DNA of 51,470 nt, taken from NCBI GenBank assembly GCA_045592865.1, contig JAZNVP010000069.1, positions 1-51,470 of the forward strand. The letters run 5' to 3'. This stretch comes from Oscillospiraceae bacterium (GTDB taxonomy: Bacteria; Bacillota; Clostridia; Oscillospirales; JAGBHD01). A model generated the notes under the pieces. That model saw only the letters and a list, made by a program, of their open reading frames with translations. It was not told the DNA's origin and made no database searches. Numbering within the stretch: position 1 is the stretch's first letter; every line of letters starts with the position of its first letter. Position numbers and translations under genes: made by a program. Shown here piece after piece: positions 1 to 51,470 of the stretch.

Positions 1-159
1 CGTTGGCGCTACTGATTGCGGTGATCTATTCAACCAAATCGGAGTTCATAACAGAAATAAAAAGAAGATTTCATATTAGATAAAATATCCTATATACAAA
101 TCAGAAAAAATGTGATAAAATATAAGAGTAAAACAGGTTAAAGAAAAGAGGATTTTTCG

Positions 160-2274
160 GTGAAATATAGATTTAATGAATGGGAAGGTTTTGAAAAAGG
201 AACCTGGATGAAGGAGATAAACGTCAGAAGTTTTATTAAGCATAACTTCACTCCTTACGATGGCAACGAAGATTTTCTTTGTGAGCCCACCGCGGCAACA
301 AAGGATCTTTGGAATCAGGTTTTAGAACTGAATAAAAAGGAACGAGAAGCGGGTGGCGTTCTCGATATGGACACGAAGGTTATTTCCTCTATCGTTTCTC
401 ATGCCCCCGGTTATATCGATAAAGAAAAAGAAACGATCGTCGGTCTGCAGACCGATAAGCCGTTAAAGAGAGCGCTTATGCCTTATGGCGGTATAAGAAT
501 GGCAGAGAAGGCTTGTTCTGAGAACGGATACGAGATCGACGAAACCGTAAAGGAATACTTCACAAAGCATAGAAAGACCCACAACGCAGGTGTTTTTGAC
601 GTTTACACGCCCGAAATGCGTGCCTGCCGTTCGAGTCACATTATAACGGGACTCCCCGATGCTTACGGAAGAGGCCGTATTATAGGTGACTATCGCCGCG
701 TTGCGCTTTACGGTGTTGACAGACTCATTGAAGATAAAATGGCTCAGAAAGAGACTACCCGCTCAACGATGTTTGAGAACATCATAAGAGCGAGAGAGGA
801 ACTCTCGGAGCAGCTTCGTGCGCTCGAGGACCTCAAAACTATGGCGAAAAGCTACGGATTTGATATTTCCCGTCCCGCAAAGGATACAAAGGAAGCAATT
901 CAGTGGACCTATTTCGGATATCTCGCAGCGGTTAAGGAGCAGAACGGTGCGGCAATGTCGCTCGGAAGAACCTCAACCTTCATAGATATCTATGCAGAGC
1001 GAGATCTCAAGAGGGGCGTTTATACCGAAGAAGAGCTGCAGGAGTTTGTTGACCACTTTATAATGAAACTCCGTCTTATAAAGTTCGCAAGAACCCCCGA
1101 GTATAACGCGCTTTTCTCGGGCGATCCCCAGTGGGTTACCGAGTCGATCGGCGGTGTTGCGGTCGATGGAAGACATATGGTTACTAAGATGTCTTACAGA
1201 TACCTTCACACCCTTCATAATCTTGGTGCGGCTCCCGAGCCGAATCTGACGGTGCTCTGGTCGGTAAATCTTCCCGAAAACTTCAAAAGATTTTGCGCGA
1301 AGGTTTCTATCGAGACCTCGTCGGTTCAGTATGAGAACGACGATATTATGCGTTTCCACCACGGTGACGACTATGCTATTGCTTGTTGTGTTTCCTCAAT
1401 GGTAATCGGAAAGGAAATGCAGTTCTTCGGCGCGAGAGCAAACCTTGCAAAGTGCCTCTTATACGCAATAAACGGCGGTGTTGACGAGATAACAATGAAG
1501 CAGGTGGGCCCCGAATACCGCCCGATAACAACGGAGTATCTCGACTATGACGACGTTATGAAGCGTTACGATGCTATGATGCAGTGGCTTACAGAGGTTT
1601 ACGTTAACACTCTGAATATAATTCACTATATGCACGATAAATACTGCTACGAAAAAATTCAGATGGCGCTTCACGACAAGGACGTTACCCGTTGGTTTGC
1701 AACGGGAATTGCAGGTCTTTCGGTTGTTGCCGACTCGCTCTCTGCAATTAAATACGCCAAGGTAAAGCCCATCAGAAACGAGCAGGGCATTGCTGTTGAT
1801 TATGAGGTAGAGGGCGATTTCCCCAAATACGGAAACGACGACGATAGGGTTGACGAGATTGCTTATAACATCGTTCACAGATTTATGGAGCATATCAGAA
1901 AGAACCACACCTATCGCGACAGTATTCCTACCACCTCGATCTTAACCATTACTTCAAACGTTGTTTACGGTAAAAACACCGGTGCAACACCCGACGGAAG
2001 AAAGCAGGGCGAGGCATTCGCACCCGGCGCCAACCCGATGCACAGGAGAGACACAAACGGTGCGGTTGCATCTCTCTCGTCGGTTGCAAAGCTTCCCTTT
2101 ATCGATGCCAAGGACGGTATTTCGAACACCTTCTCGATAATCCCCGGCGCACTCGGAAAGGACAATAGAATTTTCGTTGGAGATATAGATATAGATCTGG
2201 ACTGCACGTCGGGCGGATGTTCATCCCCCACACTTTTTGAAGGTCTGGACGATAATGCGAAAGGAGAAAACTAA
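160..2274 (+). CDS. pflB: Pyruvate formate-lyase (formate C-acetyltransferase) catalytic body, lacking its own C-terminal glycyl-radical domain
   Basis: 704-aa ORF with a GTG start after AAAGAGGA. It has the N-terminal NEWEGF..VRSFI block and the active-site IACCVSS. Homology runs to [11 protein letters not shown], then gives way to an unrelated 36-aa tail ending at TAA 2272-2274. Confidence 0.9.
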
Positions 2275-2516
2275 TGGCAGCAACAAACGAACAGATAGAT
2301 AATCTGGTTTCGCTTCTTGACGGATACTGCGAAAAGGGCGGACACCATCTTAACGTTAACGTTTTCACCAAGGAGACCCTTCTCGATGCACAGAAGCATC
2401 CCGAGAAATATCCTCAGCTCACCGTAAGAGTAAGCGGATATGCCGTTAACTTTATAAAACTCACAAAAGAGCAGCAGGATGAGGTCATCTCGAGAACCTT
2501 CCACGATAAGATATAA
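2274..2516 (+). CDS. Stand-alone glycyl-radical domain peptide (C-terminal piece of PFL, GrcA-like)
   Basis: 80-aa ORF whose ATG overlaps the pflB stop (TAATG), with AAAGGAG 7 nt upstream. Contains [16 protein letters not shown] and the glycyl radical motif [15 protein letters not shown]. Confidence 0.85.
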
Positions 2517-2525
2517 CAAAAAACG

Positions 2526-2559
2526 GCCGAGATCCCCAAGGGGATTTCGGCTTGATTTT
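2526..2559 (+). terminator. Intrinsic terminator/attenuator between the pfl genes and pflA
   Basis: 12-bp stem GCCGAGATCCCC-AA-GGGGATTTCGGC followed by TTGATTTT. Confidence 0.7.
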
Positions 2560-2572
2560 AAAGGAGAAAACT

Positions 2573-3322
2573 ATGAAAGGGCGCATACATTCTTATGAGA
2601 CCTTCGGCACGGTTGACGGGCCGGGAGTCAGATTCGTTCTGTTTTTGCAGGGCTGTGTAATGCGCTGTCTTTATTGCCACAACCCTGATACCTGGGAGAT
2701 AGACGCAGGGAAATTAGTAACGCCCGAAGAGGTTATCGCGGAGTTTAAGAAAAACAAAGAGTTTTATAAAAGCGGCGGAATAACCGTTACGGGCGGAGAA
2801 CCTCTTCTGCAGATAGACTTTGTAACCGAGCTTTTCTCTCTTGCAAGAAAAGAGGGAATACATACCTGCCTTGATACCTCGGGGATTACCTTTTCTCCGG
2901 AAAGAAAGGAAATTTTTGAGGAGCTTTTAAAACACACGTCGCTTTGTATGCTCGATATCAAGCATATAGACAATGAAAAGCATAAGGCTCTGACAGGGCA
3001 CGGCAACAAAAATATCCTTGAGTTTGCCTTGTTCGTTTCGGAAAAAGGCGTTCCGCTATGGATAAGGCATATAATCTTAGACGGATACACCGACGGGGAA
3101 AAAGACCTTTTGGCTCTCGGCGAGTTTATAGGAACACTCGGAAGCCTTCGGGCAATCGACGTGCTTCCCTATCACACGATGGGGGTCCATAAATACAAGG
3201 AACTCTCAATACCCTATAAATTAGAGGGCGTTTTACCGACAAGCCTTGAAAAAGCGGCAGGCTGCAAGGAGATAATTTTAGAGGGAATAAGAAAAACGAG
3301 AAATAAAAAAAGACCGATTTAA
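2573..3322 (+). CDS. pflA: Pyruvate formate-lyase activating enzyme (radical SAM)
   Basis: ATG at 2573 after AAAGGAG. Has the N-terminal SYETFGTVDGPGVRFVLFLQGC block and the CxxxCxxC cluster CLYCHNPDTW. The TTG at 2552 lies inside the terminator T-tract, so it is unlikely to be the start. Confidence 0.93.
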   Translation: MKGRIHSYETFGTVDGPGVRFVLFLQGCVMRCLYCHNPDTWEIDAGKLVTPEEVIAEFKKNKEFYKSGGITVTGGEPLLQIDFVTELFSLARKEGIHTCLDTSGITFSPERKEIFEELLKHTSLCMLDIKHIDNEKHKALTGHGNKNILEFALFVSEKGVPLWIRHIILDGYTDGEKDLLALGEFIGTLGSLRAIDVLPYHTMGVHKYKELSIPYKLEGVLPTSLEKAAGCKEIILEGIRKTRNKKRPI

Positions 3323-3336
3323 ATCGGTCTTTTTTA
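3304..3336. terminator. Bidirectional intrinsic terminator
   Basis: Perfect palindrome AGACCGATTT/AAATCGGTCT flanked by an A-run and a T-run, between convergent genes. Confidence 0.8.
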
Positions 3337-3675
3337 CTATCTTGCGATCTGCGAACGTTCTGCAACCTTTCTGAGATAGATGCATTTGTTGAGAAGATCA
3401 ATAATAAGTGTGCGATCAACAAGGTTCTGATCGCTTATTACTTTGAGATAAAACTCGACCTCAACGGCGCTCTGAATAGCATTGCAGGTGAAGGAATATA
3501 TTTCTCCCGGCTGTTTAAAAAGTGTTGCCTTATAAAGATTTATACCAATGTTGCAGCAGCTTTTAAGAAGCATTGTTGAAAGGTCCTGATAACCCGAGGT
3601 TCTCAGTTTTTCGCAGGCTTCGAAAGCCGCGTTCGTGAAAATATAAGAGTTTTCAATAACGGTTTTGTTCATCAT
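3337..3675 (-). CDS. Hypothetical protein, possibly of the four-helix-bundle family (23S rRNA IVS protein / Avd-like)
   Basis: 112-aa ORF. MLLKSCCNIGINLYKA and the later FTCNAIQSAVEVEFYLKVI resemble the QLLRSGTSIGANIEEA ... AYKEARETxYWLxLL blocks of that family. The similarity is weak. Confidence 0.45.
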   Translation of the reverse strand: MMNKTVIENSYIFTNAAFEACEKLRTSGYQDLSTMLLKSCCNIGINLYKATLFKQPGEIYSFTCNAIQSAVEVEFYLKVISDQNLVDRTLIIDLLNKCIYLRKVAERSQIAR

Positions 3676-3726
3676 AATAAAGGTCCTCCCTTTGCCAATG
3701 AAGATATTTTATCACGAATATTTGGA

Positions 3727-4308
3727 TTAGTCAATAATTCTGATTTCTTTAATTACAGGCTGATTTTCTGCCTTAACGGTTCCGTTGGAATCGGTAACTG
3801 GGGTGTTTTCGCAGATAGCGTCAACTATCTCTATTCCCTCGGTAACGAAGCCGAAAGCGGCATACTTTCCGTTAAGATGCGCAGAATTTTCGTGAACGAT
3901 GAAAAACTGCGAGGACGCACTGTCGGGGTCGTTGGCACGTGCCATCGAAATAACGCCTCTTACGTGAGAGATGGTGTTGGAAACGCCGTTCTCGTAAAAC
4001 TCGCCCTTAATGGTCTTGTCCGACCCGCCGGTTCCGTTACCCTCGGGGTCGCCGCCCTGAATCATAAAGCCTTCGATTATTCTATGGAAGGTAAGGCCGT
4101 TATAAAAGCCCGATTTTGCGAGGTTAACAAAATTTGCAACGGTTATGGGTGCGGTATCGCCGTCAAGCTCGACCTTGATAACGCCATAGTTTTCAACTTC
4201 GATCTCAGCGTGGTGTTTTCCTGTTAACTTTTCGGGATTTGAATTACAACCTGCGAAAAGCGAAAAACACATAACAATCGCGAGAACAGAAGAAATTATC
4301 CTTTTCAT
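3727..4308 (-). CDS. Peptidyl-prolyl cis-trans isomerase, cyclophilin type, lipoprotein
   Basis: Signal peptide with lipobox LFAGC. Carries the cyclophilin blocks [15 protein letters not shown] and SQFFIV. Confidence 0.9.
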
Positions 4309-4479
4309 TTTTTATATCTCCTTATACTAAACTGAAACCATTATACCAAAAGAAAATCAAAAAAGATAGAACTTTTTATAATATTTAATGAAATTTTTGT
4401 GAATTGGCGGACAAAACTAAATATATATGGTAAAATACGGAATATAAAATAATAAGAAATACCGAAAAGAGATGAAAAA

Positions 4480-7416
4480 ATGTTAAAACTTGAAAACATA
4501 TCCAAGGTTTATAGCATTGGCGATACCACCGTAAAGGCGCTTCAAGAGGTCAATCTCGAATTCAGAAAGAGCGAGTTCGTGTCAGTCCTCGGTCAGTCGG
4601 GCTGCGGTAAAACGACCCTGCTTAATATCATCGGCGGACTGGACGCATATTCGGACGGCGACCTTTATATCAACGGAAAATCAACCAAGGAATATAAGGA
4701 CAGAGACTGGGACGTTTACCGTAACAGAAGAATAGGCTTTGTTTTTCAGAATTACAACCTGATTCCTCATCAGTCGGTTCTTCAGAACGTTGAACTTGCG
4801 CTCACCCTTTCGGGTGTTTCTCCCGCCGAAAGAAAGAGAAGGGCAAAAGAGGCGCTGGGTAAGGTAGGTCTTTCGGATCAGATAAATAAAAAGCCAAATC
4901 AGATGTCGGGCGGTCAGATGCAGAGGGTTGCAATAGCGAGAGCTTTGGTCAACGACCCCGAAATAATTCTTGCCGACGAACCGACGGGAGCGCTCGATAG
5001 CGAAACCAGTGTTCAGGTTATGGAGATATTGAAGGAAATTTCTAAAGACCGCCTTATAATAATGGTAACCCATAACCCCGAACTTGCTGAAAAGTATTCC
5101 TCGAGAATAATAAAGCTTCTCGACGGTAAGGTCATCAGCGACACCGACCCCTATAAAGAGGAAAAGGGGGAAATTAAGCATAAGTCGGAAAAGAAAAAAG
5201 CGATGTCATTTGCAACCGCAACGGGCCTTTCGCTTAATAACCTACTCACCAAAAAGGCAAGAACCTTTTTAACAAGCTTTGCAGGTTCTATAGGAATAAT
5301 CGGAATAGCGCTTATTCTTTCGGTCTCGCAGGGTGTTCAGGCGTATATAGATTCAGTGCAGGAGGATACCCTCTCAACCTACCCGATAACCTTAGAGGCA
5401 GAGAGTGCCGACTACGGCGAAATTCTTAGTACAATTATGGGAGAGGTCTCCTCTTCGGGCGCTCACGAAAACGACGCGGTCTATTCTAACAGCACGATGT
5501 TTAAGTTTCTTAACGCCCTTAGCACAATGAATAAATATGAAAACAACCTTGGTGCATTTAAGGAATATCTTGAGAAAGACGACAGTCCCTTTTCTCCCTA
5601 TATAAGCGGCGTTAGTTATTCTTATGATTTCGACATCAACCTTTACAGTAAGGACTCGAACGACGAAATAATCAAGGCGGATATAATGGAACTCCTCACC
5701 GCCGTTTACGGAGACTCAATGAAGGAGATGCAGTCGACCTCAATGTCGATGATGCCCATGGGTTCGGGAATAAACGTTTTCGAGGAAATGCTTCCCTCGT
5801 TAAGCGGAGAACCGGTAAGCGAACTGCTTCGTGAACAGTATGACGTTGTATACGGTCACTGGCCCGAAAGCTATAACGAAATAGTGCTTGTCGTTAACGA
5901 AAACAACGAAATCGCAGACCTTAGCCTTTATGCTCTGGGACTTAAGACCCGAGAGGATATGATGGAGGCTATGGACGCGTATCTTAAGGGCGAGGAAATC
6001 AAAGCCGAAACAGAAAAATGGAGTTACGAGGAGATTACCAACAGGGAATACAGACTCGTCCTCCCGAGCGACAGATTTAAGTATAACGAGCAAACAGGAG
6101 AGTATCAGGATCTCACCGAAACCGAAACGGGACTTTCTCTCGTTTATGAAAAGGGCATTGTTTTAAAGGTTTCGGGAATTATAAGACCCTCTGAGAACGC
6201 CACCGCAACAATGCTCAAGGGCTCCATCGGTTACACCAAGCTTTTAACCGAGAAGGCGATAGCGGCTTCTGAGAATAATCTGATGGTCAAGGCTCAGCTT
6301 CAGGACGAAACGATAGATATCTTCACCGGACTTCCTTTCAAAACAAACGACTATAAGGAACCCTCGGCGGAAGAAAAAGCTGCCCTTATAACCGAATATT
6401 TCGGCGGCCTTGCGGCAGACGAGAAGGCAAATATTTATACCGATATAATGTCGACCCCCTCTAAAGAATACGTTGAGGGAGCTTTGTCTCAGGCGTTTTC
6501 AAATATGAGCAGAGCCGACATCCAAGCGCAGATAATCGAGGGTATAGCAGCGAGCGGTGAGGTCGATAAGTCCACCGCCGAGGAATATTTTGCCGATATG
6601 TCGGACGAAGACTTTATGAACTTTGCAGAGAGCAGATACCGCGAAATGATCGAGGCGAAATACAGAGAGTCGGTCAAGGCTCAACTCGCGCCTATGTCGA
6701 TAGAAATGCTCTCGGCGCAGTTCGATGCTATGATACCGACCTTCGACGGAGAGAAAAAAGCAAATCTTTATGACCTTTATATGCCGCCGACCGTTTCGGA
6801 AAGCACCCTTAAAGAAAACCTCAAAAAACTCGGAGTTGTTGATCTTGACAGTCCTTCTGCGATAAATATTTACACAAAGACCTTCGAGGATAAGGATTTC
6901 ATAACCGCCGAAATTGATAAATATAACGACGGAACAACCGAGGAAAACGAGATAAGATATACCGACTATATGGGTATTATGATGAGTTCAATAACCACCA
7001 TAATCAACGCCATTTCCTACGTGCTTATCGCCTTTGTTGCGATCTCTCTGGTGGTTTCGTCGATAATGATAGGAATTATAACCTATATCTCGGTGCTCGA
7101 AAGAACCAAAGAGATCGGTATTCTCAGAGCGATCGGTGCTTCCAAAAAGGATATCTCGAGGGTGTTCAACGCCGAAACCTTGATAGTGGGTCTTGCTTCG
7201 GGTGCGATCGGCATCGGAATGACGCTTGTTTTCAACGTGATAATCAATATTATTCTCCACGCCGTTACGGGAATACCCACCCTTAACGCAGTTCTTCCGA
7301 TGGCTGCGGCGGTAATTCTCGTGGTTATCAGTATGCTTCTTACCTTTATCGCGGGACTTATCCCCTCTAAAATAGCGGCAAAGAAAAACCCCGTTGAAGC
7401 ACTCAGAACAGAATAA
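4480..7416 (+). CDS. ABC transporter with fused ATPase and MacB/FtsX-type permease
   Basis: Walker A GQSGCGKTT, signature MSGGQMQRV and Walker B ILADEPTGALD. One TM lies near aa 265-285, followed by an extracytoplasmic region of roughly 560 aa and three C-terminal TMs with an FtsX-like ERTKEIGILRAIGA block. Confidence 0.9.
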   Translation: MLKLENISKVYSIGDTTVKALQEVNLEFRKSEFVSVLGQSGCGKTTLLNIIGGLDAYSDGDLYINGKSTKEYKDRDWDVYRNRRIGFVFQNYNLIPHQSVLQNVELALTLSGVSPAERKRRAKEALGKVGLSDQINKKPNQMSGGQMQRVAIARALVNDPEIILADEPTGALDSETSVQVMEILKEISKDRLIIMVTHNPELAEKYSSRIIKLLDGKVISDTDPYKEEKGEIKHKSEKKKAMSFATATGLSLNNLLTKKARTFLTSFAGSIGIIGIALILSVSQGVQAYIDSVQEDTLSTYPITLEAESADYGEILSTIMGEVSSSGAHENDAVYSNSTMFKFLNALSTMNKYENNLGAFKEYLEKDDSPFSPYISGVSYSYDFDINLYSKDSNDEIIKADIMELLTAVYGDSMKEMQSTSMSMMPMGSGINVFEEMLPSLSGEPVSELLREQYDVVYGHWPESYNEIVLVVNENNEIADLSLYALGLKTREDMMEAMDAYLKGEEIKAETEKWSYEEITNREYRLVLPSDRFKYNEQTGEYQDLTETETGLSLVYEKGIVLKVSGIIRPSENATATMLKGSIGYTKLLTEKAIAASENNLMVKAQLQDETIDIFTGLPFKTNDYKEPSAEEKAALITEYFGGLAADEKANIYTDIMSTPSKEYVEGALSQAFSNMSRADIQAQIIEGIAASGEVDKSTAEEYFADMSDEDFMNFAESRYREMIEAKYRESVKAQLAPMSIEMLSAQFDAMIPTFDGEKKANLYDLYMPPTVSESTLKENLKKLGVVDLDSPSAINIYTKTFEDKDFITAEIDKYNDGTTEENEIRYTDYMGIMMSSITTIINAISYVLIAFVAISLVVSSIMIGIITYISVLERTKEIGILRAIGASKKDISRVFNAETLIVGLASGAIGIGMTLVFNVIINIILHAVTGIPTLNAVLPMAAAVILVVISMLLTFIAGLIPSKIAAKKNPVEALRTE

Positions 7417-7426
7417 AACAGAATAT

Positions 7427-7469
7427 AAAAAGCAAGGGCTTGGATAAAACTCCAAGCCCTTGCTTTTTA
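7427..7469. terminator. Bidirectional intrinsic terminator
   Basis: 14-bp stem AGCAAGGGCTTGGA / TCCAAGCCCTTGCT with flanking A- and T-runs. Confidence 0.8.
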
Positions 7470-7550
7470 TTATTAATTATTTCCTTTATACTGTTTCGTA
7501 AAAAGAATTAAACGGGACGAAGATTCCGGCTAAAGATATCGTTAGTGTGC

Positions 7551-7841
7551 TTAAGAAATTACTTCATAGTCAAAAGGGCAGGATGAATTCTTCCAAGCCT
7601 CTTTGTTTTCCTCAAGCATCTCGATGATCTGTTTAACGGTCGGCTTCAAATCCTCCGAAACACTGTTAGCGCCTATAACGGTTACAAAATCCTTTTCGCA
7701 ATCGCAACTTAACGAGTCCCAAAAAGCATCTAAATTTTCGCCGTAATACTCCGGAAAGCCTAAGTCTTTTTTTATACGCTGATGTAAATCGGTGTAGCTA
7801 TCACAATCGGTCAGATCTAATATTGCGGTTCTTTTATTCAT
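7551..7841 (-). CDS. Barstar-family ribonuclease inhibitor / immunity protein
   Basis: 96 aa. [27 protein letters not shown] closely matches the barstar block [26 protein letters not shown]. Confidence 0.8.
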   Translation of the reverse strand: [96 protein letters not shown]

Positions 7842-7853
7842 TTAATTATCTCC

Positions 7854-8138
7854 TTATACTATTTCGTAGGAAAAGTCGTTGAGATTATGTTTTTTGTTAA
7901 AATCTGTTTTTAGGTCTAATATTCTATGCATTACGGTCAGATCATTCTCAAAACTTTTGGGTAACGTATTTTCACCCCTTATAATAACCTTATCTGCATC
8001 GCATTCGGTTCGTAATAAATCGTGAAAAGCGTTCCAATTTTTCCCATACCACTCAGGAAAACCAAAGGCAATCCTTATTTTTTCGTGCAACGCTTCCAAA
8101 GTGTTGGATCCCGTTAAATCTAATTCAATTATTTTCAT
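7854..8138 (-). CDS. Barstar-family immunity protein (second, divergent paralog)
   Basis: 94 aa. ALHEKIRIAFGFPEWYGKNWNAFHDLL occupies the same position as the barstar signature, and the RBS AAGGAGA lies upstream. Confidence 0.72.
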   Translation of the reverse strand: MKIIELDLTGSNTLEALHEKIRIAFGFPEWYGKNWNAFHDLLRTECDADKVIIRGENTLPKSFENDLTVMHRILDLKTDFNKKHNLNDFSYEIV

Positions 8139-8219
8139 TAAGTGGTTCTCCTTATACTATTTCATAAAAAGTTTTATAGTGATCATAGGTAACAAAGATT
8201 AAACCGACATAACACAGCT

Positions 8220-8471
8220 TTAATTTTTGTCTGTCTCGAAAAGGTCATCGACTGCAACGCCGAGAACCTTTGCAATAGCAAAAATTTCCTTGTCTGTTGC
8301 GATTCGGACTTGCCCTTCTAATTTGGAATAGCTTGTCGGGTTAATATCACAACCTATAATCTGCAATTTTGAAATAAAGTCTTTTTGCTTTATTCCTTTC
8401 TTTTTGCGTATGAGCTCGATGTTTTTACCAACGATATTTGCATCCCCGTAATCTTTTTTGCGTAGTTTCAA
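8220..8471 (-). CDS. XRE-family helix-turn-helix transcriptional regulator
   Basis: 83 aa with a TTG start after AGGGGTG. The HTH_3-like core is GKNIELIRKKKGIKQKDFISKL. Confidence 0.75.
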   Translation of the reverse strand: MKLRKKDYGDANIVGKNIELIRKKKGIKQKDFISKLQIIGCDINPTSYSKLEGQVRIATDKEIFAIAKVLGVAVDDLFETDKN

Positions 8472-8502
8472 CTTAAAGCACCCCTGAAAAATCAGCGTTT
8501 GA

Positions 8503-8724
8503 TTATTTTGCGTTAGGATACCTGGTTTTGCAGTCGGTTAATCCCAAAAGATAATCAACGCTCGTATTATAAAAGTCGGCCAGTTTAATTAAAATAGCGG
8601 TTGGAATATCGTTTTCACCGGTTTCGTATTTTGAATAGCCTGTTTGCGACATTCCAAGAAGCTTTGCCAGTTCGGTTTGATTCATATCTCTGTCTTCTCT
8701 TAAATCTCTAAGCCTGTTATGCAT
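8503..8724 (-). CDS. XRE-family helix-turn-helix transcriptional regulator
   Basis: Classic HTH_3 sequence: LRDLREDRDMNQTELAKLLGMSQTGYSKYETGENDIPTAILIKLADFYNTSVDYLLG. The ATG at 8724 lies 6 nt after GGAGGTG, although the ORF is open to a GTG at 8733. Confidence 0.85.
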   Translation of the reverse strand: MHNRLRDLREDRDMNQTELAKLLGMSQTGYSKYETGENDIPTAILIKLADFYNTSVDYLLGLTDCKTRYPNAK

Positions 8725-8737
8725 TTTTTGCACCTCC

Positions 8738-8812
8738 GATTAAACCTATTGTTTACAATTTTAGTTTAATCTGAATAAGGTTATTGATTTTTAATCTGTT
8801 TCAGGTTATAAT
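8738..8812 (+). promoter_or_regulatory. Divergent promoter/operator region of the XRE pair and the SLOG gene
   Basis: TTGATT (8784-8789), 17 nt, then TATAAT (8807-8812). GATTAAAC (8738-8745) is inverted relative to GTTTAATC (8764-8771), and TTTAATC recurs at 8790-8796 inside the spacer. Confidence 0.5.
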
Positions 8813-8842
8813 TCAAGAAAACAATTTAATGAAGGTGATAAA

Positions 8843-9208
8843 ATGCAGTTAAGGGTAGTTGTTGCAGGGTGCAGGAATTATAATAATTATGAGGAAGCAA
8901 AAGCGTATATTGACGTTTTGCTTTCGTTGGTTAGAAAAGGAAATGAGATAATAATTGTTTCGGGCGGTGCCACCGGCGCCGATGCGTTAGGGGAACGATA
9001 TGCCGAAGAAAACGGCTTATCTGTTGAAAGATATCCTGCTGATTGGGATAGATACGGCAGAAGAGCAGGGCCCATAAGAAATAAACAAATGGCAGAGGTG
9101 TGCGATTTTGTGGTTTGTTTTTGGGACGGGAAAAGCAGAGGCACAAAATCTATGATAGAGTATGCAAAACAGGCAAAAAAGCCCCTGAGGGTAATAAGCA
9201 TAAAGTAA
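8843..9208 (+). CDS. SLOG-superfamily protein (DUF2493-like)
   Basis: 121 aa. VVVAGCRNY..., IIIVSGGATGADALGERYA, and PADWDRYGRRAGPIRNKQM match the DUF2493 pattern (GGAxGAD ... PADW..yG..AGp.RN). Confidence 0.75.
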   Translation: MQLRVVVAGCRNYNNYEEAKAYIDVLLSLVRKGNEIIIVSGGATGADALGERYAEENGLSVERYPADWDRYGRRAGPIRNKQMAEVCDFVVCFWDGKSRGTKSMIEYAKQAKKPLRVISIK

Positions 9209-9244
9209 AAAACTGTGTGGAAATCTACTTCCACACAGTTTTTG
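9207..9244. terminator. Bidirectional intrinsic terminator
   Basis: 12-bp stem AACTGTGTGGAA / TTCCACACAGTT with flanking A- and T-runs. Confidence 0.8.
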
Positions 9245-9246
9245 TA

Positions 9247-9480
9247 TTACGCTATTATTCCCTCTATGATTGAAACTAAGCCGAAAAGGGCGGAGGACGA
9301 AACGAGAAGATAGAGAATTATCTCAAGGGTCTTGAGAAGTCTTTCAACCTTCGGCATAATCTCGCCGACTTCCTTTTCACCGTTTCTTTTTAACAGGCGG
9401 CGTGACAAGAGAAAACACACACCCGCGCTGCCGGATAAAACAAGACAGAGAACGGAAAGAACGATCTTTAAAATATGCAT
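9247..9480 (-). CDS. Small two-TM membrane protein, distal gene of the dnaK operon
   Basis: 77-aa ORF with two hydrophobic segments. It starts 5 nt downstream of the dnaJ stop. No family was recognised. Confidence 0.5.
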   Translation of the reverse strand: MHILKIVLSVLCLVLSGSAGVCFLLSRRLLKRNGEKEVGEIMPKVERLLKTLEIILYLLVSSSALFGLVSIIEGIIA

Positions 9481-9484
9481 AGCC

Positions 9485-10648
9485 TTATTTCTTATCCTTT
9501 AGTTTATCGAAAAAGCTTTTGCGCTTTTCGTAGTGAGAAGAGTCCTTGTTTATAAGACTGTCGAAACTTTTAATGGCTTCCTTTTGCGCCTTATTCAGTT
9601 TCTGCGGAATTTCAACGTTGACCTTAACGTATTGGTCGCCTCTTCCTCTTCCCGAGAGTTCCTGAACACCCTTTCCTTTAAGTCGGAATGTGGTGCCCGT
9701 CTGGGTTCCTTCGGGAATGGTGTATTTAACCTGACCGTCGATGGTGGGAACGGTAATCTCGTCGCCGAGAGCTGCCTGGCTGAAGGTTATCGGAATTTCG
9801 GTGTATATGTTGTATCCGTCGCGAACGAAAACAGGGTCGGGACGAACGCCAACCGTAACGTAAAGGTCCCCTGCAGGTCCGCCGTTTATTCCTGCGTCGC
9901 CATAGTTCCTTAACGGAATGGTCTGATTGTTATCAATACCTGCGGGAATGTTTATCTCGATACGGCTCTTTTTGTGGACCCTACCGTCGCCGCGGCAACG
10001 AGAGCAAACCTTTTCAACGATCTTTCCCTTACCCTGACAACGAGAGCAGGGTGCGGTCGTTGCGATATTTCCGAACGCGGTCCTTGTTGCTCTGCGGACG
10101 TATCCCGAGCCGCTGCAGTCGGGACAGGTGTTAACGCTTGAACCCTTTTCTGCGCCCGAACCGTTACAGTCGGGGCAGGTGGAAAGGTGTCCTACCTCGA
10201 TATCCTTTTTAGTGCCCTTGCAGGCTTCCTGGAAGGATATCATAATACGTGCGCGAACGTTCTCTCCTCTTTGGGGAGCGTTAGGGTTCTGCCCTCTCGA
10301 GCCGCCGAAGCCGCCGAAGCCGCCGCCGAACAGATCACTGAAAATGCCGCCGAGGTCGCCCATATCAAAGCCGCCGCCGAAACCGCCGAAGCCACCGCCG
10401 CCACCTGCGTTAAAGTTGGGGTCGATACCTGCGTGGCCGAACTGATCGTAACGCGCCTTTTTCTGCGGATCGGAGAGAACCTCGTATGCCTCGCCAACCT
10501 CTTTGAAGTGCGCCTCAGCATCCTTGTCGCCGGGGTTTAAGTCGGGGTGGTATTTTTTCGCAAGGCGTCGGTATGCCTTTTTTATATCTTCATCGGAACT
10601 CGATTTATCAACGCCGAGAACCTCGTATAAATCTCTTTTTTCTGCCAA
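9485..10648 (-). CDS. dnaJ: Molecular chaperone DnaJ
   Basis: J domain DLYEVLGV...[19 protein letters not shown], a G/F-rich linker, and four CxxCxGxG zinc motifs. The likely start is TTG at 10648 ([12 protein letters not shown]) after AAAGGGG, although the ORF is open to 10702. Confidence 0.95.
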
Positions 10649-10710
10649 AATGATACCCCTTTTATCACAGAATTTTGTCTGCGGCAGTTTTGCCGCAGAC
10701 ATTAAATTTC

Positions 10711-12576
<1,866 letters not shown>

Positions 12577-12583
12577 TTATATA

Positions 12584-13081
12584 TTAAGAGTTCGCCACTT
12601 TTACCATGGCGGGTCTTATTACCTTGTCTCCGTGCTTGTATCCCTTCCCCAGAACCGCGCTAACGGTGTTTTCACCGAATTCTTCGTTCTCCTCGGTCAT
12701 AACCGCGTTATGAAGCGTGGGGTCGAATTCTTCGCCCAAGGGGTTTATTTCCTCAACGCCGAGTGAAGAGAAAGCCGAGTTGAAACTGCCGAGCGTGAGA
12801 ACAATGCCCTTTTTGTATTCCTCGTCGGAACACTCCTGCGCGGCGGCTAATTCAAGCGTATCCTTAACTGTTAAAAGGTTCTTAACAACAAAGACGGTTG
12901 CGTCACCGTAGATCTGTTGTTTTTCCTTTTCGGTTCGTTTTTTGAAGTTGGTGAATTCTGCAAGAAGCCTTAAATATGAATCGTTAAGAGCGTCGAATTC
13001 GGTTTTGAGAACCGTTTCGGGAGCGGTTTCTGCCACTACTTCCTCTTCTTCTAAAGGCTTCGTTTTTTTCTTTTCTGCCAT
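12584..13081 (-). CDS. grpE: Nucleotide exchange factor GrpE
   Basis: 165 aa with YLRLLAEFTNFKKRTEKEK. It sits between hrcA and dnaK. Confidence 0.93.
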   Translation of the reverse strand: MAEKKKTKPLEEEEVVAETAPETVLKTEFDALNDSYLRLLAEFTNFKKRTEKEKQQIYGDATVFVVKNLLTVKDTLELAAAQECSDEEYKKGIVLTLGSFNSAFSSLGVEEINPLGEEFDPTLHNAVMTEENEEFGENTVSAVLGKGYKHGDKVIRPAMVKVANS

Positions 13082-13093
13082 TTCTATGCTCCT

Positions 13094-14116
13094 TTATTTT
13101 GACTTTCTGTTGTCGCTATAATAATTTGAAAGGGTCTTTGCAAAGTATTCAAGACAGGGAATAAGCTTTGCGTAGTTCGTTCTGACGGGCCCGATAAGGC
13201 CTATCGCTCCGCATGAAGCGCCGATATTATAATGTGTAAGAATAAGGCTCAAGGGAGAGAGATCGTCGTATAAAAACTCGTTTCCGAGAATGATTTCGGT
13301 TTTTCCTGTTTCTGAACCGATAAGAGAAGAAAGTTCGCCGTTCTGGGCGAGTTGCTTTAAACGTCTAAGCCCGTTTTTGCCGACAGCACCGCCTGCAAGA
13401 AGGTTCGCTTCGCCTTCTATGAACAGTTTTTCCTCGAAGATTCCTTTGCATATTTCGAGAATCGAGAAGAGGAGAGGAGAAAGAGAGAGTCCCGAGGGTC
13501 CCATCTTGACTGCGACCGACTGAATGAGAGAAACCGAAACACTATGAAGCGCGGTTTTGGAAAGTTCTCTGTTAACCGACCTTTTGAAAAGGTCAAGGTC
13601 CTCGTCTGAAACGGGATAGTTTATAGAACAGAGTTTGCTTTTAGCCTCTCCCGAGCTCGTTATCAGAACAACAACGAACATATTCTCCGAAGCTCTGACG
13701 ACCTCGATCTTATCAATTCTGCTTTCTTCCGAGGGCACCGTTCTTCCAACAACGGCGCAACCGAGTTTATCTGCAAGGCGATCCCCTGCCTTAACGATAA
13801 ATCTTTCGGGGTCGCTTTCTGCATCGGAAAAGATAGAATCTATCTCGTTCTTTTCTCTGTCATGCAGTTCGTAAGGTGTCATAAGATTATCAATATAATA
13901 ACGGATGCCCCGCGAGGTTGGAACCCTGCCTGCCGAGGTGTGAGGCTGACCGATAAGTCCAAACTCGGTGAGATAAGCCATCTCGTTACGAATGGTGGCA
14001 GAGGAGACCGAGTTGGAAAACAGTTCGGCTAAACTTTTCGAACCGACCGGTTCGCCGGTGTTTATATAGCTTTCAACAATAGAAAAGAATATGCGTTTTT
14101 TTCTTTCGTCAAGCAC
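13094..14116 (-). CDS. hrcA: Heat-inducible transcription repressor HrcA
   Basis: GTG start. The N-terminal winged helix is ERKKRIFFSIVESYINTGEPVGSKSLA. It is the first gene of the dnaK operon, with CIRCE upstream. Confidence 0.95.
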   Translation of the reverse strand: MLDERKKRIFFSIVESYINTGEPVGSKSLAELFSNSVSSATIRNEMAYLTEFGLIGQPHTSAGRVPTSRGIRYYIDNLMTPYELHDREKNEIDSIFSDAESDPERFIVKAGDRLADKLGCAVVGRTVPSEESRIDKIEVVRASENMFVVVLITSSGEAKSKLCSINYPVSDEDLDLFKRSVNRELSKTALHSVSVSLIQSVAVKMGPSGLSLSPLLFSILEICKGIFEEKLFIEGEANLLAGGAVGKNGLRRLKQLAQNGELSSLIGSETGKTEIILGNEFLYDDLSPLSLILTHYNIGASCGAIGLIGPVRTNYAKLIPCLEYFAKTLSNYYSDNRKSK

Positions 14117-14140
14117 TCGTCTTCGCCTCCCCCGTTAATT

Positions 14141-14167
14141 TTAGCACTCTAACACGAAGAGTGCTAA
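14141..14167 (-). promoter_or_regulatory. CIRCE operator (HrcA binding site)
   Basis: TTAGCACTC-N9-GAGTGCTAA, a perfect match to the consensus, 25 nt upstream of hrcA. Confidence 0.95.
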
Positions 14168-14176
14168 CTGATTATT

Positions 14177-14204
14177 ATTCTACTCTTTTTTTTCGGTTTG
14201 TCAA
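14177..14204 (-). promoter_or_regulatory. Sigma-A type promoter of the hrcA operon
   Basis: On the minus strand: TTGACA, 16 nt, TAGAAT, immediately upstream of CIRCE. Confidence 0.6.
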
Positions 14205-14271
14205 TAGATTTTTTATATCTTTTCAAAATGATATTGTTGTGATATACTTATTTTAAAAGTAAACTAAGGCG

Positions 14272-14937
14272 GTGATAAAAGTGAAGGCTCTTCTTGATAA
14301 GAGGCTCGGCGCAGTTTCGGGCTTTATAAAGGGTGACGTTTTGGTGGACGTGGGCACCGACCACGCAAAGCTCCCCGTCAGACTTTGCCTTGAAAACAAA
14401 ATAAAAAGGGCCTTTGCTACCGATATAAATAAAGGGCCCTTGGCATTTGCAGATGCGCTTATTTCTGAAAACGGGCTTGAGGACCGAATAAAAACGGTGC
14501 TGACCAATGGACTGGTTGGAGTGGATCTTTCTGACGTTACCGATATATCGGTCTGCGGAATGGGCGGAGAACTTATTTCGGAAATTTTAGAGCAGAGTTT
14601 CTGTTTAGAGTATTCCCGAATAAACTTCGTGTTAAACCCAATGACGAGGGACTCGGAACTGAGAAAATATCTTTTCTCGAGAGGCTTTGAGATAAGAGAA
14701 GAAACCGCTGTGGTGCAGAGCGGCAAGGTTTATGCCGTTATTGCCGCTTCTTTTACGGGTAAGGTATATGAGCCGACGGAAACCGAACTTATGATAGGAA
14801 GCATAAGAGGAAAAAACGATGCCGAGAAAATGTATATAGAAAAGGCGCTCGGAAGGCTGAGAAAACAGTTAAAGGATAAAGAAAAAAGAGAAAAAAGCGA
14901 AATTATGATAAAAGAAATAGAGGAGATTTTAAAATGA
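14272..14937 (+). CDS. trmK: tRNA (adenine22-N1)-methyltransferase TrmK
   Basis: LDKRLGAVSGFI..VLVDVGTDHAKLP and VCGMGGELISEIL match the YqfN/TrmK family. The start is GTG at 14272 or 14281. Confidence 0.82.
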   Translation: MIKVKALLDKRLGAVSGFIKGDVLVDVGTDHAKLPVRLCLENKIKRAFATDINKGPLAFADALISENGLEDRIKTVLTNGLVGVDLSDVTDISVCGMGGELISEILEQSFCLEYSRINFVLNPMTRDSELRKYLFSRGFEIREETAVVQSGKVYAVIAASFTGKVYEPTETELMIGSIRGKNDAEKMYIEKALGRLRKQLKDKEKREKSEIMIKEIEEILK

Positions 14938-15671
14938 CGGTTAAAGAGGTTTATGATATTATAGGCAGTTTTGCTCCGTGGGAAACGGCGGCAGATTTCG
15001 ATAACGTCGGAATTCTTATCGGTTCGGGGAAAACCAAGATTAAAAAGGTTCTCGTTTGCCTCGACGTAACGCCCGACGTGGCGGCGGAAGCGGCGCAGAT
15101 AGGGGCTAATCTTATCGTATCGCACCATCCTTTAATTTTTGAGCCGCTCAGAAGCATTGATTTTGAGTCGGTCCCCGCGTTTTTAATAAAGAATAAAATA
15201 TCGCTTATCTCGGCGCATACCAACCTTGATCTTTCACCTATCGGAACAACGGCGCTTCTTTGCGATATGTTGGGACTCACTGTTACCGATTGCTCGGAGT
15301 TTTTATACGTTGGCGATCTCCCGAAAGAAATGAAGGGTGATGATTTTGCCGCAAAGGTCAAAAAACTGTTAAAGGTCAAGAATATAAGATACACCGAAAA
15401 GGATAAGGTTGGAAGGGTTGCAATCTGTGCAGGAAGCGGCTCTGAATATGTTAGCGCCGCAGCAGAGATGGGCGCCGATGCGCTCGTAACGGGTGACGTT
15501 AAGCATAACCGTTTTATCGAGGCAAGGGAAAAAGGTATAATGATAATCGATGCAGGACATTATGAAACCGAGAAGCCGATAACCTCGCGTCTGGGAGAGA
15601 TACTCAGAAAGATGCTTCCTTGCGAGGTAGTGGTTTCGGATGAGGATATAAGACCGTTCATTATAAAGTAG
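14934..15671 (+). CDS. Nif3-like dinuclear metal centre protein (YqfO family)
   Basis: ATGA overlap with trmK. Has NLIVSHHPLIF, ISAHTNLD and GHYETE motifs, and the conserved trmK-nif3 pairing. Confidence 0.85.
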   Translation: MTVKEVYDIIGSFAPWETAADFDNVGILIGSGKTKIKKVLVCLDVTPDVAAEAAQIGANLIVSHHPLIFEPLRSIDFESVPAFLIKNKISLISAHTNLDLSPIGTTALLCDMLGLTVTDCSEFLYVGDLPKEMKGDDFAAKVKKLLKVKNIRYTEKDKVGRVAICAGSGSEYVSAAAEMGADALVTGDVKHNRFIEAREKGIMIIDAGHYETEKPITSRLGEILRKMLPCEVVVSDEDIRPFIIK

Positions 15672-15681
15672 GGTGAAATAA

Positions 15682-17421
15682 ATGGCGCTGGACGGAATCT
15701 ATTTAAGATTTATAAAGAAGGAAATTGAAGAAAAGGCTCTCTTCGGGAAGGTCGATAAGATATATCAGCCTTCGGAAGACGAGATAGTTCTGACCTTGAG
15801 AGGAAGGTCGGACACTTTCCGTCTGCTCATAAACTGCGGCGGTAACTGTCAGAGGGTCTCTTTGGCGTCCGAAAAGCCCGACAACCCCCTGTCTCCGCCG
15901 ATGTTTTGTATGCTGATGCGCAAACATCTTTCGGGCGGAACCTTGAACAATGTGCGCCAGAATGGGCTCGATAGGGTTATAATGTTCGATTTTTCGTGTA
16001 TCGACGAGCTCGGCGAAAGGGTAAATCTTACCCTAACGGCAGAACTTATGGGCAGAAGCGCGAACATAATTCTCACAAGAGAAAACGGCGCCATTATAGA
16101 TGCCGTTCGCCGCGCGGATCTGACCGCCACCGAGGCGGGAAGATGCATTCTCCCCGGAATGAATTATTCTCTTCTTCCGAGAATGTCTAAGGTTGATATC
16201 ACCGAGGGAATCGGGGAAGAGCTGCTGTTAAAAATTAAAAACGCTCCTGATGAGCGACTTTCGGGAAGCATTCTCTCGTCGGTTGAGGGAATATCTCCCG
16301 CCGTCGCGAACGAGCTTTGCGTTCGCCTTTCGGGAGACGCCGATATGCTGAAAGACAATATGACCGAAAAGGATTGGGAAAGTCTTTCAGAGGAACTTTC
16401 TGCTATTAAAAACTCGATAGAAAAAGGAAAAACCGACTTTTATATATACTATAATGAAAACGGCGTTCCCAAAGATTTTTCGTATATCAAGTATTCGCTT
16501 CTTCCCGAAGGGTATACTGTTTCGGCGTTAAGCAGTGCCACCGAAACGCTTGAAACCTTTTTCAAGGAAAAGATAAAAAAAGAACGTGCCGCAAGTTTCA
16601 CTTCCGCCCTCTATAAAACCGTCAAGACCAAGACCGATAGGGTGAGAAGAAAGATCGGTGCGCAGAAAAAGGACCTCGAGGCGTGTGGGAAAAGGGAAGA
16701 ACTAAAACTTAAAGGCGAACTCATAACCGCCAATATCTACCGCATCTCGAAAGGGGATAATTCGGTTTTCGTAGAGAATTATTACGACGAAAATCTACCA
16801 ACAGTTGAAATTAAACTCGATAAAAGGCTTTCGCCGAGCCAAAACGCGCAGAAATATTACAAAGAGTATAATAAACTCGTAAAAGCTGAAGAGGTGTTAA
16901 CCGAGCTTATCGAGAAAAACCGCGAGGAGCTTTGCTATCTTGAGAGTGTGCTCGACGAGATTTCAAGGGCAGAGACCGAGGCAGAGGCGGTGCAGATAAG
17001 AGAAGAACTGACCGCCGCAGGAGTTTTGAGAGAAAACCGCAAGAAGAGAATGAAACTCCCCGAGAGCGATTTCAAGCGAAGCGAGTCTTCGGACGGGTTT
17101 CAGATACTTATCGGAAGGAACAATATCCAGAACGACCGCCTTACATTTAAGGTGGCGGAAGGAAAGGATATCTGGCTTCACGCGAAGGATATCCCCGGTT
17201 CGCACGTTATAATTCGGTCGGACGGCAGAGAGATAACGGACACCGCCATTTTTGAGGCGGCAACACTTGCCGCGGCGAATTCTTCGGGGCGCGAGGCGGG
17301 TAAGGTCGCGGTGGACTGGACCTTTAGAAAGTTTGTTAAGAAGCCGTCGGGGGCGGCGCCCGGCAGGGTTATCTACACCGATCAGACCACTCTTTTCGTT
17401 GATCCAAGGGGTAAAAAATGA
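15682..17421 (+). CDS. rqcH: NFACT-family ribosome quality control protein RqcH (FbpA-like)
   Basis: 579 aa. The N-terminus is MALDGIYLRFIKKEIE, followed by a coiled-coil middle and a C-terminal GRNNIQNDRLTFKVA..DIWLHAKDIPGSHVII block. Confidence 0.85.
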   Translation: MALDGIYLRFIKKEIEEKALFGKVDKIYQPSEDEIVLTLRGRSDTFRLLINCGGNCQRVSLASEKPDNPLSPPMFCMLMRKHLSGGTLNNVRQNGLDRVIMFDFSCIDELGERVNLTLTAELMGRSANIILTRENGAIIDAVRRADLTATEAGRCILPGMNYSLLPRMSKVDITEGIGEELLLKIKNAPDERLSGSILSSVEGISPAVANELCVRLSGDADMLKDNMTEKDWESLSEELSAIKNSIEKGKTDFYIYYNENGVPKDFSYIKYSLLPEGYTVSALSSATETLETFFKEKIKKERAASFTSALYKTVKTKTDRVRRKIGAQKKDLEACGKREELKLKGELITANIYRISKGDNSVFVENYYDENLPTVEIKLDKRLSPSQNAQKYYKEYNKLVKAEEVLTELIEKNREELCYLESVLDEISRAETEAEAVQIREELTAAGVLRENRKKRMKLPESDFKRSESSDGFQILIGRNNIQNDRLTFKVAEGKDIWLHAKDIPGSHVIIRSDGREITDTAIFEAATLAAANSSGREAGKVAVDWTFRKFVKKPSGAAPGRVIYTDQTTLFVDPRGKK

Positions 17422-18062
17422 ATAAAAATTATCAAAAATTGATGGAAAATGAGATAAAGTTAATAAAAAAATCGGGGCGCAAACCCACCCTTTTGTTGCA
17501 GGTTTGTTGCGCACCCTGTTCTTCGTCGGTTCTCGAAAAGCTTTGCGAATTTTTCGATATCACTCTCTTTTTCTATAACCCGAATATTTCTCCCGAAGAG
17601 GAATTCCTGAAAAGGTTCGAGGAACTGAAACGGCTCAACTCAGAGCTCGGAACCCCGGCGAACCTTATAAAAGGGGAATACGATCACCACCGCTTCCTTA
17701 AAATGAGCGAGGGACTCGAAAAAGAAGAAGAGGGCGGCGTTCGCTGCTTTCGATGCTATGAAATGCGGCTTCGCAAAACGGCAAGTCTTGCGCGGCGCGA
17801 GGGGTATGATTATTTCACCACCACGTTATCGGTGAGCCCTTATAAGAATGCAGAGAAGTTAAACGAGATAGGAGAGCGCCTTGCGGGTGAATACGGCGTG
17901 GCGTATCTCTATTCCGACTTTAAGAAAAAAGAGGGATATAAGCGCTCTATCGAGCTTTCGAAGGAGCATTCTTTATACCGTCAGGACTACTGCGGCTGCG
18001 CGTTTTCTAAAATGCAGGCAGAAAAAAAGCGGCAGGAAAACCTGCCGCCTTCAGAAAGGTAA
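17418..18062 (+). CDS. queH: Epoxyqueuosine reductase QueH (DUF208)
   Basis: LLLQVCCAPCSS and RCxxCYxxRL motifs. ATGA overlap with rqcH. Confidence 0.85.
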   Translation: MNKNYQKLMENEIKLIKKSGRKPTLLLQVCCAPCSSSVLEKLCEFFDITLFFYNPNISPEEEFLKRFEELKRLNSELGTPANLIKGEYDHHRFLKMSEGLEKEEEGGVRCFRCYEMRLRKTASLARREGYDYFTTTLSVSPYKNAEKLNEIGERLAGEYGVAYLYSDFKKKEGYKRSIELSKEHSLYRQDYCGCAFSKMQAEKKRQENLPPSER

Positions 18063-18066
18063 CTCT

Positions 18067-18642
18067 TTATTTTATGATATCGCCGTAAACCACACCTGCA
18101 ATACCTGCAGCGTTGGATTCGTCGGTATCGATATGCATAGCGGGTGCAAAGTTAGGATTAACTCTGACTGCAACGTCGCCGAAAACGAGGCTTCTGCCAT
18201 CGGTTTCAACCTTAACAGAAACGGTTTCGCCATCCGAAACGCCGAACTTTTCAGCCGAAGCGGGATCGAGGTGAATATGTCTCTTAGCGGCGATAACGCC
18301 TTCAGAAATCTCAATCTCACCCATAGGTCCTACGATCTTGCAGGGAGCGCTTCCCTTAACGTCGCCCGACTCGCGAATGGGAGCCGAAACACCGATGCTA
18401 CGAGCATCTGTCAAAGAAATTTCAACCTGGGTTGCTTTTCTTGTGGGTCCGAGAATGGAAACTCCCGAAAGGGTTCTCTTGGGTCCAACGATATCAACGC
18501 GCTCGCAAGCGGCATACTGACCGGGCTGAGAAAGATCTTTTTTAGGTGTTAAGGTTGCACCTTTTCCGAAAAGGATCTCAAGCGCTTCTTCGGTGATATG
18601 AACGTGTCTTGCAGAGGTTTCAATTAAAATTTTGTTTTCCAT
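18067..18642 (-). CDS. pduL: Phosphate propanoyl/acetyl-transferase PduL
   Basis: Duplicated PduL motif: ETSARHVHIT ... GPKRTLSGVSILGP ... IAAKRHIHLD ... VRVNPNFAPAMHIDTDESNA. Confidence 0.85.
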   Translation of the reverse strand: MENKILIETSARHVHITEEALEILFGKGATLTPKKDLSQPGQYAACERVDIVGPKRTLSGVSILGPTRKATQVEISLTDARSIGVSAPIRESGDVKGSAPCKIVGPMGEIEISEGVIAAKRHIHLDPASAEKFGVSDGETVSVKVETDGRSLVFGDVAVRVNPNFAPAMHIDTDESNAAGIAGVVYGDIIK

Positions 18643-18766
18643 TTCAAAAATCTCCTTATAAAAATTATTCCATTAACATTTTATAACAAACAACTCCATT
18701 TTTCAATAGCAGAAAATTGAAAAATGGAGAAATATATGATAAAATTACAAAAAAGGCGGTGAAAAA

Positions 18767-19336
18767 ATGAGCACAGAACTTGAAATGCTTAAATCGGAGT
18801 GCGCCAATTGTGAAAAGTGCGGACTTTCCAAGTCAAGAATTAACGTTGTTTTCGGAACGGGGGTTCCGTCTTCTAAGGTGATGCTCATCGGCGAGGCGCC
18901 CGGAGAAAACGAGGATAAAGAGGGAGAGCCATTTGTTGGCGCGGCAGGAAAACTTCTTGACCGTCTCTTAGAGGAAGCGGGATTTTCGAGAAAAAAGAAC
19001 GTTTATATCGCAAACATCTTAAAATGCCGTCCGCCCTATAACCGCGACCCCGAAGACGCGGAGATAAAGAGTTGCGAAAACTATCTCCATAAGCAGATAG
19101 AACTCATTTCGCCGAAGGTTATCGTGCTTGTCGGAAGGATATCGGCTATCCATTTTCTCGGGGAAGACTTCAGAATGACCCGTCAGCACGGTAACGGATA
19201 TTATAAAGACGGGGTTATCTATTTTCCTGTTTTCCACCCCGCCGCAATACTTCGAAATATGAACCTTTTGCCCGAAGCCAAGAAAGATTTTCGGGCGCTC
19301 AGAACGATAATAGATGAATTAGGAAAGAGAAACTGA
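18767..19336 (+). CDS. Uracil-DNA glycosylase, family 4
   Basis: Fe-S Cys cluster CxxCxxC near the N-terminus, GEAPGENEDKEGEPFVGAAGKLL, and HPAAILRN. Confidence 0.9.
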   Translation: MSTELEMLKSECANCEKCGLSKSRINVVFGTGVPSSKVMLIGEAPGENEDKEGEPFVGAAGKLLDRLLEEAGFSRKKNVYIANILKCRPPYNRDPEDAEIKSCENYLHKQIELISPKVIVLVGRISAIHFLGEDFRMTRQHGNGYYKDGVIYFPVFHPAAILRNMNLLPEAKKDFRALRTIIDELGKRN

Positions 19337-20331
19337 TGAATAAGCAGCATTTAAGCACCTGTCCTGAATATTTAAAGAATTTTCTTTTTTATATGGAAAC
19401 CATTCTCAACCGTTCGCCCAAAACGGTTGAGGCTTATTACGTTGATTTAAAGTTATACCTCAGATTTCTTTACTGCAAGAATACGGGCGCGGATATGGAA
19501 AAGGACGATATCGACGTTTCGAATATGCCGATAGATTACGTTAAAAACGCTAAACTTGCCGATATATATGAATATCTTCATTACGTTTCGTCGGAGAGAA
19601 GCAATAACGCGAAAACGAGGGCGAGAAAGGCTTCCTCGCTCCGCCGATTTTATAAATACTGCACCGTTAAGGCAGGTCTTTTTGAGGACGACCCGACCAA
19701 AGAACTCGAAATACCGACCCTTAAAAAGAGTCTTCCGAAGTATTTAACGCTCGAGGAGAGTTACGAGGTGCTTCATAACGTTTCAACGAGTGAGCCCGAG
19801 AGAGATTTCTGCATGATGGTGCTTTTCTTGAGTTGCGGAATGCGCCTTTCCGAGCTTGTAGGAATTAATCTTTCGGATATAAGAAGAGGTCCCGAGGGGG
19901 TCAGCCTTCGCCTTTTAGGTAAGGGACATAAGGAGAGAATAGTTTATCTTAACGATGCCTGCGCCCAGGCGATCGACCGTTATTTAGAGGTTCGGGCTCG
20001 TGGCAAAAAGGAGATAAAGGATAAAAACGCCTTGTTTTTGGGCCGTTTCGGAACCAGAATAACGGGAAGAAGGGTTGAACAGATAACCGAAGAAATCCTT
20101 AAGTCCTGCGGCCTTGGGCATAGAGGACTTTCGCCTCATAAGCTTCGCCACACCGCTGCAACAATGCTTTACCAGCACTCAAACGTTGACATTTTAGTGC
20201 TCAAGGAGCTTTTGGGTCACGCCAACGTTGGAACCACGGAAATATACACCCACCTTTCCAACAAGGAACTCAAAAAGGCGGCGGACGCATCGCCCTTTGC
20301 TTCGGCAAAGCCTAAGAAGGAGAAAAACTGA
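19336..20331 (+). CDS. Tyrosine recombinase, XerC/XerD family
   Basis: N-terminal SAM-like domain. Catalytic region has GMRLSEL, LGKGHKERIVYL, HKLRHTAAT, LLGHANVGTTEIYTH. TGATG overlap with the udg stop. Confidence 0.85.
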   Translation: MNKQHLSTCPEYLKNFLFYMETILNRSPKTVEAYYVDLKLYLRFLYCKNTGADMEKDDIDVSNMPIDYVKNAKLADIYEYLHYVSSERSNNAKTRARKASSLRRFYKYCTVKAGLFEDDPTKELEIPTLKKSLPKYLTLEESYEVLHNVSTSEPERDFCMMVLFLSCGMRLSELVGINLSDIRRGPEGVSLRLLGKGHKERIVYLNDACAQAIDRYLEVRARGKKEIKDKNALFLGRFGTRITGRRVEQITEEILKSCGLGHRGLSPHKLRHTAATMLYQHSNVDILVLKELLGHANVGTTEIYTHLSNKELKKAADASPFASAKPKKEKN

Positions 20332-20888
20332 TGGAGATAGTTTTAGCTTCGGCGTCGCCAAGGAGAAAAGAACTCTTAGGACTTATTGCCGATAGGTTTA
20401 CGGTGCGCGTGTCGGACGCAGAGGAAATTTTGCCCGAGGGCATAGATCCCTTTTCGGCGCCCGAATTTTTAGCCGAAATAAAGGCGGCAGCGGTCAGAGA
20501 AAAATGCCCCAATGACCTTGTTATCGGGGCGGACACCGCGGTGTTTTACGGGGAAAGAATGCTCGGAAAACCGAGGGACGAAAAGGAAGCGAGAGAGATG
20601 CTCACGGTCCTTTCGGGAAAGACTCACCGCGTTATAACGGGATGCGCTCTTTTTTATAAGGACAGAAAAATGACCTTTTCGGTTTCCACCGAGGTCGAGT
20701 TTTACCCGCTCAGCGAAGAGGATATAGAGTGGTATATCGCCACGAATGAATGGGCTGACAAAGCAGGAGCGTATGGGATCCAGGGCAAAGGCTCGGCCCT
20801 TGTTAAAGGTATAAACGGCGACTATTTCTCGGTCGTGGGACTCCCCGTCGCAGAGCTTAAAAGAAAAATAGAAGAGATAATAGGGTAG
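20331..20888 (+). CDS. maf: Maf-family nucleoside triphosphate pyrophosphatase
   Basis: VLASASPRRKELL, IGADT and KAGAYGIQG motifs. TGATG overlap with the recombinase gene. Confidence 0.9.
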   Translation: MEIVLASASPRRKELLGLIADRFTVRVSDAEEILPEGIDPFSAPEFLAEIKAAAVREKCPNDLVIGADTAVFYGERMLGKPRDEKEAREMLTVLSGKTHRVITGCALFYKDRKMTFSVSTEVEFYPLSEEDIEWYIATNEWADKAGAYGIQGKGSALVKGINGDYFSVVGLPVAELKRKIEEIIG

Positions 20889-20997
20889 AGAAGGATTTAG
20901 TATAAAGAAATCGAGGGCTTAACAAAATATTTTATGAGCTTGTATCTTGGCAAAACGCTCACGACTTCGGTTGGATAAGTAGTAGAAGGAACAACAG

Positions 20998-21070
20998 GTG
21001 TTGGTGCAATAGAAATAATCTCGTAACACAGGGCAAGAAACACAGGGGACGGTTCTCTGTGTTGAGCAAA
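20998..21070 (+). repeat. 73-nt repeat copy A, a duplicate of the 3' end and downstream flank of the lipoprotein gene
   Basis: 69 of 73 positions are identical to 21768-21840. Includes ..GAIEIIS-stop followed by AACACAGGG..AACACAGGGG..CTCTGTGTT. Confidence 0.9.
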
Positions 21071-21086
21071 CGCATAATATCCATCT

Positions 21087-21129
21087 AACCCAACCCTGCA
21101 CGGAATATCCGTGCAGGGTTGGGTTTTTG
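21087..21129 (+). terminator. Strong intrinsic terminator
   Basis: 17-bp stem AACCCAACCCTGCACGG-AATAT-CCGTGCAGGGTTGGGTT followed by TTTT. Confidence 0.85.
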
Positions 21130-21193
21130 TCTCGAAAGTTGCAAAAACGGAACCGAGCATATAGATAGTTTTGTGTTGGATAGGATAGTTTAG

Positions 21194-21355
21194 TCCTTAT
21201 ATAGGGTGGTTAAGTTTTCGCAACTTTTCTCTTTGCCGAGTGCTAAGGACGACGTTATCGGTATACTTGACAATTCGAGCGATTTATTGGTATCATATAC
21301 CTATACGGCGTATGGTGTTTATTGGGATAAATATGCAATAGATGCGGTTATATAA
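21194..21355 (+). pseudogene. Fragment resembling the last YD repeat of an RHS repeat-associated core (toxin gene remnant)
   Basis: 53 open codons with no start codon or RBS: ..LPSAKDDVIGILDNSSDLLVSYTYTAYGVYWDKYAIDAVI-stop. This resembles the D.lGSv..l.D.sG.vv..Y.YdayG consensus. Confidence 0.35.
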
Positions 21356-21445
21356 GATAACGGGTAAGATTGTTATAACAGGAAGTCCGAAAATTTTTAT
21401 AACAGTGACATACGATATTTTGCGATAACTAAATAGGAGGAAAAA

Positions 21446-21796
21446 ATGAAACCAGGTATCGTCGTTTCATTATTATCTATAATGATTTTTATTACATCCG
21501 CCTGTGAACCTGTGAAAACCACTGAGGGTAATAATAGCAGGAATGAAGGTTTAGTATCGGGATATTCTTTTGAAGAACAAGAATATTCGGGCCCATATTT
21601 CACAATGGAGAATTTTGAATCTTTAATTGTAGGGGAATCAACATTTAACGATGTGTTAGATATTGCTTGTCCTTACAAAACATTTCTTTCGGCATATGGG
21701 TTTGATTGTGTATATCCTATGGCTGACGGTAAATGGATACTTGTTAGAATTAATGGAGATATTCATTGTGTTGGGGCAATAGAAATAATCTCGTAA
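21446..21796 (+). CDS. Small lipoprotein (candidate immunity protein)
   Basis: Strong RBS TAGGAGG. Signal peptide with lipobox ITSAC. 116 aa, in the AT-rich islet. Confidence 0.65.
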   Translation: MKPGIVVSLLSIMIFITSACEPVKTTEGNNSRNEGLVSGYSFEEQEYSGPYFTMENFESLIVGESTFNDVLDIACPYKTFLSAYGFDCVYPMADGKWILVRINGDIHCVGAIEIIS

Positions 21797-21840
21797 CACA
21801 GGGTAAGAAACATAGAGGACGGTTCTCTGTGTTGAGCAAA
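21768..21840 (+). repeat. 73-nt repeat copy B
   Basis: See copy A at 20998-21070. Spans the last 8 codons, the stop and 44 nt of flank. Confidence 0.9.
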
Positions 21841-21925
21841 ACAATATATTCTGTAAGCTAGCTTGAAGATTTAGCTTGTTTGGGTAATAATAAATTTTTA
21901 TCCCGGTATACAAATAAAATTATAG

Positions 21926-22444
21926 ATGGATATAGTGAGTATGAGGAAAAGAAAACATATTAGACGCATAGTTATAATTGTGCTGATTCAAGTTTTGATT
22001 GTTTATAATTTTTTGCTAACAATACACCAAAGAAGACAAGCAACTGTCGAGAATACAAATACAACTACATTTATAGTTGAACAAGTAGAGTATATTCGTG
22101 TTCTTAAAGGGGGTAGAAAAGCAAGCATTTGTTCTGAATCTGAAAAATATCAAATAGTGCCAAGATTAATGAGTTTTCCTGATAATTTTGTGTTTGATGA
22201 TTTTAAAGACAAGAAAATAACAATTAGATATCAGGAAAAATTTGTAGGATTTGGTGTAGCAAAATACGCTGTAGAAATTTTCGACGAAGAACATATATAC
22301 TGTTCGATGCAGAACTATAACAAAGAACAGTCAACACAATTAACCTGGGGAATCATCGCATTGTCAATTATAGAGCTGATATGGTCTTTGTTAGTATTTT
22401 TTTATTATTTAGTTTTCATAAGGAACAATAGAGCAAAAAGGTAA
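21926..22444 (+). CDS. Hypothetical two-TM membrane protein
   Basis: 172-aa ORF with N-terminal and C-terminal hydrophobic helices. The RBS is weak and the region is AT-rich. Confidence 0.5.
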   Translation: MDIVSMRKRKHIRRIVIIVLIQVLIVYNFLLTIHQRRQATVENTNTTTFIVEQVEYIRVLKGGRKASICSESEKYQIVPRLMSFPDNFVFDDFKDKKITIRYQEKFVGFGVAKYAVEIFDEEHIYCSMQNYNKEQSTQLTWGIIALSIIELIWSLLVFFYYLVFIRNNRAKR

Positions 22445-22450
22445 AACACA

Positions 22451-22482
22451 AAAACTGCGTTCGGTAACGAACGCAGTTTTTT
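22451..22482. terminator. Bidirectional intrinsic terminator
   Basis: AAAACTGCGTTCG-GTAA-CGAACGCAGTTTT. Confidence 0.85.
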
Positions 22483-22483
22483 A

Positions 22484-23320
22484 TTATTTCTCGTATTCTG
22501 CGATGAGGGCGAGTTGCTGTTCGGAGGACATTTCCTTGATTGCGATAAGGTTCATTTCGTCTGCGTCCTCTTTAACAACGTAGTAAGCAAATTTATCGGG
22601 TTTTGCCGAGACAAGACGGTCATCTCCCCAGTTGGGGCTTGGCGGCAGGTAGCCGACCGTCAGGGTTATGGTGTCTCCCGATTTGCTTATATCGTGAACG
22701 ATGGGGGTATAAATATTATATCCTGTTGAAACGGGAAGGTGGTAGGTATCGGTGTCCTCAATATAACTCGTTATATTGGTAACGTCGCCGACCGACTGGT
22801 GAACAAGTTCTACGCCTTTACCGAATATCTTGGTTGCGGCAACCTCAACGTCACTTGCGGGGATCGCAACGTTTCCAACGTCGTCGATATAATAATAATC
22901 GGTTCCGTTGTTATAAACGAGATACCAGATAGACGACTGGATAAGGAAGGACTGACCCGCTTTTGCCGAACTCTCGAAATAAACGGGGTCGAGCATAACT
23001 ATGGGGGTCAGAAACTCCTCATATCTGTTTTTTCTGGAGTTTTCGTTTATTATATTACCAACGAGACGGACAAGCCCCGTTCCCGTTGAGATAATTCCAA
23101 TGATCGCAAACACGATAAATGCGCCACCGAGAAGGGCGGTGAGGCGTCTGCCGAGGGGCTTTTTATCCTTCGGTTTCTTTTCTTTTTTGGGCGCCTTGGA
23201 AGCCTTTTTCTCCGATTCGACCCTCAAATAGTCTTCACTGTCTGCCTTGACTATTCGGGTGCCTGTTCTGCGCTTTCTCTGTTCTGCGCCATCGGGGCTT
23301 CTTTTTTTTATCTGGAACAT
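22484..23320 (-). CDS. Hypothetical single-pass membrane protein with a Lys-rich cytoplasmic tail
   Basis: 278-aa ORF. Basic N-terminus KKASKAPKKEKKPKDKKP, one TM, then an extracytoplasmic domain of about 190 aa. No family was recognised. Confidence 0.6.
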   Translation of the reverse strand: MFQIKKRSPDGAEQRKRRTGTRIVKADSEDYLRVESEKKASKAPKKEKKPKDKKPLGRRLTALLGGAFIVFAIIGIISTGTGLVRLVGNIINENSRKNRYEEFLTPIVMLDPVYFESSAKAGQSFLIQSSIWYLVYNNGTDYYYIDDVGNVAIPASDVEVAATKIFGKGVELVHQSVGDVTNITSYIEDTDTYHLPVSTGYNIYTPIVHDISKSGDTITLTVGYLPPSPNWGDDRLVSAKPDKFAYYVVKEDADEMNLIAIKEMSSEQQLALIAEYEK

Positions 23321-23394
23321 TTCTTTGCTCCTTTCATTTTACTGTATTAACACTATTGTAACCTAAAACCGAAACTTTTTCAATAGTTTTTGTT

Positions 23395-23727
23395 TCAGAT
23401 AAGCTTTGACAACACTTCGGCAATTAAAACGCCGAGGGAGCTCATCAGCGCCACCGTTACAAGACTCTGCTTAAAGAGCGACAAAACGACCGCCACCACA
23501 AAGCCGACTGCGGCGGTGAAGACAGATCCCGTTGCATAGAAAACGCCGGGAATGGTCATAACGGTCAAAACAGAATAGGGAACGTAATACAGAAAAGATA
23601 TAATAAAGCGGTTCTTTATCTTTTTCTTAACGAGCACCAAGGGGATCATTCTGACAAGGTAGGTGACCCCTGCCATAACTAAAAGATAAAGAAGAAATTT
23701 CATACTCGGCATACTACTCACCCTCAC
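23395..23727 (-). CDS. azlD: Branched-chain amino acid transport protein AzlD
   Basis: 110-aa polytopic protein that overlaps the azlC end by 14 nt, the typical azlCD pairing. Confidence 0.8.
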   Translation of the reverse strand: MRVSSMPSMKFLLYLLVMAGVTYLVRMIPLVLVKKKIKNRFIISFLYYVPYSVLTVMTIPGVFYATGSVFTAAVGFVVAVVLSLFKQSLVTVALMSSLGVLIAEVLSKLI

Positions 23728-24463
23728 TTTCTACGGGGGCAATAACAGCCATCAATGCACTCGCGAGAACTGCGCAGATTATTACCACGAAGCCGCTTGG
23801 AACACTGTTAAAAAGGGGGAGGAATCTGAACATACAACTGAGAACGATGCTTATCACGACTACCGCCGCGACCGCGCGGTTTTCCTTTAAAACGGGGGTT
23901 ACGATGGCGATAAACATTCCGTAGATAGCAACGCCAAGAGAGGTTATGATGATTTCGGGCAATATAAACCCTGCGGCTGCTCCCAAGAGGGTGCCGCTCG
24001 CCCAGCCGACGTAGGGCGTAAGGATAAGGCCAAACATATATTTTTTCCCCACCGACTCTTTGTTAGAGGTGGCAACGGCGAAGATCTCATCGGTATTTCC
24101 GAAGCTAATCAGAAAACGGTCGAGCATTTTAACGCTGCTGCCGAGCTTCTGAGAAAGCGAGACCGACATCAGAGAATAGCGGGAGTTGATAACGAGTTGG
24201 CTTATCATAAGTTCAATAAAACTGCCACCGCCGCAGATTATGGGAACTGCGGCGAGTTGCCCTGCGCTAGTCAGGTTAGTCATTGATATTAAAACGGCTT
24301 CTATAACCGAAAGACCGTTCCCGACGGCGAAAATTCCGAACGCGAACGACACCGAAAGATAGCCGATGCAGATAGGAAGCCCGTCGATTATTCCTTTTTT
24401 AAAACTGTTTTGCTCTTTCACTTTTGATCCCTCTTTTTTTGTTACCAACCTATTATACTGCAT
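23714..24463 (-). CDS. azlC: Branched-chain amino acid transporter AzlC
   Basis: FKKGIIDGLPICIGYLSVSFAFGI and NLTSAGQLAAV blocks. Confidence 0.85.
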   Translation of the reverse strand: MQYNRLVTKKEGSKVKEQNSFKKGIIDGLPICIGYLSVSFAFGIFAVGNGLSVIEAVLISMTNLTSAGQLAAVPIICGGGSFIELMISQLVINSRYSLMSVSLSQKLGSSVKMLDRFLISFGNTDEIFAVATSNKESVGKKYMFGLILTPYVGWASGTLLGAAAGFILPEIIITSLGVAIYGMFIAIVTPVLKENRAVAAVVVISIVLSCMFRFLPLFNSVPSGFVVIICAVLASALMAVIAPVESEGE

Positions 24464-24495
24464 TTTCAGATTTTTTCAATAGCACAACTTAAATA

Positions 24496-24524
24496 TCGAC
24501 AAAAGAATTAAACTGTGTTATAAT
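24496..24524 (+). promoter_or_regulatory. Sigma-A promoter with extended -10, upstream of the rsmG leader
   Basis: TCGACA, 17 nt, then TGT-TATAAT (24516-24524). Confidence 0.6.
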
Positions 24525-24651
24525 AACATTATCCGGCGGCGGTGGAACGCCGCTACGGTGACGAACGGCACCCGAAGGCCATCGCACACAAAAGCTCTCG
24601 CTTTTGGTTTTGTGTTATACTCTGGACACAGAAAAACTAAGGAGTTTAAAA

Positions 24652-25356
24652 ATGATAGATAAGCAGAGATTAAATAAAAAGGCGGCAGAGTTCGGGATAG
24701 AACTTTCTGAAGAAAAGCTTGAGAGGTTTTCTGTTTATGCCGAATTTTTAAAGGAATATAACGAAAAGGTAAATCTCACCGCTATAGTTGAGGACGGAGA
24801 GATAGAAACGAAGCATTTTCTCGATTCTCTGCTTCTTTCTCTTTGCGTGGACAAAAACGTAAAAATAGCCGACGTTGGTTCGGGCGCGGGTTTCCCCGGT
24901 GTTCCGTTCGCGATACTAAACGACGGTGCTTTTCTTACCGCCATTGAGCCCAACGGCAAAAGGGTGGAGTTTCTAAAACAGCTTTCCGAAAAGACCGCAA
25001 CAAATTTTGAAGCGGTTCATATAAGGGCCGAAGAGGCTTCAAGACGGGAAGAATACCGCGAAGGCTTCGACGTTGTAACGGCCCGTGCCGTTAAGGAGAT
25101 GCGAGAACTTTGCGAACTTTGTCTGCCGCTCGTCAGGGTCGGCGGTGTTTTTGCCGCGCTTAAGGGCCCCGATATTACCGAGGAAATAAAGGGCGCGGGT
25201 AAGGCAATTTCGGTTTTAGGCGGCAAACTTTCAGAAATAAGGGAGTTCACACTTCCCGACGGTTCAAAAAGAAATATAGTTTTAATTAAAAAGATTTCGC
25301 AGGTTTCAACAAAATATCCGAGGATTTATTCAAAAATCAAGAAGAATCCGTTGTGA
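24652..25356 (+). CDS. rsmG: 16S rRNA (guanine527-N7)-methyltransferase RsmG
   Basis: ATG at 24652 after AAGGAG. Has NLTAI....KHFLDSL and DVGSGAGFPGVPFAI motifs. Confidence 0.9.
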   Translation: MIDKQRLNKKAAEFGIELSEEKLERFSVYAEFLKEYNEKVNLTAIVEDGEIETKHFLDSLLLSLCVDKNVKIADVGSGAGFPGVPFAILNDGAFLTAIEPNGKRVEFLKQLSEKTATNFEAVHIRAEEASRREEYREGFDVVTARAVKEMRELCELCLPLVRVGGVFAALKGPDITEEIKGAGKAISVLGGKLSEIREFTLPDGSKRNIVLIKKISQVSTKYPRIYSKIKKNPL

Positions 25357-25485
25357 TGCGTCGCAAAAAGAGGGAAAAGGTGAAAATCTGAGGAAATGTT
25401 ATGCTTTTCAAATGGTAAAATATGTGATAATATACAGATAAAGGAAGCGGCAGGGTAACGAGGGGACAGGTCGGAGAGATGAAAA

Positions 25486-26289
25486 ATGAAAAGAAATTCC
25501 CCCGTTGTATCAAAGGTATACTTACTGCCGATTTCGGAGATAGTTCCGAACAAGAGCCAACCGAGGCGGCATTTTGATCCTAATGAACTTGAAGAATTGT
25601 CTCAGAGCATTAAGGAAAACGGGCTGATTCAGCCCATAACGGTAAAGCGTCTTCTCGGCGGATATGAACTGATATCGGGTGAGCGCAGACTGAGGGCTTC
25701 GGCGATGGCGGGGCTTGTTAAGATCCCTGCGATAGTTGTTTCGGCAACCGAGGAAGAGTCGGCTTTATTTGCCCTTATTGAAAATCTTCAGCGATCGGAC
25801 CTTAACCCGTTTGAGACCGCCGCCGCAATTAAGGCGCTTATAACCGAATGGGGCGTTACCCAAGAGGAAGCGGCGAAAAAACTTTCAATGTCGCAACCGG
25901 CACTTGCCAATAAAATAAGGCTTCTCAATTTAACGCCGTTCGAGCAGGAACTGATAATCGACTCGGGCCTTACCGAACGACACGCGAGAGCGCTTATAAG
26001 GCTTAACAGCTCGACGGACAGGCTTTGCGCAATCGAAGAGATAAGAAAGAGAAAGCTCAACGTTTCGCAGACCGAGAGAATGATAAACGAATTTTTAAGC
26101 CACAAGAAAAGAAAGAAACCTATTATATACGTAAAAGACGTCAGGCTTTTTGTTAACACGATACATAAAGCGGTTGACGTTATGCACACCGCAGGAATAG
26201 ATGCAGATTTTAAAAAGATCGAACACAAAGATACCATCGAGTTTTCAATAACGGTGCCCTATGAGGCGGCGACCAATTCTGCGGTTTAA
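25486..26289 (+). CDS. ParB/Noc-family DNA-binding protein
   Basis: ISEIVPNKSQPRRHFD, GLIQPITV and the ParB-box ISGERRLRAS, followed by an HTH region LSMSQPALANKIRLL. Confidence 0.85.
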   Translation: MKRNSPVVSKVYLLPISEIVPNKSQPRRHFDPNELEELSQSIKENGLIQPITVKRLLGGYELISGERRLRASAMAGLVKIPAIVVSATEEESALFALIENLQRSDLNPFETAAAIKALITEWGVTQEEAAKKLSMSQPALANKIRLLNLTPFEQELIIDSGLTERHARALIRLNSSTDRLCAIEEIRKRKLNVSQTERMINEFLSHKKRKKPIIYVKDVRLFVNTIHKAVDVMHTAGIDADFKKIEHKDTIEFSITVPYEAATNSAV

Positions 26290-26351
26290 GCTTGGTTTTA
26301 GCGGAGAAAAACTCTGTTAAAATAAATAACCCCTTACCCCCCTTTTTAACA

Positions 26352-26394
26352 AAGAAGAACGACTCGCTCCCCCGGCGAGTCGTTCTTCTTTTAT
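26352..26394. terminator. Bidirectional intrinsic terminator
   Basis: 16-bp stem AAGAAGAACGACTCGC / GCGAGTCGTTCTTCTT. Confidence 0.85.
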
Positions 26395-26915
26395 TTTATT
26401 CCGAAGGTGTTAGTGGTGGGGTCGAGAAAGGCTTCGGTGTGGGGCGGGTTAACGGTGAAATAAATCAGAGAAAATATGATAAGAGCAAAAATGGAAAATC
26501 CCAAGAAGGCACCGATATTTCCGCCGCCGACTCCGTTTTTATAGAGGATATAGAAGAGAAGGTAGGACAGTATAACGGCGAGGTAGAAAAGGGGGATATC
26601 TATAAAGGGGAAACTTTTTCCTAAGAATGCTTTATAGGTGAAATGGACGGCAGGGATAAAAAACATTCCTAAAAAGACCGACAGGGCGGCGGGGAGAAGA
26701 ATGCGTTTTTTATGCTCCAAGACGAAAAAGCCGATAATAACGGTTATGAAAAAGGGCCAGAAAAGAAGTTTTAAATGCTCGAAAACGCTTTCGTTAACAG
26801 AGGAAAAAAGTGCAAATATACGCGCTTTACCGCTAAGCTCAAAGAGAAAGTGCAGAAAGGTGCCCAGCGCGGCGGTGAAAACTGCGCTAAGGAAAAAATA
26901 TTTTTTATTCTTCAT
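26391..26915 (-). CDS. Polytopic membrane protein (DUF6512-like)
   Basis: 174 aa with about 5 TMs. HFLFELSG...VNESVFEHLKLLFWPF resembles that family. The assignment is from memory only. Confidence 0.55.
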   Translation of the reverse strand: MKNKKYFFLSAVFTAALGTFLHFLFELSGKARIFALFSSVNESVFEHLKLLFWPFFITVIIGFFVLEHKKRILLPAALSVFLGMFFIPAVHFTYKAFLGKSFPFIDIPLFYLAVILSYLLFYILYKNGVGGGNIGAFLGFSIFALIIFSLIYFTVNPPHTEAFLDPTTNTFGIK

Positions 26916-27029
26916 AACAAACGCTCCTTATTACCGCAGTTTTTGGCGGCGGTGTTTTTATATAGTATATTATCTTCAAAAAAATTTATACTTTTTTGTT
27001 TTCGGTCAAAAATATAATTGGTGATCAAA

Positions 27030-28616
27030 ATGAAGAAAAGAATAGTTGCACTTTTTACGGTTCAGGTGATTTTGCTATCGGGGCTATATTTTCGCGTGGC
27101 AAACCTTTCGGGCAGTGAAAATCTGATAGACGCGGTCGAGGGACAGATGACCTACACCTTGACGGCTTACAAAATGAGGGCGAATATTTACGACCGAAAC
27201 TTTAAAAAGCTTGTTAACACCGAAGAGGTCTATTCGGCGGCGGTGCTACCGGGGGACACCGACGGCGCTTTTTTTGAATATTTCCCTATCGAAAGAGCAT
27301 CCGAACTTTCTGCGCTCGTAGCCTCGGGGAAGCCATTTTTAACAAGTTGCGAAGAGAAGGCTTCTGCGGCTTCGGGCGTTACGGTATTTTCCTATTTTAA
27401 GAGATATCCCGAAGAGATGCTTGCTTCCCATATAATCGGCTATACCAACGACGCCGGTGAAGGAGTAACGGGAATAGAAAAAAGCTATAACGATTATTTA
27501 AAGCAGACGGGAGAGAGGGTGGATATTTCTTATTCGGTGAACGCAAACGGTGTTTTTTTAGAGGGCACCGAACCCGTAACGACGGTTACGGGGGAAAGAG
27601 GCGGCGGGGTGGTTCTGACGCTTGACAGAGATATTCAAAAAATCGCCGAAGAGGCGGGAGCGAAGATGAAAAAGGGTGCGATAGTGATAATGGACCCATA
27701 TAGCGGGGAGTTGTTGGCTTCGGCTTCTTTCCCGAGTCTTGACGTTCATAATCTGTCCGAAGCGGCTTCGTCTCCCGATTCCCCCTTTATAAACCGCGCC
27801 TTCACCTCTTTTAGCATTGGTTCGGTTTTTAAGATAGTTATGTGCGCCGCGGCGATTGAAAACGGGGTTGACGAGAGTTATATATGTGAGGGTAAGGTTT
27901 CGATGGAGGACACGGTTTTCAGGTGCCACAAGCTTTCAGGTCATGGAAAACTCGATATGAAAGGGGCGATGGAAGAGTCCTGCAACCCGTTTTTTATAAA
28001 GCTCGGGGAACGGCTCGGGTTCTCTTCAATAAGAAAAATTGCGGAAAATCTGGGGTTTGGAAAGGCGTATTTAGGCGAAGCGGGATATCTCCCGACCGCC
28101 GAGGACATTAAAAATAACGGTGACCTTGCCAATTTCAGTTTCGGGCAGGGCTCACTTTCGGCAACGCCCGTTCAGATGGCGGCGGTCGTTTCGGCGGTCG
28201 TTAATTCGGGCAACTGTCCCGAGCCGATTTTGGTTAAAGGTTACGCCGACAGTTCGGGCGAAGGGTTTTTAAAGACCTTTGCAGAAGCCGGTTTCACAAG
28301 GGCGTTTTCCGCCACCACCGCCGCCAAGGTAAAGCAGCTTATGATAAGCGCGGTTTTAGAGGGAACGGGGTCACCCGCAAGACCCGACTGTGACGATGCA
28401 GGGGGTAAGACGGGGTCGGCGGAAACGGGGCGCTTTAAAGAAAACGGTGAACAGATAATAAACGCTTGGTTCTGCGGGTTTTATCCTGCTTCGTTTCCGA
28501 AGTATTCCATTGCTATTGTCTGCGAGGACGGTGTTTCGGGGAGCGTTACCTGCGGTCCCGTTTTTAAGGAGATATGCGAAAAAATTGAGGGTTTAGAGTC
28601 TATTGACAAAGAATAA
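27030..28616 (+). CDS. Penicillin-binding protein 2 / transpeptidase (FtsI/SpoVD-like)
   Basis: N-terminal TM and a dimerisation domain. Active-site SIGSVFK, then SCN and KTGSAE motifs. The ORF is open from a GTG at 27018. Confidence 0.9.
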   Translation: MKKRIVALFTVQVILLSGLYFRVANLSGSENLIDAVEGQMTYTLTAYKMRANIYDRNFKKLVNTEEVYSAAVLPGDTDGAFFEYFPIERASELSALVASGKPFLTSCEEKASAASGVTVFSYFKRYPEEMLASHIIGYTNDAGEGVTGIEKSYNDYLKQTGERVDISYSVNANGVFLEGTEPVTTVTGERGGGVVLTLDRDIQKIAEEAGAKMKKGAIVIMDPYSGELLASASFPSLDVHNLSEAASSPDSPFINRAFTSFSIGSVFKIVMCAAAIENGVDESYICEGKVSMEDTVFRCHKLSGHGKLDMKGAMEESCNPFFIKLGERLGFSSIRKIAENLGFGKAYLGEAGYLPTAEDIKNNGDLANFSFGQGSLSATPVQMAAVVSAVVNSGNCPEPILVKGYADSSGEGFLKTFAEAGFTRAFSATTAAKVKQLMISAVLEGTGSPARPDCDDAGGKTGSAETGRFKENGEQIINAWFCGFYPASFPKYSIAIVCEDGVSGSVTCGPVFKEICEKIEGLESIDKE

Positions 28617-28631
28617 TTTTTTGTATATAAT
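28603..28631 (+). promoter_or_regulatory. Promoter of the alaS T-box leader
   Basis: TTGACA (28603-28608), 17 nt, then TATAAT (28626-28631). Confidence 0.65.
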
Positions 28632-28639
28632 TACTCTGT

Positions 28640-28873
28640 AATACCGAAACGGCGTTGAACGGGAATCGGGCAAAAATCAGAGGATGCAGAGAAAAGGTGG
28701 TTGGTGTGAGCCTTATACCGATGGATTTGCCGCGGCTGTCCCGCGAGTCCCTTGCAAAACAAGGCGTGTCCCTCGCGTTAAGGGGGTCAAAGAGGCAGGG
28801 AGTTTTCTCTGCAATTTGGGTGGTACCGCGAAGAAGTCTTCGTCCCATTGGGGCGAGGGCTTATATTTTTTTG
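28640..28873 (+). promoter_or_regulatory. T-box riboswitch leader (tRNA-Ala sensing)
   Basis: AGAGA box near 28689 and a candidate GCC specifier near 28710. The T-box sequence is AATTTGGGTGGTACCGCG (28813-28830). A terminator stem GTCTTCGTCCC/GGGGCGAGGGC with a T7 run follows, directly upstream of alaS. Confidence 0.85.
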
Positions 28874-28917
28874 TAATTTAATTTATCGCTGCAAAAAGCG
28901 GCAGAATGGAGATCATT

Positions 28918-31545
28918 ATGGAATGGACAGGACTTAACGAGGTCAGAGAAAAATATCTATCGTTTTTCGAGAAAAAGGAGCACTTAAGACTTGCGTCTTT
29001 CCCGCTGCTTCCTCAGGGAGATAACAGCCTTCTCCTTATAAACTCGGGTATGGCTCCTATGAAAAAATGGTTTTTAGGACTTGAAACCCCTCCGAGAAGA
29101 AGGGTTACGACCTGCCAGAAATGTATCAGAACTCCCGATATTGAGAGGGTTGGAAAGACGGCGCGTCACGGAACATATTTCGAGATGCTCGGAAACTTCT
29201 CGTTTGGTGACTATTTCAAGCATGAGGCGACCCGTTGGGCTTGGGAATTCATAACAAAGGAAATAGAGCTTCCCGTTGACAGACTCTGGGTTTCGGTTTA
29301 CGAGGACGATGATGAGGCAGTTGAGATCTGGACCAAAGAGGTCGGCGTTGACCCCGAGAGAATAGTTCGTCTTGGTAAAGAGGACAACTTCTGGGAGATC
29401 GGTGCAGGTCCTTGCGGCCCTTGTTCTGAGATCTATTTCGACCGCGGAGTAGAGAAGGGCTGCGGCAGACCCGAGTGCGCGGTTGGATGCGACTGCGACA
29501 GATTCGTTGAGTTCTGGAACCTCGTTTTCTCGCAGTTTGATAACGACGGTGAAGGTAACTACACACGCCTTGAGAAGCCCAATATAGATACAGGTATGGG
29601 TCTTGAAAGACTTGCTTGTATTCTGCAGGGGGTTGACAATCTCTTCGAGGTTGACACCGTTCAAAACATAATGAAGCATATTAGCACCATTGCAGGTGTC
29701 GAGTATAAAAAGGACGAAAAGACCGACGTTTCGCTCCGTGTTATCACCGACCATATCCGTTCCACCGTGTTTATGGTAAGCGACGGAATTTTACCTCAGA
29801 ACGAAGGCCGAGGCTACGTTCTCAGAAGACTTCTTCGCCGTGCGGCACGTCACGGACTGCTTCTCGGCATAGAAGAGCCTTTCCTTTATAAAGTTTGTGA
29901 AACCGTTATTAAGGAAAACGAGTCGGCTTATCCTAACCTTGTTGAGAACCGCGACTATATCATCAAGGTTATAAAGACTGAGGAAGAAAGGTTTGCAAAG
30001 ACCATTTCGGGCGGCATGGCGCTTCTTTCGGAACAGATCGAGAAGATGGAGAAAAACGGCGAGAAGGTAATGTCGGGCGAAGAGGCGTTCCGCCTTTACG
30101 ACACCTTCGGTTTCCCGCTTGATTTAATTGAGGAGATCCTTTCGGAGAAGGGGCTTTCTCTTAATACCGATGAATTCAACAGTGCTATGGAAGACCAGAA
30201 GAAAAGGGCAAGAGAGGCCCGTGCGGCTCTCGGCGATTTCGCTTGGGAGGACGACGTTTTAGGTAGCCTTGAGGATACCGAGGAATTCGTTGGATACAGT
30301 GAGTTTGAATGCGAAGTTAAGGTTAAGGCTATTGTTAAGGACGGCGCTTTGGTAGAGTCCATTTCGGCAGGTGAAGTTGGTCAGATCGTTCTCGATAAAA
30401 CACCCTTCTATGCGGAGATGGGCGGTCAGACGGGCGACAGCGGTAAGATATTCTCGAAGGTTGGCGTGTTCACAGTAGACGACTGCAAAAAGACCAAGAC
30501 GGGTCACTTTGTTCATATCGGCGCAATAGTTGAGGGAGAAATTTCGGTTGGCGACTCCGTAACGGCTCAGATTGATAAAGAAAAGAGAACCGCGGTTATG
30601 AGAAACCACACCTCCTGCCATTTATTGCAGGCGGCTTTAAGGAGTGTTCTCGGCGACCACGTTCATCAGGCAGGTTCGATGGTTGATGAAAACGTTTGCC
30701 GTCTCGATTTCACTCATTTCTCGGCGATGACCGACACGGAGATAAGACGTGTTGAAGAGCTTGTTAACGAGGCTATATTCGAGGCAATTCCCGTTACCGT
30801 TAACGAGATGCCCATAGAAGAGGCTAAAAAGCTCGGCGCTATGGCACTGTTTGGAGAAAAATACGGCGACGTTGTTCGCGTTTGCAAAATTTCGGACAGG
30901 TCGATGGAGTTCTGCGGCGGAACCCATATAGATTCCACTGCGAAGATAGGTCTTTTCAAGATTTTAAAGGAGTCTTCCGTTGCGGCAGGCGTTAGAAGAA
31001 TTGAGGCTATAACCGGAAAGAACGTTCTTAAGAAGATCTATGAAAACGAGGGTATTTTAAGTAAGGCGGCGGCTTCCTTGAAGGCTAACTCGGTTTCGGA
31101 AATACCCGAGAAGATAAACGCTCTCGGTGCCGAGGTTAAAACGGTAGAAAAAGAGCTTTCTGCTCTCAAGGAAAAACTTGCTTCTTCCCAGACTGCCGAT
31201 ATGAAGACGGTTTCGGTTAAGGGCGTTAACGTTTCGTTTGCAGTTGCAAAGGGCGCGGGTGTTGCAACACTTCGTTCGCTTGGCGATAAGGTTCGTGACA
31301 AGGATGCTCTCGCGGTTGCGGCTCTTGCTGGTATCGACGGGGAAAAGGGAAACATTCTCGTTGTTTGCGGTAAGGATGCAGTTGCAAAGGGCGCTAATGC
31401 AGGTAAGCTCGTTCGCGAGGTAGCCGCTCTTCTCGGCGGTTCGGGCGGCGGAAGACCTGATAGCGCTATGGGCGGATTCAGTAAGGTTGGAGAGGCCGAA
31501 AAGGTGCTCGAAGGCTTTAAGGATATCGTTGAAAAGAATATATAG
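28918..31545 (+). CDS. alaS: Alanine--tRNA ligase
   Basis: ATG at 28918 after GGAGA. Has FPLLPQGDNSLLLINSGMAPMK, a HxxxH/CxxxH editing domain (HTSCHLLQ, CGGTH) and a C-terminal DHHA1-like region. Confidence 0.97.
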   Translation: MEWTGLNEVREKYLSFFEKKEHLRLASFPLLPQGDNSLLLINSGMAPMKKWFLGLETPPRRRVTTCQKCIRTPDIERVGKTARHGTYFEMLGNFSFGDYFKHEATRWAWEFITKEIELPVDRLWVSVYEDDDEAVEIWTKEVGVDPERIVRLGKEDNFWEIGAGPCGPCSEIYFDRGVEKGCGRPECAVGCDCDRFVEFWNLVFSQFDNDGEGNYTRLEKPNIDTGMGLERLACILQGVDNLFEVDTVQNIMKHISTIAGVEYKKDEKTDVSLRVITDHIRSTVFMVSDGILPQNEGRGYVLRRLLRRAARHGLLLGIEEPFLYKVCETVIKENESAYPNLVENRDYIIKVIKTEEERFAKTISGGMALLSEQIEKMEKNGEKVMSGEEAFRLYDTFGFPLDLIEEILSEKGLSLNTDEFNSAMEDQKKRAREARAALGDFAWEDDVLGSLEDTEEFVGYSEFECEVKVKAIVKDGALVESISAGEVGQIVLDKTPFYAEMGGQTGDSGKIFSKVGVFTVDDCKKTKTGHFVHIGAIVEGEISVGDSVTAQIDKEKRTAVMRNHTSCHLLQAALRSVLGDHVHQAGSMVDENVCRLDFTHFSAMTDTEIRRVEELVNEAIFEAIPVTVNEMPIEEAKKLGAMALFGEKYGDVVRVCKISDRSMEFCGGTHIDSTAKIGLFKILKESSVAAGVRRIEAITGKNVLKKIYENEGILSKAAASLKANSVSEIPEKINALGAEVKTVEKELSALKEKLASSQTADMKTVSVKGVNVSFAVAKGAGVATLRSLGDKVRDKDALAVAALAGIDGEKGNILVVCGKDAVAKGANAGKLVREVAALLGGSGGGRPDSAMGGFSKVGEAEKVLEGFKDIVEKNI

Positions 31546-31554
31546 GAGAAAAAT

Positions 31555-31887
31555 ATGGATTGTTTGTTTTGTAAAATAATTGCAGGTGAAATTCCTTGCA
31601 GCAAGGTTTATGAAGACGATAAGATCTTGGCCTTCAACGACATTGCTCCAAAGGCGCCCGTGCACGTTTTGATCGTTCCTAAGGAGCATATTGAGTCGGC
31701 GGCGCATCTTTGTGGCAGAGAGGATATTTCTGGTGCGGTATTTAATGCGGCGGCTACCATCGCCAAAGACTTAGGACTTGTTAACGGCTTCAGAGTGGTA
31801 ACAAACTGCGGTGAAGACGGCAGACAGTCGGTAAGGCATCTTCATTTCCACCTCTTAGGAGGAAAGGCATTAAGCGAGGATATGTAA
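31555..31887 (+). CDS. HIT-family (histidine triad) protein
   Basis: CLFCKIIAGEIP at the N-terminus and the triad HLHFHLLGG near the C-terminus. Confidence 0.9.
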   Translation: MDCLFCKIIAGEIPCSKVYEDDKILAFNDIAPKAPVHVLIVPKEHIESAAHLCGREDISGAVFNAAATIAKDLGLVNGFRVVTNCGEDGRQSVRHLHFHLLGGKALSEDM

Positions 31888-31889
31888 AA

Positions 31890-32435
31890 ATGTCTGAGAG
31901 AAAGTATTATGAAATGACGATAGCGGGGCTCAAAAGAGCTCTTCCCATCTGCCCCGTTAACGAAAAGCTTGATATTGCGGGATTTATAATGTTTTCTGAC
32001 GTTGAGCTAACCGTTAAGGTCTCGGAAGAGCTTTTAAAGAAATGTCCCGAGTTTGATATCATTATAACTGCGGAGTCGAAGGGTATTCCATTAGCCTACG
32101 AGATGGCAAGGCAGTCGGGGGTAAAATATATCGTTGCGAGAAAGGGCCTTAAGCTTTATATGACCGACCCTATCGAGATAAAGGTTAAATCTATAACCAC
32201 CGAGAAAGAGCAGAAGCTTTATCTCTCGTCGTCGGACGTAGAAGAACTTAAAGGCAAAAGAGTTCTCATTGTTGACGACGTTGTTTCAACCGGTGAGTCG
32301 CTCTCGGCTATTCAGAGTCTTGTGGAAAAATCGGGAGGAAAGGTTGCCGCAAATGCGACCGTTCTCGCAGAGGGCGATGCTAAAGACAGAGACGACATAA
32401 TCTATCTTGAGCCGCTTCCGCTATTTTTTAAATGA
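31890..32435 (+). CDS. Phosphoribosyltransferase-family protein (purine/adenine PRT-like)
   Basis: PRPP-binding loop VLIVDDVVSTGESL. 181 aa. Confidence 0.78.
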   Translation: MSERKYYEMTIAGLKRALPICPVNEKLDIAGFIMFSDVELTVKVSEELLKKCPEFDIIITAESKGIPLAYEMARQSGVKYIVARKGLKLYMTDPIEIKVKSITTEKEQKLYLSSSDVEELKGKRVLIVDDVVSTGESLSAIQSLVEKSGGKVAANATVLAEGDAKDRDDIIYLEPLPLFFK

Positions 32436-32456
32436 TTCTCAGAGAGGAAGATAAAA

Positions 32457-34562
32457 GTGAGGGTAATGCTAACGTCAGGCATTTTGTTTGCCGCCGTGTG
32501 TTTGCTTCTTTCGGGTCTTCCTCTTTTTGCCGCGATAATTCTAATGGCGTCAGGCGCGGCAGTTACAGTTATATTTTCTGTTTTAAAGAAGCCGAAATTC
32601 GAGCGCCTCATTATTGTGGGGTTCTTCGTTTTTGCGGCTTCTCTTTCTTTTTTACTGAAATATCATACGGTTATAAGTCCTTCCGAAGCGCTTTTTGGAA
32701 ACGTCCGCTTTGTTGGGACGGTTACCGACGGGCCCGAGGCTAACGCTTACGGATACAGGTATACCGTTAATGTTAAGAGTGTTAACGGGAAAGATTTAAA
32801 CACCTCGGCTTACGTTTACTCGGTTGATGGACTCGGGGTTGAAATTGGGGATAAAATTTCTTCCGTTGGCGAGGTAAACCCTATAGAAAACAGCCTTTTT
32901 TATAATGCAAAACGGCAAAACTATGCGAAAGGAATCAGTATTTCGTTTGAGACCGATAATTGCAGCGTTTTAGGGGAAGACCCTCTGCAAAAGTTTTTCG
33001 GAAAACTTAAAGGCAGAATAACCGAAGGAATTTCGTCTTCTTTTACGGGTGAAGAGGGCGGACTTTTGTGCGGAATAATCGTTAACAACAAAAGCTCGGT
33101 GCCGGATGAAGTTAAAGAAAAACTAACTGCGGCGGGGTATTCTCATCTCATAAACGTTTCGGGGCTGCATATGTCGATAGTTACTGGGTTTATATATCTC
33201 CTTTTGAGCTTTTTCCTCAAAACAAACCGTCGTCTTTCAGCACTTATAACCCTTTTGGGAATTCTTTTTTATATTTTCCTGACAGGGTTTTCGGTGTCTG
33301 CCGTAAGGGCGGGTATTATGCTCATTATTATGAATATCGGCACGATAATTAATAAGGAAAACGACTCACTTAATTCATTAGGCCTGGCAGTAACGTTAAT
33401 TCTGATGTTTAATCCTTATGCGGTATTTGATCCGTCACTTGCGCTATCGGCGCTTTCTACCTTTGGAATTATTTATTCTACCGACAGAATTCTGGAACTA
33501 AGGACAAATGAGAAAATAGGCGACCGCACCGAAAAGGTGCTTACGTTTTTGGCTCCCTCTTTCTCTGCGGTGGTTTTCTCGGCACCTGCGTCTATGTTGT
33601 TTTTTGAAGAAATAAACGTGATTTCAGCGGTAGCAAATCTGTTCATTTCCTTTCTTATAACACCTTTAGTGTATAGCGGAATGGCCTTTTCGCTTTTCTA
33701 CGTTTTGGAGCTTCCGGTGTTCGCAAAACTGGTGGGTATTGTAACGGGAGTGTGCCTTAAGGCAGTTTTATTTATGGCAGACCTCTTTTCCGGCGTTTCG
33801 CTAAGCGTTAAAACGGTTTCGGTCGGAGCCAAGATCGGAGTTTTGTTAGCGGTAGTGCTTGTGTTTGTTCTTATGAGAAAAAGAACCCGCAGAAACAAGA
33901 TTTTATCAGGTGTTTTAGCAGGAATGACAGCCTTGTCCTTTGGCACAGGGTTAATTGAAGAGCGAGAGCGAAAACGAGATGCCATCTATATGCTCTCCGA
34001 AGGAGACTTTTGCTCTCTTGTTTGCATAACAGATGAAGAGGCACACTGTTTCGGAGCAGCAAACAAATCAAGCGGATATAACATAAGTTCTTTTTTGCGT
34101 TCTCATGGAATTAGCGAGATCAGCCTTCTTCATATTCAAGAAAATAACCGATTTTCATTATCTGCGGCGAAACAAATAAGCGGGAATAATGATATAAAAA
34201 CGTTAACCGCTTCGAACGAAGACGTGAAGGCTATGCTCCAAAAATCAGCAGGGCTTGAAGCCAAACTTTATAGCGAGGTGGCGGTAGACGGTCTTGTTTT
34301 TATGGACGGTAAACCGAGGGTGTATTTTGATGGGTTCTATGCGGATGTGAACGAAGAGTCAGACGGCTTTATTGTTAAGATTACCGTAGACAATGGGGAA
34401 GAATTCGCGATTTATCGGTCGGGTATTGAAAATAAAGGGGAAATAAATTATAATAGGGATAGCGGCAAAATCTATATAGGAAACGGAATTTATAGACTTG
34501 CCGAGAAAAACGGAAAAGTTAAGATAACGGGGGTGAAAGCGCATGTCGGTGATAACGGATAA
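32457..34562 (+). CDS. comEC: ComEC/Rec2-family DNA internalisation channel protein
   Basis: N-terminal TMs with an OB-like DUF4131 region. The competence-domain core is GYSHLINVSGLHMSIV ... SAVRAGIM. The C-terminal region of about 200 aa has no HxHxDH motif. Confidence 0.85.
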   Translation: MRVMLTSGILFAAVCLLLSGLPLFAAIILMASGAAVTVIFSVLKKPKFERLIIVGFFVFAASLSFLLKYHTVISPSEALFGNVRFVGTVTDGPEANAYGYRYTVNVKSVNGKDLNTSAYVYSVDGLGVEIGDKISSVGEVNPIENSLFYNAKRQNYAKGISISFETDNCSVLGEDPLQKFFGKLKGRITEGISSSFTGEEGGLLCGIIVNNKSSVPDEVKEKLTAAGYSHLINVSGLHMSIVTGFIYLLLSFFLKTNRRLSALITLLGILFYIFLTGFSVSAVRAGIMLIIMNIGTIINKENDSLNSLGLAVTLILMFNPYAVFDPSLALSALSTFGIIYSTDRILELRTNEKIGDRTEKVLTFLAPSFSAVVFSAPASMLFFEEINVISAVANLFISFLITPLVYSGMAFSLFYVLELPVFAKLVGIVTGVCLKAVLFMADLFSGVSLSVKTVSVGAKIGVLLAVVLVFVLMRKRTRRNKILSGVLAGMTALSFGTGLIEERERKRDAIYMLSEGDFCSLVCITDEEAHCFGAANKSSGYNISSFLRSHGISEISLLHIQENNRFSLSAAKQISGNNDIKTLTASNEDVKAMLQKSAGLEAKLYSEVAVDGLVFMDGKPRVYFDGFYADVNEESDGFIVKITVDNGEEFAIYRSGIENKGEINYNRDSGKIYIGNGIYRLAEKNGKVKITGVKAHVGDNG

Positions 34563-35577
34563 AGATTTTTTTAATCAGATAAAAAACGGAACCTATGGGA
34601 ATTTATATCTTGTTTACGGGCAGGAGAACTATCAGAAAAGCCTCTATATGAAGCGCTTTCAGAAACGCGTTATCGGCGATAATGAAACCTTTAACCGTTC
34701 GGTTATAATGGGTTCTGACTTTTCGGTCAAAAGGCTTTCCGAAGAGATAGATATGCTTCCCGTGTTTGCAGAAAAAAGGTTTGTTCTGGTAATTGATCCT
34801 ATCGCATCAAAGCTCGGCGAAAAGGCGTTCGGGGAACTTTCTGAGGTTCTTTCGGATATTCCCGAAACGGCAGTTGTCGTGTTTTATTATCAGACCGAGG
34901 AACTCTGTGTTAAGGAAAAGGCTTCGGATAAGAAGCTTTATACCCTTTTAAATAAACAGGGAACGGTGGTAGATTTTTCGTTAAAGGACGAGCCCTGGCT
35001 TATAAAATACGTTATTTCGGAGCTTCAAAAAGCAAGTATTGAAATAGATTATAAGGCGGCGGAATACGTTGTTAAAAACTCTAACGGAGAGATAGGCTTT
35101 GTTAATAACGAGATAGAGAAAATAAGGCATTACTCCGACGGCAAGTTTTCGGAAAACGACGCGAAAGAGGTTTGCGCAAAATCAACCTCTGCTTCGAGGT
35201 ATGACCTTGCCTCGTTCGTTGTTACGAAGAATCGCGCCCAGGTCTTAAAAGAGCTCGACAGGCTTATGTTTATGAAGGTTAAGCCAACCGTTATTTTAAG
35301 TGCTATATATTCTGCCTTTTATGATATCTACCTGGTTTTGTGTGCATCGGTTTCAAAAAAGAATAATGCTGATATTCTTTCTGATTTTAAAGGATATAAA
35401 AACCGCGAATTTGTTATAAATAAAGCGAGAAGAAACTCCGCTCTTTATGATAAAAAAACGGTTGAAAAGATCTTGAAAATGATAATAGAGGCAGAAAGCG
35501 ACCTTAAAGGAAGCCGAGTTAAACCCAAGCTCGTTATCGAGGAGCTCTGCGTTAAAATTATGGGGACGATAAAATGA
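34543..35577 (+). CDS. holA: DNA polymerase III delta subunit
   Basis: 344 aa, N-terminal YLVYGQENY, in the conserved comEC-holA order. The start overlaps the comEC end by 20 nt. Confidence 0.82.
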   Translation: MSVITDKDFFNQIKNGTYGNLYLVYGQENYQKSLYMKRFQKRVIGDNETFNRSVIMGSDFSVKRLSEEIDMLPVFAEKRFVLVIDPIASKLGEKAFGELSEVLSDIPETAVVVFYYQTEELCVKEKASDKKLYTLLNKQGTVVDFSLKDEPWLIKYVISELQKASIEIDYKAAEYVVKNSNGEIGFVNNEIEKIRHYSDGKFSENDAKEVCAKSTSASRYDLASFVVTKNRAQVLKELDRLMFMKVKPTVILSAIYSAFYDIYLVLCASVSKKNNADILSDFKGYKNREFVINKARRNSALYDKKTVEKILKMIIEAESDLKGSRVKPKLVIEELCVKIMGTIK

Positions 35578-36158
35578 TAAAGACCGATAAAGTCATAATC
35601 GTTGAGGGAAAGCATGATAAAATAAAACTTTCTTCGGTTATAGAGGGCACCATAATTGAAACCGACGGGTTCAGAATATTTAAGGACAAAGAAAAGGTTG
35701 AAATGATAAAGCGCCTTTCGGGGAAAAACGGAATTATTATTCTGACCGATTCAGACGCGGCAGGGTTTAAAATAAGAGGATATCTTAACGGAATTATTGA
35801 TAACGATAGGGTGCAGAACCTTTATATTCCCGATGTTTTCGGCAAGGAAAAAAGAAAGTCTGAGCCTTCTAAAGAGGGAAAACTCGGCGTTGAGGGACTC
35901 CCTAAAGAAACCCTTGAAAAGCTTTTCAAAGGTGTTTCCGCAGGAGACGTTAAAAATGAAATAACTATTTTAGACCTATATAAACTCGGGCTTTCGGGCA
36001 ACAAAGATAGCGCAAATAAGCGCAGAAAGGTGCTAAGAGAATTAGGTCTTCCCGAGAGGCTTTCGGGCAAAAGAATGTGCGAAATTTTAGGTTCGTTATA
36101 TAAAAAAGAAGAGTTTTTTAAAGAGGTTGAGAGGATTTTGAATGCTGAAAAGGCTTAA
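35574..36158 (+). CDS. Toprim-domain protein, RNase M5 (RnmV)-like
   Basis: VIIVEGKHDKIKL and IIILTDSDAAGFKIR Toprim motifs. ATGA overlap with holA. Confidence 0.7.
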   Translation: MIKTDKVIIVEGKHDKIKLSSVIEGTIIETDGFRIFKDKEKVEMIKRLSGKNGIIILTDSDAAGFKIRGYLNGIIDNDRVQNLYIPDVFGKEKRKSEPSKEGKLGVEGLPKETLEKLFKGVSAGDVKNEITILDLYKLGLSGNKDSANKRRKVLRELGLPERLSGKRMCEILGSLYKKEEFFKEVERILNAEKA

Positions 36159-36684
36159 AAAGTTCATAATAACGGTTCTCTTGTGCGTTATAGCCTTTCT
36201 GTCGGCAGGGCTTGTTCTTTCGCAAAATGGCGAAACAAGAGAGTGCCTGTATCTCTGGAAACAAGATTTTTCCATAAACGGCACTTCCTATTCGGCGGCG
36301 GTATATTCTTCTAACTACGACGGCACCGACCTCTATGGCTTAACGTTAGCAAAGAGCGAAAAATTAGAGGGTGAAATTCTTTGCCTTCCCTCGTTTTTAT
36401 ACCTCTCGGGCGAAAAGAGCGTTGTTTCGTTCGGTTGGGAGCGGGGAACGGTGTTAATTCTTTCGGTGATTTTGTTTTTGGTTGTAATTATTCCTAAACG
36501 AAAAAAGGTTTATGAATTGGAAGAGGAAGAAGAGGCCGAAGAAGAAACAGAGGAAGAGGAGAAAGAGGACCCTTACGAATGTCCTAACTGCAGGGAACGG
36601 ATATATGAGGGGCTCGAATACTGCGAAAACTGCGGAATAAATATAGAAAACTTCAGAAAGAAAATGAAAAAGCGCAACCGTTAG
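36142..36684 (+). CDS. Membrane protein with an acidic linker and a C-terminal zinc ribbon
   Basis: 180 aa with two TMs, the EEEEEAEEETEEEEKED run, then CPNC...CENC. Confidence 0.55.
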   Translation: MLKRLKKFIITVLLCVIAFLSAGLVLSQNGETRECLYLWKQDFSINGTSYSAAVYSSNYDGTDLYGLTLAKSEKLEGEILCLPSFLYLSGEKSVVSFGWERGTVLILSVILFLVVIIPKRKKVYELEEEEEAEEETEEEEKEDPYECPNCRERIYEGLEYCENCGINIENFRKKMKKRNR

Positions 36685-36700
36685 GTTGCGCTTTTGCGTT
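36669..36700. terminator. Intrinsic terminator
   Basis: AAGCGCAACC-GTTA-GGTTGCGCTT followed by TTGCGTTTT. Confidence 0.75.
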
Positions 36701-36705
36701 TTAGA

Positions 36706-36969
36706 TTATTCAATTCCCTCGGGGAGTTCCTTGTAAAGATTAAATCTGAAGATAAGTTTTTCGTCCTCGGGGTCGGAGCATCTTATGGTTGCTTCTGCAA
36801 TAACCGCACCCTGAAGGATGTTTGCAAGACCTGCTATCTGGCAGAGCTTTGATTTAAGGTTTAAAACGTCGCCCTCGGTGGTCTCAAGGTAAACCTCGCC
36901 TTTGCAAATGTCGAGGACCTTAATAAAAGCGGGAACGTCAACGTCGTGAATTTTAAGATCTGTTATCAT
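36706..36969 (-). CDS. Hypothetical 87-aa protein, possibly HPr-fold
   Basis: RBS AAGGAGGA. GDVLNLKSKLCQIAGL resembles the HPr block GKTVNLKSIMGVMSLG. There is no His at the position equivalent to His15. Confidence 0.5.
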   Translation of the reverse strand: MITDLKIHDVDVPAFIKVLDICKGEVYLETTEGDVLNLKSKLCQIAGLANILQGAVIAEATIRCSDPEDEKLIFRFNLYKELPEGIE

Positions 36970-37017
36970 AACTATTCCTCCTTTGGTTATTATATGTAAA
37001 AACTAACTATAAATTCC

Positions 37018-37048
37018 AAAAAAACGGCTCAGAAAAGAGCCGTTTTTT
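37018..37048. terminator. Bidirectional intrinsic terminator
   Basis: AAAAACGGCTC-AGAAAA-GAGCCGTTTTTT. Confidence 0.8.
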
Positions 37049-37081
37049 ATCTGTCTTGGCTCTTTTTCGACTTAAAGAAAA

Positions 37082-38902
37082 TTACTTTTGAAGTCTTTCG
37101 TCAAGAGCATTAAGTTCAGCTTCGATTGCCTTAGGTAATCTGTCGCCAAACTGTTTGTAGAACTCGCGAAGGTCCTTAACTTCATCCTTCCAGAGATCCT
37201 TATCAACAGCTAAGAGCTTGTCAAGAATTTCGGGAGTGATCTCGTCTTCAAGTCCTTCTAAGTTGAGGTCTTCTTTCTTGGGGAGATAACCGATAGCGGT
37301 CTCGTCTGCGTCAACGTTGCCTTCGCATCTCTCAATTATCCAATCGAGAACGCGCATATTGTCGCCAAATCCGGGCCAGATGAAGTTTCCGTCATCATCC
37401 TGCTTAAACCAGTTAACGTTGAAGATCTTAGGAGCCTTGTCGCCAAGCTTCTCGCCCATCTCGAGCCAGTGTGCCCAATAGTCGCCCATATGATATCCGC
37501 AGAAGGGCTTCATTGCCATAGGATCGTGGCGGAGAACGCCAACGGCGCCTGTTGCAGCTGCGGTGGTTTCACTGGAAACAGCAGAACCGATAAAGGTTCC
37601 GTGAGCCCAGTCGAAAGACTGATAAACAAGGGGAGTTGTCTTTGCGCGTCTGCCGCCGAAGATGATAGCCGAAACGGGAACACCGTTGGGGTTATTAAAT
37701 TCGGGGGAGATGCAGGGGCAGTTCTCAGCAGGAGCAGTAAATCTGGAGTTGGGGTGAGCTAACTTCTGAGGCTTGCCGTCAGCACCCATAACAGAGGTGA
37801 ACTCCTTGCCGTTTACCTTAGCGCCCTTCCATTCGGTTGCATTCTCGGGGGGATTCTTATCAAGACCCTCCCACCAAACAGTGTTGTTATCGTTGTTGAT
37901 AGCAACGTTGGTGAAGATGGTGTTCTTCTTAGTGGAAGCAAGAGCGTTGTAGTTAGATTTTTCGTTAGTTCCGGGAGCAACTCCGAAGAAGCCGTTCTCG
38001 GGGTTAATAGCATAAAGTCTGCCGTCGGGGCCGGGCTTCATCCAAGCGATATCGTCACCAACGGTGAAAACTTCGTAGCCCTTGGATTTATATCCCTCGG
38101 GGGGAATGAGCATTGCAAGGTTGGTTTTTCCACAAGCAGAGGGGAAAGCGGCGGTGATATACTTAACCTCGCCGTTAGGCTTTTTAAGACCGAGGATAAG
38201 CATATGCTCTGCCATCCAGCCCTCGTTTTTGCCCTGATAGGAGGCAATACGGAGAGCGAAGCACTTCTTGCCGAGAAGAACGTTTCCGCCGTAAGCCGAG
38301 TTTATAGACCAGATGGTGTTGTCCTCAGGGAAGTGAACAATGTATCTCTTCTCAGGGTCAACGTCTGCCTTGGAGTGAAGACCTCTAACGAAATCGTTAG
38401 ACTCGTCGCCGAGGTTCTCGAATGCAGCTTTGCCCATTCTTGTCATAATATTCATGTTAAGAACAACGTAGATAGAGTCGGTAAGCTCAACGCCAACCTT
38501 AGCGAGAGGTGAACCGATAGGGCCCATTGAATAGGGAATAACATACATTGTTCTGCCCTTCATAACGCCATCGTAAAGAGGGGTGAGCTTTGCATACATC
38601 TCTTCGGGGTCGCACCAGTTGTTAGTGGGACCTGCATCCTCTTTGTTCTTGCAGCAGATGAAGGTTCTATCCTCAACACGAGCAACGTCGTTAGCGCGTG
38701 TTCTGTGATAAAGACATCCGGGAAGTTCTTCCTGATTGAGTTCTGACATCTTATCCCAGCTATCGTCAGGTAAAGAGCAAACCTCTTTAGTGAGCGCGTC
38801 AAGCTGTTCTTTAGATCCGTCGATCCAAACTACCTTTTCGGGCTTGGTGAGTTCAACCATTTCGTCAACCCATTTTAACACGTTTTTGTTGTTGGTTAAC
38901 AT
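37082..38902 (-). CDS. pckG: Phosphoenolpyruvate carboxykinase (GTP)
   Basis: ATG at 38902 after AAGGAGA. Has the GTP-PEPCK blocks FPSACGKTNLAML, GDDIAWM and IFGGRR. Confidence 0.95.
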   Translation of the reverse strand: MLTNNKNVLKWVDEMVELTKPEKVVWIDGSKEQLDALTKEVCSLPDDSWDKMSELNQEELPGCLYHRTRANDVARVEDRTFICCKNKEDAGPTNNWCDPEEMYAKLTPLYDGVMKGRTMYVIPYSMGPIGSPLAKVGVELTDSIYVVLNMNIMTRMGKAAFENLGDESNDFVRGLHSKADVDPEKRYIVHFPEDNTIWSINSAYGGNVLLGKKCFALRIASYQGKNEGWMAEHMLILGLKKPNGEVKYITAAFPSACGKTNLAMLIPPEGYKSKGYEVFTVGDDIAWMKPGPDGRLYAINPENGFFGVAPGTNEKSNYNALASTKKNTIFTNVAINNDNNTVWWEGLDKNPPENATEWKGAKVNGKEFTSVMGADGKPQKLAHPNSRFTAPAENCPCISPEFNNPNGVPVSAIIFGGRRAKTTPLVYQSFDWAHGTFIGSAVSSETTAAATGAVGVLRHDPMAMKPFCGYHMGDYWAHWLEMGEKLGDKAPKIFNVNWFKQDDDGNFIWPGFGDNMRVLDWIIERCEGNVDADETAIGYLPKKEDLNLEGLEDEITPEILDKLLAVDKDLWKDEVKDLREFYKQFGDRLPKAIEAELNALDERLQK

Positions 38903-39046
38903 TTTAAATTTCTCCTTTTTATGATAAATTATTATTAAAAACGGACTTAAAAAGATAAATTTCAAATCTACCTCGTTTATCATTATAATAGAAAAAGGTC
39001 AATAAATCAAGGCGTTTTCGCAAAAATAAAAATTTTCTTTTAGATA

Positions 39047-39076
39047 TTGACAATACTTAGGATTTTATGCTATACT
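39047..39076 (+). promoter_or_regulatory. Promoter of the tRNA gene
   Basis: TTGACA, 18 nt, then TGC-TATACT. Confidence 0.6.
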
Positions 39077-39101
39077 AACGTTTGTGATTTCGAGAGAAAT
39101 C

Positions 39102-39178
39102 GGGCCTTTAGCTCAGTTGGTCAGAGCATCCGGCTCATAACCGGCAGGTCCTGGGTTCGAATCCCCGAAGGCCCACCA
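39102..39178 (+). tRNA. tRNA with CAU anticodon (elongator Met, or lysidine-type Ile2)
   Basis: 77-nt cloverleaf GGGCCTTTAGCTCAGTTGGTCAGAGC...CTCATAA...GGTTCGAATCC...GGCCCACCA with an encoded CCA. A G1-C72 pair is present and there is no GGG/CCC anticodon stem, so it is not an initiator tRNA. Confidence 0.93.
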
Positions 39179-39208
39179 AAAAAGACACCCAACAGGGTGT
39201 CTTTTTTT
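39179..39208 (+). terminator. Intrinsic terminator of the tRNA gene
   Basis: AAAGACACCC-AACA-GGGTGTCTTT followed by a T-run. Confidence 0.85.
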
Positions 39209-39210
39209 AT

Positions 39211-39320
39211 CCAAGCCAAAGGCTTGGTATGGAATCGCCGTCAGGCGTATGGCATCCCGCGTCAGCGTGTATGTCATCCGAGCGACGCTCGGATTTCATC
39301 GCGCTTTGCGCGATTTCATT
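39211..39320. repeat. Tandem array of AT-rich heptamers alternating with short GC hairpins
   Basis: CCAAGCC-AAA-GGCTTGG is followed by units of about 21 nt: TATGGAAT CGCC-GTCA-GGCG / TATGGCAT CCCGCG-TCAG-CGTG / TATGTCAT CCGAGCG-A-CGCTCGG / ATTTCAT CGCGC-TTTG-CGCG / ATTTCAT. Confidence 0.7.
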
Positions 39321-39347
39321 GAAAAGAATATAAAATTATGCTATACT
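39319..39347 (+). promoter_or_regulatory. Promoter of the HAD hydrolase gene
   Basis: TTGAAA, 17 nt, then TGC-TATACT. It shares the string TTATGCTATACTA with the tRNA promoter. Confidence 0.55.
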
Positions 39348-39364
39348 ACCCTCGAGGTGATAAT

Positions 39365-40039
39365 ATGCTTAAAGCCATACTTGTTGATATAGATAACACG
39401 CTCTTAGACTTTAACGCCTGCACCTTAAAGGCAATGAAGGAGTGCTTTTTTGAATACGGGCTTTCTTACAGGGAAGAATACTATGAGGTTTTCAGAAGAA
39501 TAAATAATGCTATGTGGGAAGAGGTTGAAAAGGGAACGCTCACCGTCCCGCGACTTTACGAGCTTCGTTGGAACACTATCTTTAAAGAACTCGGTATAGT
39601 GGCGGACGGAATATCCTTTGAAAAGAAATTCCACCGCTATATTGAAACGGGATATGAAAAGATAGAGGGTGCCGAGGAGTTTCTTTCCTATCTTTCGGAG
39701 AAATACTACGTTGCGGCGGCAAGTAACGCGCCATATGAGCAGCAGAAGGGGCGGCTTTATTCGGCAGGCCTTTTACCCTTTATAAAAGAACTCTTCGTTT
39801 CCGAGAAAATAGGGGCGCAGAAACCAGCGCCTGAGTTTTTTGACCACTGTATCGGTGCACTGGGCTTTTCCCGAGAGGAGATAATCATAATCGGCGATTC
39901 GCTTTCGGCGGATATAAAGGGAGGAATTGCGGCAGGGATAAAAACCTGTTGGTTTAATCCCGAAGAAAAGGCGCTTCCCGAGGGTGTAAATCCCGATTTT
40001 CAGATCAAAAAATTAGAAGAAATAAAAAAGATTTTATAA
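39365..40039 (+). CDS. HAD-superfamily hydrolase (YjjG-like nucleotidase subfamily)
   Basis: ATG after GAGGTGA. Motif I is ILVDIDNTLLDF, motif II is AASNA, and the C-terminal block is IIIGDSLSADIKGG. Confidence 0.82.
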   Translation: MLKAILVDIDNTLLDFNACTLKAMKECFFEYGLSYREEYYEVFRRINNAMWEEVEKGTLTVPRLYELRWNTIFKELGIVADGISFEKKFHRYIETGYEKIEGAEEFLSYLSEKYYVAAASNAPYEQQKGRLYSAGLLPFIKELFVSEKIGAQKPAPEFFDHCIGALGFSREEIIIIGDSLSADIKGGIAAGIKTCWFNPEEKALPEGVNPDFQIKKLEEIKKIL

Positions 40040-40138
40040 AATTTCAAAAAAGGGTTGAAAATAAAAAAGCTTTGATTTAATATAAGGGCAAACAAGCAAA
40101 TAAGCCAATAACTATTGATTGTGAATGGCGGTGTCCTT

Positions 40139-41521
40139 ATGAAAAAGACAGCACGGAAAGTATTCAATTCATTTAAGGATTTTATGAGTTGCGAGGTCGT
40201 CCCGTTCCACGCGGTAATGGGAATAATCCTCCCCGTTTTTGTTGACATTGCTCTGTCGGCAGTAATCGGCGTTGTTAACTCCGCAATGGTCAGCTCCTCG
40301 GGCCCCGGCGTTGTTTCGGCAACCAGCCTTACGGGAACGCTTGTCAGCATATTTCAGTGCTTGTTTTTGAGCGTTGCAACGGGCGGCGCGGTCGTTATTT
40401 CTCAGTATAAAGGAAAGGGCGATCTTAAAAAACTTAAAGAACATATGGGCGAACTGTTTTTCCTGGTGTTTTTGCTCGGTGTCTTGATTTCGGTTATTCT
40501 CTTTGTTTTTGCCCGTGAATTTTTCAACCTGCTTTACGGGAATCTCGACGATAAAACCGTTTTTGAAAACGGTATATTATATCTAAAAGGAATGGCGGCA
40601 TCAACCTTTCTGGTAGCCTTGTCGCAGGGTGTTCTCGCAACACTCAGAGGGCTTGGTGACGGTAAAGCCTGTATGGCGATATCGGTCGCTTCAAGCCTTG
40701 TCAGCATCATCTCCAACACCATAACGATCTATATTTTCCATATGGGGCTTTACGGTGTTATCATATCTATGACGCTAAACCGAATATGCGCCCTTACTCT
40801 CGGGGTAATTCTTTTAAAGAAATTCCATCCCGAACTGGAAATAAAGCCGAAAACATTTTTTGCACATAATAAAGAAAACGGAATGCGTATTATCAAGGTG
40901 GCGTCCCCGTTTGCGATAGAGAACCTTTTCTTCAGTGCAGGAAACGTTATAAACTCAACGATTCTCTCAAACTGCGGTGCTGTTGCTGTTGAGGTTAACG
41001 CCATAGTCGGATCTTTAATGATATTTCAACACGCGGCAATAGGCGTTGAGTCGGGCTCGGTTTCGATAGTCGGGCAGTGCGTTGGCGCAGGTGAGTTTAA
41101 ACAAGCAAAAAGGATGGTCAACCATTGCGTTATTTTCGCAATGTGCGCATCGGGGCTTATAGCGTGGCTTTTCGGACTGTTCGTTCCTATAATTATGGGG
41201 GCTTATAATCCGTCGGCAGAAGCGGCGGCGCTTATCCCAACCGTTTACTATATCTATGCCGTGATCTATCCTCTTGTTGCACCCTCTTCAACGGTCGGTG
41301 CGGCAGGGCTCAGAGCCTCGGGCGACGGAACATTCACCACTATCGGAGCTATGATCGCGATGTATGGCGTAAAGATCGTTTTGGGGTATACTCTTGCGGT
41401 CCGTCTCGGATGGGGGATTTTCGGAATATGCGTAGCGGCAGGCGGAGAGTGGCTCACCAGAGGTGTGTTGTTCACGCTTCGCAGGTTCTCAAAGAAATGG
41501 TGTTCGCATAAATTGATCTGA
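40139..41521 (+). CDS. MATE-family efflux transporter
   Basis: About 460 aa with 12 predicted TMs and an internally duplicated MatE-like organisation. Confidence 0.85.
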   Translation: MKKTARKVFNSFKDFMSCEVVPFHAVMGIILPVFVDIALSAVIGVVNSAMVSSSGPGVVSATSLTGTLVSIFQCLFLSVATGGAVVISQYKGKGDLKKLKEHMGELFFLVFLLGVLISVILFVFAREFFNLLYGNLDDKTVFENGILYLKGMAASTFLVALSQGVLATLRGLGDGKACMAISVASSLVSIISNTITIYIFHMGLYGVIISMTLNRICALTLGVILLKKFHPELEIKPKTFFAHNKENGMRIIKVASPFAIENLFFSAGNVINSTILSNCGAVAVEVNAIVGSLMIFQHAAIGVESGSVSIVGQCVGAGEFKQAKRMVNHCVIFAMCASGLIAWLFGLFVPIIMGAYNPSAEAAALIPTVYYIYAVIYPLVAPSSTVGAAGLRASGDGTFTTIGAMIAMYGVKIVLGYTLAVRLGWGIFGICVAAGGEWLTRGVLFTLRRFSKKWCSHKLI

Positions 41522-41588
41522 CACCCCTTGCAAAACGGGATAGACTGTGATAAAATAAATAAAAATTATAAATTTAAGGAGCTTTAAT

Positions 41589-41933
41589 ATGAATTTCTTT
41601 AATTTTGCAGCAGAGGCTGCAACCGGCACCTCTTCGGGTGCAGCGGGAGCAGGCGGAACAATGGGAACAATTTCCTATCTTTTAGTTATGGGCCTTGTTT
41701 TTGTTGCTTTCTATTTCATCCTTATTCGTCCTCAGAAGAAAAAGGAAAAAGAAGCAGCTAAAATGAGAGACAACCTCGAGATCGGTGATGAGATCATAAC
41801 CATCGGCGGAATAATCGGCAGAGTGGTTTCCATCAAAGAGGACCACATTGTTATCGAAACCGGTAGCGACCGTTCTAAGATAAGAATTAAGAAATGGGCT
41901 ATCCAGTCGAACGAAACGATTCACGATAATTAA
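41589..41933 (+). CDS. yajC: Preprotein translocase subunit YajC
   Basis: Single TM followed by FYFILIRPQKKKEKE and GDEIITIGGIIGRVVSI. Confidence 0.9.
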   Translation: MNFFNFAAEAATGTSSGAAGAGGTMGTISYLLVMGLVFVAFYFILIRPQKKKEKEAAKMRDNLEIGDEIITIGGIIGRVVSIKEDHIVIETGSDRSKIRIKKWAIQSNETIHDN

Positions 41934-42023
41934 ATAGCATAAAATTCACCCTTTCCGAATAGTTATTAACTGAACGGAAAAGGGTGTTTTTATTTGTCCG
42001 CCCTTTTCGGAAAGGCGGAAATT

Positions 42024-42401
42024 ATGAGCGAGTCAGTAGGATTAGTTAAAAAAATAAAGGTCTCACTTTTATCACTCGGTGCGGGAATTTTGGCAAGTGT
42101 TTTGTTTTTGGCGCTATTTTCGGTTCTGGTGTCAAACATATCAATGCCGCATAGCCTTTTCACGCTGTTTTCAACGGTCGCTCTCGTTATAGGAGCGCTG
42201 GTGTCGGGCCTTATAAGCGGCGCTGTCTATAAACGAAAAGGAATTCTGTGCGGCGTTATCGGTGGACTGCTTTTATACGCAGTTATATTTTTAGTCTCCC
42301 TTTTCGTGTCGGGTCAGATCGGCGTTATCGCGGTGCTCAAACTCGTTATATGCGCAGTTTCGGGCGCGGCGGGCGGCATAATAGGGGTCAACAGAGGATA
42401 A
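42024..42401 (+). CDS. Small polytopic membrane protein (TIGR04086/YrzE-like)
   Basis: ATG after GGAAAGGCGG. Four hydrophobic segments. It sits directly after yajC, as yrzE does in Bacillus. Confidence 0.6.
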   Translation: MSESVGLVKKIKVSLLSLGAGILASVLFLALFSVLVSNISMPHSLFTLFSTVALVIGALVSGLISGAVYKRKGILCGVIGGLLLYAVIFLVSLFVSGQIGVIAVLKLVICAVSGAAGGIIGVNRG

Positions 42402-42418
42402 AAAACTCGGCTCTTAGG

Positions 42419-42450
42419 CGTTGTATACGTAAGGATACAACGACAGTTTT
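42419..42450 (+). terminator. Intrinsic terminator
   Basis: CGTTGTAT-ACGTAAGG-ATACAACG followed by ACAGTTTTA. Confidence 0.6.
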
Positions 42451-42464
42451 ATTCTCCAAAGGCG

Positions 42465-42594
42465 AGTTATATTGCTTCGCAGTGATATTTGGACTAAAGT
42501 TCAAGTGATATTGCCTTCGGCAGTTTATGGCGAATAAAATATCACTAAAACCGATATGTTTTAATATCACTTTTGATTTATCAAAAATATCACT
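42465..42594. repeat. Array of the 9-mer AGTGATATT (3 forward copies including one with a mismatch, 3 inverted)
   Basis: Exact forward copies lie at 42481 and 42504. Exact AATATCACT copies lie at 42538, 42563 and 42586. A 1-mismatch copy AGTTATATT lies at 42465. Confidence 0.9.
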
Positions 42595-42606
42595 GTGAGA
42601 CAAAAT

Positions 42607-42641
42607 TAAAAGATGCACGAAATATTCGTGCATCTTTTTTT
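42607..42641. terminator. Bidirectional intrinsic terminator
   Basis: AGATGCACGAA-ATA-TTCGTGCATCT flanked by AAAA and TTTTTT. Confidence 0.85.
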
Positions 42642-43284
42642 ATAACGATAACACTATGTTTTTCAAATCTTTACTTGTTTTTGCGATATAGTCGGCACCA
42701 GCTTTTATAAGCTCGTTTTCCTCGGGGAAGCCGAACTCGGCGCCGACCGTTTTCATTCCGAACATCTTTCCCGCGAGTATATCAAACTTTCGGTCACCGA
42801 CCATAACCGAATTTTTGGGGTCGATTCCGGTTTCCTTAATTGCGTATTCGATAACCGCTTCCTTTGTTGCTCTTTCTTCCTCGAGGGTGTTTCCTGCAAC
42901 AAAGTCGAAGTATTTATATATGCCGAAATGCTTTAGTATCTCCACCGTGTAGATCTCGGGTTTGCTCGTTGCAATCAGAAGCTTTTTGCCCTTTTCTTTA
43001 AGGGCAGAGAGCATTTCTTCTGTGTGAGGGTAGATTTCATTTTCGAAAAGGCCGGTAACAGAAAAATATTCGCGGTATTTCCACATAGCCTTTACCGCCT
43101 CTTCTTCCGAGAAACCGTAATACCTCATAAAAGAATCGGTGAGCGGGGGCCCTATGAATTTATTAAGAGAGGAGAGGTTTTCGGTTTCTATCCCGTAGGA
43201 CCGAAGTGCGTAAGCCACCGATTTGGTTATGCCGAGGCTCGGGTCGGTTAGCGTTCCGTCGAGGTCAAATAAGAAGTTATCCAT
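42640..43284 (-). CDS. HAD-superfamily hydrolase (phosphoglycolate phosphatase-like)
   Basis: Motif I is FLFDLDGTLTD, followed by ATSKP and VMVGDRKFDILAG. Confidence 0.85.
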   Translation of the reverse strand: MDNFLFDLDGTLTDPSLGITKSVAYALRSYGIETENLSSLNKFIGPPLTDSFMRYYGFSEEEAVKAMWKYREYFSVTGLFENEIYPHTEEMLSALKEKGKKLLIATSKPEIYTVEILKHFGIYKYFDFVAGNTLEEERATKEAVIEYAIKETGIDPKNSVMVGDRKFDILAGKMFGMKTVGAEFGFPEENELIKAGADYIAKTSKDLKNIVLSL

Positions 43285-44179
43285 CCTTTTCCCTGCCTTT
43301 CATATTAACGCCCCAAACGCCGAGAATAATTAAAAAGGAGCAAACAAGCTCGATGGGCGAGAGACTTTCTTTCAGAATAAGAATTCCTGCGAAAAGTGAG
43401 ACGACCGTTGTAATATTTGCAAAAGAAGCGGCGCGGACCACGCTTATGTTAGCCGTCGCGTAGTTATAGAGCATAAACGCGCCAATGCTTGAAACGACCG
43501 AGAGGTAAGCTATGGAGCCCCAGAAAGAAAGGCTTCCCGTTGCCCTTAAAAGCTCTGAAGCAAACTCTCCGCGGTGGGTGAGAAGGGCGATTATATTAAA
43601 CCCGATGGCGCCGATTATAAACATAACGAAGGTTTTCTCGGAAGGAGAAAAGTGAGAGGAAACGTTCCTGCTTAAAATGTTGAACACCGCCGCGCAAACA
43701 ACTGCACCGAGAAGAAGCAGTATTCCGAGAAGCGAACTTTTGCCGCCGCTTTCGGAAACGAGACTGATAATAATAACCGAAACGAGCGAGAGAAAAGAAA
43801 AGAGAATTTGACGAAGGGTCGGCTTCTCTTTCAGAAAGACGGTCGACAGTAAAATAACGGCAACGGGAACGAGCGAGATAAGAACTCCGCTCAGTGCCGA
43901 CGAGGTGGCGTTAATACCGTAAACCTCTAAAATGAAGTATAAAAGGGGTTGGGCAACCGCCATAAGAACAAGCTTTAGCATCGGTTTGTTTTTAAAATTC
44001 AGTTTAATTATTCCGAAGCACCATAAAAGCGCCATTATAAGAGCCGCGACGGTGAAACGGACGGCAATGGTTATAATCGGCGATGCGACCGATAGCGCCA
44101 CCTTCGAAAAAAGGAAGCTGAAGCCGAATATGGTGTTGGCGGTCAGTGCCGCGAGGGCACCCTTAAGATTTTTGCTCAT
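43277..44179 (-). CDS. DMT-superfamily transporter (EamA family)
   Basis: 300 aa with 10 TMs in two EamA-like halves. Overlaps the HAD gene start by 8 nt. Confidence 0.85.
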   Translation of the reverse strand: MSKNLKGALAALTANTIFGFSFLFSKVALSVASPIITIAVRFTVAALIMALLWCFGIIKLNFKNKPMLKLVLMAVAQPLLYFILEVYGINATSSALSGVLISLVPVAVILLSTVFLKEKPTLRQILFSFLSLVSVIIISLVSESGGKSSLLGILLLLGAVVCAAVFNILSRNVSSHFSPSEKTFVMFIIGAIGFNIIALLTHRGEFASELLRATGSLSFWGSIAYLSVVSSIGAFMLYNYATANISVVRAASFANITTVVSLFAGILILKESLSPIELVCSFLIILGVWGVNMKGREKDG

Positions 44180-44291
44180 TTCGTTTTTTCCTTTGTTTTT
44201 AATGGTTAAATAATATCATAAAAAAGTTTCGGTTTCAAGTATTGACAAATGTGGAGCGCAAAGATAATATGAAGAAAAAGAGGGTGGAAAT

Positions 44292-45269
44292 GTGTTTAGT
44301 GAAAAAATGGTTTATAAAACAAAAGATGAAGAGGCGATAAAAATTCTTTCGGACTTTTTGCCCGATAAGATTTTTGATGCCCACGCGCATATATATGATA
44401 AAGGTTTTGCACCGTCGATAAACGGGGCAAGGCTCGATTTTAATAAATATAAGGAAGAGATGTCAAAACTGCTTTGCAGTCCCGAAAAGTTGGGGGCAAA
44501 CCTAATCGTTTTCCCTGAAAAATCAATGAGCGTGAAGCTAAGCGACGAAATACTGGTTTCGGAGCTTAAAGTTCACACTGATTGCGTCGGAGAGATAATC
44601 GTTCGCCCCGACGATACGGCAGAGGATATAGAAAAAAGGATTGTTCACAAAAACATAAAGGGATTTAAATGCTATCACGTTTTTGCAAAGCGCGAGGATA
44701 CCTGGAATGCAGATATCGGAGAATATCTTCCCGAAAGCGCTTTTGAGGTTGCCGAAAAATACGGAATGGTAATAACGCTTCATATGGTTAAGGATAGGTC
44801 TTTAGCTGATGAAGAAAATATAAAATATATTCGCAAAATGGCGGTAAGATACCCGAATGCAAAACTTATCTTAGCCCACGCGGCAAGGTCGTTTGCTTCA
44901 TGGACGGGTGTTGAAGCGGTCGAACGGGTTGCAGATTTAGAAAACGTATGGTTTGATTTTTCTGCAGTCTGCGAGTCTCCTGCAATGTTTCAGATAATGA
45001 AAAAAGCGGGGAACCAAAGATGTATGTGGGGAAGCGACTATCCCGTTTGCCGCCCGAGAGGAAAGTGTGTTTCTCTTGCCGACGGGTTTTATTGGATCTA
45101 TGAGAGTGATCTTAAAAACTTCCAAAGTAATACTCCTATAAATGACTGGCCGATTGCTGTCGAGGGGCTTATGGCGGTTCGTCAGGCGTGTCTGATGGCC
45201 GACTTAGGAAGAAAAGAAATAGAGGATCTTTTCTATAATAACGCAATAAGACTTTGGGGTCTTAAATGA
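44292..45269 (+). CDS. Amidohydrolase-family (TIM-barrel metal hydrolase) protein
   Basis: FDAHAHIY near the N-terminus, LILAHAA and WGSDYP blocks. GTG start after GAGGGTGG. Confidence 0.72.
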   Translation: MFSEKMVYKTKDEEAIKILSDFLPDKIFDAHAHIYDKGFAPSINGARLDFNKYKEEMSKLLCSPEKLGANLIVFPEKSMSVKLSDEILVSELKVHTDCVGEIIVRPDDTAEDIEKRIVHKNIKGFKCYHVFAKREDTWNADIGEYLPESAFEVAEKYGMVITLHMVKDRSLADEENIKYIRKMAVRYPNAKLILAHAARSFASWTGVEAVERVADLENVWFDFSAVCESPAMFQIMKKAGNQRCMWGSDYPVCRPRGKCVSLADGFYWIYESDLKNFQSNTPINDWPIAVEGLMAVRQACLMADLGRKEIEDLFYNNAIRLWGLK

Positions 45270-45300
45270 AAAACGCCCGTGGAAACACGGGCGGCTTTTT
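45270..45300. terminator. Bidirectional intrinsic terminator
   Basis: CGCCCGTG-GAAA-CACGGGCG flanked by AAAAA and TTTTTT. Confidence 0.85.
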
Positions 45301-46322
45301 TATAGATACTTTTCCATCTTTTTTAATAGGTTTTCAGCGTAGCAGGTAAAACCTTTGTCATTCGGGTGGAGAACCAGATCTCCGAATAAATTCTCGTCGC
45401 ACGGGAAAAGGTCATATCCTGAAATTAAGATAACATTGGGGATTTTGGCAACTATCTCGGCAATAATCGGCTCCACGTCGGAATGTTTTCCGAAAATATC
45501 GTTGCAGATGGAGTCTTTTCTCGGGATTGGTGTAATAGCAAATATCGGAGTTTCGGGGTAAAGTTTTCTTAAATTCTCGTAGAAGTTTTTGCAGTTTTCT
45601 CTGAACTCTTGCTTGGTTTTATGAGAAAAGTCGTTAGTTCCGTAAGCCACGGTGATAAGGTCGGGGGTAAATTCGTCCTTTAATTTAGCAAGGTCGGGGC
45701 AGAAAACTTCTCCGCCGATAGCCTTGTTATAAAGCTCTGCGCCGATGCGGTCGGCAAGTTTTTGAACGTAACCGGCTGAGGTGTAAAGAGAATCGTAACC
45801 GTGGGTTATAGAGTCGCCGAATGCGAGAAGACTTCTGTTTTTCTTAAGAGGTGTAAAATAAGCGCCGTCGTCAAGTGAAAGCTCGGAAAGGGAGAGAGAT
45901 GCCGACCAGGGAAGATAAATTTCCACCACTTTGTCGCCTTCGCCTAAGTCGGTTTCTTTACTAAAGGACCCTGCGGGAAGAGCCATTATGTGATAGGGGT
46001 TCTCAATGTGAAGTCCCTCGTATTTGTTAATGCTATCCACCATTTTCCCGTTAACGAAAACGTCGGCAGAATAGTATTTCCTGGAAGACTTAAAAACGAT
46101 CTCACCTGCAAGTTTAAGGCTTTTGCTGTTAGTCTTAAAGTAAAGGCGAATACCCGCGGTGGCAAACGTCTTTTCATAAAAATCACTTTGTGTTTTCAGA
46201 TAATAGGCTTCCTGTTCTTTTGTGAATCGGTGAAAAGATATTTTTCCGTCTGTTTCTTCGGTATAGGCCGCGCCAAGAACTGCGGCAGAAATATCTTTGT
46301 ATCCAAGTTTCAAAACGAGCAC
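45300..46322 (-). CDS. SGNH/GDSL-type hydrolase with an N-terminal beta-rich domain
   Basis: Block I is LLAFGDSITHG, block III is AYGTNDF, and the C-terminal block is DLVLHPNDKG (DxxH). Confidence 0.75.
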   Translation of the reverse strand: MLVLKLGYKDISAAVLGAAYTEETDGKISFHRFTKEQEAYYLKTQSDFYEKTFATAGIRLYFKTNSKSLKLAGEIVFKSSRKYYSADVFVNGKMVDSINKYEGLHIENPYHIMALPAGSFSKETDLGEGDKVVEIYLPWSASLSLSELSLDDGAYFTPLKKNRSLLAFGDSITHGYDSLYTSAGYVQKLADRIGAELYNKAIGGEVFCPDLAKLKDEFTPDLITVAYGTNDFSHKTKQEFRENCKNFYENLRKLYPETPIFAITPIPRKDSICNDIFGKHSDVEPIIAEIVAKIPNVILISGYDLFPCDENLFGDLVLHPNDKGFTCYAENLLKKMEKYL

Positions 46323-46407
46323 CCCCTAATTTTTTCACAAACCAATAATACCACAGAGAAAAAGCGGTTTCAATAGGATTTCCTTTGCTTTTTTTGGAGA
46401 TTGTGAT

Positions 46408-47322
46408 ATGATATTAAAAAATACTGATAGGGAGTGCCCGAGAATGTATGAACTGATAAAGGTAACCGAGAAATGCTTTTACGTAAACTGCCCTGCAAAA
46501 ATTGGAATTGTTAAAATCTCAGATGATGAGGTAATGCTTATTGACAGCGGAAACGATAAGGACGCAGGCAAAAAGGTTTTAAAGATATTAAATGAAAACT
46601 CTTTGAAACTTAAAATGATTGTTAACACCCATTCCCACGCAGACCATATCGGCGGCAACAGATATCTTTCAGAGCAAACGGGTTGCAAAGTTTATGCTCC
46701 TGAAAAAGAGTGCCCGTTTATAGAAAACACCCTATTAGAGCCGTCTTTTTTGTTCGGAGCATATCCAATGAAAGCGCTTAGAGGTAAATTCCTTATGGCA
46801 AAAGAAACGGAAGCCGAGCCTTTGAGTGAAGGCGTTTTGCCCGAAGGCTTCGAGATAATAAACCTTGCGGGACATTCCTATTCTATGGTGGGAATAAAAA
46901 CTCCCGATAACGTGTTTTATATTGGCGATTGTCTTTCAGCAAAGGAGACCCTCGATAAGTATAAAATCGTGTTCCTTTATGACGTAGAACAGTATATAAA
47001 CACCCTTGAAACCGTTAAGGGAATGACTGCAAAAATGTTTATCCCGTCGCATGCAGCGGCATCAGAAGACATATCGCTTCTTGCCGAATATAACGTAGAG
47101 AAAGTGAAAGAAATAGCCGATAAAATTAAGGAAATTTGCTCTGTTCCAACCGGTTTTGAAGACCTGTTAAAACAGATTTTCGATGAATACGCTCTTATAA
47201 TGACAGCCGAGCAGTATGTCCTTGTTGGGAGCACGGTAAGGTCTTACCTCTCGTATCTTTATGACCGCGGAGAAATAACGATAAAAATAGAAAACAACAA
47301 ATTTTTGTGGGAAACAGTGTAA
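46408..47322 (+). CDS. MBL-fold metallo-hydrolase
   Basis: HSHADHIGG zinc motif. An alternative start is ATG 46444. Confidence 0.8.
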   Translation: MILKNTDRECPRMYELIKVTEKCFYVNCPAKIGIVKISDDEVMLIDSGNDKDAGKKVLKILNENSLKLKMIVNTHSHADHIGGNRYLSEQTGCKVYAPEKECPFIENTLLEPSFLFGAYPMKALRGKFLMAKETEAEPLSEGVLPEGFEIINLAGHSYSMVGIKTPDNVFYIGDCLSAKETLDKYKIVFLYDVEQYINTLETVKGMTAKMFIPSHAAASEDISLLAEYNVEKVKEIADKIKEICSVPTGFEDLLKQIFDEYALIMTAEQYVLVGSTVRSYLSYLYDRGEITIKIENNKFLWETV

Positions 47323-47324
47323 GA

Positions 47325-47356
47325 AGAAAGCAGATGCTAAATAGCATCTGCTTTCT
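47325..47356. terminator. Bidirectional intrinsic terminator
   Basis: AGAAAGCAGATGCT-AAAT-AGCATCTGCTTTCT. Confidence 0.85.
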
Positions 47357-47360
47357 TAGT

Positions 47361-47975
47361 TTATTTAAATTTTCCGCAGTTTTTGTCAAAAGAGGGGTTA
47401 CAAGCATAGTAGTTTTTGCTGTTTAATTTCTCGGTGGTGTTTCTGAGCGCTTCACCGAAACGCTGGTAATGAACGACCTCGCGCTGACGCAGGAACTTGA
47501 TGGGGTCGCGAACGTCGGGGTCGTCGCAAAGGCGCAGAATATTATCGTAGGTGGTTCTTGCCTTCTGCTCTGCCGCAAGGTCTTCGTGAAGGTCGGTTAT
47601 CGGGTCGCCTTTGCTCTGGAAATAAGCCGCAGTGAAGGGTGCGCCCGAAGCGGCGACGGGATAGATACCTGTGGTGTGGTCTACGAAATAGGTGTCAAAT
47701 CCACTCTTCTTAATCTCGTCAATGGAGAGGTTTTTGGTAAGCTGATAAAGTATAGCCGAAACCATCTCAATGTGCCCGAGTTCTTCGGTAGCAATATCCG
47801 TAAGGAGCCCTTTTACCTCGCCTGTTGGCGCGGTGTAGCGCTGACTTAAATAACGGAGCGAAGCGGCGGTTTCACCGTCGGGGCCGCCAAGCTGTGAAAT
47901 TATAACCTGAGCCAACTTCGGATTAGGATTTTTTATTTTAACAGGATACTGTAATTTTTTCTCATATACCCACAT
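47361..47975 (-). CDS. cotJC: Manganese catalase-family spore coat protein CotJC
   Basis: MWVYEKKLQYPVKI, LGGPDGETAASLRYLSQRY and EELGHIEMV. The ATG overlaps the cotJB stop (TAATG). Confidence 0.9.
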   Translation of the reverse strand: MWVYEKKLQYPVKIKNPNPKLAQVIISQLGGPDGETAASLRYLSQRYTAPTGEVKGLLTDIATEELGHIEMVSAILYQLTKNLSIDEIKKSGFDTYFVDHTTGIYPVAASGAPFTAAYFQSKGDPITDLHEDLAAEQKARTTYDNILRLCDDPDVRDPIKFLRQREVVHYQRFGEALRNTTEKLNSKNYYACNPSFDKNCGKFK

Positions 47976-48214
47976 TATGCTTCTACCTCCCAAGGCCAAG
48001 GATTATCCACATAGGTGAAACGGTCGGTGTAGTTTTTATAACCTGTGGCGGTTATGGGACCGTATTTTTCTTCATAATCGCGAACCGCGTCTTTTCTGAG
48101 TTCGCGGTATTTGTTTAAATATCTGATAGCTTCGGTGTTATTGGGGTGGTTATCTAAAAATTCGTTTGTTTCTGTTAACACGAAGTCGCAAACCTGAATT
48201 CTTTTTAAGAGCAT
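47975..48214 (-). CDS. cotJB: Spore coat protein CotJB
   Basis: MLLKRIQVCDFVLTETNEFLDNHP...NPWPWE, typical of CotJB. An alternative GTG start lies at 48229. Confidence 0.82.
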   Translation of the reverse strand: MLLKRIQVCDFVLTETNEFLDNHPNNTEAIRYLNKYRELRKDAVRDYEEKYGPITATGYKNYTDRFTYVDNPWPWEVEA

Positions 48215-48221
48215 CTGTCTG

Positions 48222-48419
48222 TTAGTCACAGGCGCCACCTCCCAAAAAGGGTTTATCGAGTTGTTCGAAGATGGTTCCTCTCGAAAAGCCGAGGTCCGAG
48301 TCGTATATCTTCTGCCATTTTTGCATCTCAACGTATGCCATAACGGGAAGGCCGGTGTTTCCGTAACGGTTTTCGGAAAGGTTGGCTTTCGTGTAGAACA
48401 CAGAATAATCGTTCTGCAA
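48222..48419 (-). CDS. cotJA: Spore coat-associated protein CotJA
   Basis: MAYVEMQKWQKIYD...GTIFEQLDKPF core. The TTG at 48419 lies 7 nt after AAAGGAGA. The longer ORF reaching 48497 would begin inside a terminator T-run. Confidence 0.72.
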   Translation of the reverse strand: MQNDYSVFYTKANLSENRYGNTGLPVMAYVEMQKWQKIYDSDLGFSRGTIFEQLDKPFLGGGACD

Positions 48420-48487
48420 AGAGAATTCTCCTTTCGTTTTTGTGGCAGCCTTCCCTATATTATATGTCCATTCTTGGTTTGCGGTGC

Positions 48488-48519
48488 AAAAAAACAAGCA
48501 GTTCCAATTAAGGAACTGC
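48488..48519 (-). terminator. Intrinsic terminator of the SLOG gene
   Basis: On the minus strand: GCAGTTCC-TTAATT-GGAACTGC followed by TTGTTTTTTT. Confidence 0.8.
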
Positions 48520-48524
48520 TCTCT

Positions 48525-49013
48525 TTATCGTTTGGTGGAGTAATATTCAATCGGAAGCTTCAGTATGTTTTTCTCTTGCTTTAAGGCATACCTATATGTT
48601 TTATATGCGCCACCGAAATCTCGCTCCAAATAAAACACGACTAAATCACTGCGGTCAACCATATCCTGATTACGTTTTTGAATTACTGATTTGTAATGAA
48701 CTCTATCAGCGTTCGTATAAATATCTACCAAATCATAGTATTCGTAAAAGGCTTCAATGTTATCCCGATACTCTTTAGTTGAGTAAGGAAGCATAAGGAT
48801 ATGACTGCAGTTTTCTTCGCCACAATCTTTTTTTACTCTTATTATTGTCGATGAAACAATCTGGTCAAAATCTCCGTTTCTGCCAACCAAAAAATCAACG
48901 TATTCCTTTGAATAGAAAAGCTCTTGAATTAGATTTTCGACCTGTTCTTCAGCAAGAAAAAAGTTACTGACCTCTCTGTGCCCGAAAAAACTAACGGTGT
49001 AGATGTTAAGCAT
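48525..49013 (-). CDS. SLOG-superfamily protein (YpsA/DUF1273-like)
   Basis: ATG at 49013 after AAGGGGTG. VSFFGHREV..., DFLVGRNGDFDQIVSS, ILMLPY and DRSDLVVFY parallel the YpsA blocks ITGYKPFE, ILISGQLGVELWAAE, VITPF and DKSDGLLLLY. Confidence 0.6.
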   Translation of the reverse strand: MLNIYTVSFFGHREVSNFFLAEEQVENLIQELFYSKEYVDFLVGRNGDFDQIVSSTIIRVKKDCGEENCSHILMLPYSTKEYRDNIEAFYEYYDLVDIYTNADRVHYKSVIQKRNQDMVDRSDLVVFYLERDFGGAYKTYRYALKQEKNILKLPIEYYSTKR

Positions 49014-49090
49014 ATAATCACCCCTTAAACACACTAAAAGCACAAAATTTATTAATATAATATTTATAGTATATATTAACGGGTTAAAAT

Positions 49091-49140
49091 TATCAATAGT
49101 CTATAGAATAATGAAAATAATATCAATAGACTCTATTATA
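49091..49140 (+). promoter_or_regulatory. Operator-like repeats in the divergent SLOG / XRE intergenic region
   Basis: TATCAATAG occurs at 49091-49099 and 49121-49129. Each copy is followed by a short palindrome (ATAGTCTAT / ATAGACTCTAT). Confidence 0.45.
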
Positions 49141-49151
49141 GAGGTGATAAT

Positions 49152-49490
49152 ATGAGTAGTTTAGCAAAAATAGTTGGTCAGCGAATCCGTTACTATAGAA
49201 CACAACTTGGTTTAAGTCAGGAAAAATTGGCAGAATTATCGGATTATCACCCAACTTATATCGGTCAGTTGGAGCGAGGTGAAAAGAACGCTACTTTAGA
49301 GAGTATAAATAGAGTAGCGATCGCGTTAAATATATCTTTATCAAGGCTTTTTGAGAATTTAGGCGGCGAAAACTCAACAGAAAAGGATATTCCTTTGGAA
49401 TGTTATGAATTTTTATTATCCAAAAGCAAGGAGCAGCAACTACAGTTGTTTAAAATACTGAAAGAGATGGATAAATATAAAGGAAACTAG
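49152..49490 (+). CDS. XRE-family helix-turn-helix transcriptional regulator
   Basis: IVGQRIRYYRTQLGLSQEKLAELSDYHPTYIGQLERGEKNATLESINRVAIAL. RBS GAGGTGA. Confidence 0.85.
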   Translation: MSSLAKIVGQRIRYYRTQLGLSQEKLAELSDYHPTYIGQLERGEKNATLESINRVAIALNISLSRLFENLGGENSTEKDIPLECYEFLLSKSKEQQLQLFKILKEMDKYKGN

Positions 49491-49511
49491 TGAAATTGTG
49501 AGGAATTCACG

Positions 49512-49787
49512 ATGAGCAAACATATTGATTTTAAGAATAGAGATAGATTTATTCAGTTAGGCATAGCCATAGCAGCGTTACGGAAGATGCGCGGAATGTC
49601 GCAAGAGCAACTTGCAGAGAAATCAAATGTAAGCCGTTCGCATATAAGCGCTATAGAGGCGCCCGGTTTGGTTCGACCATTTTCGTTAGATGTGTTTTTC
49701 AACATTGCAGATGCCTTGGAAATCGACCCAGCTGATTTAATTAACGCGGCTGTGTTTCCTGACAAAATATTGAGAAATAAGAATTAA
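49512..49787 (+). CDS. XRE-family helix-turn-helix transcriptional regulator
   Basis: IAALRKMRGMSQEQLAEKSNVSRSHISAIE. 91 aa, lying 21 nt after the previous XRE gene. Confidence 0.8.
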   Translation: MSKHIDFKNRDRFIQLGIAIAALRKMRGMSQEQLAEKSNVSRSHISAIEAPGLVRPFSLDVFFNIADALEIDPADLINAAVFPDKILRNKN

Positions 49788-49818
49788 AAAAACTCACTGC
49801 ATTGCAGTGAGTTTTTTT
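49786..49818. terminator. Bidirectional intrinsic terminator
   Basis: AAAAAACTCACTGCA-TTGCAGTGAGTTTTTTT. Confidence 0.85.
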
Positions 49819-49831
49819 AATTTATTGTTTT

Positions 49832-50470
49832 TCACTCAAAATCTTTTCCGTCTTTTTTGAAAACGGCGGTTCTTGTTATGCGGATGTAAACGTCTCTTTT
49901 TGAAAACTCAGAAAACGCCCGTGCGATAAGCTCGGGGTTTATCATATGGGTCTCGATTGCCGAAAGTGTTACCGAAAGGAGCGGCTTCCCGTTCGTTTCT
50001 TTAAGGGAAATATCCCTCATTTCTTTTTTAAGGTCAACGAAGTATTCCTGCCTTTTGGTCTTTTTGAGCGCCATTATTTCGTTCTCGTTTAAAAAAGCCT
50101 CAACCTCGCACATTTCGGTTTCCTCGAAAAGAAGCTCGTATCTGCAAGAGTCTATTTCCACCGGCTTATTAACGGGCGCGGCGGCGGAAAGAATTTCAAA
50201 GCCTTTCGGGAGAACTGCGTTAAGACGCTCCACGATCTCCTTATAGTCCATCGGCTCATAAATCTTTAAATCAACATATTCCGAAACGCTCTCGCTTCCC
50301 AAAGAAAGAGGAAGAAGAAAGTGCAGATAAATATGCGGGTTAAAGCCCTCGGTTACCCATATCGGAACGCCGCTTCGTTTAAAGGAACGTTGGAAAAATC
50401 TGTTGAGATCCAGGTGGGAGATATATTTTGCCGCACCTGTTTTAGAGAATTTAATTCTTATGTTTTCCAC
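49832..50470 (-). CDS. TIGR03936-family radical SAM-associated protein (DUF2344)
   Basis: IRIKFSKTGAAKYISHLDLNRFFQRSFKRSGVPIWVTEGFNPH is characteristic of the family. It overlaps the upstream radical SAM gene by 20 nt. Confidence 0.85.
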   Translation of the reverse strand: MENIRIKFSKTGAAKYISHLDLNRFFQRSFKRSGVPIWVTEGFNPHIYLHFLLPLSLGSESVSEYVDLKIYEPMDYKEIVERLNAVLPKGFEILSAAAPVNKPVEIDSCRYELLFEETEMCEVEAFLNENEIMALKKTKRQEYFVDLKKEMRDISLKETNGKPLLSVTLSAIETHMINPELIARAFSEFSKRDVYIRITRTAVFKKDGKDFE

Positions 50471-51470
50471 AGATCTTGTCCCCCTTTACCACGGCCGCAC
50501 CGCAACCTGCGCAACCGTCAAAACAGCTGTCGGTTACAGTGGCGGCGTGCGCCTTTTTGTTCTCGCAAAGGAGAAACTTTTTGGATACCATATAGTCAAG
50601 GTGATCCCAAGGGAAAACCTCATCGTCTTCGCGTTTTCTTGAAGCATAGAAATAAGGATCAATACCGCATTCGCGGAACGCTTCAAAATAGAGTTCGGGG
50701 TTGAAGAACTCTTCCCAACCATCGAGGAAACAACCCTTCTGCCAAGCAGTGTAGAGCACCTTACCGAGTCTTCTGTCGCCACGCGCGAGAACCGCTTCAA
50801 TAAGGCTTGTTTCCGACTGATGCCAACTGACCCTTATCTTTCTCGTCTTAACGTGCTCCATTAAAAGTTTCTGTTTGCGGAGAATTTCTTCCTTTCGGTC
50901 CTGCGGTTCCCACTGAAACGGTGTGAACGGTTTGGGAACGAAGGTCGCAAGAGAAACCGAAACCTCAACCCCTCTGCCTTTTGGTTTGTTAGGGTTCTGA
51001 TAGAAAAGATCAACAACCTTCTGCGCAAGTTCGGCGATAGCGATTATGTCTTCGTCTCTTTCGTCGGGAAGGCCCATCATAAAGTAAAGTTTAATGCTTG
51101 TATACCCGCCCATAAACGCAACGGTGCAGGTCTTCATAATATCCTCTTCGGTAACGTTCTTGTTGATAACGTCTCTGAGTCTTTGGCTTCCTGCCTCGGG
51201 GGCAAAGGTTAAAGAACTTTTGCGAACCTTTAAAAGCCTCTCCATAAGCTCTTTCGGGAAATTGTCAATTCTAAGCGATGGCAAAGAAAGACTGATGTTA
51301 TTCTTTTCGGTGAACTCTAAAAGATCATCGAGAAGCTGTTCGATCTCCTTATAGTCGCTTGAAGAAAGGGAACAGAGCGAGATCTCGTCGTAACCCGTGT
51401 TTTCGCATATCTTCTTGGCGTTATCTACTAAAACGCCGCGGTCCTTAAATCTTAGCGGACGATAAATATA
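50451..51470 (-). CDS. TIGR03960-family B12-binding-domain radical SAM protein, C-terminal part (5' end outside the window)
   Basis: The frame stays open to the window edge: ...ISLCSLSSSDYKEIEQLL...SLSLPSLRIDNFP...KSSLTFAPEAGSQRLRDVINK... Confidence 0.85.
   Translation of the reverse strand, partial: YIYRPLRFKDRGVLVDNAKKICENTGYDEISLCSLSSSDYKEIEQLLDDLLEFTEKNNISLSLPSLRIDNFPKELMERLLKVRKSSLTFAPEAGSQRLRDVINKNVTEEDIMKTCTVAFMGGYTSIKLYFMMGLPDERDEDIIAIAELAQKVVDLFYQNPNKPKGRGVEVSVSLATFVPKPFTPFQWEPQDRKEEILRKQKLLMEHVKTRKIRVSWHQSETSLIEAVLARGDRRLGKVLYTAWQKGCFLDGWEEFFNPELYFEAFRECGIDPYFYASRKREDDEVFPWDHLDYMVSKKFLLCENKKAHAATVTDSCFDGCAGCGAAVVKGDKICGKHKN

Follow-up and report, generated by a model that had tools for sequence, protein, structure and literature searches.

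The stretch of DNA analysed here (the window, 51,470 nt) carries a pyruvate formate-lyase (PFL) that is distributed over two open reading frames, followed by the gene for its putative activase; coordinates refer to the forward strand unless stated otherwise. ORF1 (160..2274, GTG start) encodes a 704-aa protein that has the features of the large catalytic subunit of a split PFL and lacks a radical-glycine segment of its own. Pfam PFL-like (PF02901) matches residues 18-604 (E 5.8e-223), and NCBIfam TIGR01255 gives 1100.1 bits (cutoff 994.2), covering only positions 1-665 of its 744. Identity with E. coli PFL is 62% and extends up to residue ~680. The codons of the catalytic pair Cys409-Cys410 are found at 1384..1389 within the motif IACCVSS; these residues are the equivalents of Cys418/Cys419 in E. 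coli and are invariant in 78 aligned large subunits. The PFL-like stretch closes with IIPGALGKD, of which the last residue, Asp668, is encoded at 2161-2163. The boundaries and motifs originally predicted for ORF1 all hold. Beyond Asp668, a 36-aa tail (2164-2271) leads to the TAA stop codon at 2272-2274, and the protein ends ~57 residues short of the expected position of the radical glycine. An exact look-up of the 704-aa protein returned no record, and the best 120 matches of a database search are ~696-722 aa long, except for two proteins of 805 and 821 aa that are extended at the N-terminus.

The radical motif RVSGYAV is not on the polypeptide that carries the barrel. It sits in ORF2 (2274..2516), so that PFL function would be complete only in the two proteins jointly. 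ORF2 lies in another frame than ORF1 and encodes 80 aa, comprising an N-terminal helix, strand β10, the RVSGYAV loop, and a helix at the C-terminus, with Gly55 (nt 2436-2438) as the equivalent of Gly734 in E. coli. As proposed earlier, PFL homology resumes here where ORF1 loses it: the single Gly_radical profile of Pfam is divided between the two proteins, positions 1-50 falling on ORF1 residues 620-669 and positions 49-106 on ORF2 residues 3-61. The TIGR01255 profile is likewise shared out cleanly over both ORFs. The small protein aligns to residues 683-756 of E. coli PFL, and its residues 21-78 align to residues 68-125 of GrcA. NCBIfam NF038360 (GrcA3) matches it over profile positions 2-78 of 78 with 169.5 bits (cutoff 158), while its scores stay below the cutoffs for GrcA (TIGR04365: 92.3 < 170) and GrcA2 (NF008341: 104.2 < 145). 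Among the matches listed (at least 120), the database clusters of ORF2 are 89-94% identical and mostly 80 aa long. A Shine-Dalgarno (SD) sequence, AAAGGAG (2260..2266), is located inside the last codons of ORF1, 7 nt upstream of the ATG at 2274, and the stop codon of ORF1 overlaps this start as TAATG; rereading the sequence agrees with the original prediction on each of these elements.

The gene pflA (2573..3322) encodes a PFL-activating radical SAM enzyme (TIGR02493, 298 bits against a cutoff of 231.75) and is preceded by an SD sequence, AAAGGAG, at 2560-2566. In 76 of 78 loci, the 900 nt that follow the small gene downstream contain the CX3CX2C motif of an activase. ORF1 and ORF2 appear to be co-transcribed because they overlap and no terminator-like element was detected between them in a hairpin scan. 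In the spacer between the small gene and pflA, the scan found a terminator-like or attenuator hairpin (2525..2552; ΔG -23.5 kcal/mol, z -5.07) with a 12-bp GC-rich stem followed by TGATTTT, which probably lowers expression of the activase. A second terminator-like hairpin, with a 13-bp stem and A/T-rich flanks, is observed at the end of the operon (3306..3335) and was assigned by the scan to the minus strand.

The founding member of the glycyl radical enzymes, PFL performs a central step in the anaerobic carbon metabolism of gut bacteria. Judging from its sequence, the locus very likely encodes an obligately two-subunit PFL together with its activase. The large subunit would contribute the ten-stranded barrel with one strand missing, together with the catalytic pair Cys409-Cys410, ending at about residue 677 of E. 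coli PFL. The small subunit, translated from its own SD sequence and corresponding to approximately residues 678-759, would supply the missing helix, β10, the finger loop with the radical glycine, and the C-terminal helix. PflA would take the hydrogen of Gly55 while the small subunit is free or docked loosely, and the activated small subunit would insert into the large subunit and complete the active site. After cleavage by O2 at the glycine, the 80-aa piece alone would have to be replaced. The sequences show the gene structure, its conservation, the separate initiation signals, and the purifying selection, while assembly, activation in trans, replaceability, and the role of the tail are the parts of this scheme that we infer; the radical peptide may, as first suggested, be detachable and replaceable, which is a reasonable view.

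The 80-aa protein might instead serve, like GrcA, to repair a full-length PFL whose gene lies elsewhere, with ORF1 a truncated PFL paralogue that is non-essential or functions differently. NCBIfam indeed names the small-protein family "autonomous glycyl radical cofactor GrcA3" and describes it as a "spare part", and for GrcA and phage T4 Y06I a spare-part role is established (PMC13450708). The 51-kb window holds no full-length pflB. However, the adjoining PFL lacks a radical domain in the readable loci, so that within the locus there is nothing "spare" to serve. Strong purifying selection acts on the truncated body (omega ~0.07), which retains the Cys-Cys pair, and the small gene sits downstream of the body and is followed by pflA. 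Furthermore, the small protein starts exactly where the body ends, whereas the first 60 residues of GrcA, a 127-aa protein that coexists with full-length PflB, are unrelated and disordered. A repair role is improbable, and a two-subunit enzyme remains the preferred reading.

The split arrangement was found in all 79 readable GTDB species-level loci, which are labelled Acutalibacteraceae, Oscillospiraceae, and Lachnospiraceae, and in 58 of the 75 metagenome loci that could be classified. Among its cultured carriers are [Clostridium] asparagiforme DSM 15981 (complete genome NZ_CP102272.1), Peptoniphilus duerdenii ATCC BAA-1640, and [Clostridium] colinum; the arrangement is conserved across many gut Clostridia. 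The 80 best genome loci showed no uninterrupted pflB at this site. A purine-rich SD-like motif of the AGGAGG/AAGGAG type is located mostly 6-10 nt upstream of the ATG of the small gene in the 79 inspected loci, which supports the prediction that the gene is divided into a body and an 80-aa peptide that bears the radical glycine and is initiated separately. On these comparisons, the split is an old feature that many species have conserved, and no isolated break.

The SD sequence and, as a peptide, the tail are kept among relatives, but the TAATG junction, in which translational coupling had been seen, is not. The stop codon and the ATG are 28 nt apart at the median, with extremes of -17 and 606 nt, the small ORF occurs in all three frames relative to ORF1 (30/28/21), and in one locus (L025) a gene for a four-helix bundle lies between the two cistrons. 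These observations also bear on the proposal that a programmed frameshift, bypass, or read-through fuses the two ORFs into one chain, for which the overlap of the ORFs one frame apart in the window could be cited. The small ORF has its own SD sequence and ATG in whichever frame it occurs, the longer separations include stop codons or, as above, a whole gene, and the tail is conserved as protein in the frame of ORF1 up to the stop. We reject frameshifting and bypass on the comparative frames and gaps, and recoding of any kind has a very slight probability.

The tail itself consists of two modules. Module A (13 aa, residues 669-681, 2164..2202) follows directly after ALGKD and is common to nearly all of the split PFLs examined, with the consensus KDDxIFxGDIxVDLD across relatives; it is present in nearly all split types from metagenomes and absent from unsplit PFLs. 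Module B with the acidic end (23 aa, residues 682-704, 2203..2271) has two conserved cysteines and is always C-terminal, and Cys682, Gly685, Cys687, and the stretch Pro690-Asp697 are invariant or nearly so among relatives. The description of these 36 residues as lacking resemblance to PFL is correct with respect to the canonical enzyme, but they are strongly conserved among relatives. Body, tail, and small ORF are each under purifying selection (pooled pN/pS 0.13, 0.26, and 0.09, respectively), which, together with the split and the separate SD sequences in the 79 loci, agrees with the original prediction that this is not a decaying frameshift. In contrast, the suggestion that positions 2164-2276 are an insertion bringing in stop, SD, and start has to be abandoned, since nt 2164-2250 encode the conserved peptide IFxGDIxVDLD / CxxGxC / PTLFEGLD. 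The supposed tandem GATATAGATATAGAT within it merely represents D-I-D-I-D codons, and a second metagenome-assembled genome (L162) carries GATATAGATGTTGAC at the same place.

A recent lesion, be it a mobile or accidental insertion of ~113 nt, a sequencing or assembly error, or a decaying pseudogene, would account for a tail without counterpart in canonical PFL and with a short GATATA repeat inside, but is barely credible: an independent metagenome assembly (L163) has exactly the same junction, which in L162 keeps its frame despite many substitutions and a 3-nt indel, so that it is no assembly or sequencing artefact; the segment is kept as coding sequence across families; and the 113 nt have no second copy in the window and no Rfam match, so that a mobile element or RNA is rejected.

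A profile of the tail has 19 matches among 1.84e9 representatives. Of these, 17 were retrieved, and in none does the tail run on into a radical domain. The Cys module matches no family in Pfam or NCBIfam. In some relatives, the Cys half is carried by a separate third small ORF of ~70 aa, and module B is homologous to the C-terminal end of this small ORF of other species (hhalign 98.2%, E 3.4e-14). An AlphaFold2 model of this middle-ORF family (pLDDT 65) shows a helix and two strands, with coil at the Cys end, and is suggestive only. Together with this third small ORF, the conserved Cys tail makes up an uncharacterised component of the split PFL system. In ORF1, the tail is a third conserved module, placed at the very point where the chain would otherwise enter the radical domain, and it may help to dock or latch the small subunit or act in its place.

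A more speculative and rather doubtful extension is that split PFL is a three-module exchange system, in which the Cys-acidic module, fused to the body here or otherwise carried by a ~70-aa protein of its own, represents a degenerate pseudo-radical domain. The N-terminal half of the ~70-aa protein copies the helix and strand β10 of the radical subunit, and the module would fill or protect the vacant socket of the radical domain and the catalytic cysteines. Docking of the 80-aa subunit activated by PflA would displace the module, such that the radical is made on the free peptide, plugged in, and exchanged after oxygen damage. We also considered whether the Cys motif could be a degenerated RVSGYAV copy; this is unsupported, as the hhalign alignment is confined to the N-terminal half.

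In its barrel, Cys-Cys pair, RVSGYAV loop, and adjoining activase, the system resembles canonical PFL (E. coli PflB, PDB 2PFL/1H16). It differs in that the chain is broken at approximately residue 677, the final ~80 residues form a gene product of their own, and the body ends with the conserved acidic, Cys-containing tail. The small subunit resembles GrcA/YfiD of E. coli (PDB 6OWR) and T4 Y06I, which are likewise small stand-alone proteins with β10, the radical loop, and the C-terminal helix, and it presumably works in trans with the PFL body. Unlike GrcA, it opens with the PFL helix, and the neighbouring PFL lacks the radical domain. An experimental precedent is an engineered E. coli PFL(1-695), which together with YfiD reaches wild-type activity once activated (Andorfer et al. 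2021, PMC8683613); YfiD binding is weakened when residues 696-733 are removed (PMC8683613). Both pairs combine a body without radical domain and a radical domain supplied in trans, as the genes predict for the present system. However, tPFL(1-695) is artificial, has its cut 18 residues farther downstream, and is a poor binder of YfiD, whereas the present split is natural, includes the preceding helix in the split-off piece, and leaves an additional conserved tail on the body. From the E. coli finding, a natural two-piece enzyme might be expected to need compensating contacts.

Small accessory polypeptides, some of them Cys-rich, are also present in benzylsuccinate synthase (BSS; β and γ) and 4-hydroxyphenylacetate decarboxylase (HPD; γ) (PMC13450708). 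The split PFL shares with BSS and HPD the build of a multi-subunit glycyl radical enzyme with a small polypeptide. To our knowledge, the β and γ subunits of BSS and the γ subunit of HPD bind Fe-S clusters and never bear the radical glycine, and the Fe-S small subunits of glycyl radical enzymes have four-Cys cluster-binding motifs. In contrast, the small subunit described here is the radical domain itself, and the tail has only two conserved cysteines.

Our literature search found no description of a natural split PFL, although the small protein is already named in NCBIfam as GrcA3; the gene sequences make it highly probable that the two-subunit PFL is real and widespread. For annotation, this means that hundreds of genomes contain a "formate C-acetyltransferase" predicted to be unable to act alone, and that the "GrcA" of hundreds of genomes is probably no spare. 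Long-standing questions about PFL are how its buried radical domain gets out of the barrel and to the activase, and by what means a spare part is reinserted; a separate 80-aa radical domain offers a ready-made system for studies of docking, activation in trans, and repair.

Two PDB entries named "Formate acetyltransferase", 38LA and 38LB, are ~70% identical to ORF1 and also end without a radical domain, although they are other proteins from other organisms. The PDB sequence copy contains both, the fold library, frozen in April 2026, contains neither, and they were apparently released later. 38LA ends one residue past SLGKE, while 38LB runs on as ALGKSGNVMFGECDM plus 43 further residues, a tail that does not match the conserved tail profile. 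No small-subunit chain is deposited with either entry, a literature search found no paper citing them, and a metagenome search for the locus of 38LB found relatives at up to 75% identity only. Modelling of the large subunit alone from 78 close homologues, an alignment too shallow to be informative, gave a mean pLDDT of 53.6, with the tail below 40; a Foldseek search with this low-confidence model recovered E. coli PFL as the sole match.

Finally, the 14-mer AAAGGAGAAAACTA, reported to recur at 2260-2273 and 2560-2573, was found at these two positions and no others (2 observed, 0.07 expected). A relative with 96% identity has only the junction copy, and the 14-mer is not retained at the pflA ribosome-binding site in L162. 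We therefore reject it as a meaningful repeat; it looks like a similarity between ribosome-binding sites rather than a repeat element.

Pyruvate formate-lyase (PFL) is divided in the window between two open reading frames on the forward strand. ORF1 (160-2274), the large subunit or body, starts at a GTG codon and encodes 704 residues. Its PFL homology runs through IACCVSS (Cys409/Cys410) up to Asp668 (nt 2161-2163), past which 36 more residues precede the TAA stop (2272-2274). ORF2 (2274-2516, 80 aa), the small subunit with the radical glycine, begins at an ATG that overlaps this stop (TAATG), 7 nt downstream of AAAGGAG, and its sequence includes HHLNVNV. Re-reading of the window thus agrees with the original prediction in coordinates, IACCVSS, TAATG and AAAGGAG. 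The Gly_radical profile (Pfam) is shared between the two proteins (positions 1-50 in ORF1, 49-106 in ORF2), as is TIGR01255 from NCBIfam (1-665 and 663-744). Compared with solved structures, ORF1 matches E. coli PFL to about residue 680 and ORF2 matches residues 683-756. The alignment therefore places the chain break at the counterpart of residue ~677 and pairs Gly55 of ORF2 with E. coli Gly734. No second intact pflB is present within the 51-kb window. Residue 19 of the small subunit (nt 2328-2330) is a Cys in the window and in three relatives (L003, L010, and L041), and a Val in most others.

The split junction is no artefact. It is identical in an independent metagenome assembly (L163), and a second MAG (L162, 96% protein identity) retains frame, SD, and TAATG alike, although it carries numerous substitutions and a 3-nt in-frame indel in the tail, the last 36 residues of ORF1 (669-704, nt 2164-2271). 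Database searches returned at least 120 clusters for ORF2, mostly of 80 aa and 89-94% identity, and at least 120 PFLs for ORF1, nearly all of 696-722 aa and 76-96% identity; among the ORF1 matches listed, all end after a similar tail. A further scan, of one genome per GTDB species, yielded 591 relatives, and the best 80 of the 591 loci were inspected. PFL is split in all 79 of these in which both genes are readable, the window counted, which supports the proposed gene fission and extends it to many species. The split loci are labelled Acutalibacteraceae, Oscillospiraceae, and Lachnospiraceae, and cultured carriers include Peptoniphilus duerdenii ATCC BAA-1640 and, with a complete genome, [Clostridium] asparagiforme DSM 15981. 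When metagenomes were scanned with another truncated PFL as seed, 58 loci proved split and 17 unsplit, with 5 left unresolved.

A rough neighbour-joining tree built on the 640-aa body groups the 99 split sequences into one clade, a pattern suggestive of a single ancient origin of the split and possibly a re-fusion, although so crude a tree does not allow a firm claim. An unsplit cluster of four tips (L110, L125, L127, and L143; ALGK-NDDQRVTNLVGLMDGY...) is nested inside the otherwise split clade, which could mean that the genes re-fused there, that the split arose twice, or that the tree is in error.

The SD seen in the window proves to be general: across 79 loci, an AGGAGG/AAGGAG-type motif lies a few nucleotides (mostly 6-10) before the ATG of the small gene, and the N-terminus that follows is conserved (M-A-A-T-x-N-Q-I-D-N-L-V). 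In the same loci this ATG lies between -17 and 606 nt from the stop of the large gene (median 28 nt), with the small gene in frame 0, +1, or +2 relative to the large gene in 30, 28, and 21 loci, respectively. A complete four-helix-bundle gene with short flanking repeats of the ATTCGGAATTCG type is inserted in the spacer of one relative (L025, ~4180-4790); judged by eye, it is of the 23S rRNA intervening-sequence-protein kind. Frameshifting or bypassing is ruled out by the small gene's own SD, the variable gap, the use of all three frames, and the whole gene in the L025 spacer. Beyond the window, the TAATG overlap occurs again only in L069, L162, and L163. Given the variable gaps and frames it is a local detail, and the translational coupling proposed for the window is not conserved. 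Just downstream of pflA, a 112-aa ORF on the reverse strand (3337-3675) has a sub-threshold match to PF05635 (24.9 vs 33.8 bits).

The 113 nt at the junction (roughly 2164-2276) had been taken for an insertion bringing stop, SD, and start. The segment is instead a conserved protein module, with the consensus KDDxIFxGDIxVDLD-C-xxG(A)C followed by a conserved stretch and acidic residues; Cys682, Gly685, Cys687, and Pro690-Asp697 vary little or not at all. From 458 sequence pairs, pooled Nei-Gojobori counts put pN/pS at 0.13 for the preceding 150 codons of the body (pN 0.075, pS 0.581), 0.26 for the tail (0.189, 0.730), and 0.09 for the small ORF (0.060, 0.666), values that are rough because synonymous sites in the tail are near saturation. 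All three are under purifying selection. The GATATAGATATAGAT run, read earlier as a tandem within the insertion, consists of codons for D-I-D-I-D, and its nucleotide sequence differs in L162. No further copy of the 113 nt is found within the window, and the segment has no Rfam match. A tail-profile search of 1.84 billion representative proteins gave 19 matches; the 17 retrieved all end directly after the tail, none continuing into a radical domain, and hence no unsplit PFL with the segment in frame was found. Among these 17 the module is always C-terminal. Metagenomes hold further variants of the tail (CGNMACNIPN..., LEPDCACCEPN..., NFACSEPN..., DCGCCEG...). The layout and fission of the original prediction therefore stand, whereas insertion and conserved coupling give way to a tail conserved as protein and to varying gaps and frames.

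In species with an early large-subunit stop (...VFVGDLDIELDK), a protein of 57-93 aa (for example, MDNDKRIDDIIAMLDGFTTKNGGHMNIEVNSNDINSKKVDTANSLDCSTGDMACKVPTLFEGIEDNN) is encoded in the 250-450-nt spacer. The N-half of this protein and the N-terminus of the radical subunit, a helix and strand beta10, are homologous (hhalign 95.8%, E 6.6e-9), with weak GrcA3 matches, and the C-half is homologous to the window tail (98.2%, E 3.4e-14), ending in the same Cys-x-AC-x-P-T/N-acidic motif. The family comprises 52 database clusters, all annotated as hypothetical and including [Clostridium] colinum and Tyzzerella, and has no Pfam entry. AF2 predicts, with modest confidence, a helix and two strands with an unstructured Cys end. 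Overall, the system can be described as three modules, namely the body, the radical subunit, and an acidic peptide with Cys residues that is joined to the body or forms part of a small protein of its own. Since the Cys module is placed at the chain break and is paired in trans with duplicated docking elements, it may dock, latch, or stand in for the radical subunit. A third ORF between the large and small genes was observed in L072 (~4190-4395), L076, L079, L080, L082, L088, L094, L099, L100, L102, L124, L149, L151, and L155.

The best-supported reading of the locus is a putative, obligately heteromeric PFL. One strand of the barrel and the glycine finger would be missing from the large subunit and be contributed by the small one; PflA would place the radical on Gly55, and the two pieces would jointly form the active site. 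E. coli PFL cut at residue 695 and combined with the spare-part protein YfiD binds it weakly, yet reaches wild-type activity once activated (PMC8683613), and is a direct experimental precedent. The weak binding of the artificial pair offers a plausible reason for extra contacts in the natural system, made by the N-terminal helix that ORF2 keeps and perhaps by the tail. Easier activase access and cheap replacement after oxygen cleavage would be attractive consequences of the split.

The small-protein family is already catalogued, since ORF2 scores 169.5 against a cutoff of 158 for GrcA3 ("autonomous glycyl radical cofactor", NF038360), and PGAP labels such genes GrcA; ORF2 falls below the cutoffs of the NCBIfam GrcA and GrcA2 models. 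The spare-part name fits the window poorly, as the neighbouring PFL has no radical domain of its own. A review on glycyl radical enzymes from June 2026 covers YfiD-type spare parts only and no split PFL (PMC13450708), and the searchable literature returned neither a paper on GrcA3 nor a description of a natural split PFL. The putative widespread two-subunit PFL, with its additional conserved Cys-tail module, is thus new to that literature. Two solved PDB entries named "Formate acetyltransferase", 38LA (38la_A, 687 aa) and 38LB (38lb_A, 739 aa), are about 70% identical to ORF1 and likewise end without a glycyl radical domain. Neither was deposited with a small-subunit chain or appears in the fold library as it stood on 8 April 2026, and no PFL paper on these codes was found among searchable texts. 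Others appear to be studying such enzymes, so that the novelty may be short-lived.

The activase gene pflA (2573-3322, forward strand; an equivalog-level NCBIfam match) follows the small gene, and an activase motif lies within 900 nt downstream of the small gene in 76 of 78 loci. No terminator-like element was found between ORF1 and ORF2 in the window. Before pflA, a hairpin at 2525-2552 with a 12-bp GC-rich stem and a T-run (-23.5 kcal/mol, z -5.07) is likely an attenuator or terminator lowering activase expression relative to both PFL subunits. Such an arrangement would fit high, matched expression of the subunits and a lower level of activase. As predicted, the 14-mer AAAGGAGAAAACTA occurs in two identical copies (0.07 expected in the window), as the RBS of the small gene (2260-2273) and of pflA (2560-2573). 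Both are kept in the identical strain L163, and the pflA copy is lost in L162, for which reason the repeat is probably a convergent RBS sequence. A tRNA gene (39102-39175) is the only Rfam match at the gathering threshold in the 51-kb window.
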